Part shown: positions 1 to 64,000 of the stretch, one piece after another
Layout: every line of letters starts with the position of its first letter
How positions within the stretch are numbered: the stretch's first letter is position 1
Origin: Mobula hypostoma
Taxonomy: Eukaryota
Assembly: GCF_963921235.1 (NCBI RefSeq)
Contig: NC_086108.1
Span: 32,240,001-32,304,000, forward strand
DNA: 64,000 nucleotides
Direction: 5' to 3'
Made by a program: the position numbers and the translations under genes
The notes under the pieces: generated by a model
Told to the model about the DNA's origin: nothing
Database searches by the model: none
What the model saw: the letters and a program-made list of their open reading frames with translations, nothing else

Positions 1-201
1 TTACCCCTAGACTTGAAGAAGCCTGGTTTTCATATATATTCCACACTTATATATAATCATTGCTAACGAGTTTGATTTATCTGCATTTTATATTACTGTA
101 TTGCATAGTTACTAATAAATAATATTAGTTAATAGCGATACTAGACTCCAAAGTGTTTTCCATTTCTGCTGGTTCTTTAACCCATCACAGTGAACGTGAC
201 A
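1..201 (+). mobile_element. 3' end of an LTR related to the solo LTR at 3021-3872 (cut off by the window edge)
   Basis: Shares ttacccctagac, aataaa, agactccaa and catttctgctggt with 3655-3872. Ends ...cgtgaca versus ...cgtaaca. Confidence 0.65.
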
Positions 202-2090
202 CTTCAAACTGACAAATTCAATACTGGAATTATAAGAATGTTCTGATGCTGCCCAGCTCACAAAATGTCAAACAACATTGCAGACTTTTCTTTGCAGAGT
301 TAAAAGTCTGTGTCCAGAACCAACAGTGACAAGATGGAATTTGTGGTTTCAGATAGAATCTGAGAGCAAGTTGGAAATTTTAACATGCATGCAACTGATC
401 TCACTATTTAGTGACAGTTTCATGGCTGAAAATTCATTCCCTGCAATTCCAAACAATTAAAGTATCAAATCCCTTGAGATGTGTTCTATTCATATCCATC
501 AATAATATGCAAACAAATTTGACACACAAGGCAGAAGAAATTGTGCAAAAGTAACACAGCAAGATGTAGACTGGTTTGTATTACATACAGCAGCATTCAG
601 AAAAACAGCAGGCATAACTGAACAACACTACTGCAATTGTGAACAGGGAGATGCAAGACCAACTTGAATAGTCCAAAGTTCATGCAGCCAGTCATTTCTG
701 AAGGCAATTTGAGACTGCATTTGATTCAAACATTAGCAAAGTACAAGCTCCCTCTGGATGTGATGGCTAATTTTGATCATGATAAATCACAGCCCGCTCC
801 ATAAAAATACTTTGCAAATCAATGAATAACTAGTCAGCAGAAATGTTGGAAACCACTTTTTCTAAACCATCCAATCAGCAGGAAATGGTCATTAATGGAC
901 CAAAGAAATAAAAGATCATGAATCACTTCTCAGGCAAAGGAAGATTTGCAGCTGCAGGGAAGTAATAGTTCCGGTCACAAGACATCATGCAGAAGTTGCT
1001 TAGGGCAATGTCCTTTGCCCAATCATTTTCAGCTGTGTCATCAATGACCCTCCCTCCATTATACAGTCAGAAGTTGGTATATTTGCTGTTGATTTCATAA
1101 TCTAAATTTCAATTCACAATGGCTCAACAAAAGCAGTGCATGTCTGTACACTGTAAAACTGAGACAACGGGCAGAGATTAATGGAGCAAATAATACTCAT
1201 ACCACAAAATTACTAGGTATTGACTACATCTAACAGAAGATCTAAACAACTATTATAGATATATAATGATATTATCACCAGAGTCTAAAAAAAGTACATT
1301 AGTAGAAAAGGACCACAGTGTGAGGTTCTTCTGCTACTGGAGAGGGAGGGGTCAGGTTGGTGAGGAAGCCCCTCAATGTTTATAGTAGTGTACCACCTCA
1401 GAGGACCACACAAGTGGCACCAGTGCTATTAGTGTGTAAGAATGTAATAGAGCAGTACTAAAAACATAGACTATGAATGTAAAGAATGAAAAAGCATTAC
1501 AGGTTTCCCCCGCCATCCGAAGGTAGAATGTTCCTATGAAACGGTTCGTAAGCCGAAATGTCGTAAAGCAAAGAAGCAATTACCATTTATTTATAAGGGA
1601 AAATTTTATGAATATTCGCAGACCGAAAAATAACCTACCAAATCATGCCAAATAACATATAAAACCTAAAATAACAGTAACATATAGTAAAAGCAGGAAT
1701 GATATGTAAATACACAGCCTATATAAAGTAGAAATACTTTTCCACAATCATTACTGAACTGCTCTCCGTAGCAAAAATCTCACGCAAGAGCTATTGGCAG
1801 AAAACCTCATGCAAGCGCTGTTAGCATCAACATGGCGCAAGTTCTCTCCAGTAACCTTTAAGCTATGAAGCTGCCAAATCATACCAAATAACACATAAAA
1901 ATACACAGCCTATATAAAGTAGAAATAATGCATGTACAGCGTAGTATCACTTAGCGGAATCTGGAAGACAGCGCCGAGCACACGGATGATGGTGAGTTAG
2001 ACTGAGTCGTCGCAGGTTGGGTGGTGCAGTGGCCCCCACCCTCCAGGCCACCAAGCGATACATTGCCGCGAAGCATGCAGGGGTGCAGTG

Positions 2091-2305
2091 GTAGCCGGGA
2101 GGAACACAGCACATCTTTAAGAAAAAAGCCGAAACAAACATGCTAATTAATTAGGTGCCGCCCAGCACGTAATTGTCAGCCCAGATCAGTGCCGATTTCC
2201 GATTGCATCGTCTCTGATCTGGGCCAACAATTATGTGGCACCTAATTAATTAGCATGTTTAATTCGGCTTTTTTCTTAAAGATGTGCTGTGTGCCTCCTG
2301 GCTGC
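2091..2305. repeat. ~95-bp-arm inverted repeat (hairpin) inside the Tigger element
   Basis: 2091-2189 (…cacagcacatctttaagaaaaaagccgaaacaaacatgctaattaattaggtgcc…cccagatcag) is the near reverse complement of 2214-2305. Confidence 0.9.
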
Positions 2306-3020
2306 CTTTGCATTCTCCACGAATCGGTATCTGTCCGAGGCCTGGGGGTTAGGGTGGTGGGACACTGAGGTGTCATCTCGTCGTCTGTTTCCATTAGAGC
2401 AGGCAGCTCATCTTCTCCTATGACTGCTCGCCTCGATGTCGAAGGTTGAGGTTCGTCGTCTGCTGTGGCTAGGCTTGCTTGACTGCTGAGCTGCGCGCAT
2501 TTTTCTATCACACAGTTCTTTGTAAGGACTCAAACCATCCTGCAAATATCCCCTAAACCGACGTACCCTTTCAAAATTAAAGTCGTACTTTATCATTACT
2601 CATTCAGTTTCGATTGTTATCCTTTTTTCTTCCAATTGCATCGGCTCTTCATCTGTCAGTTCTTGGTCATGGGATGCCAAAACCACTTCAACATCATGTT
2701 CGTCAGCTTCCACAAGCCAAACTCACTTTGTTCTTACTTCGTTCACCATGATCAAAACGCTTAATTATGTCTAGTTTTACGCTAAGTGTAACACCCTTAC
2801 GAGCTCTTTTAGGCTTTTCCAATACCATAGCACTCATCTTGCAAACGGCTGCTTACAGGCACGTGTTAAAGCAATGCCGTTCCGAATCCGGGGACAGCGG
2901 CTGCTCGAGGCGTGCGCTGTGTTTTATCGCGCGCCGCTTTTTTTTCATAACAGTGAAAACATCTTCTGAAAGCGAAAACAGGGTACTAATGTAGGTCTTT
3001 CATAATAGTGAGGTTTCATA

Positions 3021-3872
3021 TGTTACGAAAGTACACATAGACTAAGATGTTAACTGTCCTGTGCTGGCACCAGTGGGATCAGCAGTTGGTCTGCCACCCG
3101 TCTTCAGGAGAAAGAGAGATAAGGAAGACAATGGAGCAGCATTTGGAGATGTTAATGAAGAGACGGGAGAGCTGTGAAGACTGGCTCCTCTTTGAACCCT
3201 GAACTGTTTGAAGTGATGGACAGGCGATACCCCAGCAGGGGGATAAAAAGGGACAGGTTCGCTAAGGCAAGACACACACGACACCACGAGGTAACGAGAC
3301 CCTGGAAGCGGTGCGCCTCCCACAAGTCGGTGGGAGTTTTGGAGGGCTGGTCGCGGGACCAAGCCATAGACGCACAGGGTGGAAAGGAACAATCGGCGGG
3401 AACCTGGTGTGTGTGTCCGCCCTTGCCTGGGTGCCAGGTTCACTGTAGAGGAAGGGAGGGGTCACAGTCGGTGACCTCAGAAGACATTACAAAGGGCTCG
3501 CCCGAAAGCTGACTGCGAGGAATATCGAAGGTCTGTGTGGAAGCCGTTTTTGAATATTCATTCGCTTCCCCTCTCTCTCCCCCACGGCATTGATTACTGT
3601 GAATTGAACTGAACTCAATTGAACTGAACTTTGCGTCACTTTGAAACTGGTCATTTACCCCTAGACGACGATAGAGCTTGATTGATCCTATTATCCTAGT
3701 TTCCGTGTACATGTGTGTTTATCATTGCTGAACTGTTGTATTCATTATCCTTTTGATTAGCGTACTGTGTTGCTTACTTCTTTAATAAAACTTTCTTAGT
3801 TCCAGTAACCCAGACTCCAACTGAGTGATCCATTTCTGCTGGTTTGGCAACCCAGTTACGGGGTACGTAACA
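3021..3872 (+). mobile_element. Solo LTR (Gypsy-type), 852 bp
   Basis: TGTTACG...CGTAACA termini and 4-bp TSD CATA (3017-3020, 3873-3876). TATA-like GATAAAA near 3243 and AATAAA at 3784. Removing it restores a continuous Tigger end. Confidence 0.9.
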
Positions 3873-3939
3873 CATAAAGCGAACCTTCGAAAAGCAGGGG
3901 ACACCTGTATATATTCTTGTATATAATTTTTAAATCAAT

Positions 3940-4430
3940 ATCCTGGGGGTCACCATTGACCAGAAACTCAGCTGGACAAACCACATAAATGCTATGCCTC
4001 TGAGAGTAGATGAGATCTGGATATCCAATGGTCATGACTCACTCGCTGACACTCCAATGACAGTCTACTATCCACAAGACAAAAATCAGAAACATGTCAG
4101 AATACTCCATTCGTCGACATGATTGATGAAATCAAGGTCTGAGCACCCCAGTAACCACACTAAACACTGAATTCATACTACCACTGCACAAAGACTGGTA
4201 AGTATCATCCAAAGAATACACTGTACTTACACGCAGAACACCTCTCAAGCCCGTGGTCTATGTCAGAAAGATAACAAGAGCAATACACACCTTTGAACAC
4301 TATCAATTGTAGATTCCCCAATAAGCCATGCACTATCCAGACTCGTAAATAGCAGTCTTTCAGTGTCACTGGGTCTAAACTCTGAAACTCCACTGAATAA
4401 TACCATGGAAGTATCTTAATTAGAAGGACT
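3940..4430 (+). mobile_element. Old CR1-like LINE 3' fragment
   Basis: ggggtcaccattgaccagaaactcagctggac (LGVTIDQKL-like). Similar decayed fragments at ~900-1260, 42090-42560 and 58730-59340. Confidence 0.55.
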
Positions 4431-4792
4431 GCATATATTGTGATATTAACACAAAAGATTAAATCCAGAGAACCCTATGAGAAAAGAAAGATCTAACTAA
4501 CTGAGGGGAGTTGAAAATAGGAGGAGGAATAAAAACAGTATTTGCCTATATGGATACTTGTCACTGTGGACAATGTAGATCACTGGGCCTGTTTCTATAC
4601 ATGTAATACTGCAAGATTCCCCAAAGCTAATTTTTCCCTTATCCTTTAAAACTAAGTTTTCTGATTTGTGTTTCATTGCATTTTTTTAAATATTTGAACT
4701 TTCTGAAATCCGGATTAGAATTTGTTGCAAGGAAATAATAGCATGGGAACAATGAATGTGCAAATTTGCCAATGGCATTAAAGCCTGTGAAC

Positions 4793-7626
4793 AATGCAAG
4801 AAGCATCATGAAACAAAGCAGATGAGCTTAGAGCATGGCTGAGTACTTGGAGCTATGATGTTGTGGCCCTTACAGAGACTTGGATGGCTCAGGGGCAGGA
4901 ATGGTTACTTCGAGTGCCAGGCTTTAGATGTTTCAGAAAGGACAGTGAGGAAGGCAAAATAGGTGGGGGCTTAGCACTGCTGATCAGAGATAGTGTCACG
5001 GCTGCAGAAAAGGAGGAATCATGCAGGGATTGTCTACTGAGTCTCTGTGGGTGGAAGTTAGAAACAGGAATGGGTCAATAATTCTACTGGGTGTTTTCTA
5101 CAGACCACCCAATAGTAACAGGGACATCAAGGAGCAGATAGGGAGACAGATTCCTGAAAGGTGTAATAATAACAGGGCTATCGAGGTGGGAGATTTTAAC
5201 TTCCCAATATTGACTGGCATCTCCCCAAGAGCAAGGGGTTTCGACGGGGTGGAGCTTGTTACGTGTGTTCAGGAAGGTTTCCTGACACAATATATAGATA
5301 AGACAACAAGAGGAGAGGCTGTACTTGATCTGGTATTGGGAAATGAACCTCATCAGGTGTCAGGTTTCTCAGTGAGAGCTCATTTTGGAGATAGTGATCA
5401 CAATTCTATCTCCTTTACCATAGTATTGGAGAGGGATAGGAACATACAAGCTAGGAAAGCGTTTAATTGGAGTAAGGGGAAATAAGAGACCATCAGGCAA
5501 GAACTTGGATGCATAAATTGGGAACAGATGTTCTCAGGGAAATGTACTGCAGAAATATGGCAAATGTTCAGGGGATATTTGTGTGGCATTCTGCATGGGT
5601 ACATTCCAATGAGACAAGGAAAGGATGGTAGGGTACAGGAACTGTGATGTACACAGGCTGTTGTAAATCTAGCCAAGAAGAAAAGAAAAGCTTACGAAAG
5701 GTTAAAAAAAACTAGGTAATGATAGAGATCTAGAAGATTATAAGGCTAGCAGGAAGGAGTTTAAGAATGATATTAAGAGATCCAGAAGGGGCCATGAGAA
5801 GGCCTTGGCGGACAGGATTAAGGAAAACCCCAAAGCATTGAACAGGTATGTGAAGAGCAAGAGGATAAAACGTGAGAGAATAGGACCAATGAAGTGTGAC
5901 AGTGGAAAAGTGTGTATGGAACCGGAGGAGATAGCAGAGGTATTTAATGAATACTTTGCTTCAGTATTCACCACAGAAAAGGATCTCAGTGATCATAGCG
6001 ATGGCTTACAGCGAACTGAAAAGCTTGAGCATATAGACATTAATGAACAGGATGCGCTGGAGCTTTTGGGAAGCATCAAGTTAAGTAAGTCTCCGGGACT
6101 GGGCCAGATGTACCCCAGGCTACTGTGGGAGGCAAGGGAGAAGATTGCTAGCCTCTGGCGATGATCTTTGCATCATCAATGGGGATGGAAGAGGTTCCAG
6201 AGGATTGGAGGGTTGCAGACGTTATTCCCTTATTCAAGAAAGGGAGTAGAGATAGCCCAGGAAATTATAGTCCAGTGAGTCTTGCTTCAGTGGTTGGTAA
6301 GTTGATGGAAAAGATCCTGAGAGGCAGGATTTATGAACATTTGGAAAGGCATAATATGATTAGGAATAGTCAGCATGGCTTTGTCAAAGGCAGGTTTTGC
6401 CTTACGAGCCCAATTGAATTTTTTTGAGGATGTGGCTAAACACATTGATGAAGGTAGAGTAGTAGATGTAGTGTATATGGATTTCAGCAAGGCATTTGAT
6501 AAGGTACCCCATGCAAGGCTCATTGAGAAAGTAAGGGGGCATGTGATCCAAGGGGACCTTGCTTGGATCCAGAATTGGCATGCCCACAGAAGGCAAAGTG
6601 TGGTTGTAGACTAGTCATATTCTGCATGGAGGTCAGTGACCGGTGGTGCGCCTCAGGGATCTGTTCTGGGACCCCTTCTCTTTGTTATTTTTATAAATGA
6701 CCTGGATGAGGAAGTAGAGGGATGTGTTAGCAACTTTGCTGATGACAAAGGTTGGGGGTGTTGTGGATAGTGTGGAGGGCTGTCAGAGGTTACAGCGGGA
6801 CATCAATAGAATGCAAAACTGGGCTGAGAAGTGGCAGATGAAGTTTAACCCAGATAAGTGTGAGGCGGTTCTTTTTGGTAGGCCAGATATTATGGTAGAA
6901 TATAGTATTAATGGTAAGACTCTTGGCAGTGTGGAGGATCAGAGGGATATTGGGCTCCAAGCCCATAGGACACTCAAAGCTGTTGCACAGGTTGACTGTG
7001 TGGTTAAGAAGGCATATGGTGCACTGGCCTTCTTCAACCGTGGGATTGAATTCAAGAGCCAAGAGGTACTGTTACAGATATATAAGACCCTGGTCAGACC
7101 GCACTTGGAGTACTGTGCTCAGTTCTGGTCACCTCACTACAAGAAGGATGTGGAAACTATAGAAAAGGTGCAGAGGAGTTTTACAAGGATGTTGCCTGGA
7201 TTGGGGAGCATGCTTTATGAGAATAGGTTGAGTGAACATGACCTTTTCTCCTTGGAGTGACAGAGGGTGACTTGATAGAGGTGTATAAGATGATGAGAGG
7301 CATTGACTTGTGTGGATAATCAGAGGCTTTTCCCCAGGGCTGAAATGGCTAACAGGAGAGGGCACAGTTTTAAGTTGCTTGGAAGTAGGTACAGAGGAGA
7401 TATGAGGGTTAAGTTTTTTTTTTAATAACAGAGTGGTGAGTGTGTGGAATGGGTTGCCGGTGATGGTGGTGGAGGCGGATAAGCGACTCCTGGGTAGGTA
7501 CATGGAGCTTAGAAAAATAGAAGGCTATGGGTAACCCTAGGTAATTTCTAAAGTAAGTACACTTTCCGCACAGGATTGTGGGCTGAAGGGCCTGTATTAT
7601 GCTGTAGGTTTTCTATTTCTATGTTT
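4793..7626 (+). mobile_element. CR1 LINE, ORF2 (APE endonuclease + RT) pseudogenised, in the dynamin intron 1
   Basis: Motifs [46 protein letters not shown] and LVRPHLEYC, broken by frameshifts and stops. 3' tail ttttctatttctatgtttc. Confidence 0.95.
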
Positions 7627-8316
7627 CCAACAGCAAATCATAGCACTTCACTCATGAAATTGTTAAGATTTCCATATTAATTGCTCATTCAACTCATCAC
7701 AACATAAAATCAAATCTAGTGACTAAAATCACAAATGCATTAAAAGTAGAGTTTTTTTTAAAAACATCGAACAATCTTGCTGACCTATGAAGTAAACAAT
7801 TAGCATGGAGTCATTCCTTAGTCGTTTCAGTTTGCAGATTTTAAAACGTTAGACTTCAAAATTATTAACCTTTTTTCTGTATCTGAATTTATCACCACCT
7901 TCCCCTTCCCCCTCTCCCTCAGCTCTTCGGTCTGTTCACTTAATTCTTATAATTCCCTGGTTCATTGTTTGGCCCATTGTTCACTACAATCCCAAATGCT
8001 CTGTTACCTCAAGTCATTCACAACCAATTCACACTTTAATGAATTTAAATGGAAATGCTGAAGGATAATTTAAGGGACATGTCATGAAACATCTCTGCTC
8101 TGGAAAATTCCAGCTCAAGGAAATGCCACAAGTGTATGAACTGTTGACATAAGAGTCTGCAGATGATATAACCTGGAGGCAAAAAAAACTGCTGGAAGAA
8201 AAGAGTGGGTCAGCCAGTATCTGTGATGTTTCTGGTCAAGAACCTGTATCAGAATCTTGAACTGTTGCTGACTGCATTTCTAAATGCACTTGTAAAGCAT
8301 CTGATTTCGCTTTATT

Positions 8317-8540
8317 TTATTTTTTTGACATACAGCATGGAGTAGGCCCTTTCATCCCTTCAAGCAGCACCACCCAGCAATCCCCCGATTTAATCCCAGC
8401 CGAATCATGGGAAAATTTACAATGACCAATTAACCTACCAACCAGTAGGTTTTTGGAATGTGGGAGTAAACCGGAGCACCCATGGGAAACCCATGCGGTC
8501 ACGGGGAGAACATACAAACTCCTTATAAGCAGTAGCAGGA
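8317..8540 (-). mobile_element. V-SINE-type SINE fragment
   Basis: Minus strand reads GGGTTTCCCATGGGTGCTCCGGTTTACTCCCACATTCCAAAAAC...GGTTAATTGGTCATTGTAAATT. Similar copies at ~12100-12365 and 13195-13500. Confidence 0.7.
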
Positions 8541-9499
8541 ACACACCAAAGAGCATCAACGTGAGAAATGGGCTGGTGACGACCCATTCAACACTTAATC
8601 CTCACTAAAAGTGAACTTTTAAAAATTATTCTGTAATATTCCACATAAAATGGAGTAAAAACTGTAAAATATAAATCATGAAGATATGGAATACACAAAT
8701 TTAAAGTGCTAAACATGTCAAAAGATCAATAGCATCACACCACTTCATGACAAATGTTGGTACAATACTGTACCATGCTCTATCATACTTACAGAAGCCC
8801 TGACTGCCAAATCCAACTTTACACAAATCCTCCCTTAAATATTTACAGAACTTTTTTCATGGGAAAGTTCGTAACAGGAATGGAAACATCCACAAGAATT
8901 ATGGAAAAACGTAGCAGTTAGTTAATTCCTGCAACCAGTCTTCAAAAAAATGTATATATGTAACCAGCCGATGGATGTGGAGCATTCCAATTCTGTATCA
9001 TCACACAAAAGAGAATAAAAATGTTTATATTAATCGACTCCCGTTGAAATTGCTCGTTTTGACCTGGGGGGAAACTGTGAGAAGTTCTCAAGAACGCCCC
9101 CTCAATAATCTGGAGACTGCTGGTACCATGGGAGTTTCCTCTTTGGGAGAAGAGGGCACCAAACCATTCATTTTCTAGCAGCAATTACGACATCCACAAT
9201 AAATACTAATACTTAAGACACCCAGCCATGTGAGCCGAATGGCGATCTTAAACTTAAAACAGAGAGACAAGAAATCATCGTGAGATATGGATCAGAAATA
9301 GTCCCTTGGGCTCCTGAGCCAACATCAACCACACATTTACACTCATCCTACACGGATCCCCGAAAGAACTGGTAAAGAAGATTGCGTTTCTTGCAGTCTT
9401 TCCCTTTCTAGTCGTATCCCAAAGCGCTCCACAGTTGTGGAATTCTGGATTGGGAGCATTTAGGGGAGGAGTAAAAAGCGCACAGCAAGATTCCACCAA

Positions 9500-10050
9500 A
9501 CTTTGCGCGCATGCGGATTAATCACTCACCACCCACCCCTCTCCCCCAAATACACGTTCCCCACCACCGTGCCTGGTTCCTTACCTGCCAACGAAACTTT
9601 CCAGCACCGAGCTCTTGCCGGAGCTCTGCCCGCCCACCACCGCGATCTGCGGCAGGTCCAGCTTGCAGCTCTGGCCGACGGCGGAGAAGGCATCTTGCAG
9701 GCGGTTGACCATGGGGATGAGCTCCTCCATCCCACGGTTGCCCATGGCGACCAACCCCACCAGCCGGCCGACCACTGGAGCCCACCGTACGAAGAACGGA
9801 AACCGCACACACAGACGCGAAATCAAGACGGCCACCTCACGGTAACCCTGACTCCCAGCCACGGGAAGAACCCCACCCAACCCAGCCCGCACCCTCCAGC
9901 TCCGAGCCGCCCCGCGACCGTCCTCACTCCGCTCTCCGGCTGACACTTAACGGTCTGCCTGCGCGCAGCCGCACTCGGATCCGGTCAGTCCGGGAGCGGC
10001 AAGCACGATTAACTTGCAGAGTACAGCCCCGATAGTTACTTCGCCGGTCT
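9500..10050 (-). promoter_or_regulatory. CpG island / promoter and 5' UTR of the dynamin gene
   Basis: Strong local GC and CpG enrichment against a CpG-poor background. NRF1-like GCGCGCATGCG near 9505 and TGCGCGCA near 9960. Confidence 0.75.
9585..9745 (-). CDS. DNM3: Dynamin (most likely dynamin-3) coding exon 1
   Basis: [54 protein letters not shown]; 161 nt followed by an AG|GTAAGG donor, matching classical dynamin exon 1. The paralog call rests on the known METTL13-DNM3 tandem synteny. Confidence 0.9.
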
Positions 10051-10494
10051 TTTCTTTAAATACTGTAATTACAAGTTGCATTGCACAATTCAGTTTTGCA
10101 CTGTAAAACTACCAGCCATTTTGCCATATTTAGTCACCACGCATATTCTTAAACACACAGAACAAATTTTGCAAAATCCGTTATTTAATACCTCACTTAA
10201 ACAGGTATTTAAGACAACATTACTGCACATGCTATCTTGGGCACCATAACCGCAATTGTTTGTTTCAAAGTAGCAGCATGTTAAATAAGTTATCATTTCT
10301 TAAAGATGCATTGATTGCATAAACTAGTTTAGCAATTTTGAACATTCTTGGCACAATCTAAGAATGAGACAAGCAGTAGCTCTCGCTTTCCTGAGGGCAT
10401 TTAGTTTAGCAAAATGTAATGAAGTCAACAACAAATAGATTTCAATTTCCCGATTACCATCGTGACAGAGATAATAAAGCACATGGTGGTTCCG

Positions 10495-10610
10495 ACGGGT
10501 TCTTCCAATCCTGCCGATGGGCTTCGGCCCAAAACGTCGACTGTACTTTTTTTTCCATAGAAGCTGCACGGCCTGCTGAGTTCCTTCAGCATTTTGTGTG
10601 TGTTGCTTTC
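10495..10610 (+). mobile_element. Penelope-type terminal repeat fragment with a degenerate hammerhead motif
   Basis: aatcCTGCCGAtgggcttcggcccAAAACgtcgactg followed by gcctgctgagttcc..agcattttgtgtgt. Same family at 11540-11650, 23820-24150 and 38617-38965. Confidence 0.6.
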
Positions 10611-13194
10611 ATAAAGCACATGCTTGGGATTCCAAAATAACATCAACTCATACAATTCACAATAAGAGTAAATATAATTCCTTTGATGCCACTTATATCC
10701 CAGGCACAATGGGCCTTCCTTCTTCACCAGAGAAAATTATTTTCATTTCTTTAGAAAACTCAATAAAAACAAAGCACTTGCCTCATGATATCAACATTAA
10801 CATAGCATTGTCCATAACTTCAGAATGTTCTTAAGCAGTTTACAGCCACTGAAATATTTTGAAATCTAATTACTGTTCCAGTGCTGATAATTCAGCAACT
10901 AATGACCCATGCATAATTCCACAAACAGCAGAGAGAGTAGATGTAAACACCTAAAAAAGACATAATATTGAATGAGGCATAAAACTACCCATGACACCAG
11001 GAACAAACTCCCTATTCATTTTGAATTGAATTGACTTTATTACTTACATCCTTCACATAAAACAATTTACATCTGTCTAAATGTGCAATTTATAGTAATT
11101 TATAATAAATAGTATGTACAACAGGATAGTCAATATAACATAGAAATACAGTTGTATCAGCATGAATTAAGCAGTCTGATGGCCTGGTGGTAGAAGCTGT
11201 CCCACAACCTGTTTCCCAGCTGGCAGAAGTTGTATGTTTGGTAGCATTTTATAAACACAGCAGCAATTCTCAGTTTTAAGACTCATCCAAAAGAACGATA
11301 TTGACAATCTCAGTCAAAATTTTGTGATCAGGTTTCTGAACCTACAAGTTTCTGATCAAATACTAGTTTTGTTTTAAAGTTGTGTACATAGCCCCATAAA
11401 AACCAACAGATTACACTTACACAATCTCAAAATATTTCTGTTATGATTACATTAAATATATCAATTAGCTTGAAATTAACTACATGGAAAATCTATCGGC
11501 AGCTTTGAAAATGACAGTAGGGTGCATTAACATCAAACAAGATGTTGGAAATCCAAGCAACACACACAAAGTGGTGGAGGAACTCAGCAGGCCAGGCGGC
11601 ACTGAAGGAAAAGAGTACAGTCGACATTTTGGGCCGAGACTCTTCGGTGTGTTAATATCAAATTGCTTTTTGTTTGTACACAGTGCTAGGATAATTTGAA
11701 ATTTGCATCAGTTTCAGATCACATTATGACCCCAGAAGAGTCCTGAGGTGGTGGATGCCTTCAACTTACTCTCATGGGAATTATTCTCCAGATGCCTGCA
11801 ATATATTCTACCATGGGAAGAATATACCAGCGCTGATTTCCACAGAATTTATTTTTAAATGGCAGTGTTATGTTACTAGGTCTCTGCAGATGGAAGATAA
11901 ACTTAAAATAGAAAGCCAGAAGCTCACTCCATTAAAAATCAAATGGTCTAAAAGGCTTCTCCTGCATTAGTTCCTTCACAGAAGGCATCAGCTGGGCAAT
12001 CTGCCGCAATCTGTTCCTTAACTCTTCAGATCATATGCAATAGCTCCATCTTCAGTCAGCTTTTATTTATTGGCTACATTTGTGATAGTTTAATTTGTAG
12101 TTACGAATTTAGATATAACAGGGCCTTCTGGCTCAACGAGCCACATGCAACAGCAACCAACCTATTTTAACAGGAGCCTAATTACAGAACAATTTACAAT
12201 GACCAGTTAACCTACTAACTGGACTCTGGAGCACCCTGAGGAAACCGTTGTGGTTCACAGGGAGAACATTCAAACTCCTTACAGATGGCACCAGAATTGA
12301 ACTCTTGAACTCCGGAACACCCCAAAGTGGAATAGCTTCACTCTAACCGCTACATTACTGTGCTGCCGGATACAAATTTGCTTTGAACTTTGTAACATGC
12401 CAACTCCACACAGACAGCACCAGAGTGCGGGATTGAACCCGCGGCTCAGGAGCGATGAGGCAGCTGCTCTACCCACTGCTCCACTGTGCAGTGACTAATT
12501 GCATGCTGCCTGACCCAGTTTCCTTGTCAGCTAAGCTACCATGAACACACCAAGTATCACACTTTCCTGCTTGGATCATATATGATATATATGAACAGTA
12601 TCTGAAATACATCTTATGGAAATGTTTGTTTGATGATGAACTTCAATAAAAAATAAATTACAAAACAAAAAGAATGATGGCATTTTTAACTGGCTCGATT
12701 ACAATTTTCTATTTGTGAATCCACGTCGACTCAGGAGTTAAATTATTTTATTTTATTTCATTTCATAATTCAATCTTTTTTTTTCCTGCATGATCGATTT
12801 GGAATATGGGATACTGTGATCTTGTTACTGTGATTTAAATGTAATATAATTCATATTACTTGTATCCTTATGAATTTTGTATTTGTATTTATGCAATTTA
12901 TATATTAATAAAAATATTGAAAGAGGAAGTTAAGCAATTTTATGAAACTAGCCATGGAACATTAATTAAACAAATCCACCAACTGCCAATTACAAAATAA
13001 TAAATTTATATTCAGTGCTCACATACATAAGAAAGCTTACATTTAAATTGGAAGGATTGCTGAGTTTTCTGTGCTTTATTTTAAATTGCCTAATGATAGA
13101 CGTAACGAAGGAAAATTCACTGGACACTAATCAGATAAAACGTGGGAGTACAATTTTCTTCTGAAGCAGATCGACTCCAGTTATGTTTGTATGA

Positions 13195-13500
13195 ATTTAT
13201 TTATTGATTTAGTGATGTGGTGCAGAGTAGGCCGCCCAGCCCTTCAAGCCACACTGCCCCAGCAACCCCCAAAAAATGCCAATTAACCCTATCCCAACCA
13301 CGGGATAATTTGCAATGATCAGTTAACCTACCTAGTACATCTTTGGACTGTGGACGGAAATTGGAGCGCCCGGAGAACACCCACACATTCTACAGGGAGG
13401 ACGTACAGAGATCCTAGCAGACAGCACTGGGATTAAGCTCCAAACTCTGACGCCCTGAGCTGTAAAAACATCTCGCTAACCACAATGCTACCTTGGCACC
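13195..13500 (-). mobile_element. V-SINE-type tRNA-derived SINE
   Basis: Minus strand GTGTGGGTGTTCTCCGGGCGCTCCAATTTCCGTCCACAGTCCAAAGATG; (ATAA)-type tail near 13196. Confidence 0.7.
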
Positions 13501-13869
13501 CAACCTGTATCCATAAGAGACGCAGTTAACCTTCATCTCTTGGCCACATTTTAATTCACTTCAACGCAACATATCTTCAATGAATTTCATGGAATAATAA
13601 GACAAAAGCACCAGGATTAAAAAAACCTCAAACATTTCGTCAGCAACAAAACAACATTACATAGCAGTCCTCTACTGAAGATGTAGAACAATTTTAAACT
13701 TAAATATATATTCAAGAACAAAAAGTGTTCAAAATGTAAAATAATTTTATTTTCTAATCTCATCTGATCAAAATTTTTCAGGTATTTGATTGACAGCTGC
13801 ATCAGCGTATCACCAGATACCCTGGGCACTATCTCCTCCATGTATCTGAAAAGCTGCTCTGAGACTAAG

Positions 13870-14705
13870 TGTGGATTCCAAACATCTGGAAACACAGTAG
13901 TTATGATATTCACCAGAAGACAGTTCCATAATATTTTGCATGGAACAGCATTAACCAATATACATGACTTTTTTGAACCTCATGATCCGGAGGAATTGTG
14001 GAAAATTCTCCTCAAATTTGGTTGCCAATGCTCAGAGTAGCGAAGAAACCATGATACTAACCGAATGGTGAAATGGTAGTTAACATCTCAGTAAAGAGTA
14101 GAATCAACTAAGGTTGCATCATTGGCCCAACATTTTTCTCAGTCTTTCCTATTGTAATGTTGCACCTCACCTCAAAGAAACTTCCTATGGGAGTGGAGCT
14201 AATCTTCAAAATTATTAGGAAACTGTTTAACTCACAGTGGCTCCTATCCAGAAACAAGGTCAAATTCTGTCAGTGGCCAAGTTCCAAAATCATATAACAC
14301 TTGCGTTTTGGGTACACTTGGAGAGTAACCTCCAGAGCATTGTCATTTTGTTCATCCAAGCATGAAAGGATGAGTGATACATTCTACATAGACTTCATCA
14401 ACAACAATAAGGATGTGCTCAAACCTTCTTTGAAGAAGTGCAACCACCCCACTGACTGGTGGGAAACTGCAGCTGACGATCACTCAAAGGGGGATTCAGG
14501 ATGTTATTAAGAACTTCAAGGACATGTTGAGAACAAAGAGATGCCTGATAAGAGGCAGAAGGAGAACACTAACTCATGTTCTACCCATCCACCCTCTACA
14601 TGCTTTATTGAAGATTCTGCTATTCCAAAGTGGCTTCATTTGCCACATCTGCTCCCATAAACCCAGAGCGGAAGGAAGTCCTCCTCGCTCCCGACAGACT
14701 GCCTA
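13870..14705 (+). mobile_element. Old RTE-like LINE remnant
   Basis: Decayed motifs QCGF, EELWKILLKFGC, gGCiiaPT-F and a terminal C-x2-C zinc-knuckle-like stretch. Confidence 0.5.
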
Positions 14706-15911
14706 AGAATTGAGCGTTGGCTATAACTTTTCAGCAATCAGCATCGAGATGTTGGAGAAGGATGTGGGCTGGTTATGCACCTTTGAAGTTAATTGAAGCC
14801 AACACATTCAATGTACTGTGTTATGCATGCACAAAAAAATCTCCAACCCCAATAACCCAAAGAAATTTCTTTTCTTTTTCAGGAACATCACAAAAAAAGC
14901 AAGGCAATTACAGCAAACTCACCAAAATGATAAAAATGTATTAAGCATGTGGAAAGTAAAATCAAAACTTTTAAATAATGCAAGATGCTCTTAGGAGAGA
15001 TTTATAAATTTGATGACTGCAGAAAACATTAGGAGCTGTCCAAGGGAAATCCTCCTGTTTTCCACCTCACACAATTGTGAAGATACGTAGCCATAATGTC
15101 ATAGGCCACATATAAAAAAAACTTTAAATTTAAGTATTCCCAAATATATTGGTAGTATTAAGTTTGATAAATTAATGATTTAATGCAGTTATTACATATT
15201 TTAGATCTAGCTATGCTGAATTCAATTGCTACATTTGTTATTACTGTCTATAAAACAAAACAATTTATTAATTGAGCATTTCTCACTGTGTTCCACAGAT
15301 CTGAGTAACCATATATTGGGCAACAAAAAGTAAAACAACATCCAATTCCCAAGAACGGTTTATTAGAACCATAATATTCCATTTAAATATTGGAATAGGT
15401 GAATATGGGACATTAATGAGAGCAGTTGTACTGGCTCAAAAAAGTCAATGTGCAATTTGCAACCAAAATCTACTAAAAAAAAACAGGTCAACTACTAGAT
15501 ACTGGCAAAGTCTACATGTCTCCCCATGTCCACATTATCTCCCAGTAGTTACAGCTCTTCTTTAACTCTATGGGATAAGTCAAACAAGGCAGTAATATAG
15601 AACATTTGTTGCAACATCCACACAATCTCTGTACTGCGTTAGGACTTCTGAACATGTCCTGCAAGTTTTTCACTCTCCATTCCCTTCCCAGTTCTGACAA
15701 GTTAAATTGGTAAATATATTAGGATCTTAAACACAACTAGATTCAAAGAAGTTTGGACACTGATCACTTCCTCCCAAATTCTTACGTATGTTTCTTGGGA
15801 AGTTTTTCCTTTATTGTAAAGGAACCCTCATTATTAATACAAATAAACTTTTCTCCCCCACATTGCTTTTCAAGAGTTTTGGAATAACCAATGACGCAGT
15901 TCCTGCATCTT

Positions 15912-16436
15912 TTGTTGTATTACAAACTGCTCTGCATGGAATTTTACGTACCCTTCCCTGGGGGTGCGACAGAAAGTAACTGCAATCTGTGTCAGATACA
16001 GTACATACTCTGTGGCAATTCACCAAGCCTTTTTCAGCACCTCGCCAACTGGCGGTTAGAGGAACAAGGACTGACACTGAGTTGCTCTCATGGTTGTTGA
16101 TTATTGACCAGGAGGAGGGAAGCAGAGGTCCATGAACCAGTCCTCATCAGAGGAGGAGAGGGTCAGTGACTTTAAATTCCTCAGTGCTGTCATTTCAGAC
16201 GGCTTGTCCTGAGCTCAGTCAAAAGGGCGATTATGACGAAAGCACAGCAGCGCCTCAGTTTCCTGAGGACTTTGCAAAGATTCAGCATGACATCTACAAC
16301 TTTGGCTTGGTGAATTGCCACGGAGCGTGCATTTTATGTCTATATACTGTATCCGACACAGAGTGCAGCTACTTTCTGTTGCACCCCCAGGGAGGGGAAT
16401 GTAAAATTCCATGCAGAGCAGTTTGTAATACAACAA
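15912..16436. repeat. Inverted duplication with arms 15912-16029 and 16304-16436
   Basis: ttgttgtattacaaactgctctgcatggaattttac...ggcaattcaccaagcc recurs in reverse complement. Confidence 0.9.
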
Positions 16437-17055
16437 GAGGTGTAGTGGAGAGTATATTGCCTGGCTGCATCACAGCCTGGTATGGAAACACCAATGCCCT
16501 AAACGTAAAAATTCTACAAATAGTAGTGGATACGGCACAGTCCGTCATAGGTAAAGCCCTCCTCAGCATTATCACAGGAAAGCAGCATCTAGCATCAGGG
16601 ACCCCCACCACCCAGGGTCCTTTCTCACTACTGCCATTAGGAAGAAGGTACAGGAGCCTCAAGGCTCACAGCACCAGGTTCAGAAACAGATATTAGCACT
16701 CAACAATCAGGCTCTTCAACCAAAGGGGATAATTTCACTCACCTTCACTTGCCCCATCACTGAAATGTTCTACAACCCATGGACTCACTTTCAAAGACTC
16801 TTCATCTCATGTTCTCGATGTTTACCGCTTATTTATTTATTTATTTATTTATTATTTCTTTCTTTTTGTATTTGCGTGGTTTGTTGTCTTTTGCAGACTG
16901 GTTGAACACACAAGTTGGTGAGGTCTTTCGTCGATCCTATTATGGTTATTATTCTATTGTGGATTAATTGAGTATGCCCGCAAGAAAACAAACCTCATGG
17001 TTGCATATGATGAAATTCATGTAGTTTGATAATAAATTTACTTTCAATTTTGAAC
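16080..17055 (+). mobile_element. Rex1/Babar-like LINE 3' fragment
   Basis: VESILPGCITAWYGN, FSLLPLGRRYRSLKAHSTRFRN and a tail aataaatttactttcaattttgaa. Same family at 24310-25050, 43720-44090 and 49320-49605. Confidence 0.8.
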
Positions 17056-17512
17056 AAGAATAGCCAGCACATTGAAATACCACCATACACAGGTTGCCCT
17101 TTAAGTTATACACATTCTTCATATTGAAATACATCCCCATCATCACTGGGTCAAAACCCTGAAATAGGGTTCTGCAATAAGATCTTTCATTAACAGGAGC
17201 TGCAACAGTTCAGATGGGCATTCACCATCTCCAACAAATTTCATTTCGAAGTGAACATAACTCCTCTTTTCTTTTTGCTCAAATCAAAAAAGATTCAAAG
17301 GTTTCTTGTACTAAAGAAAAACAAAGTAGACAAATGATGAAATGCAATTTGAGCAGCACACATGTACTTGAAGTAAACCCGTTGATTTAAGCAAATAGTG
17401 ATGAATGTTTGACGACTTCCAAGTTCATATCCCTGGTTAATGACACTGAAAGTCACTGCAAACAATAAACATTAATCTTTTTGTGTCTACATCTAATCCA
17501 GTGACCTAATTT

Positions 17513-17787
17513 TCACACAATTGTAACTTTCTCCAACATCTCTGCGAGTCTGTAGGTTTGGTCCCAGTGTTTGCCAGATTTTTTCAGATCATTTTCCAAT
17601 ATCTGACCTGCGTTAAGAAGGTGTTTAGAACCGGTTTTGAGTTCCGTGGACAACTGGCAGTACAATATTTCATTCACCTCACCCTCAATCTTCTGTAAGT
17701 AAACGAGGGGGAAAACCAATTTGATGTCTGCCATGACTTTTTCTTTCAGTCTGTCGTCTCTGCAAACCAGATTTAGAATGAAGAGTC
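17513..17787 (-). CDS. METTL13: METTL13 coding exon 8 (last)
   Basis: tttcag|GA acceptor; GLFILNLVCRD...IEGEVNEILYC...VTIV*, TGA at 17515-17513; 275 nt. Confidence 0.95.
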
Positions 17788-18932
17788 CTGAAACAATTAA
17801 AGTGAACTTTAATTAAAACACAAAAGTGGATAGCATTTCGGCAGCTGAGGAACACCTTTAAATATTTACATTCAGCAAGTATATTCCTAGTCTGGCATAT
17901 TCCATAGATTTTGGAAAGTTATGCAAAAAAATGGCAGAGGCACCATAAAGAAAATAAATTTCCTTTGCAACTTCACTTCAATCCAATCAAACTTACTGCC
18001 ACAACAAACTACACCTCCTACCCACCAGAAATCTTTTGTCATTCCCTTATGGGTTTAGGGATACAGTTTTACAGGTAAGTGCCCAAAATCCTAATTTATT
18101 AGATGCAGCAATTTTACTGACATGGCTTGCACATCCAGAGATCACTGTTTTCCAATTTTCTAGTGCAAGTTTTGTTTAGCAGAACATATCTTGCAAGGAA
18201 GAGAAATAATATGGAGAAAAAGTGAGAAAAAAGACGACACCAACCATGAGCTACATGATCTCCCTGCAAGCTGTACTGCCCCAATCACACTGATCTTACC
18301 TTACACAAATTTAAATGTAAAAACACAGAAAATAGAAGAAAAGGCTGTTGGACCTTCGAACCAATAGTAATGGTCTTTCACTTATCCCTATACCATATTC
18401 CCACTCTTTCTCCAGACCTATGAATTCATTTTGTATGTAGAAAAATGGGAACCTTCCATTAGATAGGAACTAGTACATCCAACAAATGTGATTAAACGAA
18501 AGCATAGAATTTGGTGTAATTTCCACCCACACAGCAGTGAAGCATCTGCTTAGAGTAAGTATTCAATATAAATGCAGGGCTTGAAGACAAAACCTTGTAG
18601 CCTGGTGGCAAGAAAGTTAGAACCGACCACACCTGATAGAAGCAATATTTTAACTATGCAGAATGTTATGACAAATATAGTGGATCTTCAGAAACCTAAT
18701 ACACTTTCCTAAAAACAAAAAGATGAGCTGCATTGCTCCTTTAAATGCAGGGAACAAAACCTTGCACAAATAACATTTTGCAAAACTTGTAGGTGGTGAA
18801 CTCTTATCTGATAACTTGCAGGCACAGATTATAGTTGACTGACAATAATAGTTGACAGTCTGTTCTGTAGAACAGATACAGTTAACTACGACTCAGATTT
18901 ACAAAATATTGCAAAAGGAAAAGATCATTCAC

Positions 18933-19064
18933 CTCGGGGTGCCAAAAGACTTCGTACTTTCTGGAGAAATGCCCGGTCTACAAAAGCTGGTGGAGGACAG
19001 TTCATTCCAAGGGTAGCATCTTTACTATCCACGTCAAACATGATAACATCATAGGAGCCACTCC
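18933..19064 (-). CDS. METTL13: METTL13 coding exon 7
   Basis: [44 protein letters not shown]; ctgcag| acceptor and |gtgaa donor; 132 nt. Missed by the ORF track. Confidence 0.95.
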
Positions 19065-21049
19065 CTGCAGTAATGAAAACAAAATCATTTTATTCCTCAT
19101 ATCTGTTCTACTTGAACGCCTAAATCAAAATTTGTAGGTTGGGCAGGGGAGAAATAGTGACTGAACTAAAGATGTAATTCTGAGCTAGTATAGTCACTGA
19201 CTTGCAGGACCAGAGACCCATCAACCCTCACCCCAGGTGCTGTCAGTGTGGAATTTACACTTTCTTCCTGTGACGATGCATGTCCTCCTACATCCCAGGA
19301 TATTTGGTCAATCAGCCACTCCAAGTTGCCTCTCCATGTCCAACCCTCTGTCCCTGTTGTGAGAGGTAGAAACGTGTTAAGGCTGGCCAACAGGGCTCTG
19401 GTGACGCACTACAGGCCAATCCCCTGTACAGTGAATGCAACAGATTGCAGAAGCATTGATTAACTCCAACTGTACCATCGATTTCAGAGGACGATGCCCT
19501 ATCCTCCACTTGGGAGCTAAGGGCCCCAAATGAAAAACAAGCCACTCCAAGTTGCCCCGGTGCAAGAGCTGAAGAGAACTGATGAGAATGTGGGAGAATA
19601 AAAAAGTGCCAGAGCACTGCAAACAGATGCTTGTTTGTTGGTACACAGTAGATTCAGTGAGCTGAAGGGCCTGGTTCCAAACTGTCTTTCTCCAAACTGC
19701 TGGTGATGAATACAATCTGACTGATGGACGGCTATCAAAAGTAAGCACAAAGAATAACACACAGAGCAAATTTTGCCTATCGTGCCGATTTAGTATTGTG
19801 GAAGTTTCAATCACCACAACAAACACTAAATTATTCTGTTCATGACTAAAAATGCACCATCATATCCAATCCCAACAAAGATGTCAAGGAAATTTCTTGA
19901 CAGTTTATCAAAGCGGCTACAGTATGCTCATTAAGGAACTGAAAGAATTTAGAATGGAAGACTGGGTTGCCCAACTCAGTTAATTTTCCACTTCAAACAG
20001 GCGTAAAAGATATGTAGGATATCAGTCGACTTTGACAAATGAATCCCCAGGGACAAAGAGGAAAACTGCACCATCATTTGAATTGTACGTCAGAGTCAAC
20101 ACCATGCAAGAAAATCTTTGATCTACAATTTTTTTCCCTGTTTAGAACACAGCCACAGTGACTACGTACATCTTAAAGAATGCGGAAAGCAGCAACATTT
20201 TCCATTACATTTCACCCTCCTAGAATAAGGATCCTCAACCAAAAATAAATTAAGTGGAATAAAAGCTGAAGTGTATTTCACTGTCAGCGGAGTAAACACT
20301 GTGGAATGAATTAAATCCCGGAAGCGGACAAGTTTTCCTTGAATCCCGTTAAATTTAATAGGACAATCCAAGCTACGAATTTTGTCTCTGCTTCCTGGCC
20401 ACAGCCTGTCACATTGAAAGACTAACAAGCTATCAGGTTATTGACAGCAGGCAAGTGTCAGGGAGCAGAGAGTAAGGGACTGATGAAAATTCATTCTATT
20501 TCGCGGGCAATGAAGCTGGTGGTGGTGGCTTCAAATGCACACCTGGATGGGATTTGCCCCTTGATTCAACAGGACTTACCCCGTTCGAAGAGACAGGTTT
20601 CATTGCTGGAGTAGACGGGAAGATACATGAAGCACACACTTGCTTACAAACAATTAACTTACATTCTATTCAGTATTGTTGGACATGGTGATATGGATAA
20701 ACCCTAGTAAACCAGCTGCCTGGGTCTTTGGTGGTGCCAGAGCCGGAGATTTTCCAGACCATCAGATGTTATTTTGTTAACATTCCAAACATTTTTCAAT
20801 TCAATTTTATAAAACCATGTTGTATGGTGACACTGCAGTGTGTCAATCAAGTGTTAAGGCAGTGCAAGAGAAAGTAAAGAACAGCAGACGTTTTTAATGG
20901 GAGTACAGGAATCAGGACACGTGCTGGTGGAAGGGGATGCAGAAACCAAAGGCTGGGGTGAGCAGACACTGTACGCACTACCCAGTGAGGCAGATGCTGA
21001 ACCATCGGTTTTCTGAATGGCTTGTTAGCTGATTACTTATTACAGCACA

Positions 21050-21365
21050 AGATATAATATTTGCACAGAACGCCCACACAAACACTATGAAAGTCAGCAG
21101 TCCTTTTATTTCATAGTTCAGCTGAGGGTTAAATAAACCCAAGAACATCTTCATCAAGCAACTCAAAAATAGTGCCCGAGGATTTTGTTTACATTCACTT
21201 GAGACTGTAGGTGGGGCCCTGCTTAATAATTTTCAGTACAGCTTAACACACTCCCTCAATACTGCTTTGGCATGTCAGCCTGAACTTTAGCATTCAAATC
21301 CCTGGACCAGGATCTGAAATACAGGGTCTTCTGACTGGAAATGCAAGTTATTGACTGGGCCATAC
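21050..21365 (-). mobile_element. DeuSINE-like (SacSINE/AmnSINE-type) ancient SINE
   Basis: cactccctcaatactgc...tgtcagcctga resembles the Deu domain. A further fragment ctgagggagtgctgcactg lies at ~22040-22130 (+). Confidence 0.55.
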
Positions 21366-21482
21366 TTGAAAAAAATTATGGCTAAGTGAGGTAGCACTGC
21401 TACATTACAAAATCTGGAAGATCAATCAACCTCCAGTAGCTGGCTGGTGGACCCCATCACCCTGACTCCATGACAACCCAAA

Positions 21483-21774
21483 AAAGTTAAAGTCTGTCCT
21501 GAGCTTTATAGGCTCATCAGGCTGGTGCTTATGCCGGTTTCTGCTGCGTGAAGCGACTGAGAGTATGAGACTCCCCCCCCCCCCCGGATAGGACGCCAGT
21601 CTATCACGAGGTTAACCCCCAGCATTTTGCCGGTACCCATTTTCAGCTGGGTGGACTGGAGCAGTGTGTGGTTAAGTGCCTTGCTCAAAGACACAACACG
21701 CTGCCTCGGCTGGGGCTCGAACTCACGACCTTCAGATCGCTAGTCCAACGCCTTAACCACTTGGCCACACGCCA
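21483..21774 (-). mobile_element. Young full-length tRNA-derived SINE
   Basis: A-box GTGGCCAAGTGG and B-box GTTCGAGCC on the minus strand. 14-bp TSD CATGACAACCCAAA (21469-21482, 21775-21788). Confidence 0.9.
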
Positions 21775-22264
21775 CATGACAACCCAAAGCTGGATCCCAA
21801 TTTCTAAATATTTTGCCTGACTAAAATCCTCTCATTCGGGCAACATAATCTTTAAATAGGGAGGAGCAGAGGAAACAAGGGAAATGATGAATGCAAAAGC
21901 AAGCTGGTATGAGGCGTAACAAATGAAACATCGCTATAAGCTCAAAAGATTCCTTCACAATTATCAAATCTTAACAGAAAGTAAGTAATTGCATCTAGAA
22001 ATGTGATAATAAAGAGACCCCTGCTATGTTGTTCAAATTAGGCTGATGCTCCAATGCAACACTGAGGGAGTGCTGCACTGTTTTTTGGAAGAGATGCAAG
22101 TGCCGACATACTCTCAAATGCTCAACTATTAATAGGAATCCAGAACTAATAGCGTTTTTAAAGAAGATTCAGAAAAAATACATAAACATTAACAAGAAGG
22201 ATGAAAAATATTGAGAAAGGATTAAGTTGCTGCTTTGCAAATATTGCCAATCTACGTTTCTTAC

Positions 22265-22477
22265 CTTCATCTGCAAGTGTACGTATATAATGCAAGCCAT
22301 CTGCCAGAATCACCTTCATTCGATTGTCCTGGGAAAATTCAAACCACCTGGTCGCGACCTCCAACATCTCAGGATCGATTTCAATGGCATCAATGGTCGA
22401 CTGGGAGAAGAAGTCGTGAATAAACAATGGAAGGCTCCCACCGCCAAGGCCAATCACCAGCAGAGAGATCGCAGCAT
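22265..22477 (-). CDS. METTL13: METTL13 coding exon 6
   Basis: DAAISLLVIGLGGGSLPLFIHDFF...AIEIDPEMLEVATRWFEF...ADGLHYI (second SAM-binding GxGxG motif); 213 nt; canonical splice sites. Confidence 0.95.
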
Positions 22478-23819
22478 CTGAAGAGGGTAAGAGTGAAGAC
22501 TGGGCATCGGTATAATGTCACGCAATGAAGCAAGCACATTTTAGATCAAGATCAGAAGTGTATCACTCCAAGGGGAAACATTTCTATATCGTTCACATCT
22601 TTTTATCATGAAAATTAGATAACACCTAAAGCTGCTTATATTTGCATCGGTTCTTCAATATAACAGGCACTTTATAGTCAGAGGGAAAAGAAACTAAAGA
22701 GCCACATTAAGTTCATGCAACTTAAACTCATTTCTAAAGCAGAGCAAAATCAAGTCTGACAAAGTTACAGGCCCTGCAGCATTGAGGCTACATCTCAATC
22801 TACTGAAAACACTAATAACTCAGCAAGGTCTCTGCAGCTGTAGCATTCTGCCAACACTGGCACTTCAAAGTAATCGGGAACGACAGCCCTTCAGAGACTC
22901 CCGACAAATCAATGAGCAATACAATGAAGCAGCGCAATTAGACTTTCACAATTCTTTAACCTTAACAGGCTCTTTATAGCCCGAGTGCAAGGAAACTAAC
23001 TAAAGAGAAAAAGGAAATTCATACAACTTGAGTTAGTTTCTAAATGAAGAGAGCAAAATCAGAAATTATGTGTGGCCAGTATTCCAAAATTCCCCTCCAT
23101 TATCACCCAGACACAAGCAATTCAGGGCTGCCGAGCACTATCTTTAACAAGGGTAATGATTGCGGCTGTCAACATCATGCATATTCTGAAAATAAATAAA
23201 GGGAAGCACTGCAGACTGGTCAGAGGGAAGTGAATAAACACTTCTTTCCTGTCTCACTTCTGTCATTAGGTCTTCCAGCCTGCTACTGGTTATTAAGGAT
23301 TAAATAAAAAATCCGCTGATGCTGGAAAGCTGAAAGAGCTCTTACAGATGCCATCTGACCTGAAATGTTAACATTTGCAGCCCTTCCCACAGATGCTGCC
23401 TGATGTGTGAATGTTTCTGGCATTTTTTCCCTTTTGTTTCATTACTGGTTATTGTTCTGGCCTCCAGACCAGTAATCTAGTGACACAATCACCAAAGAGC
23501 ACTCCCCCCCCCCCACCAACTGCAAGGAAACAGTTTGTCTAAGTAGTTTATGCTGGTGCCATCTATCTGTTTTGCCCTTTTTCCTTATCACTTGATAACA
23601 AAATACCCACTTTCTCTTTCTAAATCTGCAATTTAAAGTAAAAGATGTTTCAGGGTATCACCACATTGTGTACATAAATATTATTTTCCAATAAAGACAC
23701 AATGTAAAACTAACACATCAGGGAAGCACTTGGTAAATTATTAACGTGCCAAAGAAATAACCAGGAGACAACCTCAGGTGTTGCATCATCACGAAACAGG
23801 AAACTTCCTTCTAACTCCA

Positions 23820-24150
23820 AACACAAACAAGAGAAAATCTACAGATGCTGGAAATCCAAGCCACACACACAAAATGCTGGAGGAACTCAGCAGGCCAGGG
23901 AGCATCAATAGAAAAAAGTACAGTCGACGTCTTGGGCCAAAACCCTTCAGCAGGACTGGAGAAAAAATGCTGAGGAGTAGATTGAAATGGTGGGGGAGGG
24001 GAGAAACACCAGGTGATAGGTGAAACCTGGGGGGAGGGAGGGATGAAGTAAAGAGCTGGGAAGTTGATTGGTGAAAGAGACAGAAGGCCATGGAAGAAAG
24101 AAAAGGTGGGGGGAGCACTAGAGGGAGGAGATGGGTAGGCACAGAGTAAG
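23820..24150 (-). mobile_element. Penelope-type terminal repeat with hammerhead motif (23921-23958)
   Basis: Minus strand CAGTC-CTGCTGA-AGGG..CCC-AAGAC-GTC-GACTG; near-copy of 38617-38965. Confidence 0.65.
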
Positions 24151-24309
24151 ATGAAGTGTCTGTTCCTTCTAACTCCACCCTCTTTCTATCACTATCATTT
24201 ACTGATCCTTTTACCTCACCCTAACCAGGCATTCCCTAAATTAACTCCGTCCAGAAAAGAAAAGCCTGGACGACTATATCAACATCTCATCTCCTTAAAC
24301 CTCCCTTCA

Positions 24310-25050
24310 AAACTACATTGACCAAGTTACGAATTACGAAGAAAGCATGGCAGCGCCTCTACTTCCTTAAGAGTTTGCAAAAATTTGGCAGGGCTTCTAA
24401 AACTTTGACAAACTTCTATTGATATGCAGCGGAGGGTATACTGACTGGCTGCATCACAGCTTGGTATGGAAACACCAATCCCATTGAATGGAAAATCCTA
24501 CAAAAAGTAGTGGATATGGCCCAGTCCATCACAGGTAAAGACCTCTGCACCATTAAGCACATCTACATGAAATACTGTTGCAAGAAAGCAGCATCCATCA
24601 TCAGGGACCCCCACCACCCAAGACATGCTCTCTTGTCACTGCTGCCATCGGGAAGAAGGTACAGGAGCCTCAGGACTCACACCACCAGGTTCAAGAACAG
24701 TTATTACCCCTCAACCATCAGATTTCTTGATCAAAAGGGGATAACTTCACCTGCCCCATCATTGAAATGTTCCCACAACCTATTGACTCATTTTCAAGAA
24801 CTCTTCATCTCATGTTCTCGATATATATTGTTTATTTATTTATTATTATTTCTTCCTTTTTGCCTTTCCACTATTTGTTGTCTTTTGTACACCGGTTGAA
24901 CTCCCAAGTTGGTGCAGTCCTTCATTAATTCTGTGATGGTTATTATTCCATTATGGATTTATTGAGTATGCCCACAAGAAAATAAATTTCAGGGCAGTAT
25001 ATGGTGACATATCTGTACTTTGATTATAAATTTGCTTTGAACTTTGAAGT
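24310..25050 (+). mobile_element. Rex1/Babar-like LINE 3' fragment
   Basis: AASIIRDPHHPRHALLSLLPSGRRYRSLRTHTTRFKNSYYP; tail tttgaactttgaa. Confidence 0.85.
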
Positions 25051-25195
25051 GTTTGACCATTGTTGTAATTGGTTCAGTGCTAATGTTGGTCCGATTATGC
25101 ACCTCCAAAGCACTTTGGGTCATTTCACTACACTAAGGACACAATATAAATATTTACTGAATACTTATCCAGTCCTTTCCATTTTACCTTCTTAC

Positions 25196-25375
25196 CTGCA
25201 AGAAAACCACCTTCGTTACCTAGTAGAACCAAGCCAGCAATCATGGCTCGATGGTGATTGCAGCAGAGGTAGCTTTTGTCTACAGCCTGGCCAAGCTTTG
25301 GATTCAAATTGCTCTCATCTTCCAAGCACGACTGCCCTTTCCTCTTGTCTTTTTTTTTCTTTTTATGTTTTGAAA
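25196..25375 (-). CDS. METTL13: METTL13 coding exon 5
   Basis: VSKHKKKKKDKRK...VDKSYLCCNHHRAMIAGLVLL; aatag| acceptor and |gtaag donor; 180 nt. Confidence 0.93.
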
Positions 25376-26667
25376 CTATTTGAGGAAAACAAAATAATAT
25401 GAAGAAATATTCAACACTCACCTTCAAGTCCTAATTAAAAAGCAAATGCACACAATAACTTCCTTTGTGTTTCTTTTTCTCTCATCCTTCCTGCAGGTGG
25501 GTGGGTTTTCAGTTGGAGGAGTTAAATTTAATGCAAACTTTTGTGTATGCCATATTAGTTATCATCAAAATGAGAGACCACAGTTGATGAGGAGGCAACA
25601 CTGACTCTGCACAACACATTCTGCTGTTAAAAGGAAAGCTGAAAATAAACTAGAGAGAACCCTCAGCTTTATCGATAAAATAAGCATTGAAAATATAAAT
25701 AGAGGGTGAAATTCTTTGGTCTGACAAGTATAGTGTTTTGAATTTGTCACCATTAGTTTGAAAAGCCGTCAAGAGGATGGCTGCATTACCATTTCATATT
25801 AGCAAAATTGGAGATATGGAATAAAATTTGGTCCTATGCAATTCATGCAGGAAAAAAAGATACACACAAAATGCCTTCCACGAACTCAACTAGTTTACCA
25901 CAGGTAATGTTCCACTGCCTGCCAGTTCACAGTGAGAGGCCACCTGAGGAATGTGTCAAGTGGCGTGGCTAGCCTAGGGGTTAGGCATGTGTTTATTGCA
26001 GAGGTTCCTGTGAAAACTGCTCCACTTCTCACATGAACTTCATTAATTATTTGTACTTAATACAATTTCCCACCTACGTTTTGCATATATGTTTTTCACA
26101 TTTCTTACAGCACAGGAGACATGCAGCCCAGAGTGTCTATCAACCCTCAGACCAATCCCATTCCCCACTTATTCCAAACAATCCATCCACTGCATCCCAC
26201 CCCAATTCTCCCATAATCCAAGTGCACTGGGGTAACATATGGCCAACTAACCTATGAAACAGAATAATCATCTAAATCACTGCCGTTACTTCCTGAAATT
26301 CAGTTTTAAAGAAGGTTGGGTGAAGATTTCCATCGGCATTAAAGGCTTTTCGTTCATTATGTCAGCACACAGAAAAACCATGCAAATGTTTAATTGCAAA
26401 GATAAAGGCAGCATATACAGTATGCAGCATCTACCATATATTCAGTATGCAGAACAAATGGACAGCAGCTGTCAATGCTCAATGCACAGTCAAGCAATGA
26501 AGCAGTAAAGAGAGTTTTGAAGCAACAAGTAATTTGACACCCTGGGAAAGCGGGATATTCCTGGATATTTTGTCTTTTCATATATTTGTTCACGTTGCAG
26601 TTTTTCTATGGGCTAACAACACAGCACCAGAGTTTTCTCAGCCTACAGCTAAATATGAAAACGTTAC

Positions 26668-26863
26668 CTGACTTGGAAGCGTTGTGCAATAATTTACCCT
26701 CCGATTGCACCACATTAACGTTGCTGAGGAATATCAGGTGCCGATAAAAGTTGCCATCCTCTCCCTTTACATCTTCAATGACATACTCGCCACTAATGTC
26801 ACTCACACCGCGATACTGGGTAGTGCGAACCCCGATATCTCCACCAACTGAAAGAAATGGGAC
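26668..26863 (-). CDS. METTL13: METTL13 coding exon 4
   Basis: [14 protein letters not shown]...SGEYVIEDV...[19 protein letters not shown]; 196 nt; canonical splice sites. Confidence 0.95.
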
Positions 26864-27069
26864 CTGCATAACAATGCAGTTGTTAGGACAGAAATGCAGA
26901 CAATCTCATGCCTGCATTGATCAACAGCTCTGTCTTGGCTATCAGAGCTTGAAATTGTCAACCTATCAACCCACTGCACGTGGATAACGGGAAACCACAT
27001 TGCTAGACATGCAACAAATCCAGGGAATTGGAAGTAATTCAGAAAATGTCTCACCCGGATGGTTGGTGG

Positions 27070-27760
27070 TTGGGTTGAGTTGTTCTCCGATCTTGGCAAT
27101 TTACTTGCAAACATTTTGTCACCATATGAGGAGATATCATCAGTGCACTGCTGATTGTGGTGTGTACACTGAATGCTTGGCCTTTATATACTTACCAATC
27201 AGCTGATTGGTTGCCATTTCAGAAACTCAATTGTGATGTGGGGAGGAAATCTCGTCGCTGATTGGCTGTGTGGCTGCTGCAGGTATTACCTCAGTCAAAC
27301 TGGGAGAAAATTATCCACAAGGACCCATGAACATCAACTGGCTGTAAAGTGGCATGACCAACTGTCCCTAGTCTCTACCCACAAAGATCAAAAGGGACAT
27401 AAATTCAACTGGGCATCAGTGCAAGTCATGGCACAATCAAACATCAAGGGATTTCTGAGAAGCGTGGTTTTTCCACAAACAATTCTGTAAACAAACACGT
27501 AGACCTTGATCCTATTTATGAGGCAATGCAGACAATTCCTGACCACAATGCATGAAGTTCACCACACAGCCAATCAGCAACGAGATTTCCTCCCCACATC
27601 ACAACTGAGTTTCCGATACGGCGACCAATCAGCTGATTGATAAGTACATAGAGGCCAAGCATTCAAAAGACATAACATGATCAACAGCATAATGATGATG
27701 TCTCCGATGGTGATGAAACCTTTGCAAGTAAATTGCCAAGATCAGAGAACAAGACAACCA
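27070..27760 (+). mobile_element. Penelope-like element 3' remnant: GIY-YIG fragment flanked by inverted pseudo-LTRs
   Basis: YLSQTGRKLSTRTHEH...HKFNW resembles YIGxTxRxLxxRxxEH. Inverted arms 27080-27273 and 27562-27752 each contain a hammerhead-like core. Confidence 0.85.
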
Positions 27761-27949
27761 AAGTTCATGGAGTATTCACTGCTGCATACTGATATGAGGG
27801 CATGTCTTAAACCTCAGCAGCCCTTACAGGAGATAGCTCAAAAGCTATTAACTGGAAATATTCACCCACCAAAGAAACATGAGGCAATATTCAACCCGTC
27901 ATGAGTCAAACAACAGTTTGATCAGAACTCCGGGAATTAAGTGACAGGT

Positions 27950-28125
27950 GGATATGAGACTGCAGATGCTGGAATCTGAAGCAATGCACAAAAAGCTGGA
28001 GAAACTCAGCATGTCACCTAGTATCTTGGGACAGTCTCAAGATTCTCAATCTGAATTGGCGATTGTCCGTTACCCTCCACAAATGTTGCCTGGCCTGCTG
28101 AGTTCCTCCAGCTTTTTGTGTGTTC
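27950..28125. mobile_element. Palindromic short element of the same Penelope-derived family
   Basis: gctggagaaactcagca...tgctgagttcctccagc inverted arms. Related pieces at ~8155-8250, 23310-23430, 41920-42000, 43607-43710 and 60776-60856. Confidence 0.55.
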
Positions 28126-29798
28126 CACCAAGTTCCAGGTGTTAAGCTTGGTAGCAACCTCCCTGGAACAACCACAATCAACCTTGATATCTCACACTGA
28201 AACCGCAGATGATAAATGTGAACGCAGTTGAGAAATTCAGACAATGTGGACAGTTGCTCTTCTCTCCCTACCCCACAGTTGTTGCAGGGACTCACAAAAT
28301 CTTATTGGAAGCTGGGAAATGGCCTTAGACAGAACTCCAACAAATGACTTTAGTTTTTATATGGATTTAGAAATCTAACAAAATTACAGCAAGAACCGTA
28401 AATATGAGAAAGACTGAATGAACTAGGGTTGTTTCCTTAGGAACAGAGAGAGAGTCAATTGAGGTGTAAGAGGTAACAATGGAATTAGAAAAGTACTTCC
28501 AAAAACTACGGGGCATATATTTCAATGTTATTGGTTTGTAAACTTATTTCACCCAGAGGGTGGTGGTAGCAATGTGGAACTTATTGCCTGAAAGAACAGA
28601 AGATGCAGAAACCTTCATCACATTTAATCTGGTCTTGAATGTCAACCTGAAGAGATTTACAAGGGCCACAAGTCTGGTGGTGGAAGATGGGATTAGACTG
28701 AATAACTCATTTTCAATAAACAGAGGCTCAGAGGGCCGATGTCATAAATTGTTTATGATTCTATTATGCTTTAACATTTAAGAGACTTAAGAGATTATTA
28801 AATTTCTTCAATTCAGGAGGAGGAAAGAAAATTATACAAAAAGCATCTTCTTGATTACATAGTCCATCAGTCACTTGCCTTCTAGGATGATCAAGATTAG
28901 AGACAAGATGTCTGAAAATCTTCACATCTCCAGACAACAGAAGTGTGATTATACTATATATTAAGATGCTGAGACTTTTAATCACAAAGCAGCAGAAAGT
29001 GTAACCTATAATTTCTGTGTTCTGGAGATACAGCATTTTATTTGGAATTGCATTAGAATGTTCTTCATTCATAGACAAAAGATATTTACATCTCCACTAT
29101 AAATAGCATTCAAAACCTCACCATACCAAGATACTCCTGTCATTACCATATATGACCACAAGACGGATTATGTGGCAGTGCATAGTATATCAGCTATAAA
29201 TATCCCCAACTTTAAATCTAATGAACTCTTGATCAGGGAACAATGACAATTTGCTGCTCTAATCTTGGGATAAAAGGATTCATGTTTTAAACTATGTTCA
29301 ATTTATCTTTGTGCAACATTTCACTCATCAAAAAAAAACCCAGGCCATGGTTGTAGTTCTGGCTTTTGGTTTTACAAGAGATTATTTCTAACATCTTTGA
29401 ACCCGACAAGGAAAAGAACTGATTAGAAACGATGGCAAGGAGGCAGAGAAGTGATTTAACAACCTTAAAAATCAGTAAATTTAAAAGAAAACTTTGCTGA
29501 ACCCAAGACATTCAAGGGCATGTCTTCTGAAAAGATGAAAAAATTACCAATAACTAACTTCCAGGATAAGATAAATTACTTCACCACTCAAATAGGCAAA
29601 CCAGCCAGAGGAGTAAATCAGAACACTCAATTTACTGACCATGCGCTTAACAAATTATTTCACTGAACTTTGCCCCTTTTCCTCTCAAGCTCAAAGCTAG
29701 TTACCAGCAAAGAGGACAATCGAGGAGACGCTGCATCTCAGAAGCATCAGACCTCTAACTTTCAACAACATATTTACATGCATGCAGTAAGTAGTTAC

Positions 29799-29998
29799 CT
29801 GTTGACCTGGTGGAAGTCCATAAGGAGCCAACTCCATCACCTTCCCCGAAAGCTCCTTCTGAATGGCATCCATGCTCTGGTAGAGTTGGTCGCGGTGCAG
29901 TGCCACCACCAACAGACGTTTGAATGCAGCAGTTTTGCCGAGCTGTCTCCGACCTTCGTCAGTTCCGAAGATCCATTCAGTCTCTCTGCCCTGTGGAA
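29799..29998 (-). CDS. METTL13: METTL13 coding exon 3
   Basis: VPQGRETEWIFGTDEGRRQL...LLVVALHRDQLYQSMDAIQKELS..VMELAP; 200 nt; cgtag| acceptor and |gtaact donor. Confidence 0.95.
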
Positions 29999-30452
29999 CT
30001 ACGAGGAAGCTATATTAAACCAACGCAGAATGTCCTCGGTGGGTAACTTCCCCTTGTCCACTGCAAACCCTACAACAGCCACATAGAAGGCACTTAATAT
30101 ACTGCATGAGTGACTAGACTATAGGTTTCAACAAGACAGTTTTTTTAACTGCTGGACCAAAGGTAGCCCTTGAGTAGGGAGAATTTGGGGTCCACACCCT
30201 TTATCTCTGTTGGAAATTCAAAACTGACCCCAACAGTTAACGCTGAGGACGCAGCCTTTGAAATCCACTTGGTCTCATCCATTTGAACCATAGAGGTTCA
30301 GAGAATGTCTTTGCTCCCCGTTCTGGGTCAATCTACTTATCGTCCAATAACTTGTTACGCAAGTTCTTGGGACATATAAAATCATGAGAGGCACACATAG
30401 GAAAATTTGGTTCTTAAGGACCAAGGCTACATTTCATACTTAGACCATAAGA

Positions 30453-30643
30453 CAGGGGTAGGCAACCTTAAGCACAAATGCTTTTCTAGCATACGTTATT
30501 CATTAATTTGAGGCAAAACGTAACTAGATGTATTTAAATGGATAATTCCCATATTTCAAGTTTTTTATGGCATTTACCTGGCCCACCATCCGCTCATTAA
30601 TACGTGATCCGGCCCACAGAGGCAAAAAGGTTGCTGACCCCTG
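30453..30643. mobile_element. hAT MITE
   Basis: TIRs CAGGGGTAGGCAACCT / AGGTTGCTGACCCCTG; perfect 8-bp TSD CCATAAGA. Confidence 0.9.
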
Positions 30644-32553
30644 CCATAAGACATAGGAGATTAATTAGGTCACTCGGCCCATCCAGTCTGTTCTGCCATT
30701 CCTCACAACCCCATTCTCCTGCCTTTTCCCCGTAACCATTGATGCCTAATTAGCTAAGAGCATATCAACGTCTGCTTTAAATATACCAATGATTTGGCCT
30801 CCACAACAGTCCATGACAAAGAATTCCACAGATTCACCACCCTCTGGCTGAAGCAATTCCGCCTCATCTCTGTTCTAAACGGACCTCCCTCTATTCTGAG
30901 GCTGCGTTTCAATGACATCACCCCTCATTTTTAAAGAAAACAAACATGCCTCCGAAGTTAACCCTTTCATTTCTGGAATCATTCCCGTGAACTTCCTCTG
31001 GACATTCTCCAGTGCCAGTGCACCTTTTCTTAGATAAGGGGCCCCAAAATGGCTCACAATACTCGAAGTGCAGTCTGACCAATGCCTCATAAAGCCTCAG
31101 CATCACGTTCTTGCTCTTGTATTTGAGTCCTCTCAAAATGAATGCTAACATTGTATTTGCCTTCTATACCACCAACTCAACCAGCACGTTAACCTTCAGG
31201 GACTCCTGCACAACGATTCCCAATCTCCTTGCACCTTTGAATTTTGAATTTACACCGTTTAGAAAATAGGCTACACCTTCATCCCTTCTATTAAAGTGCA
31301 TGACCATACTCTTTCCTACACTATATTCCATCTGTCACTTTTTTGTCCATTCTCCCAATCTATCCAAGTCCTTCTGCAGACTATCTGTTCCCTCAATACT
31401 GCCTGCCCCTCCACCTATCTGTATAACATCTGCAAACTTGGCCACAAAACCATCAATTCTGTCATCCAAACTGTCGACATATTAATGTGAAAAGAAGCGG
31501 TCCTATTACCAACCCCTGCAGAACACCGCATATCACTGCCAGCCAACCAGAATTAGCCCCCTTTTTCCGAATCTTTGCTTCCTGCCAATCAGCCAATCGT
31601 CTATCCATGCTAGTATCTTTCCAGTAATACCATAGGCTCTTATCTTGATAAGCAGCTTCATGTGTGGCACCTTGTCTTCTGAAAATCCAAGTAAACAACA
31701 TCCACTGACTCTTCTTTGTCTATTCTGCCTGTTATTTCCTCAAAAAATTCCAAAAGATTTGTCAAAGAAAATTTTCTCTGAATGAAACCATGCTGACTAT
31801 CACTATCAGGATAATTAGCCCATAATTTTCTTTCTTCTCCCTTCCTCATCTCTTAAAGAGTGACATTTGCAATTTGCCAGTCCTCCGGGACCATTCCAGA
31901 ATCCAGTGATTCTTAAAAATTCATTACTAACGCCTCCATAATCTCCTCAGCCACCTTTTTCAGGACCCTGAGGTGTAGTCCAACGACTTATCTACCTTCA
32001 GACCTTTCAGTTTCCCCAAGCACCTTCTCCTTAGTAATAGTAACTACACTTACTTCTGCCCCTGACACTCTTGAATATCAGGCACTCTCCCATCGGCTTC
32101 CACAGTGAAGACTGACGCAAAATGCTTATTAAGTTCATCCACCTTTTCTTTGTCCCCCATTACTTCCTCTTCAGCGTAATTTTCCAGTGGAACCATATCC
32201 GCTCTTGCCTCTCTTTTACACATTATATATCTGAAAATACACTTGGTATCCTCTTTGATATTATTGGCTAGTGTACCTTCATACTTCATCTTTTCTCCTT
32301 TTTGTTGCCTTCTGTTAGTTTTTAAAAGCTTCCCAAGCCTCTAACTTCCCACTAATTTTTGCTATATTCTATGCCCTCTCCTTTGCTTTTATGCTGTCAT
32401 TGACTTCCCTTATCAGCCACAGTTACTTCATCCTCCCATTAGAACACTTCTTCATCTTTGGGATAAATTTATCCTGTGCCCTCAAATTGCCCCCAGAAAC
32501 TCCAGCCGTTGCTCTTCTGCCGACACCCTGCTATTATCCTCCTCTAATCAACT

Positions 32554-34275
32554 GGAACATCTGCACAGCAAAGACACATACATCAGGATCCGTTACAGCT
32601 CGGCATTTATAGAACATAGAATAGTACAGCACAGTACAGGCCCTTCAGCCCACAATGTTGTGCCAACCCTCAAACCCTGCCTCCCATATACCCCCCCCCA
32701 CCTTAAATTCCTCCATTTACCCATCTAGTAGTCCCTTAAATTTCACTAGTGTATCTGCCTCCACCACTGACTCAGGCAGTGCATTCCATGCACCAACCAC
32801 TCTCTGAGTAAAAAACCTTCCTCTGATATCCCCCATGAACTTCCCACCCCTTATCTTAAAGCCATGTCATCTTGTATTCAGCAGTGGTGCCCTGGGGAAG
32901 AGGCGCTGGCTATCCACTCTATCTATTCCTCTTAATATCTTGTACACCTCTATCATGTCTCCTCTCATCCTCCTTCTCTCCAAAGAGTAAAGCCCTAGCT
33001 CCCTTAATCTCTGATCATAATGCATACTTTCTAAACCAGGCAGCATCCTGGTAAATCTCCTCTGTACCCTTTCCAATGCGTCCACATCCTTCCTATAGTG
33101 AGGCGACCAGAAATGGACACAGTACTCCAAGTGTGGCCTAACCAGAGTTTAACACCATCATCCCCACTGAACGAATCAGGAAACTCCAAGATCTGGGTCT
33201 CAATACTCCCTTGTGCAACTGGATCCTGGATTTCCTCACTTGTAGATCCCAGTCAATTCTGATCAGCAAAAGCACCTCCTCCACAGTCTCCATTGGCACA
33301 GCAGCACCACAAAGATGTGTAGTTAGCCCCCTGCTCTACTCACTTTACACCTATGACCGTGTGGCTAAGTACAGCTCCAACACTAATACAAGTTTGCTGA
33401 TGACACCACTGTTGTGGCCAGTATCAAAGGTGCCGATGAATCAGCATACAGAAGGCAGATTGAAAATTTGGCTGAGTTGTGTCATAACAACAACCTCTCG
33501 CTCAATGTCGTAAGACCAAGGAATTGATTGTAGACTTCAGGAGAGAGAAACCAGAGGTCCATGAGCCAGTAACCATCGGAGGATCAGAAGAGGAGAGGGT
33601 CAGTATCTTCAAATTCCTGGGTGTCACCGTCTCAGAGGACACATCCTGGACCCATCCTAAAAATATAATTGCAAAGAAAGCTCGATAGCGCCTCTAGTTC
33701 CTCAGGAGTCTGCAGGTATTCAGCATGTCATCAAAAATCCACGAAAACCTCGATAAATGTGTGCTGACTGGCTGCATTACAACCTGGTATGGGAACACCA
33801 ATGCCTTTGAGTGGAAAATCCTACAAAGGGTAGTGGATTTGGCCCAGTACATTACTAGTTAAACCCTCCAAACCATTGAGTACATCTACATGAAACATTG
33901 CCGTAGAATAGCAGCATCCATCATCAAAGGTCCTCACCACCCAGGCCATGCTCTTTTCTCAGTGCTGCTATTAGGTAGAAGGTACAAGTCCCTCAAAACT
34001 CATACCACCAGGTTCAAGATAGCTACTACTCATAGCTACACTCATTTAAGGACTCTTTTTTCTTGTTATTTCATACTCATTATTTATTGCTATTTACTTA
34101 TTATCTGCATTTGCACAGTTTGTTTACACTTTACAGTTCCTGATGTTTACAGTTTACATATCCTGTTTATAGTTACCATTCTATAGATTTGCTAAATATG
34201 CCCACAGACAAATACTCTCAGCTTTGTATATGGCGGCATGTATGTACTCTGATAATAAGTTTTATTTTGAACTTT
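32554..34275 (+). mobile_element. Rex1/Babar-like LINE inserted in CR1 and itself interrupted by a CR1
   Basis: EHL.SKDTYIR...YSSAF stops at ~32608 and resumes as NTIIP at ~33151. Continues CNWILDFLT...[14 protein letters not shown]. Confidence 0.85.
32610..33150 (-). mobile_element. Young 5'-truncated CR1 LINE
   Basis: Clean ORF EYCVHFWSPHYRKDVDALERVQRRFTRMLPGL...RMRGDMIEVYKI; tail (tagaaca/tagaatag). Confidence 0.9.
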
Positions 34276-34954
34276 GGCCAGCTCCTCTCTCAAGCATTTG
34301 TAATTCCCTTTACCACACTATAATAACGACACATCTGATTTAGCCTCTCCCTCTCAAAATGTAGGGTGAATTCTACCATATTATGGTCACCCAAGGGTTC
34401 CTTTACCTTAAGCTCCCTAAATCAAATCTGGTTCACTACACAACACCCCATCCAGAATTGCCTTTCTCCTGGTGGGCTCAACCATAAGCTGCTCTAAAAA
34501 GCCATCTCGTATGCATTCTACAAATTCCCTCTCTTGGGATCCAGCACCAACCAAATTTTCCCAATCTACCTGCAGATTGAAATCCCCATGACCATCGTAA
34601 CATTGTCCTTATTACATGCCTTTCCTATTTTCCATTGAAACTTATATCCCACGTCCTGGCTACTATTTGCAGGCTTGTATACAACTCTCATCAGGGACTT
34701 TTTACCTTTGCAGTTTATTAACTCTAGCTACAAAGTTTCTACATATTCCGATCCTATCTTTCTAAGGATTTAATTTCATTTTTTTTTTACCAGCAGAACT
34801 ACCCCACCCCCTCTGCCTGTCCTTTAAAAACAATGCATATCCTTGGATGTTCAGCTCACAATTATGATCTCCTTTCAGCCACAATAGTGATGCCGACAAC
34901 ATCATACCTAACGATGTCTAACTGCACTATAAGATCATTTACTTTATTCTGTAT

Positions 34955-35160
34955 ACTTTATATTTTATTGTCGCCAAACAATTGATACTAGAGCGTACAA
35001 TCATCACAGCGATATTTGTTGCTGCTCTTCGTGCTCCCTGGAGTACAAATCGATAGTAAATATGAAAAATTTAAGTTATAAATCATAAGTAGAAAATAGA
35101 AAAGGGAAAGTAAGGTAGTGCAAACAAACCGAGAGGCAGGTCTGGATATTTGGAGATTAC
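34955..35160 (-). mobile_element. 3' UTR fragment of the young Rex1 family seen at 39125-40890
   Basis: Reverse complement of ctccaaatatcc...tctagtatcaattgtttggc.acaataaa.tataaag. Confidence 0.8.
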
Positions 35161-36606
35161 GGCTCTGTACATTCTCTGTACATTCAAAAATATCTTCATC
35201 CTGTATTGATCACCCTTTTCAATGTTGCCCCCATGTTACACTTCAACTCATCCTACTGACTGCAATATTTCCCTATCATCTGCCTGTCCTTCCCACGACA
35301 CATTGCATCTACTTACATACCAACTGCCCCAGCCTCAACCCTATCACTCCAGTTCCTATAACCCTGCCAAATTAGTTGAAACCTTCTCCAACAGCTCTAG
35401 CAAACCTGCCCACAAGGAAATTGGTCCCCCTCGGGTCCAGGTGTAACAACTCCCTTTTGTACAGGTTATACCCTCCCCAGAAGAAATCCCAATGATCCAG
35501 AAATCTGCATCCCTGCACCACTTTCAGCCACTCATTCATCTGTACTATCAACCTATCCCTGCTCTGACTAGCACATGGTACTGGGAGTAATCGAGAGATT
35601 ACTACCTGGGAGGACCTGCTCCTCAGCCTCTTCCCTCACCCCCCATACTAACTGCACAGGACCTCTTCCCCCTTTCTACCTATGTCATTGGTGTCAATGT
35701 ACACAGCCTCTGGCTACTCATGCTCCCACCTGAGAATCTTCTGCAGCCGCTCTGAGACATCCTGGAGCCTTGCACCTGTAAGGCAATACACCACCCTACC
35801 TTCTGTTTTGCGGCCACAGGATCTCCTATCCGTCCCCCAAACTATCGAGTCTCCTTTCACTTCCGCTCTTCCCTTCCCTGCTGAATCTCAGAGCTGGGAT
35901 AGAGAATCAAGAGCAATACAGCATAGATACAGGGCCTTCAGACCAGTGAGTCCATGCCAAACACAGTGGCCATCTAGCTACTCCCAAATTCCAACGTTCA
36001 ACCCATATCATTCTAAGCCTGCCCCTCCTATACCTATTCAACTGCTTCATATTTGATTCTATTGTACTTGCCTTAACCGCTTCTTCTGGAAGTTTATTCC
36101 ATTCATTCACCACCCACTATGTGAAAAACTTATCCCTCAAGTCCCTTTTAAACCTTTCCCCTTTCATTCTAAACCTATACCTGATAGTTTTGGACTCCCC
36201 TACCCTGTTAGAAGTTTGTCAAAGTTTTAGATGACACGCCAAATCTTCACAAACTTCTAAGGAAGTAGAGGCTCTGGTGTGCTTTCGTTGTAATGGCATT
36301 TACAAGCTGGACTCAAGACAGATACTACGAAATAATCACACCAACAAATTTAAAATTGCTGACCCTCTCCGCCTCCGATCAACTGAGGAGGACTGGCTCA
36401 AGAACCTCTGGTTTCCTCCTCCTGAAGCCAATAATCAACTTGGTCATGAGTAAAAGGTTGTTGTTGTGGTACCACTCAGCCAGATTTTCAATCTCCCTCC
36501 TATATGCTGATTCGTCCAATGACAGTGGTGCCATTAGCAAAATTAAATATGGCTTTGGAGCTGTGCTTAGCTTCACAATCATAAGTATAAAATGAGTTGA
36601 GTAGGG

Positions 36607-37357
36607 CAGCGGTCCCCAACCACTGGGTCGCGGACCAGTACCAGGCCGCAAAGCATGTGCTACCGGGCCGTGAGGAAACGATATGAGTCAGCTGCACCTT
36701 TTCTCATTCCCTGTCACACACTGTTGAACTTGAACATAGGGTTGCCAACTGTCCCGTATGTGCCGGGACGTCCCATATATTGGGCTAAATTGGTTTGCCC
36801 CATATTTCCCCCCTTAAGGTAGAGCGTTCCTATGAAACCTTTTGTGCCAAAATGGCGTGAAGCGAAGAAGCAATTACCATTAATTTATATGGGAAAATTT
36901 TTTGAGCGCTCCCAGACCCAAAAATAACCCAACAAATCATACCAAATAACAGCGAAAATAAATAACACTAACATATAGTAAAAGCAGGAATGATATGATA
37001 AATACACAGCCTATATAAAGTAGAAATAATGTATGTACAGTATAGTCGGGAAGATGAAGGCAAAATCGATTTGTGGGAAAAAAATCGGCACGTACGCGCA
37101 TGCGCACGTCACGCATGTGCACACAGGTGCCGCGTAAGGCTTCATGGTCATGGTAGTCTTTCTGGGGGTAAAGTGTCCCGGGATTCCACTGCTATTTTTG
37201 TCCCTTATTTGTGAGTGAGAAAGTTGGCAACCCTAACTGTAAAAGACATGTTGAGGCGAGTTTAACTCTACTTGCACACCACCGCCCCCCTACCGGTCGG
37301 CAAGAATATTGTCAATATTAAACCGGTCCGTGGTGCAAAAAAAGTTGGGGACCCCTG
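36607..37357. mobile_element. Composite hAT MITE
   Basis: TIRs CAGCGGTCCCCAACC / AGTTGGGGACCCCTG and perfect 8-bp TSD GAGTAGGG. Contains an inner TAGGGTTGCCAACT...AGTTGGCAACCCTA unit (36737-37235) and a Tigger left-end copy (~36806-37040). Confidence 0.9.
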
Positions 37358-37444
37358 GAGTAGGGGGCAAAGCACACAGCCATGAAATGCACCTGTGCCA
37401 ATGAAAATTTTGCAGGAAATGTTTTTGCCAATATAAACTGACTG

Positions 37445-37727
37445 TGTGGCACGTAGCCAAGTGGTTAGGGCGCTGGACTGGCAATCTGAAGGTCGTGGGT
37501 TCGAGCCTCGGCTGAGGTAGCATGTGTGTCCTTGAGCAAGGCACTTAACCATACAATGCTCCAGTCTACCCAGCTGAGAATGGGTACCCGCAAAAATGCT
37601 GGGGGTTAAAAACTCGTGATAGACTGGCGTCCTATCCAGGGGGGTGTCTCATACTCTCAGTCGCTTCACACCACGGAAACCGGCATAAGCACCAGACTAA
37701 AGGGCCACAAGGCTCGTGACAGACTTT
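37445..37727 (+). mobile_element. Young full-length tRNA-derived SINE (same family as 21483-21774)
   Basis: A-box TAGCCAAGTGG and B-box GGTTCGAGCC; 15-bp TSD AATATAAACTGACTG (37430-37444, 37728-37742). Confidence 0.92.
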
Positions 37728-38616
37728 AATATAAACTGACTGGGAGCTGCAAGTGAGGAAATCAGGGATCCAATTGCACAAGGAGGTATTGAGGCCAATT
37801 GAAGCTTATTGAATATTTTTGAGAGGATGATAGTATTGAAAGCTAAGCTGTAGTCGATGAAGAGCATCCTTCGCAGTCCAGATCGTACAGGGTCGAGTGA
37901 AGAGCCAACAAAATGGCATCTGCTGTGGACCTGTTGTGCCAGATCCAAGTCACTTCTCAGGCAGGAGTTGGTACGCTTCCTCATCAACTTCTCAAAGGAC
38001 TTCATCATATTGGATGTCAGTGCTACTGGACGATAGTCACTGAGGCAGGTTACTATGTTCTTCTTAGGCACCAGTATAATTGCAGCCTGCTTGAAGCAGG
38101 TGGGTACCTCAGAATGCCAAAGCAAGGTGTTAAAGATATCAGTGAACACTCTAGCCAGTTGATCAGCTCCAGTCTTTAGTACTTATTCACCTCTCATCCA
38201 TCTTGCCTATGCTTCTCATAATTTTAAACATTCCAAGGAATCAAGACTTAGCCTGGCCAACCTCTCCTTAAACTCAGGCAATCTAGTCCCAGCAACATCC
38301 TTGCAAATGTCTTCCATTTAACCACATCTTTCCTATAACAGCCACCAGCGCTGTAGACAGTACTCTAAGAGGGCGTAGGTTTAAGGTAAGAGAGGAGAAA
38401 ATTCAATCGAAACTTGAGGGGCAACAAAAAGGTGGCATGTAGTATGTGGAATTAGCTGCCAGAAAAAGTGACTGACTCAGGTAAAGTAACAACATTTAAA
38501 AGACAATTGTAAAGATACATGGGTTGTGAAGGTTTAGAAGGTTATGGGCCAAACACTGGCAAATGGGACTAGCTTGGATGGGGAGTCTTGGTCAGCATGG
38601 ACTAGTTGGGCTGAAA

Positions 38617-38965
38617 AACACACACAAAATGCTGGAGGAACTCAGCCGGCCAGGCAGCATCGAGGAAAAAGAGTAGTCAACGTTTCGGGAACGAGACCCT
38701 TCAGCAGGACTGGAGAAAAAAAGATGAGGAGTAGAGTTAAAAGGTGGGGGGGGGGGCGGGGAACACAAGGTGATAGTTAAAACCAGGAGGTGGAGGGGTC
38801 AAGTTGGGAAGTCGATTGGTGAAAGAGATACAGGGCTGGAGAAGGTGGGAGGGAATCAAACAGGAGAGGACAGAAGGCCGTGGAAGAACGAAAAGGAAGG
38901 GGGAGCACCAAAGGGTGGCGAAGAGCAGACAAGGAGATGGGGTGAGAGAGGGAAAAGGCGATCGG
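38617..38965 (-). mobile_element. Penelope-type terminal repeat with the best-preserved hammerhead motif (38674-38712)
   Basis: Minus strand CAGTC-CTGCTGA-AGGGtctcgttCCC-GAAAC-GTT-GACT. Confidence 0.65.
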
Positions 38966-39124
38966 GACTGGTAAAGAACATGTTTCTGTTCTGTATCACT
39001 CAAGGTTAGTCATTCGACAGTACTTTACACCATGTCAGACATTAGAGCAGATAAGAGGTAAAAATCAGCAACATCTTAGAAAGTGTCAGAAAGAAAGAAA
39101 AATCACTAGGCGCAAAAAAAAAAG

Positions 39125-40890
39125 GCTGGGAATATCAATAACTGTGGCGCTTCTCTTCCTGACGAACTTAACGTATTCTACGCAAGATTCGAACAGAAGA
39201 GGAGCATCCCACTCCCTCCAGATGAACCGGACCTGGTGGCATCAAGATTCATCGTCACCGAGGAGGATGTTAGAAGAGCCTTCCTGAAGATAAATCCAAG
39301 GAAGGTGACGGGCCCAGATGGCCCAGACAGTCCTAGGATGGGTTCTCAGGGCCTGTGCAAGCGAGCTAGCTGGAGTGTTTGCTGACATCTTCAACTGCTC
39401 CTTGCTTCAGTCTAAGATCCCCTCGTGTTTTAAGAAGGCAACGATAATCCCAGTGCCGAAGAAGAGCAAGGTGGCATGCTTGAATGACTATCGACCTGTG
39501 GCTCTGACATCAATTGCTATGAAGTGCTTCGAGAGATTGGTTATGGAACATATCAACCACAGCCTACCGGTCAACCTCGACACTTTGCAATTCGCCTACC
39601 GGAGCAACAGGTCAACGGCAGATGCCATCTCTCTGGCCCTACATTCCTCCTTAGAACACCTGGAGAATACAGACGCATACGTAAGGCTCCTTTTCATTGA
39701 CTACAGCTCTGCCTTTAATACCATCATTCCAAATAAACTGATTCAAAAGCTCCGGAACCTGGGCCTTAGCACTCAAATCTGCAGCTGGATCTTCAGCTTC
39801 CTCACAGACAGGACCCAGGCTGTAAAAATTGGGGACAAGCTCTCCTCTACAATCACTCTAAGCACCGGTGCCCCACAAGGCTGTTTACTCAGCCCCCTGC
39901 TGCACTCACCGTACACCCGTGATTGTGTAGCCAAGTTTCCATCAGACTCAATATATAAGTTTGCTGATGACACAACAATTGTAGGCCGTATCTCTGGTAA
40001 TGATGAGTTTGAGTACAGTGAGGAAATTAAGAACCTGGTGACATGGTGCGAAGACAATAACCTATCCCTCAACATCAGCAAGACGAAGGAATTGGTTGTT
40101 GACTTCAGAAGGAGTAGCGGACCGCACGACCCCATTTACATCGGTGGTGCGCAAGTGGAACAGGTCAAAAGCTTTAAGTTCCTCGGGGTCAATATCACAA
40201 ATGACCTGACTTGGTCCAACCAAGCACAGTTCACTGCCAAGAAGGCCCAACAGCGCCTTTACTTCCTGAGAAAACTAAAGAAATTTGGCCTGTCCCCTAA
40301 AACCCTCACTAATTTTTATAGATGCACTGTAGAAAGCATTCTTCTGGGGTGCATCACAACCTGGTATGGAAATTGTCCTGTCCAAGACCAAAAGAAGCTG
40401 CAGAAGATCGTGAACACGACGCAGCACATCACACAAACCAATCTTCCGTCCTTGGACTCACTTTACACCGCACACTGTCGAAGCACTGCTGCCAGGATAA
40501 TCAAGGACACGACCCACCCAGCCAACACACTTTTTGTCCCTCTTCCCTCCGGGAGAAGGCTCAGGAGCTTGAAGACTCGTAAGGCCAGATTTGGCAACAG
40601 CTTCTTTCCAACTGTGATAAAACTGCTGAACGGATCCTGACCTGGATCTGGGCCGTACCCTCCAAATATCCGGACCTACCTCTCATTTTTTTTGCACTAC
40701 CTCACTTTCCATTTTTCTATTTTCTATTTATGATTTATAATTTAAATTTTTAATATTTACTAATCTTTTACTATTTTTAATATTTAATATTTGTAATCCA
40801 GGGAGTGGGAAGCACAGAATCAAATATCGCTGTGATAATTGTACGTTCTAGTATCAATTGTTTGGCAACAATAAACTATAAGTATAAAGC
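39125..40890 (+). mobile_element. Young 5'-truncated Rex1/Babar non-LTR retrotransposon with an open 440-aa RT/C-terminal ORF (39318-40640)
   Basis: [64 protein letters not shown] and CITTWYG motifs; 3' UTR with aataaa and a (tataag)n tail. Confidence 0.95.
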
Positions 40891-43020
40891 AAACATTTCA
40901 GGAAAAAATTAGTTTTCGTTCAGATTCATTTTGAGAACCTGGGCACCAGGGACATTCATTGCCCTCCCCTGAAGATGATGATGAGCAACCTTCAGGAACT
41001 ACTGCAGGCCTTGAGATACAACACAGAAGCAGGTGTTTTAGGCCACCGGGTCTACACAACCATCAATTACACATTTAAACTAATCCACCTTTAATCCCCA
41101 ATTTTTCCCCCACATTCTTACCAACTTTCCCCAGACTCTACAATTCACCAAGACAATGGTGGCAATTTATTGTGATCAACAAAAAAGCTTCCCTGTCTTT
41201 GAAACCGTATCTTCCCCAAAGAAACCCCTATAGTAACAAAGAGAATAAATGAACTCCACAGAAGAGCCAGGGATAACAGTGAGAGTACACTCACGATGCT
41301 GCTGTGTCAGGATTTCCAGGTCTGGAGGCAGCAGTGAGAAAGGACCAGTGATACATTTACAACACAGGATAGCGTCTGATCTGGAAAGGGACTCACAGAC
41401 ACTGGCACTTTCCTGCAGCTGCTGCTGTTGTCCTTTTTGGTGGTAGAGGCTGGTTCTGCAGGGTGCTCCTAGAGGAGCTTGAATGAGCAACCTCAATGCA
41501 TTTTGCCAATGGTGCACACCCCACCCACTGATTGTAGAGAGAAATATGTGGTCCGACCACTGAGAAGTAATATAATATAAAGAGAAGGGGATCGCAGCTT
41601 TCTCAACAATAACTAGACATAAAACTCTTGTGTTGTTGATAGTGATGAATAATACTGATCAATTGATAAGAGAGCTGAGCACTAACAGATGGAATTTAAT
41701 TTGAAAAGCAATTGGGAAGCATTAACAAGGGTAGACCAATGGACAGACCTTAATGAACAAGTTTAAGGAGCCCTGAAGGTTGCACCACAAGTGCTTAAGA
41801 CTGTGAAGATATTATGTGCAATACTTGCATGTAATAGATATGGCAAAGAGTACAAGAGCAGAGAAGCTCTGGTCTACTTTTATAAAATAGTGATTAAACC
41901 TCAGCTAGAGTTAAAAGCAATACATACAAAATGCTGGAAGAACTCAGCAGGTCAGGTAGCATTAGTGGAAAGGAATAAAGAGTTGAGGTTTTGGGCTAGA
42001 CGCAAGGTTATAGGGACGATGTGATTGCACTGGAAAGAGATTCACCGGGATGTTGCCTAGGCTGCAATATTTCAGCTATGGGGCAATGACAAAGCCATTG
42101 AACATCCAGGCTCACCCCTACTGGAGTCATTTATTGCCTGGCACCTTAGTGCTTTGAACGTTAGTTGCTACCATCAGCTCATGCCTGAATAGGGCTAACA
42201 GCATGCACGAAAATGGAGTTGAACATTGCATCATCCACAGTGAACCATCCCCATTTGCGAGAGGCGATGAAGCAGTTAGAAGGCCGAGGAATTCCTCCAG
42301 TGATGTCCTGGGATGATTGCCCTCTGGTAATTACCAGCATCTTTCTTGTGCAATGATACAACTAACTGCTGGTGCCTTTCCTCCAAGTTGACCATCAACT
42401 TCAATTTTACCCAGTTTTCTTGTTGCTGTACTGAATTAAATACCAACTTGACATCAAGGGCAATCAGTCTAAACCCACATCTGTGACTGATGTGGGTGAA
42501 ATCCAAACTGGCATTGGCATATAGGTTATTGGGGAATAAGTGCAGGGATGTATGACAACTTCAGTGTGACTGAGAGTAAACTGACTGTCTGGTATTAATC
42601 AGATAGAATCTGCTCCGATTAAGGTGCATCAGGACTATTTTCCACATTATCAGGCAGATACAGAGCCTTCCCATACGTTGTAGTGCTCTTCTCTGTTACT
42701 GAAACAGCTGGCACACATCTATGCTCAAGAGTTCTCTGATAATTATAGCAGTTGTCAAAAACAAAGTCAATCTGCCATAACTTGCTTCAATGATTGGAGG
42801 GGGCAGGTACATAATCTCCCTGGAAACCCAATGTGCAGCAGTAGCTCGCATGACCAGTCACAAAGCCAGGTGGATACGTCAAATAGTCACCTCATCATAA
42901 GAAAATGTAGAAATCTTCCCTTTCAAGCGGTGAGATGCTGCAGGTATAGAAATCTTATTGAAGCTGATTTGGTACATAGGCACAACCTCAACCTCCCGCA
43001 AGGAATTTAATTCATATGTA

Positions 43021-43431
43021 CAGTACTGTGCAAAAGTCTCAGGCAGATGCAAAAAACATTCTGTAAAGTGAAGATTCTTTCAAAACTAATGAAATGTAAA
43101 GTTTCTAAATATCAGAAAACTGAGTATAAATTTAAGAACAGTACACCGTGAAAAACTAACTCGAATCAATACTTTTGTGACCACTCTTTGCCTTTAAAAC
43201 TGCATCAATTCTTTTGGGTACATTTGTGCAGTTTTATAAGAAAATTGGCTGGCAGGTTCCTCCAAGCATCTTGGAGAATTTGTCACAGTTCTTCTGCAGA
43301 CTTTGGCTGTCTCACTTGCTTCTGTCCCTCCAAGTGATCTCAGGCAGCCTCGATGATTTTGAGATCAGGGCTCAGTGGAGGCCACACCATCTGGAATCAT
43401 ATAGGGTGCCTGAGACTTCCACACAGTATTG
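43021..43431. mobile_element. Non-autonomous Tc1-like DNA transposon
   Basis: TIRs CAGTACTGTGCAAAAGTCTCAGGCA / TGCCTGAGACTTCCACACAGTATTG, with TA on both sides. Confidence 0.85.
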
Positions 43432-44217
43432 TACAATGCAGCAACCTCATGGAACTCACTAGAAAGGCAAGGAAAAAAACTTACTTTTAGTCTAAGCTAA
43501 CGACATGTGGACACAGGTCAGCACATGACAAAAACCAGCCTCTCCCCCATGGTCTGCCTACACTTCTTGCTGCCTTGGCAAAGCAGCCAGTTTAACAAAG
43601 ACCCCAAACAAAATGCTGGAGGACGCACTCTGTGCAAGAGGAAGCACTCCTCCAGTGTTTTGTTGTGTTGCTCTGGACTTTCAGCTTCTGTAGAATCCCT
43701 CGTGTTTAATCAAAGACCCCTCCCCCCCCCCAGGCATTCTCTCTTCTACCCTCTCTCATCAGGCAGAAGATACAAATGCCTGAGAGTTTGTGGCACCTGG
43801 CTCAAAGACATCTTTTCACCCACTGTTATAAGACTACTGAATGGACCTCTTGTACGATAAGGTGGACAACGGTGCTCAAAATCGGCCTCATCATGCCTTG
43901 CATCTTGTTGTCTGCCCTGCACTGCACTTTCTCTGTGAGTGTAACACAGAATTCCACATTCTGTTATTGTTTGTCCTTTGTGCTCCCTCAGTGTACTGAT
44001 ACGCTGAAATGATCTGTACAGATGGCATGCAAAGCAAAGTTCTTCACTGTACCTTGGTACATGGTGCATTAATAAACCAATTACAACACAGATCACCCAA
44101 GAACTGATGAAGATTTACAATCCATGGCATCTCCATTTCTCATCACAAGCTGCCTTACGGCACAAACTCCCTCAGAGAACCCTTCAGCCCTGCCCCACAC
44201 CTCAGGATTGCACTCAC

Positions 44218-44968
44218 CTATGAAAATTGCAAAGTTGTTTGCGTGAGTAGGTTTCACGGAGGGCTGATCAACAACGTGGAAGGTGTAGCGAGGTTTCCCA
44301 GATTCCCTGTTGCAGAGGGTGAGGGAGACACTCTCCCCGCTGCTGGAGCCCTTGGTCAGGTGGTTTCGGAGCAGTGCGTACTGCTGCCATGCCTTCACCA
44401 ACTCCAACAGCTGCTCCGTGCTCTCCAGGCGAAGGGGCTTCTCCCGCTCCTCGGCGCACATCTCCACGATCTTCTGCCCGGCTCCAGGGAGCTTCCTGAA
44501 CTTGGTGAACACGAAGATGAACACTGGCATCACGAACTGCCGACTGGCCTCGCTCTGCTCCTCGAAGGCATGGACTCGCACGGGCCAGCCCTCTTGGGAA
44601 AAGTGGCTCACCACTTTCTTCGCGATGTGCTCCTGCGCCAGCGAGATGCACAGGAACCGCCCGCCCACCTGCAGGACCCGCCCGATCTCCGCAAACATCC
44701 TCTCCACATTGCGCAGCGTTTCGTCGCTCTCGTCTGTCATGACAGCGTCAAGGGTCCCCTTGTCCAGCACGACCTGAAACTGGGAGTCGCTGAAATCCAT
44801 CTGCATCATGTCCATCTTCATAAAGGCCATTGCTGGCCGGCGAGCTGCATTCCGTTCCTTCATGTGACCGATCACAACCTCACTGATGTCGATGTTGGTG
44901 ATGTTCTGGTAACCAACATCATACATCTGCTCGCTCAACTCAGAATTACCACAGCCAACAACGAGGAC
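44218..44968 (-). CDS. METTL13: METTL13 coding exon 2
   Basis: VLVVGCGNSELSEQMYDVGY.NITNIDIS...VVLDKGTLDA...ISLAQEHI...NNFAIFI; ctccag| acceptor and |gtgagt donor; 751 nt. Confidence 0.97.
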
Positions 44969-47175
44969 CTGGAGAACAGATCGGAGGGAAGAGAAACGAG
45001 AATGAGTACAGGGAGTAGGCCACATCGTTCAGGACGATCAGAGCCCATCAACCCCAAGCCTCAACTCTATCTCTGCGCCAGATCCCCATGGCCCTCAATC
45101 TTTCAATAATTACTCCACTTCCATCTCAATTACTTTTAATGAGGTAGTCTCCAAAACTCTCGCGGGGAGACATTACTTAGATGCAATGAATCTGAGTAAA
45201 CGAGACAAGAGCTTTTCCAGTGACAGGTACAGATGGAAGGAAGAACAACTGAGGGGGCTACGGATGGACTGGAGATGGAGAGAGGTATAAGGAGATGAGC
45301 AGAGATAATCCTTACCATGATCAACATCATGAAAATATCAAAGCCAAGAAGAGGTCACAAGGTCAAGGTGCAGATGTGTCCATGATGGGGAATCTTACGG
45401 GGCAGGGAGGGAAAAGGAGATAGTAAGCTTGAACAGGACATAACTAAATGAGACGGCGGGTTAAAATCAAAATTACCAAGGGAGATTAGCACAACACAAA
45501 AATAAGTCTCCCTTCGATGAACTGTCTACACTTCACTGCCTTGAAAAAGTAGCCAACGTATCAAAGGCCCCTCCCAATCTGCACCTTCTCTCTTCTCTTC
45601 TCTCCTACTTGGCAAAAATACAAAAGCCTGATAACATAGCACCAAACTCAACAGCTTCCATCCCACTGTTTTAACACTATAAAAAGTACAAACTCCTTAC
45701 AAGCAACGGGGGGAATTGAACCTGTCCACTGATGCCGTAAAGCGTTGTGCTAATCACTACGTTACTGTACCCACCCATTTGTTGGTTCAGAGGAGTTTCT
45801 CTTCATCCTCTCCGATCCCAGTCTCCACAAACCAGCACATCTCATCTACTTTCAAATCTACCCCCTTAACAACAAATAGTCAAAAAAGAGCTCATGCCAG
45901 GCCCTTATATTGAGAGAGCATAGCATTCTACACGCACTGTTTTAATGGAGGAAAGGACAGAAAGAGAGCTGGAGGGTTCATTTACCCCAGTAGAGAAAGT
46001 TATCATATTGAGAGTGCAGATTGTATAAATGGAAAATGAGGAACCACGGGCTGAAAATAGACTATTATTACAAAGCCACAAATCCCATGATCAAGTTGTT
46101 TTTTAATTTGTTCTCAGGATGTGCATGTCACTGGCAAGATTGCATCCTTCAACCTCAGGCTAAGTGACAGTGAGGCATCTTCCAGCAGCTGTCCTTACAA
46201 ATCAAGAGCTCACTGGATCCCTTCAAGGAGCTTGGACAGGTGGCCACAGTGTAAGCTGCGTCTCGTAGTTATGGCAGGCTTCCCAGGGTAAAAAGATTTG
46301 GAACTATATTGAGCCTTTTGGGACCTTGCAGCATCCTAAGGCATTTTATAACAAATGATGCACTTTTTAAGTGTAGTCACAGTGGTAATGAAGGCATCTC
46401 AGTAACTAAACCTGTACACTGTGCAGTCTCACCCACAGCAGAGATAACTGACCCCATCACCAGCTTCAGATGTCGACTACTAATACTGCACAGGTAGGTC
46501 CATATGTTCAAGTTACAGAATCCACAAATCATTACCCAAGATTTGAGACACAGAATAAAATTCCTTCAGGATTTATCTAAAAAAGTGGAAGTTTATAAAA
46601 TTATGAGGGGCAAAGGTAGAGTAGACAGTCAGAATTTTTCGTCAGTGTAGATATGTCAAGTACTAGAGGGCATGCATTTCAGATGAGAGGGGAAAGTTTA
46701 AAGATGGCGGAGCAGGTGTTTTTGATCTCTTTCATACACACAGTGAGTGTCGTGTACCTGGAATGGGCTGCCAGCGGGAATGATGAAGCAGGTATGTTAG
46801 TGTTCAATACGCTGTTAGATAAACACAAGAATATGCAGAGAATGGAAGAACATGGATCACGCACAGTCAGAAGAGATTTAATTTAATTCAGCATAATGTT
46901 CAGCACAGCCTGGCTCTGTGCTGTACTGTTCTATATTGTCTGCTTGAGGGGTACCACTGGCACAGCCAAGTACTTCTTGTCCATTCCCTAACTGCCCGTG
47001 AACTGAATAGCTTGCCAGGTCGTTTCAGGGAGCATTGACATTGAAGGACCTGAAGTTAAATAAAGGCAAGACTGGGTAAGAATGGTAAGATTTTCCTCCC
47101 TGAATCAGATGGGTTTTTACTGGCAATCCAATAGTTTTGTGATCTTCACTACTAGTGACTTTCTTTTTAAATTTA

Positions 47176-47718
47176 TTTATTTTTTTTATTTTATTTTTAT
47201 TTGGATAAGGAATTCACAAATATCATGTACTTTTTTCACACATATAACCTTTCCCATTTTTTTACATGTATAAAACTACAATTATTTATACATTCTTAAG
47301 TACACATTGAGATGATATAAAAGGAAAATAAACACTTAAATAGATAATTATGTACTGTGGTAAATCTAACCTATCAGGCTAAGTAATGGAATTAGCTGTT
47401 AAGAAAAATGGTAATAATAGTTTCCATATAACCCTTCTGGACTATTTCCACTGGTCCAAAATGTTGTATATAAGCCTATGTAACAACCATTGTAGGTGTT
47501 TATATCCTAATTTGTTCATGCTTGCTCCTGCCCGCAGACATAATTATCCAATCCCTATGTACTTATTTAGTTAATTTTTTCATTTTTTATCCCTTTCCCA
47601 AATCTTTCCCTTTACTTGTGTTAATTCTCTATTTTCCAAAAGAAAACAAAAAAAAACAGACATTTAGACTAGGGGTGCTTATGTTAGCAATATTACTGTG
47701 TTGATGAGAATGAGAATA
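47176..47718 (-). mobile_element. Poly(A)-tailed 5'-truncated L1/Tx1-like 3' fragment
   Basis: T-rich tail at 47176-47202; 12-bp TSD TTTTTAAATTTA (47164-47175, 47719-47730). Confidence 0.6.
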
Positions 47719-47844
47719 TTTTTAAATTTAAATATCACATCTTCCAATGGTGGAACTTGAACTCAGTTGGCCTAACCCTCTGCATTACTAACCTCATAAT
47801 AACTGATGGACAAAAGGTGTCGGCCCTGGCCTCTTAGCCTAGAT

Positions 47845-47923
47845 CAGGGGTTCCCAACTCTTTTAATGCCTTGGATCCCTACCATTAACCAGAGGGTCTG
47901 TGAACCCCAGGTTGGGAACCCCG
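47845..47923. mobile_element. ~80-bp hAT MITE
   Basis: CAGGGGTTCCCAAC...GTTGGGAACCCC; further copies at 52441-52519 and 60725-60899. Confidence 0.8.
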
Positions 47924-48236
47924 GCCTTGAATGTGTCCTCGAGCTTTGCAGTGACCCCCAAACATTAATGCACCTCAAGCTACTCGATCAAAACAAAAAT
48001 TCATGTCGTTCATGTGTGATACCCAACTGTCCGGACATACTCTTTCAAGCCAAGAAGGGAGTCATACTGTCTGCAGGCAGACAATCGATCTCGATTGCAC
48101 AAAGCATCCACTAGAAAGTGTTAATAGATTCTTCCCTTGAATCGAAAATACAAACAGAAAAGGAAACGAACAGAATTTTTTAAAGCACTCAAACAATACT
48201 GAATTTCCATAGAGTACAATTAGATAATGACTGTAC

Positions 48237-48389
48237 CTTTTCTTTGGGCTTAATATACTTGTGCAGCACTGCGCAATGATCCACATAGGTCCCATACCAC
48301 TCAAACGCACTTCCACCCCGCTTCTTGAAGAACGTCTCCCAATATTCAGCAGAACTGAACTCTTTCGAAGACTTCGGCAGCAAATTCAT
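48237..48389 (-). CDS. METTL13: METTL13 (eEF1A lysine and N-terminal methyltransferase) coding exon 1
   Basis: MNLLPKSSKEFSSAEYWETFFKKRGGSAFEWYGTYVDHCAVLHKYIKPKEK|gtacag; 153 nt. Probable acceptor ctaatttctgaag| 8 nt upstream of the ATG. Confidence 0.97.
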
Positions 48390-49927
48390 TTTCAATCCTT
48401 CAGAAATTAGACACAACTTGTTAACACTTTCCAATTTATTTCATTTTTCTATATGTTTCTAATGCCCACTTTTCAGTCAACAACAGCGTGACAAATCAAA
48501 TGAAAAATCTCAAAATTACTCACCTACAATAATGAGGCCACACTGGTTTTTTTTGTAAAATGTGTAGGTATTCAAACATATGTCCTTTAGTACAGAAACT
48601 ACAGATTTGGTTTTTTAAGGGCCACTCTGAATTAGATACGCAAAGCTAATACTCGAAGTTTTACAGCACTATTTTCTTTGGGATGTTAATGAATTGGGGG
48701 AAACAGGCTTATCATCTTTACATGACAAAATAACTATTCTCTGGCCAACCTGAAAATTTGATACAACACAAAGCATTTTTTTTAAACAAACTGGGATAGT
48801 GAATCAAGGGGCATGAAAGTAAGTCTCCTTTGGCAGATCCAAAGTTACGTAAAGGGAAAAATCAGGATTAAAATGTGTAAGATAAATTATTAAAATAAAA
48901 ATGCTGACAATTCAACAAGCTGTCCAGTCTGAGTTCCTCACTGGTAAAGCCTCAATGGTTCTGGTTCACTCAGGCTGAGCCTGTGCTTTGCTTCATGGGA
49001 TTTTGTTCAGATCAACACCATCACATCCCAATGTCCTAAGCAGAAACAGCAACCATCTTAGCACAATAAAATCTTCAAAGTGAAGCACATACTTCACAGA
49101 CTTACAAGGACAGGAAATATGTTATTAAAATAAAGTCACTTCTTCTATGTGTTGCCTTAAAAAGCACAATACTCACATAACCTGCTGGGATAAAGATGCA
49201 AACTGGCATACAAACCCTGGCCAGTTTAGAGCTGGATGGAGGAATATTGTTGCTGACAGGACTCCGGAAAAATCTGTTCCATACTTTAGATAATCAAAAC
49301 TGATTCCAACAAAAAAACACCTCAGTGACATCACTTGCCCTATCATTGAAATAGACTCACTTCCAAGGACTCTTCATCTCATGTTCTCAATATCTATTGC
49401 TTATTTATTTAATATTATTATTTCTTTCTTTTTGTATTTGCACAATTTGTTGTCTTCTGCACGCTGGTTGAAAGCGGACTTTCATTGATCCTGTTACAGT
49501 ATAGTTATTATTCTGTAGATTTTTTGAGTATGCTCACAAGAAAATGACTATCAGGGTTGCATATGGTAACATATGTACTCTGACAATAAATTTACTTTGA
49601 ACTTTTTCAACATACTCCCCAACTGGCCCCAAACGGAAGCCAGATAATAAAAAGCAGCACTTCCAATGACAGCAGGAAAGCCTGTGCCATGGGGCTACAA
49701 CAGAACACGTCTCAGGCAAAGGTCAATGTCCAACAGCACTTCACCGTTACCCAGACACTTGTGCCTCACTGCACACTAAGGTCCTGCAGGAGTTGAGCTA
49801 ACAGGAACTATCTAACCTACATGACTGCACCCCAGAACCAATGACACCCCAACATCAGCAATTGCCGGCATTTACACACACACACACACACACAAAGACC
49901 GAGTTCCAAGCCATGGTCAGATTTTCA

Positions 49928-50410
49928 ACTGAAGCATGTGAGAAGATGTGCCTTCCACCCAACATCCACAAAGTCAAGGTCCACTGCCAACTTGCCCGTC
50001 AGATCAATCTATCCTCCGGACAACAGGGTAGCACCACCAGCCCAGAGATTCTGGTTAGACTCAGTAAGCCATGCTGGGAAAGCCAGATTGGTTATCCGCC
50101 CGACACCAGATTCCCAAAGCAGGCACTCTATTCTGAACTTTGATATTGAAGCAGATTTTCAGAAGGACAGAGAAAAAGATTCAAGGATAATCTAAACCAT
50201 AGAAAAACTCCCACTTCTCACTGGCCATGAGTACTTAAAGTGCACCATCTCATAAACACCCTGACTAGCCACACCATGCACCTCCAACCCCATGGTGTGG
50301 AATGTCTGTGGTTCCCACATTAGCCGAATTAGTCACTTCCGAACCCATAGACCTGCAGAAGAGACAAATTATTCTTTCCCACTGACTAACTCTACTGGGG
50401 AATAAATCAT
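49928..50410 (+). repeat. Left arm of an inverted duplication (decayed RTE-like LINE 3' end)
   Basis: PDTRFPKQALYSEL motif; near-identical to the reverse complement of 56839-57397. Confidence 0.9.
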
Positions 50411-51204
50411 CATCCAAAAGCATGTGTTCTATTTTACTTCTGCTTTGCCAATACCATGACATTGTTTCAATGGCGTTGATATTCTGTAGAATGTGTCACT
50501 ACAGGCAGCTGTGGAGGCTAAGTCTTTATGTACAAACGTATATTTTAGGGAGAGGTTGATAGATTCTTGATTAGTCTGGACATGAAAGGATATGGGGAGA
50601 AGGCAGGAGAATCGGTCGTGATGAAATGGCCTAAAACTGTTCCTGTATCATATGGTCTTATAGCAATTATAGTCATGGAAATTCTCTCGGATTTATAAAT
50701 ACACAAGAAATCTTTCATTATCTGGCCCTTCCTGATATACCCCTTTTCCCCCCAAATACTCTCATTCCTGTCTTTTCTCGTCCCCCACTGCTAACAAACA
50801 CACTTCTACCTTTCTGATGAACTGTTATGATGAGAGACTATTAACCAGAACCATTAACTGATTCTCTCTCTACAAATACTGTATTTCTCATTTTATGCTT
50901 TTTTTCCAAATCACTAAATGCAACAATGTCGATCTTCATCAAATCTATAGTTTATTGCTCATAGATAAACTATAGATATGCAAAAAAAATTAAGCTGCAT
51001 ATCCTAAAAAAAACAGGCACTGAAATCGTTAACTTTCTTTTTGCAGTAATTTACTAAACTGATAACCCAATCTTCGCCTCAATATTTATTATTTTTCCAT
51101 AAGAATTTTCTCCTACTAAACTTCTGCAGAAATTTTTGAAAGAGAAAGGTGTAACCACCAGAAAAACCTTTAATTTTAGATTGTAACTGCGTTTGGTCTA
51201 TTAC

Positions 51205-51290
51205 CTGCTTCGCTATCGCTACTCCAGTCCCTTCTCACTCACTCAGTCACACAACGTGCCGTGCAGAGACTATTCCAATCCAGGTCAAGG
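51205..51290 (-). other. METTL13: Probable non-coding first exon of METTL13 (5' boundary approximate)
   Basis: Minus-strand donor CAG|GTAATA at 51205 next to the CpG-containing promoter. The ATG exon is AT-rich with no promoter of its own. Confidence 0.55.
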
Positions 51291-51456
51291 TTCCAATGCA
51301 CCTGATTGGACCGCCGACCGGTCTCCGAATGCATCCATTGGTTGACATGTCGCAGGGAAGGGTGACGCCACTATCAACAACCAATCCGTGAGGGACTCCT
51401 GCTCTTACCCGGAAGCGTTTTCCGCTATTGGAATCCCTGGCAAGATCAAAGATGGC
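51270..51456. promoter_or_regulatory. Bidirectional METTL13/ITPA promoter
   Basis: CCAAT/ATTGG at 51275, 51293, 51305, 51337, 51381 and 51427; TGACGCCA at 51363; CCGGAAG at 51409; YY1-like AAGATGGC at 51449; local CpG retention. Confidence 0.75.
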
Positions 51457-51514
51457 TGGGAAACAAGTCGGAAACGTGGTATTTGTTACCGGTAATGCTA
51501 AGAAACTGGAAGAG
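51452..51514 (+). CDS. ITPA: ITPA (inosine triphosphate pyrophosphatase) coding exon 1
   Basis: MAGKQVGNVVFVTGNAKKLEE|gtaggt; the FVTGNxxKLEE motif is the Ham1/ITPase N-terminal signature. Confidence 0.93.
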
Positions 51515-52928
51515 GTAGGTAGGGCTGCTTTATTCTAAAATCTAATAGTTTTCCCATCGGTTTATAATTTCTTGGTGTTTGGTACTGGGTTGCGGAATTC
51601 CAGGAATAAGTTTCAGAATGTTGAACATCAATTAAAACTCAATGCAATGCCAGTCATTGACGGGGATACCCAAAAAGATAAAATGTTGGGGTGATACCTT
51701 TTTACTGTTAGAGTGTTGGAATAGGCTGTACGGCCCACGATGAGCTAATTAAGCTGATGTCTCCTAATTCCTTCTGCCTGCACATGGTCCGTATCCTTCC
51801 ATTCTCTGCATATTCAAGTGTTAAGAGTCGCTTAAACGGCTCTGCTGTGTCTGAGTGCAAAATAAGCTTGTCCTGTGTATCTCCTTTGAACTTCCCACCT
51901 TAGATGCGTGTCCTCTAGTTTTGACCATAGAATTGATAAAAATGCCTAATCTATTTTTGCCTCTTTTAATTCTATAAACTTCTATCGGTCTTTCATCGGT
52001 ATCAACTGCTCCAGAAAAAAAAACAACCCACGTCTGTCCAGCCCCTCGTTATAGCAAATGCTCTCTAATCCAGACAGTATCCTGGTAAATCTCTTTCTCC
52101 ACCTCCTCCATAGTCTCCACATTCTTCCTCTCATTGGGTGACCAGAGTTGGATGCTGCACTCCAAAACTGACCTAACCAGAGCTTCATAAAGCTGCAACA
52201 CAACTACCTTAACCAATTCCCCGTTCACTTATGAAGAATTTATCTGTCATTAGAAAGGAGGATTCTATGAATAAGAGGTTTAGAAAGGTGGTCAGTGATA
52301 ATGTTAACTTGAAATGTGGATCATAATGATTGACAAGGGCAAGTGGTAGGCCAGGTGACAGGGAATTTTCAGCTCCAGCAGTCAAATACCAAAAATCTCA
52401 TAAGGAAGTAAATGGCATTTGAAGAGATGAAACATAACAACAGGGGTTCCCAACCTTTTTTATGCCATGGACCCCTACCATTAACTGAGGAGTCTGTGGA
52501 TCCCAGGCTGGGAACCCTGCATTAGCAGGTGAAGCCTGAATTAACAGCTTAAAGGATTGGAGGAAGTACAAAGACTGAAAGCGCATAGGAAATAAAGTTG
52601 AAGTAGGTGGGTCCTTTTCTGACTGTCACAAGTGGAGTACCACAGGAATTGGTTTTTGCCCTTCATTTGCTTAAAGTTTATGTTAATACCCTGGGGGTGG
52701 GAACAAACTGGAAGGTTCCGAATGTGCTGCTGATACAAAATTAGGTGGAAGTGTGCGGTGATAGGGAGATTCTGTTTCTGCTGTAGGATCCAGGAAGAGT
52801 GAATAGGTCAAAACCTGGCGATGAGTGAGGTCATGCAGTTCAGTTACAGCTGTGGTTACCGCCCCCTTGTCTCCCAGACCAAATCCCCAGCGCCCTCCTC
52901 TCCATTGCATAAAAACTATAAAGAATTT

Positions 52929-55662
52929 TAGAAACACAGAAAACGTACAGCACAATACAGGCCCTTCGGCCCACAAAGCTGTGCCGAACATGTCCCTACC
53001 TTAGAACTACCTAGGCTTACCTATAGCCCTCTATTTTTCTAAGCTCCATGTAGCCATCGAGGAGTCTCTTAAAAGACCCTATGGTTTTCGTTTCCGCCTC
53101 CACCACTGCCACCGGCAGCCCATTCCACGCACTCACCACTCTGCGTTTTAAAAAAACTTACCCCTGACATCTCCTCTGTACCTACTCCCTTAAAGCTATG
53201 CCCACTTGTGCTAGCCATTTCAGCCCTGGGGAAAAGCGTCTGACTATCCACACGATCAATGCCTCTCATTATCTTGTATACCTTTATCAGGTCACCGCTC
53301 ATCCTCTGTCGCTCCAAGGAGAAAAGGCCAAGTTCACTCAACCTCTTCTCATAAGGCATGCTCCCCAATCCAGGCAACATCCTTGTAAATGTCCTCTGCA
53401 CCCTTTCTATGGTTTCCATGTCCTTCCTATAGGGAGGCAACCAGAACTGAGCACAGTACTCCAAGTGGGGTCTGACCAGGGTCCTATATAGCTGCAACAT
53501 TACCTCTTAATCTCAATCCCACGATTGAAGGCCAATGTACTGTATGCCTTCTTAGCCACAAAGTCAACCTGCGTAGCAGCTTTTAGTGTCCTATGGACTC
53601 GGACCCCAAGATCCCTCTGATCCCCCACACTGCCAAGAGTCTTACCATTAATGCTATATTCTGCCGCCATATTTGACCAACCAAAATGAACCACCACACA
53701 CTCATCTGGGTTGAACTCCATCTGCGACTTCTCAGCCCAATTTTGCATCCTATCAACGTCCTGTTGTAACCTCTGACAGCCCTCCACACTATCCACAACA
53801 CCCCCAACCTTTGTGTCATCAGCAAATTTACTAACCTATCCCTCCACTTCCTCATCTAGGTCATTTATAAAAATCACAAAGAGTAGGGGTCCCAGAACAG
53901 ATCCCTGAGGCACCCCACTGGTGACTGACCTCCATGCAGAATATGACCTGTCTACAACTACTCTTTGCTTTCTCTGGGCAAGCCAGTTCTGGATCCACAA
54001 AACAATGTCCCCTTGGATCCCATGCCTTCTTACTTTCTCAATAAGCCTTGCATGGGGTACCTTGTCAAATGCCTTGCTGAAATCCATATACACTACATCT
54101 ACTGCTCTACCTTCATCAATGTGCTTAGTCACATCTCAAAAAATTCAATCAGGCTGGTAAGGCATGACCTACCTTTGAACAAAGCCATGCTGATGATTCC
54201 TAGTCACATTATGCCTCTCCAAATGTTCATAAATCCTGCCTCTCAGGATCTTTTTCATCAACTTACCAACCACTGAAGTGAGACTCACTGGCCTATAATT
54301 TCCTAGGGTACCTCTACTCCCCTTCTTGAATAAGGGAACAACATCCGCAACCCTCCAATCCTCCAGAACCTCTCCCGTCCTCATTGATAATGCAAAGATC
54401 ATTGCCAGAGGCTCAGCAATCTCCTCCCTCAATTCCCACAGTAGCCTGGGGTACATCCCGTCTTGTCCCGGTGACTTCTCCAACTTGATGCTTTCCAAAA
54501 GCTCCAGCCCATCCCCTTTCTTAATATCTACATTCTCAGGCTTTTCAGTCCACTGCAAGTCATCCCTACAATCGTCACGATCCGTTTCCGTAGTGAATAC
54601 TGAAGCAACGTATTCATTAAGTACCTCCACTATTTCCTCCGGTTCCATACACACTTTTCCATTGTTACACATAATTTGTCCTATTCTCTCACGTCTTATC
54701 CTCTTACTCTTCACATACTTGTAGAATGCCTTGGGGTTTTCCTTAATCCTGTCCGCCAAGGCCTTCTCATGGCCCTTCTGGCTCTCCTAATATCATTCTT
54801 AAACTCCTTCCTGCTAGACTTATAATCTTCTAGATCTCTATCATTACCTAGTTTTTTGAACCTTTTACGCGCTTTTCTTTTTGACTAAATTTACAGCAGC
54901 CTTTGTACACCACAGATCTTGTATCCTACCATCTTTTCCATGTCTCATTGGAATGTCCCTACTCAGAACCCCACGCAAATACCCCCTGAACATTTGCCAC
55001 ACTTCTTCTGTATGTTTCCCTGACAACATCTGTTTCCAATTTATGCTTCCAAGTTCCTGCCTGATAGCCTCGTATTTCCCCTTACTCCAATTAAACATTT
55101 CCCTAACTTGTCTGTTCCTATCCCTCTCCAATGCTATGGTAAAGGACATAGAATTGTGATCACTATCTCCAAAATGCTGTCCCACTGAGAGACCTGACAC
55201 CTGACCAGGTTCATTTCCCCAATACCAGATCAAGTACAGTATCTCCTCTTGTTGGCTTACATATTGTGTCAAGAAACCTTCCTGAACACACCTAACAAAC
55301 TCTACCCCATCTAAACCCCTCACTCTAGGGAGATGCCAATCGATATTTGGGAAATTAAAATCTCCGAACACAACAACCCTGTTATTATTACTCCTTTCCA
55401 GAATCTGTCTCCTTATCTGCTCCTAGATGTCGCTGTTACTATTGGGTGGTCTATAAAAAACACCCAGTAGAGTTATTGACCCCTTCCTATTCCTACCTTC
55501 TACCCACAGAGACTCTGTAGACAACCCCTCCATGACTTCCTCCTTTTCTGTAGCCGTGACACTATCTCTGATCAACAGTGCCATGCCCCCACCTCTTTTG
55601 ACTTCCTCCCTATCTTTTCTGAAATATCTAAAGCCTGGCACTTGAAGGAGCCATTCCTGCCC
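52929..55662 (-). mobile_element. CR1 LINE (same subfamily as 4793-7626), pseudogenised, in ITPA intron 1
   Basis: [45 protein letters not shown] and LVRPHLEYC motifs on the minus strand; same 3' UTR. Confidence 0.95.
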
Positions 55663-55859
55663 ATTTTGATCTACAATGCACAGTGAAAGAAAATAGGAAC
55701 TGTAAATTCAAAGCAGTGACAAATAATTGCAAATATTCAAATCTATTTAAAGCTGCAAATAACATTATTTCTTCAATTTCAGTAAAAACAATTTTCATTA
55801 ACAATTTTAGAGTGTACGTTAGTAGTCCAACTATTCACTATTTCATTGCTTTTTCACCT

Positions 55860-56480
55860 TTCAATGAGATGGATGGGCTTGGTGCAGTGATATCAGCTTC
55901 TCAATATCAGGCTGAATGTCACTCAGATGGAGTCTCAGATCCCCAAGTTCAGTAAGTTGCAATCTGTTTTGTTGCTTTGAAAGAAGTTGGGTGACTGCAC
56001 TGATGCCGTGCTCCACTAAGCATAATGTTGGAAAGGCCCTAAAGAAGATCGTGGCGTTTTCCCACAGTTCAAGATGGTGTTCAGAGATTTCTTTCTGCAA
56101 CCAATTATTTTTTAAACCCTGGTTTCAGCTCAAAAGTTATTTTGTAGTGAGATCAGTTCTTCCTCCATCCTTCCTGTTAGTTCCTCATTATAAGTGTTCT
56201 GGAATGGATCTATTACCCAATCTGGAATTTGGATCAAGGGAAGATTCTGGAATTTCTCTGATGTGACTTTATGCAGCTCACCCAGGTGGGCACAGTATAC
56301 TTGAAGATCATCATCTGGTATTCTTCCTTTCTCTTCCAACTCGAGGAGGCTTGGAAATTGCAAAAGGTCGGGACAGCCAATATTGCACGTAATTAGGGTT
56401 AGCTTGGATGGAAATGTAGAGACCACTGGTTTGACTTTGATAATATTCACATCATTTTTCTGCAATTGAAGATTAGCAGA
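55860..56480 (-). mobile_element. hAT (Charlie/Buster, SCAND3-like) transposase C-terminal remnant
   Basis: IPDWVIDPF...EELISLQ, AFPTLCLVEHGISAV..LLSK..NRL...GDLRL...QAHPSH*; frameshifted. Confidence 0.8.
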
Positions 56481-56838
56481 AAAATGATGATGCTGATTGG
56501 TTCATGAACTAAATGATTGAAGGCATCTAGCTGACTTGTAACCTGGCGCTGTGTGGCTTCAGGCTTCTGTACCCCTTCCCCAATGGTAGCTGTGAGAAGA
56601 TGGCATGATCCGGGTGGTGGGGATCAATCATTCACATAAACATCAAAAGTTGTAGTGATTTGCTTTCTGTCTCTCACCAGTTGCCTTCAGATTACAGAGA
56701 ACCTCCTGCCCAATGCTTTCTACCAGGAGACAAGAAAGAGTTCCAGTACTTTGGGAGCACCATGGTGTAGTGTGTGGTCATACTGGCCTGTTTCAAAGGA
56801 TAATATGGCAGTAGAGTCTCTTCCAAAAATCCAGATTT

Positions 56839-57397
56839 ATGATTTATTCCCCAGCAGAGTTAGTCCCTGGGAAAGGATAATTTGCCTCTTCTGCAGGTCT
56901 ATGGGTTCAGAAGAGACTAATGGGGCCGATGTGGGAGCCACAGACTTTCCACACCATGGGGTTGGAGGTGCATGGTGTGGCTAGTCAGGGTGTTTATGAG
57001 ATGGTGCTCTGCATATGCAGAATCTCAGTGTGCCGTCAATGTGTGTCTCGAGGTACTCAATAACAGGCCAAGTTCTTCATCGCCACTTTAAGTGCTCATG
57101 GCCAGAGAGAAGTGGGAATTTTGTTATGATTTAGATTATCCTTGAGTCTTTTTCTCTGTCCTTCTGAAAATCTGCTTCAATATCAAAGTTCAGGATAGAG
57201 TGCCTGCTTTGGGAACCTGGTGTCGGGCATAGACCAATCTGGCTTTCCCAGCATGGCTTACTGAGTCTAACCAGAATCTCTGGGCTGGTGGTGCTACCCT
57301 GTTGTCCGAAGGATAGATTGATCTGACGGGCAAGTTGGCAGTGGACCTTGACTTTGTGGATGTTGGGTGGAAGGCACATCTTCTCACATGCTTCAGT
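56839..57397 (-). repeat. Right arm of the inverted duplication
   Basis: Reverse complement of 49928-50410, plus ~76 extra nt. Confidence 0.9.
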
Positions 57398-57617
57398 GAA
57401 CCATTTAAGGAGGGAGGAGTGAATAAGATGTTATTTCTATAGTTCTCATCTCCTTTATGCTTATGTTGAAGTGGTTTTGGTGAGTCAACACACTGATGAT
57501 TTTAATATGCAACAAAAATATGACAAAATTATCTTTTAAAAATAGCCCAAAATTGTGTAAATACAGGGTCTTTTAGTTCGAATCCTTAATTAATCTTACT
57601 CTGTTGTTTGTGAACAG

Positions 57618-57675
57618 GTTGTTCAAATTCTAGGTGACAAGTTTCCTTTCACACTTGTTTCCAAAAAGATTGACT
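57618..57675 (+). CDS. ITPA: ITPA coding exon 2
   Basis: aacag|VVQILGDKFPFTLVSKKID|gtaag; 58 nt. Confidence 0.95.
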
Positions 57676-57763
57676 GTAAGTAACATACTTTGTTTTACTT
57701 TAGTCGTAACATTTGATGAAAATTAGAAGATAAGACATTTGTGCTTTAATAATTTTTCTCCAG

Positions 57764-57828
57764 TACCAGAGTACCAGGGTGAGCCAGATGAAATTTCAAT
57801 AAAGAAATGTCAGGAAGCAGCTCGAGAG
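57764..57828 (+). CDS. ITPA: ITPA coding exon 3
   Basis: ctccag|[22 protein letters not shown]|gtacgt; 65 nt, after an 88-nt intron. Confidence 0.95.
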
Positions 57829-59702
57829 GTACGTGCTCATCACAGATTCTTATCGTCTGCTCAGAGTGCTTATGAATGAATCATTACATAATTTTCCAAA
57901 AAGTGTACAATAGCTAGGATTCTTTAAATTGTTTATTTGTTTAGGTAATGTGGACATACCGACCATGATTCAAGATTATCCATCCCTAAGTGCCACCTCT
58001 GTTGAGAGACAGTAGAGAGTTGATGGGCCAGCAATCAGTTGTGGGCCAGACAGAGTAGGGATGGTAGATTTCTTTTCCTGAAAAACACTGGAGAACCAGA
58101 AGGGGTTTCAAAACAAGCCTGTAGTTTTTTGGCTGATGTACAGATGCCAGTCGAGTACAATGACTCTAGTACTATATGGCTGATTTTATACAGTTCTCTA
58201 ATACTACTATAATTTTTATGCCATTGTTTTCACTACTTTATATTTTCTATATTGTGTATGTTCTTCACATTTCACTCTTGGGTGTGCAGAATGACTGGGC
58301 AATTGTTTCATAAGCCTTTGCTGCACAGATGCTGTTGGTTTGCCATTTAAGTTATCGGACTAGTAATCCAGGGAACTGTGTAAACAACTCAGTGACCCAA
58401 GTTCAAACCCACCAAGACAGCCGTGAAATTAAAATTCAATTAATGACCTACAATTTATGCACTGGAAAAATAAAATTCTAAGCAGTCTGTAACTAAAAAG
58501 AGCATGAAATCCTCCCAGGTTGTGATATTACCTATCTGCTTCACTAAAAATCTTCAGGAGAGAAGATCTGCTACCCTTGCCCAGCGTGGGCTATACACGT
58601 TTCCAGATAAGCCCCACGTGGCTGATTCTGAAATGAAGTGGTCTGACGTGCTATGCATTTTGACCAGTACTGCTCCGACAAGGAAGTGCCTAACCACCCA
58701 CCTGTCTCTCTCAGTGGCATTATCATCATCAGGTCTTCTGTCATCTATATCTTGGAAGTTTCCATTGACCAGAAAACGTAACTAGATCAGTTACATTAAT
58801 AATGTGGCAACAGGAATGGATTCGAGGCTGGTTATCCTGCAGTGAATGATTCATTTTCCGACAGCCCAGGGCCTTTCTGCCATCTGCAGTGCATGTACTG
58901 TAATATTCTCCATTTGCCTGGATGAGTGTAATGTTCAGCAACCCTCAAGGAGCTCAGTGCCATCCGGGACAGAACAGCCCTTTTGATTGTCATCCCATCT
59001 ACCATCCTAAGCATTCATCCCTTCTCGGCGTCTTCAGCTTGTAGCATCCCAAAAAAAGGCACCGTGGTTATTCGCCCAAGCTACTCTGGTGGCAGCTCCC
59101 AAGCCCAGCAAACCTGCCATCACAAAGGGCAAGGGCTGCAGCTGCACAGTGGCACCGCCACCCGCAGGTTCCCCTCCGAGATGACCATCATCCTGACTAG
59201 GGAAATGCACCGCAGGTCCTTCATTTCACTGGGCCAGAATCCCGCAGTTCCTTACCCGGCAACACTCTACAGCTTGCACCAGTTCAAGAAGGCAGATAGC
59301 CATCGCTTTCTCAAGAGCAATTCAGTCTGGGCAATAAACGCAATGGTACTGTTACTGGCCGGAGCCTAAAATGGAGTTTGAAAATGCTAAGTACAATGGA
59401 GTTCGTGATTCCACAGACCTGAACTTTCATCTGCTAGTACTTGTTTTATGGTGTTCACCTCTGCCCAGAGGACATAGTCCAGCCAGTGTTCCAGGTAGGT
59501 GTTTCATCAGCTGCTATCTGTAGCTGTTTTTCATCATAAAAGTCAGGTGATGGAAAGGGTAATTTGCCAAGAGAGCCAAACTGCTGGGAGTCTCTACAGC
59601 ACAATAAACAAATGGTAGTGAATTCCAATCTTAAGCTAATATGAAGACCTCGAATTATAGCTACATAGTGAAATTTAACAGATATCAACTTTATTTCTTT
59701 AG

Positions 59703-59776
59703 GTCCAAGGCCCTGTTATAGTAGAGGACACATGTCTGTGCTTCAATGCACTTGGCGGCCTTCCTGGTCCATACAT
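59703..59776 (+). CDS. ITPA: ITPA coding exon 4
   Basis: tttag|VQGPVIVEDTCLCFNALGGLPGPY|gtaagt; 74 nt; contains the catalytic EDT motif. No later exons found in the window. Confidence 0.95.
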
Positions 59777-61842
59777 GTAAGTAGAAACTTGCAGTTGTTT
59801 TGTTTACTATTTCTCCTCACGTTCAGAATATTTTACTTTACAGTGTAACTTTCACTATTTTGTACTAAGCCATAGAGAGCAAGGACTTCTAATGTAGTCT
59901 TGTCTGTGGTGGGCCATTTGACAAGCGTGGCTGAAGTTGATTTCAGAAGCTCCTGAGTTACAGGCCAGTATCCAATTAACCTTCACGGAGGTGGATCTGA
60001 ATTAAAAATGGTCCTACGACGATAAGGCAAAACTCATTTGTTACGAAGATCAGTACAGCACAGAAACGGGCCCTCTGGCAAACCATATCTGCACCAACCA
60101 TGATAATCTAACTAATCCCACCATTCTGCACATGGTGTGTATCCCTCTGTTCCTTACCAGTCGTGAGCCCATCTAAATGCCTCTTAAATGTGATTATCAT
60201 ACCTGTTTCCATCTCCTATTCAGGCAGTACATTCCAGTAACCACCATTCTCCTTTAAAACAAAAACTCAATTTGCAGATCATCTTTAAACTTTCTGTCCT
60301 TCACCTTAAGCCTATGCACTCTAGTATTTGACAGTGCCACCCAGGGGGAGGGGGAAGATTTTGACTGCCTACCCTTTATTTGCCCCTCATAATTTTATGT
60401 ACTTCTGCTGAATCTCCCCTCAGCCTCTGACACTCCAAGTTTGTCCAACTTCTTGTAGCTAATGCTCTCCAATCTGGGCACATCCTGGTGACCACCTTCT
60501 CCCTCTTCAGAGCGTCCACATCCTTGCTGAAGTGCAGTGACTGGGCCATACACAAGATTCTAAATATGGCCTAACCAAACATGACTTTCTAGCTTTTGTA
60601 CTCTTATGCTGTGACCAAAGAAGCCAAGTGTGACATGCGCCTTCTCTACCTCCCTCGCCACATGTACTGCTGCTTTTGTTATTTCCTCCTCGTCCTCAAA
60701 GTTCACCTGCTGTATTATCCAGCCCAGGGGTTCTCAACCTTTTTTATGCCATGGACCAATACCATTAAACAAGTGAACCACAAACGCGAGAAAATCTGCA
60801 GATACTGGAAATCAAAAGCAGCACAACACAAAATCCTCCAGCATTTTGTGTGTGTTCCATTAAGTAAGTGGTCCATAGACCTCAGGTTGGGATTCCCTGA
60901 TCTATGAAAGTTGGCAACTTGGACTTGTGCTGTCTGTGGAACAATAGTCCAATGTGAATTGACGCTCAGTGCTGAAAAGGCTCTTTCAATCCCTCAAGAA
61001 TACCACAGTAGTACCGCATACAAGGCTGCAATCAATAGGTGTTTGGGTGCTGAGGAAATTGTAGGATATGAGAGTCAGACAGGAGAGTGCATAAGGTGCA
61101 AGAAAGGCTGTGATCTTGGTAAGTGGCACAGCTTTCATGAGAGCCGATTTAACTTTGCCCCTTTAGTTTCTGCACTACAAGATCTGCCCTCCTTTCACTT
61201 CCAGACAAATCTGCTGAAACTGACAATCCTTCTCCTCCTCTCCAAAATAACACCAGGGTCCACCTAGCCTGCCCCAGGGAGTAGCGACCTGCTGAGTGAT
61301 GCTATACAATGCCACACTCAGAGCTGCCATGCAATCTCTGGGAGAGTTGCAAATTTTAAAAACTCTCGAGTAACTGATGGGAGAAATTCTGAGTGTTTCT
61401 CACCTTTGGACACTCAACAGTTTGTCCAGGAGAACACTTGCCCAAATTACTTGCTTGTGATAATGTAGATGATTTGTATCTGAATGCAGGTTTTTGAAAA
61501 ACTGCTAAGGAAACATCGTGGAAATTTGAGGTATATTATCCTGGTTATCAACCCGAATCAAACAGGATCAAATTGCATTGCGTTTTGTTCTTTGTTCTCC
61601 CAGTTCAGGAATTAAAATTAGAAACTAGTTCATGGGAGAGCATTAATGTGAGAATGAAGCCGCTAATGACTGAGATATGCACTGAAAGTACTGCAGTTTC
61701 CTTATCTTGAATTGTCCTACAATCAGCGATACTGGGATAAATGTTGTTAAATTTTCTCTATTAAAAGATTTCCAGAAGTGTGTACACTTAACAGAATTGG
61801 GGGAAACTCCTCATAGAATTATCTTCCTAAAATAAAACCAAG

Positions 61843-63690
61843 ATGCAAAACTGGGCTGAGAAGCGGCAGATGGAGTTCAACCCAGAGAAGTGTGAGGTGG
61901 TTCATTTTAGTAGGTCAAATATGATAGCAGAACATAGTATTAATGATATAACTTTTGGCAGTGTGGAGAATCAGAAGGATCTTGGGGTCCGAGAACATAC
62001 GACACTCAAAGCTGCTGTGCAGGTTGACTGTGTAGTTAAGAAGGCAGACAGTGGTAGAGATGTATAAAATGATGAGAGGCATTGATCATGTGGATAGTTG
62101 GAGGCTTTTTCCCAGGGCTGAAATGGCTAACACGAGAGGGCACAGTTTTAAAGTGCTTGAAGTAGGTACAGAGGAGATGTCAGGGGTAAGTTTTTTACGC
62201 AGAGAGTGGTGAGTGCGTGGAATGGGCTGCCGGCAACTGTGGTGGAGGCGGATATGATGGGGTCTTTTAAGAGACTCTTGGATAGATACATGGAGCTTAG
62301 AAAAATAGAGGGCTATGGGTAGCCCAAGGTAATTTCTAAAGTAAGTACACCCTATCCTCATTATATGTGAGGGATAAGTTCCTCGACACATAATGTGAAT
62401 AATTATTTAAATGGAGAAAATAGGGATGCTTTCCAGAGGGCTTCCTAAATATGTTTTACCTGTAACTTATTCACATTTTTATACCAATACGACACAAAAT
62501 CAGAACTACAAGACAACACTTGTATTATATTTAATCAATTTAAGGTAATATTCAATGTAATAAGTCATAGAAAGTTAACATCCTCTGGCGTACAGTACTC
62601 ACCAGTGGCAGGTGTGTTCGCTCCGGGAGATGAGTGGTTGTTGTGGTGTCGGGCAGCTTTACATAGATAACATGGTTGGTTGTGGTCGTCAGGATAATAT
62701 CAAGCACAGCAAGGGGTGAATGAAGACTCACAGAACTCTTAGAACTGCCGGCAGCAGAAAGATTGCAGTGATTTACGTAAGGTTGTGCCGGTTGTTTGCT
62801 TGGCAGCATTTTGTTTTTCAGCATAAATTTGCTTGTAGGGAAGAAGGGTTGAAGGCAGGGAACGACTGAAATGCTGACTCTGTTCTAAACTTGGGTCCAT
62901 GTCCATCGCCATTTGTGTTCCGACTTCCACCATTCCTTCACCGTTGGTTAGCTCCCGGGATTTTCAAAATCGTCTGTTACTTGCAGCATCTAAGAGATAG
63001 TTCACCATAAAAAAAAAATACGCACGCCTTGAATGTGGATTACACCGGTCAAGTGGTTGAATCAGCGATGTTGTGTTAGGCGGCAGGAAATGTACTGTTA
63101 TGTTAGGATGAATGCTGTCCAAATGTGTAGGATACGCTGGCGCATTGTCAAGCAACAAAAGAACTTTAAAGGCAAGATTCTGTTCCGGGCAGTAGATGCT
63201 GTGCTGTTTATAATATTCAACTTTTTTTCAAGTGTTAAAGTGGTTCTCTGCCGCTCGGCTGAGGTCCCAAGACATGACATTGGACACTTAGGAGGCATAA
63301 TTAAATATTTCAAGCACAAAATCACTGCACTGTAGATAAAACCAACAGAAGTTTAAGATCGCGCATCCGCACCTTGCCAAAACCAATGCGAGAGTGACGG
63401 GAGAGAGATTGTGAGGCGCGTACACCTGACTTGTATTGGCAGGAAAGCAGTGCTTCTCATCCCAACAGTGAGACTGTGAGGTGTGCGCACGTGACTTGTA
63501 TTGGCGGGAAGGCAGTGCTCCTCGCATAACTGTGAATTTTGGACACGTATAATGAGACGTTGATAGAAATAGGTTCCTCGCATAACTGTGAATTCGCATA
63601 GTCTGAAGACGCATATAATGAGGATAGAGTGTATGTGTTCGGCACAGCGTTGTAGGCCAAAGGGCCTGTCGTGTGCTGTATGTTTTCTAT
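61843..63690 (+). mobile_element. 5'-truncated, internally deleted CR1 with a Tigger inserted in its 3' UTR
   Basis: MQNWAEKRQMEFNPEKC. The 3' UTR breaks at aagtaagTA (62347) and resumes as tgttcggcacagc at ~63634. Confidence 0.85.
62348..63631 (-). mobile_element. Internally deleted Tigger/pogo transposon
   Basis: TIRs CACCCTATCCTCATTATATG / CATATAATGAGGATAGAGTG with TA TSD. N-terminus (RQRTTLTLEKKLNII) is joined almost directly to the DDE segment LLDNAPAYP...FLPPNTTSLIQPLD. Confidence 0.9.
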
Positions 63691-64000
63691 GCTTATTGCT
63701 TGCCCCTTCAATCTTTGTTTCAAGCACCACTGTATTTTGAATTTGGTAATTATTGTCTTGTTATAGGTACCATCAGTAGAATATAGTATCTTCAACACAT
63801 ACCTTTTGTCTATTGGAAGGTACAGGCAAATTTAGGAAGACAAATTGTATTCCAATGAAATTTTTCCACATTAACTTGGGATATTCCAAAGCAACAGGCA
63901 ATCAACCAACGATGTTTTTCTGAAGTGCAGAGACGTGCAATAAAGAAAAAATAGACCATAAGATGTGGAAGCAGAAATTAGGCCATTCAGCCCATCGAAT

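What the first reader, a model, noticed from the sequence alone, without database searches (positions are those of the whole stretch)
49928..57397. Near-identical ~0.5-kb inverted repeats bracket the shared promoter and both first exons
Seen: 49928-50410 and 56839-57397 are inverted copies. The outer ~160 bp differ at one position, the inner part is more diverged, and there is one ~76-nt indel. Both copies share the same decayed RTE-like frame, which argues for local duplication or gene conversion rather than two insertions. The enclosed 6.4 kb holds the bidirectional promoter, ITPA exon 1 and the probable METTL13 non-coding exon 1, so each gene has the same element in the same relative orientation in its first intron. 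Inference: recombination between the arms would flip the promoter and swap first exons. ITPA exon 1 spliced to the 48397 acceptor reads ...GAG GAT TGA AA ATG, making a uORF that ends 2 nt before the METTL13 start, while ITPA would lose its ATG. Uneven identity along the arms suggests past exchange between them.
Basis: partly seen in the sequence, partly recalled or inferred. Interest (0 to 1): 0.72.

Follow-up and report, generated by a model that had tools for sequence, protein, structure and literature searches.

The report
Old inverted repeat pair flanking ITPA/METTL13 promoter
Two inverted copies of one decayed half-kilobase retroelement-like fragment sit in the first introns of the head-to-head genes METTL13 and ITPA; they are a low-copy local pair shared with related species that still exchanges sequence, and nothing shows that they flip the promoter.

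Summary
49928-50410 and 56839-57397 are inverted copies: 23 mismatches in 481 aligned bases, 1 of them in the outer 165, plus one 77-nt indel and sharp ends. Both arms are antisense to their host gene.

New here:
- Contigs of public runs show the arms are low copy. Summed word depth is about 6-30, against about 6 for unique flanks and 1e5-1e6 for neighbouring interspersed repeats. This is not an ordinary dispersed family.
- A related species (B) has the left arm at the same site, and two arm versions that merge into one contig at double depth.
- That merged contig carries three B-specific substitutions, where both arms of species A carry the other letter. This is concerted evolution, meaning the arms have exchanged sequence by gene conversion.

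The inversion and exon-swap idea has no support. Only the reference linkage is seen, in the assembly and in one contig of a second sample. The longest uninterrupted identity is 88 nt. Flipping would separate ITPA from its ATG exon. The short contigs could not have shown a rare inverted allele.

The RTE label and the METTL13 non-coding exon 1 remain unverified. The scan has no earlier finding of this on other DNA. Overall: an ordinary but well-documented small palindrome.

The parts
49928..50410 (+). Left arm (483 nt). The decayed reading frame runs on the + strand, so it is antisense to METTL13, in whose first intron (as modelled) it lies.
   Evidence: Species B contig 49576-49973 bridges its outer junction (record 18).
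56839..57397 (-). Right arm (559 nt). The frame runs on the - strand, so it is antisense to ITPA, in ITPA intron 1, ending 220 nt upstream of exon 2.
   Evidence: A 1082-nt contig of run X12 carries all 10 right-arm-specific letters and the 3 gap letters (record 9).
49928..50092 (.). Outer homogenised tract of the left arm. Its partner is 57233-57397. 165 nt with 1 mismatch; the longest exact run is 88 nt.
   Evidence: In species B the merged tract reaches at least 49944-50207.
57008..57084 (.). 77-nt segment present only in the right arm. The left arm joins 50241 directly to 50242.
50092..50097 (.). Small indel cluster that ends the near-identical tract in species A. Species B contigs carry the right-arm state.
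   Evidence: table 4.
50411..56838 (.). 6428-nt interior holding the promoter region, ITPA exon 1, several high-copy interspersed repeats and a reverse-transcriptase-bearing LINE.
51452..51514 (+). ITPA exon 1 coding part (MAGKQVGNVVFVTGNAKKLEE), phase 0, followed by a GT donor.
   Evidence: PDB ITPA residues 5-24, E 0.02. Depth 84.5 in the possible RNA run X12.
57618..57675 (+). ITPA exon 2.
   Evidence: The next exon, 57764-57829, matches ITPA residues 45-65 at E 3e-7.
48237..48397 (-). First coding exon of METTL13 (AG acceptor before 48397, ATG at 48389).
   Evidence: Depth in X12 falls from 13.8 to 0.08 at the acceptor. Gene identity rests on the downstream exon 22326-22469 against PDB 5wcj, E 8e-20.
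51275..51431 (.). Cluster of six CCAAT/ATTGG boxes just upstream of the ITPA ATG; the likely core promoter.
   Evidence: 6 in 157 bp against 165 in 64000 window-wide, so about 0.4 expected.

Best explanation
The two arms are paralogous copies of one already-decayed ~0.56-kb fragment, probably the 3' end of a LINE: the tail of ORF2 plus a short 3' UTR. One local event placed them in opposite orientation 6.4 kb apart, in the first introns of the divergently transcribed genes METTL13 and ITPA. That event predates the split of species A and B and probably predates more distant relatives. Since then the copies have evolved as a miniature palindrome. Non-crossover gene conversion between the arms keeps the outer ~165-280 bp nearly identical within each species. 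The inner part, interrupted by a small indel cluster and a 77-nt deletion in the left arm, diverges. The pair is most likely selectively neutral. Shown: it is low copy, the left arm is orthologous in species B, and the outer part evolves in concert. Inferred: the origin by local DNA copying, the neutrality, and the absence of crossovers.
For: (1) The partner is the only match in 64 kb. (2) Contig word depth on the arms is 6/31.5/15.8 in A, 17/60/39 in B and 14/50/22 in C. Unique flanks give about 6, 10 and 7, and adjacent interspersed repeats give 1e5-1e6 (table 2). At 50197-50208 species A shows exactly two versions, 4.6 + 4.6 (table 3). (3) Both copies have identical 5' and 3' ends and shared stop codons, and there is no homology beyond the ends. 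(4) Species B contig 49576-49973 crosses the outer-left junction. B also has a contig over 49944-50179 at depth 18.7, twice its unique depth, which forks at 50208 into 12.8 + 9.4. So B has two paralogues that are identical over at least 264 nt. (5) At 49980, 50011 and 50063 all B depth carries a derived letter, whereas both A arms and the laid C contigs carry the other letter (table 3). That pattern needs exchange between the arms after the A/B split. (6) Identity along the arms is uneven (p=0.007). (7) Right-arm 31-mers occur at shares that fit single-locus neutral divergence: B 0.50-0.54, D 0.21, G 0.14. (8) B-specific change in the arm (3 in 236 nt) is close to that in the flanks (1.7-2.8%), so there is no sign of constraint (table 8).
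Against: Depth from contigs is only a proxy for copy number, and the tool itself warns against reading it as one. The middle bin (50000-50199) is 4-7 times unique depth, so a few further relatives at 85% identity or more may exist. The position of the right arm in species B and C was not seen, because only 48200-54199 could be laid. The concerted-evolution signal rests on three sites in one contig. Both arms end exactly where a retroelement 3' end would be expected. That fits a retrotransposition-type origin at least as well as an arbitrary DNA patch. No convincing target-site duplication was found for either arm.
Confidence: 0.68

Rival explanations
1. Both arms were made at once by retrotransposition. 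Two reverse-transcription events, primed from the two 3' ends of the interior segment, copied the same short, already-decayed RNA to its 5' end. This concerns origin only; the later gene conversion would be as in the best explanation.
For: Both arms have their presumed 3' ends (AATAAA...ATAAATC) facing the interior and their 5' ends outward. That is the geometry expected if the interior's two 3'-OH ends served as primers. Identical 5' ends would follow from a common short template. The middle bin has a little excess depth, which leaves room for a source copy elsewhere.
Against: The arms could not be shown by any tool to be LINE-derived. No target-site duplications or other junction signatures were found. 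No source copy was identified. The event would need two breaks 6.4 kb apart.
Confidence: 0.15
2. Two independent insertions of an ordinary dispersed non-autonomous element family that happen to lie 6.4 kb apart.
For: Sharp common ends in both copies, as expected for a discrete mobile unit. Both are antisense to their host genes, the usual bias for intronic retroelements.
Against: Depth on the arms is five orders of magnitude below the real interspersed repeats next to them. There is no other copy in 64 kb. Arm 31-mers are found only in a handful of related organisms, at shares that fit single-locus divergence. Two hits of a rare element within 7 kb of a large genome are very unlikely.
Confidence: 0.05
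3. The arms drive recurrent inversion of the 6.4-kb promoter cassette, a flip-flop as in the yeast chromosome XIV region, and the homogenised outer tract is the footprint of crossovers.
For: The inverted geometry is right. Exchange between the arms is demonstrated. Retroelement pairs of this size have caused inversions in primates (PMC2603318). A yeast inverted repeat kept homogeneous by conversion does flip repeatedly (PMC9731477).
Against: Only the reference linkage is seen, in the assembly and in the second-sample contig (record 9). The longest perfect identity is 88 nt, and 134 bp already gives a 20-fold drop in mouse cells (PMC2583991). The inverted state separates ITPA exon 1, with its ATG and the conserved FVTGNAKK motif, from exons 2 onward. 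That would be a null allele of a conserved housekeeping gene. Conversion without crossover explains the data.
Confidence: 0.06
4. The inverted duplication is the scar of an ancient inversion formed by staggered breaks. That mechanism copies the sequence between the paired nicks to both ends of the inverted segment.
For: This mechanism produces exactly an inverted duplication with sharp ends flanking the inverted piece. It was inferred for 17 of 29 Drosophila inversions (PMC1885836).
Against: The pre-inversion state would have had ITPA exon 1 pointing away from the rest of ITPA, which is not viable for a conserved gene. The duplicated piece ends where a retroelement 3' end would be expected, a coincidence under arbitrary breaks.
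Confidence: 0.04

Closest known systems
Arm-to-arm gene conversion in palindromes and inverted low-copy repeats (sex-chromosome palindromes; primate Y ampliconic genes, PMC4772468)
   Same: Two inverted copies on one chromosome. Identity within a species is higher than between orthologues in the converted tract. Exchange occurs without a visible rearrangement.
   Different: The arms here are about 0.5 kb, not tens of kilobases or more. They are non-coding decayed repeat sequence and only partly homogenised. The spacer holds a promoter and two first exons.
Yeast chromosome XIV flip/flop region (PMC9731477)
   Same: An inverted repeat is kept homogeneous within each species over long times and flanks a unique segment.
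   Different: The yeast repeat is 4 kb of expressed genes, both orientations are observed, and inversion is harmless. Here only one orientation is seen, the perfect tracts are 88 nt or less, and inversion would break ITPA.
Retrotransposon recombination-mediated inversion, RRMI (PMC2603318)
   Same: Substrate geometry: two inverted retroelement copies a few kilobases apart, some of them around exons.
   Different: RRMI uses independent insertions of abundant families (L1, Alu) and is defined by an observed inversion between species. Here the pair is a low-copy local duplicate and no inversion is observed.
Inverted duplications at inversion breakpoints made by staggered breaks (PMC1885836)
   Same: An inverted duplicate of a short, locally unique sequence with sharp ends.
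   Different: It requires the enclosed segment to have been inverted at the time of origin. The gene structure here argues against that.

Membership tests
Low-copy inverted repeat (small palindrome) evolving in concert | Two copies in inverted orientation on one chromosome, each the other's best match in the genome | tested here: met
   Depth on the arms is about 1-5 times unique depth at 85% likeness or more, against 1e5-1e6 on neighbouring repeats. There are exactly two versions, 4.6 + 4.6, at 50197-50208 in species A. This is a proxy, not a whole-genome BLAST.
Low-copy inverted repeat (small palindrome) evolving in concert | Lineage-specific substitutions shared by both arms of one species | tested here: met
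   At 49980, 50011 and 50063 all B depth (18.7 of 18.7, twice unique depth) is derived, while both A arms carry the other letter. The contig forks into 12.8 + 9.4 at 50208. Only three sites.
Low-copy inverted repeat (small palindrome) evolving in concert | Both arms at orthologous positions in related species | tested here: inconclusive
   The left outer junction is bridged in B (record 18). Only k-mer shares are available for it.
Dispersed non-autonomous retroelement family | Many genomic copies of similar identity with the same ends | tested here: not met
   depth table. No further copy in the window. Few holders among public runs.
   The arms hold only a tail region. HMMER of the 68-aa 5' frame against 1.8e9 representatives returned two unrelated repeat proteins. 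The resemblance of MPDTRFPKQALY...GQRKRxKD...C..CG....S.I..ISHFRTHR to LINE ORF2 tails is recalled from memory, not tested. The clade is unassigned.
   Both arms end ...GGGGAATAAATCAT, and the right arm continues with a second ATAAATC. Only a weak candidate duplication was found for the right arm (TTAAATGG / ATAAATCTGG) and none for the left. No family consensus was available.
Invertible (flip-flop) segment driven by recombination between inverted repeats | Both orientations observed among individuals, cells or species | tested here: not met
   Only the reference linkage is seen, in the assembly and in contig record 9 of a second sample of species A. Short-read contigs cannot exclude a rare alternative.
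Invertible (flip-flop) segment driven by recombination between inverted repeats | Uninterrupted identity long enough for efficient recombination | tested here: not met
   The longest exact run is 88 nt (49928-50015). Reducing uninterrupted homology from 232 to 134 bp cut recombination 20-fold in mouse cells (PMC2583991).

The most novel reading that the evidence does not exclude
The arms mediate occasional germline or somatic inversion of the shared promoter cassette. This would create an allele or cell state in which the ITPA promoter and exon 1 drive METTL13 behind a short upstream ORF and ITPA is silenced. The species-specific homogenisation of the outer arms would be the trace of such crossovers.
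Probability: 0.04. Interest if true: 0.75.

Novelty: new member of a known kind. Interest (0 to 1): 0.25.

Why it matters
If the reading is right, this is a compact and datable example of concerted evolution between very short (0.5 kb) inverted repeats in a vertebrate-type genome. The conversion tract has a visible boundary at an indel, and the orthologous locus is present in several related species. That makes it a convenient natural system for measuring how short and how imperfect a repeat can be and still undergo gene conversion. It is also a cautionary case: an inverted pair around a promoter does not imply a switch. It does not change what is known about ITPA or METTL13, and it gives no evidence of a regulatory role.

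Tried and rejected
1. Extended duplication: a word-7 BLAST of the 2.6-3 kb beyond each arm end found nothing. The unit is discrete.
2. DNA transposon with long terminal inverted repeats spanning 49928-57397: rejected. There is no direct repeat at the outer flanks, the interior holds conserved host exons, and the arms carry a decayed protein frame.
3. Target-site duplications: only 5-mers or one gapped 8-10-mer. Uninformative.
4. Classifying the arms as LINE or RTE failed.
   - phmmer of 57193-57396(-) against 1.8e9 representatives gave two irrelevant hits, a tandem-repeat ORF and a Sushi-repeat protein.
   - The conserved-looking pieces are 15-26 aa between stops, too short for the tools by reference.
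   - A decayed element at about 13.8-14.7 kb with a similar tail motif gave no Pfam hit.
   - tblastn of the arm pieces found no relative in the window.
5. The look-up of encoding contigs with two arm ORFs: nothing on record.
6. Rfam and tRNA scans of 47-59 kb: nothing, so no SINE head or structured RNA.
7. The search of earlier findings by place, words and sequence: only this same finding and an unrelated hammerhead note.
8. PDB search with the METTL13 N-terminal exon gave only noise. Identity was obtained from the C-terminal domain exon instead.
9. Chimeric 51514>48397 or 51205>57618 junctions: not among the 15 joints shown for run X12, and 1612 more joints were not shown. No statement is possible.
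10. RNA pairing between the two pre-mRNAs: rejected on sequence grounds. Both transcripts contain the same (antisense) strand of the element, so they are not complementary.
Full report
OBSERVATION

- The repeat finder gives three collinear inverted pairs covering 49928-50410 and 56839-57397: 165 nt at 99%, 145 nt at 94% and 172 nt at 92%.
- BLASTN of 49400-50900 against the whole window finds only the partner (E 4e-145 and 2e-67).
- A global alignment has 481 aligned columns with 23 mismatches. Only one mismatch (50016/57309) lies in the outer 165 nt. There is a small indel cluster at 50092-50097 and a 77-nt segment present only on the right (57008-57084).
- A maximum chi-square permutation test supports uneven identity along the arms (p=0.007).
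- Similarity ends abruptly at both ends of both arms. A word-7 BLAST finds nothing further in the 2.6-3 kb beyond them.

GENE CONTEXT

- ITPA exon 1 (51452-51514, MAGKQVGNVVFVTGNAKKLEE, GT donor) matches solved ITPA residues 5-24 (E 0.02).
- ITPA exon 2 starts at 57618. The next exon matches ITPA residues 45-65 (E 3e-7).
- On the minus strand, the exon 48397-48237 starts after an AG acceptor and has its ATG at 48389.
- The downstream exon 22326-22469 matches the solved METTL13 C-terminal domain (5wcj, E 8e-20). The N-terminal methyltransferase exon at about 44645-44971 hits a related methyltransferase.
- Six CCAAT boxes lie in 51275-51431, where about 0.4 are expected from the window-wide density. 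This fits a promoter just upstream of ITPA.
- The proposed non-coding METTL13 exon 1, ending at 51205, could not be verified. In the possible RNA run X12 the depth is 84.5 on ITPA exon 1 and 13.8 on the METTL13 ATG exon. It falls to 0.08 just past the 48397 acceptor and is 0 at 51200-51399.
- The decayed frame of the left arm is on the plus strand and that of the right arm on the minus strand. Both arms are therefore antisense to their host gene, the usual orientation of intronic retroelements.
- Because of this, the two pre-mRNAs carry the same strand of the element. They are not complementary to each other.

WHAT THE ARMS ARE

- Both copies share stop codons and frame breaks, for example ...PDTRFPKQALY.EL*Y*SRFSEGQRKR.KDNLN...WP*. 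The sequence was therefore already decayed when it was copied.
- From memory, these motifs and the ending C..CG....S.I..ISHFRTHR resemble the C-terminal tail of LINE ORF2 proteins. That tail is followed by about 60 nt of 3' UTR with an AATAAA.
- I could not confirm this with a tool. A library-wide HMMER search with the 68-aa 5' frame returned only two unrelated repeat proteins. The better-conserved pieces are too short to search by reference. The RTE label is therefore unverified.

LOW COPY, NOT A DISPERSED FAMILY

Contigs of four public runs were laid on 48200-54199 at 85% likeness or more.
- Unique flanks have summed word depth of about 4-7 in species A (X1), about 9-10 in species B (X5) and about 6-8 in species C (X9).
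- The three bins covering the arm give 6/31.5/15.8 in A, 17/60/39 in B and 14/50/22 in C.
- Interspersed repeats next to the arm (49200-49799, 50411-50790) give 1e5. The reverse-transcriptase-bearing LINE at about 52930-55650 gives 1e6.
- At 50197-50208 species A shows exactly two versions at 4.6 + 4.6.
- These depths are not strict copy numbers. But the gap of five orders of magnitude means the arm is not an ordinary family, and its partner is by far its closest relative.
- The middle bin leaves room for a few more relatives.
- Right-arm 31-mers are held only by species A (0.91-0.95), B (0.50-0.54), D (0.21) and G (0.14), apart from a 0.04 trace in one skin metagenome run. These shares fit single-locus neutral divergence of about 2%, 5% and 6%.

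AGE AND EXCHANGE

- A species B contig (49576-49973) bridges the outer-left junction, so the left arm is orthologous in B.
- B also has a contig over 49944-50179 at depth 18.7, twice its unique depth. The next contig, at depth 22.2, forks at 50208 into 12.8 (T, right-like) and 9.4 (C, left-like).
- B therefore has two paralogues that are identical over at least 264 nt.
- On that merged contig, 49980, 50011 and 50063 carry B-specific letters in all the depth. Both arms of A, and the laid contigs of C, carry the other letter (table 3).
- Without exchange between the arms after the A/B split, this would need six parallel mutations. With exchange it needs three mutations and one conversion tract. 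This is the signature of concerted evolution.
- B-specific change in the arm (3 in 236 nt) is close to that in the flanks (1.7-2.8%). There is no sign of constraint.

INVERSION

- Recombination inside the arms leaves all four arm-flank junctions unchanged. It changes only the linkage between a flank and the arm-specific inner variants.
- Short-read contigs break in the shared 88- and 76-nt tracts, so they mostly cannot test orientation.
- There is one exception. A 1082-nt contig of run X12, from a different sample and study of species A, aligns to 49928-50242. It carries exactly the 10 mismatches and 3 gap letters that distinguish the right arm.
- That alignment starts at contig position 216, and the preceding 215 nt do not match the left flank (record 9). 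This is the reference linkage in a second sample.
- The longest perfect identity between the arms is 88 nt. In mouse cells, reducing uninterrupted homology from 232 to 134 bp already cut intrachromosomal recombination 20-fold (PMC2583991).
- Inverted retroelement pairs have caused inversions between human and chimpanzee (PMC2603318). A yeast inverted repeat that is continually homogenised does flip (PMC9731477). The geometry is therefore permissive.
- An inverted allele here would separate ITPA exon 1, with its ATG and the FVTGNAKK motif, from the rest of the gene.
- I rate recurrent inversion as unlikely (about 5%) and a regulated switch as very unlikely. Gene conversion without crossover explains what is seen.

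ORIGIN

Origin is unresolved.
- I favour a local copying event. The two copies share ends and decay, and two hits of a rare element within 7 kb are very improbable.
- A rival is a double reverse-transcription event primed from both 3' ends of the interior segment. It fits the inward-facing presumed 3' ends.
- An origin by a staggered-break inversion (PMC1885836) would produce this structure. But it would require a non-viable earlier arrangement of ITPA.
- No convincing target-site duplications were found.

VERDICT

The reading as a local duplication with exchange between the arms is supported and strengthened by cross-species data. The promoter-flip reading is unsupported. This is a new instance of a known kind: a small inverted low-copy repeat under gene conversion. 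It is of modest interest.

Noticed in passing
window 52930-55650 (- strand): A LINE with a reverse-transcriptase domain (Pfam RVT_1, E 1.7e-15, on 53839-54132) lies inside ITPA intron 1, within the enclosed segment. Its summed word depth is about 1e6 in all three species' DNA runs and about 1e5 in the possible RNA run. It is one of the most abundant repeats of these genomes.
   Followed up: partly
window 49200-49799, 50411-50790, 52000-52199, 52441-52600: High-copy interspersed repeats (word depth 1e4-1e5). Two of them abut or nearly abut the left arm. 49351-49612 has diverged copies at 16779-17056, 24782-25045 and 34160-34275. No tRNA or Rfam head was found.
   Followed up: partly
window 51205-51452: METTL13 and ITPA, which as I recall lie on different human chromosomes, appear head to head here, with a CCAAT-rich region of about 250 bp before the ITPA ATG. 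The proposed non-coding METTL13 exon 1 ending at 51205 has no contig support in the one possible RNA run (depth 0 at 51200-51399).
   Followed up: partly
window 49866-49906: A (CA)n microsatellite lies 21 nt outside the outer end of the left arm. The reads tool skipped it as a repeat where reads seem cut.
   Followed up: no
window 13800-14700 (+ strand): A heavily decayed retroelement remnant. From memory, its motifs resemble a LINE reverse transcriptase (…LWKILLKFGC…, …GCIIGPTFFS…LFNSQ…) followed by a tail motif KDVLKPSLKKCNHPTDWWE. It may be a distant relative of the family that gave the arms. There was no Pfam hit and no significant match to the arms.
   Followed up: partly
window 50340 / 56909: At a CpG the left arm keeps CGA (Arg, in ...ISHFRTHR) where the right arm has TGA (stop). 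This is one of the few frame differences that arose after the duplication.
   Followed up: no
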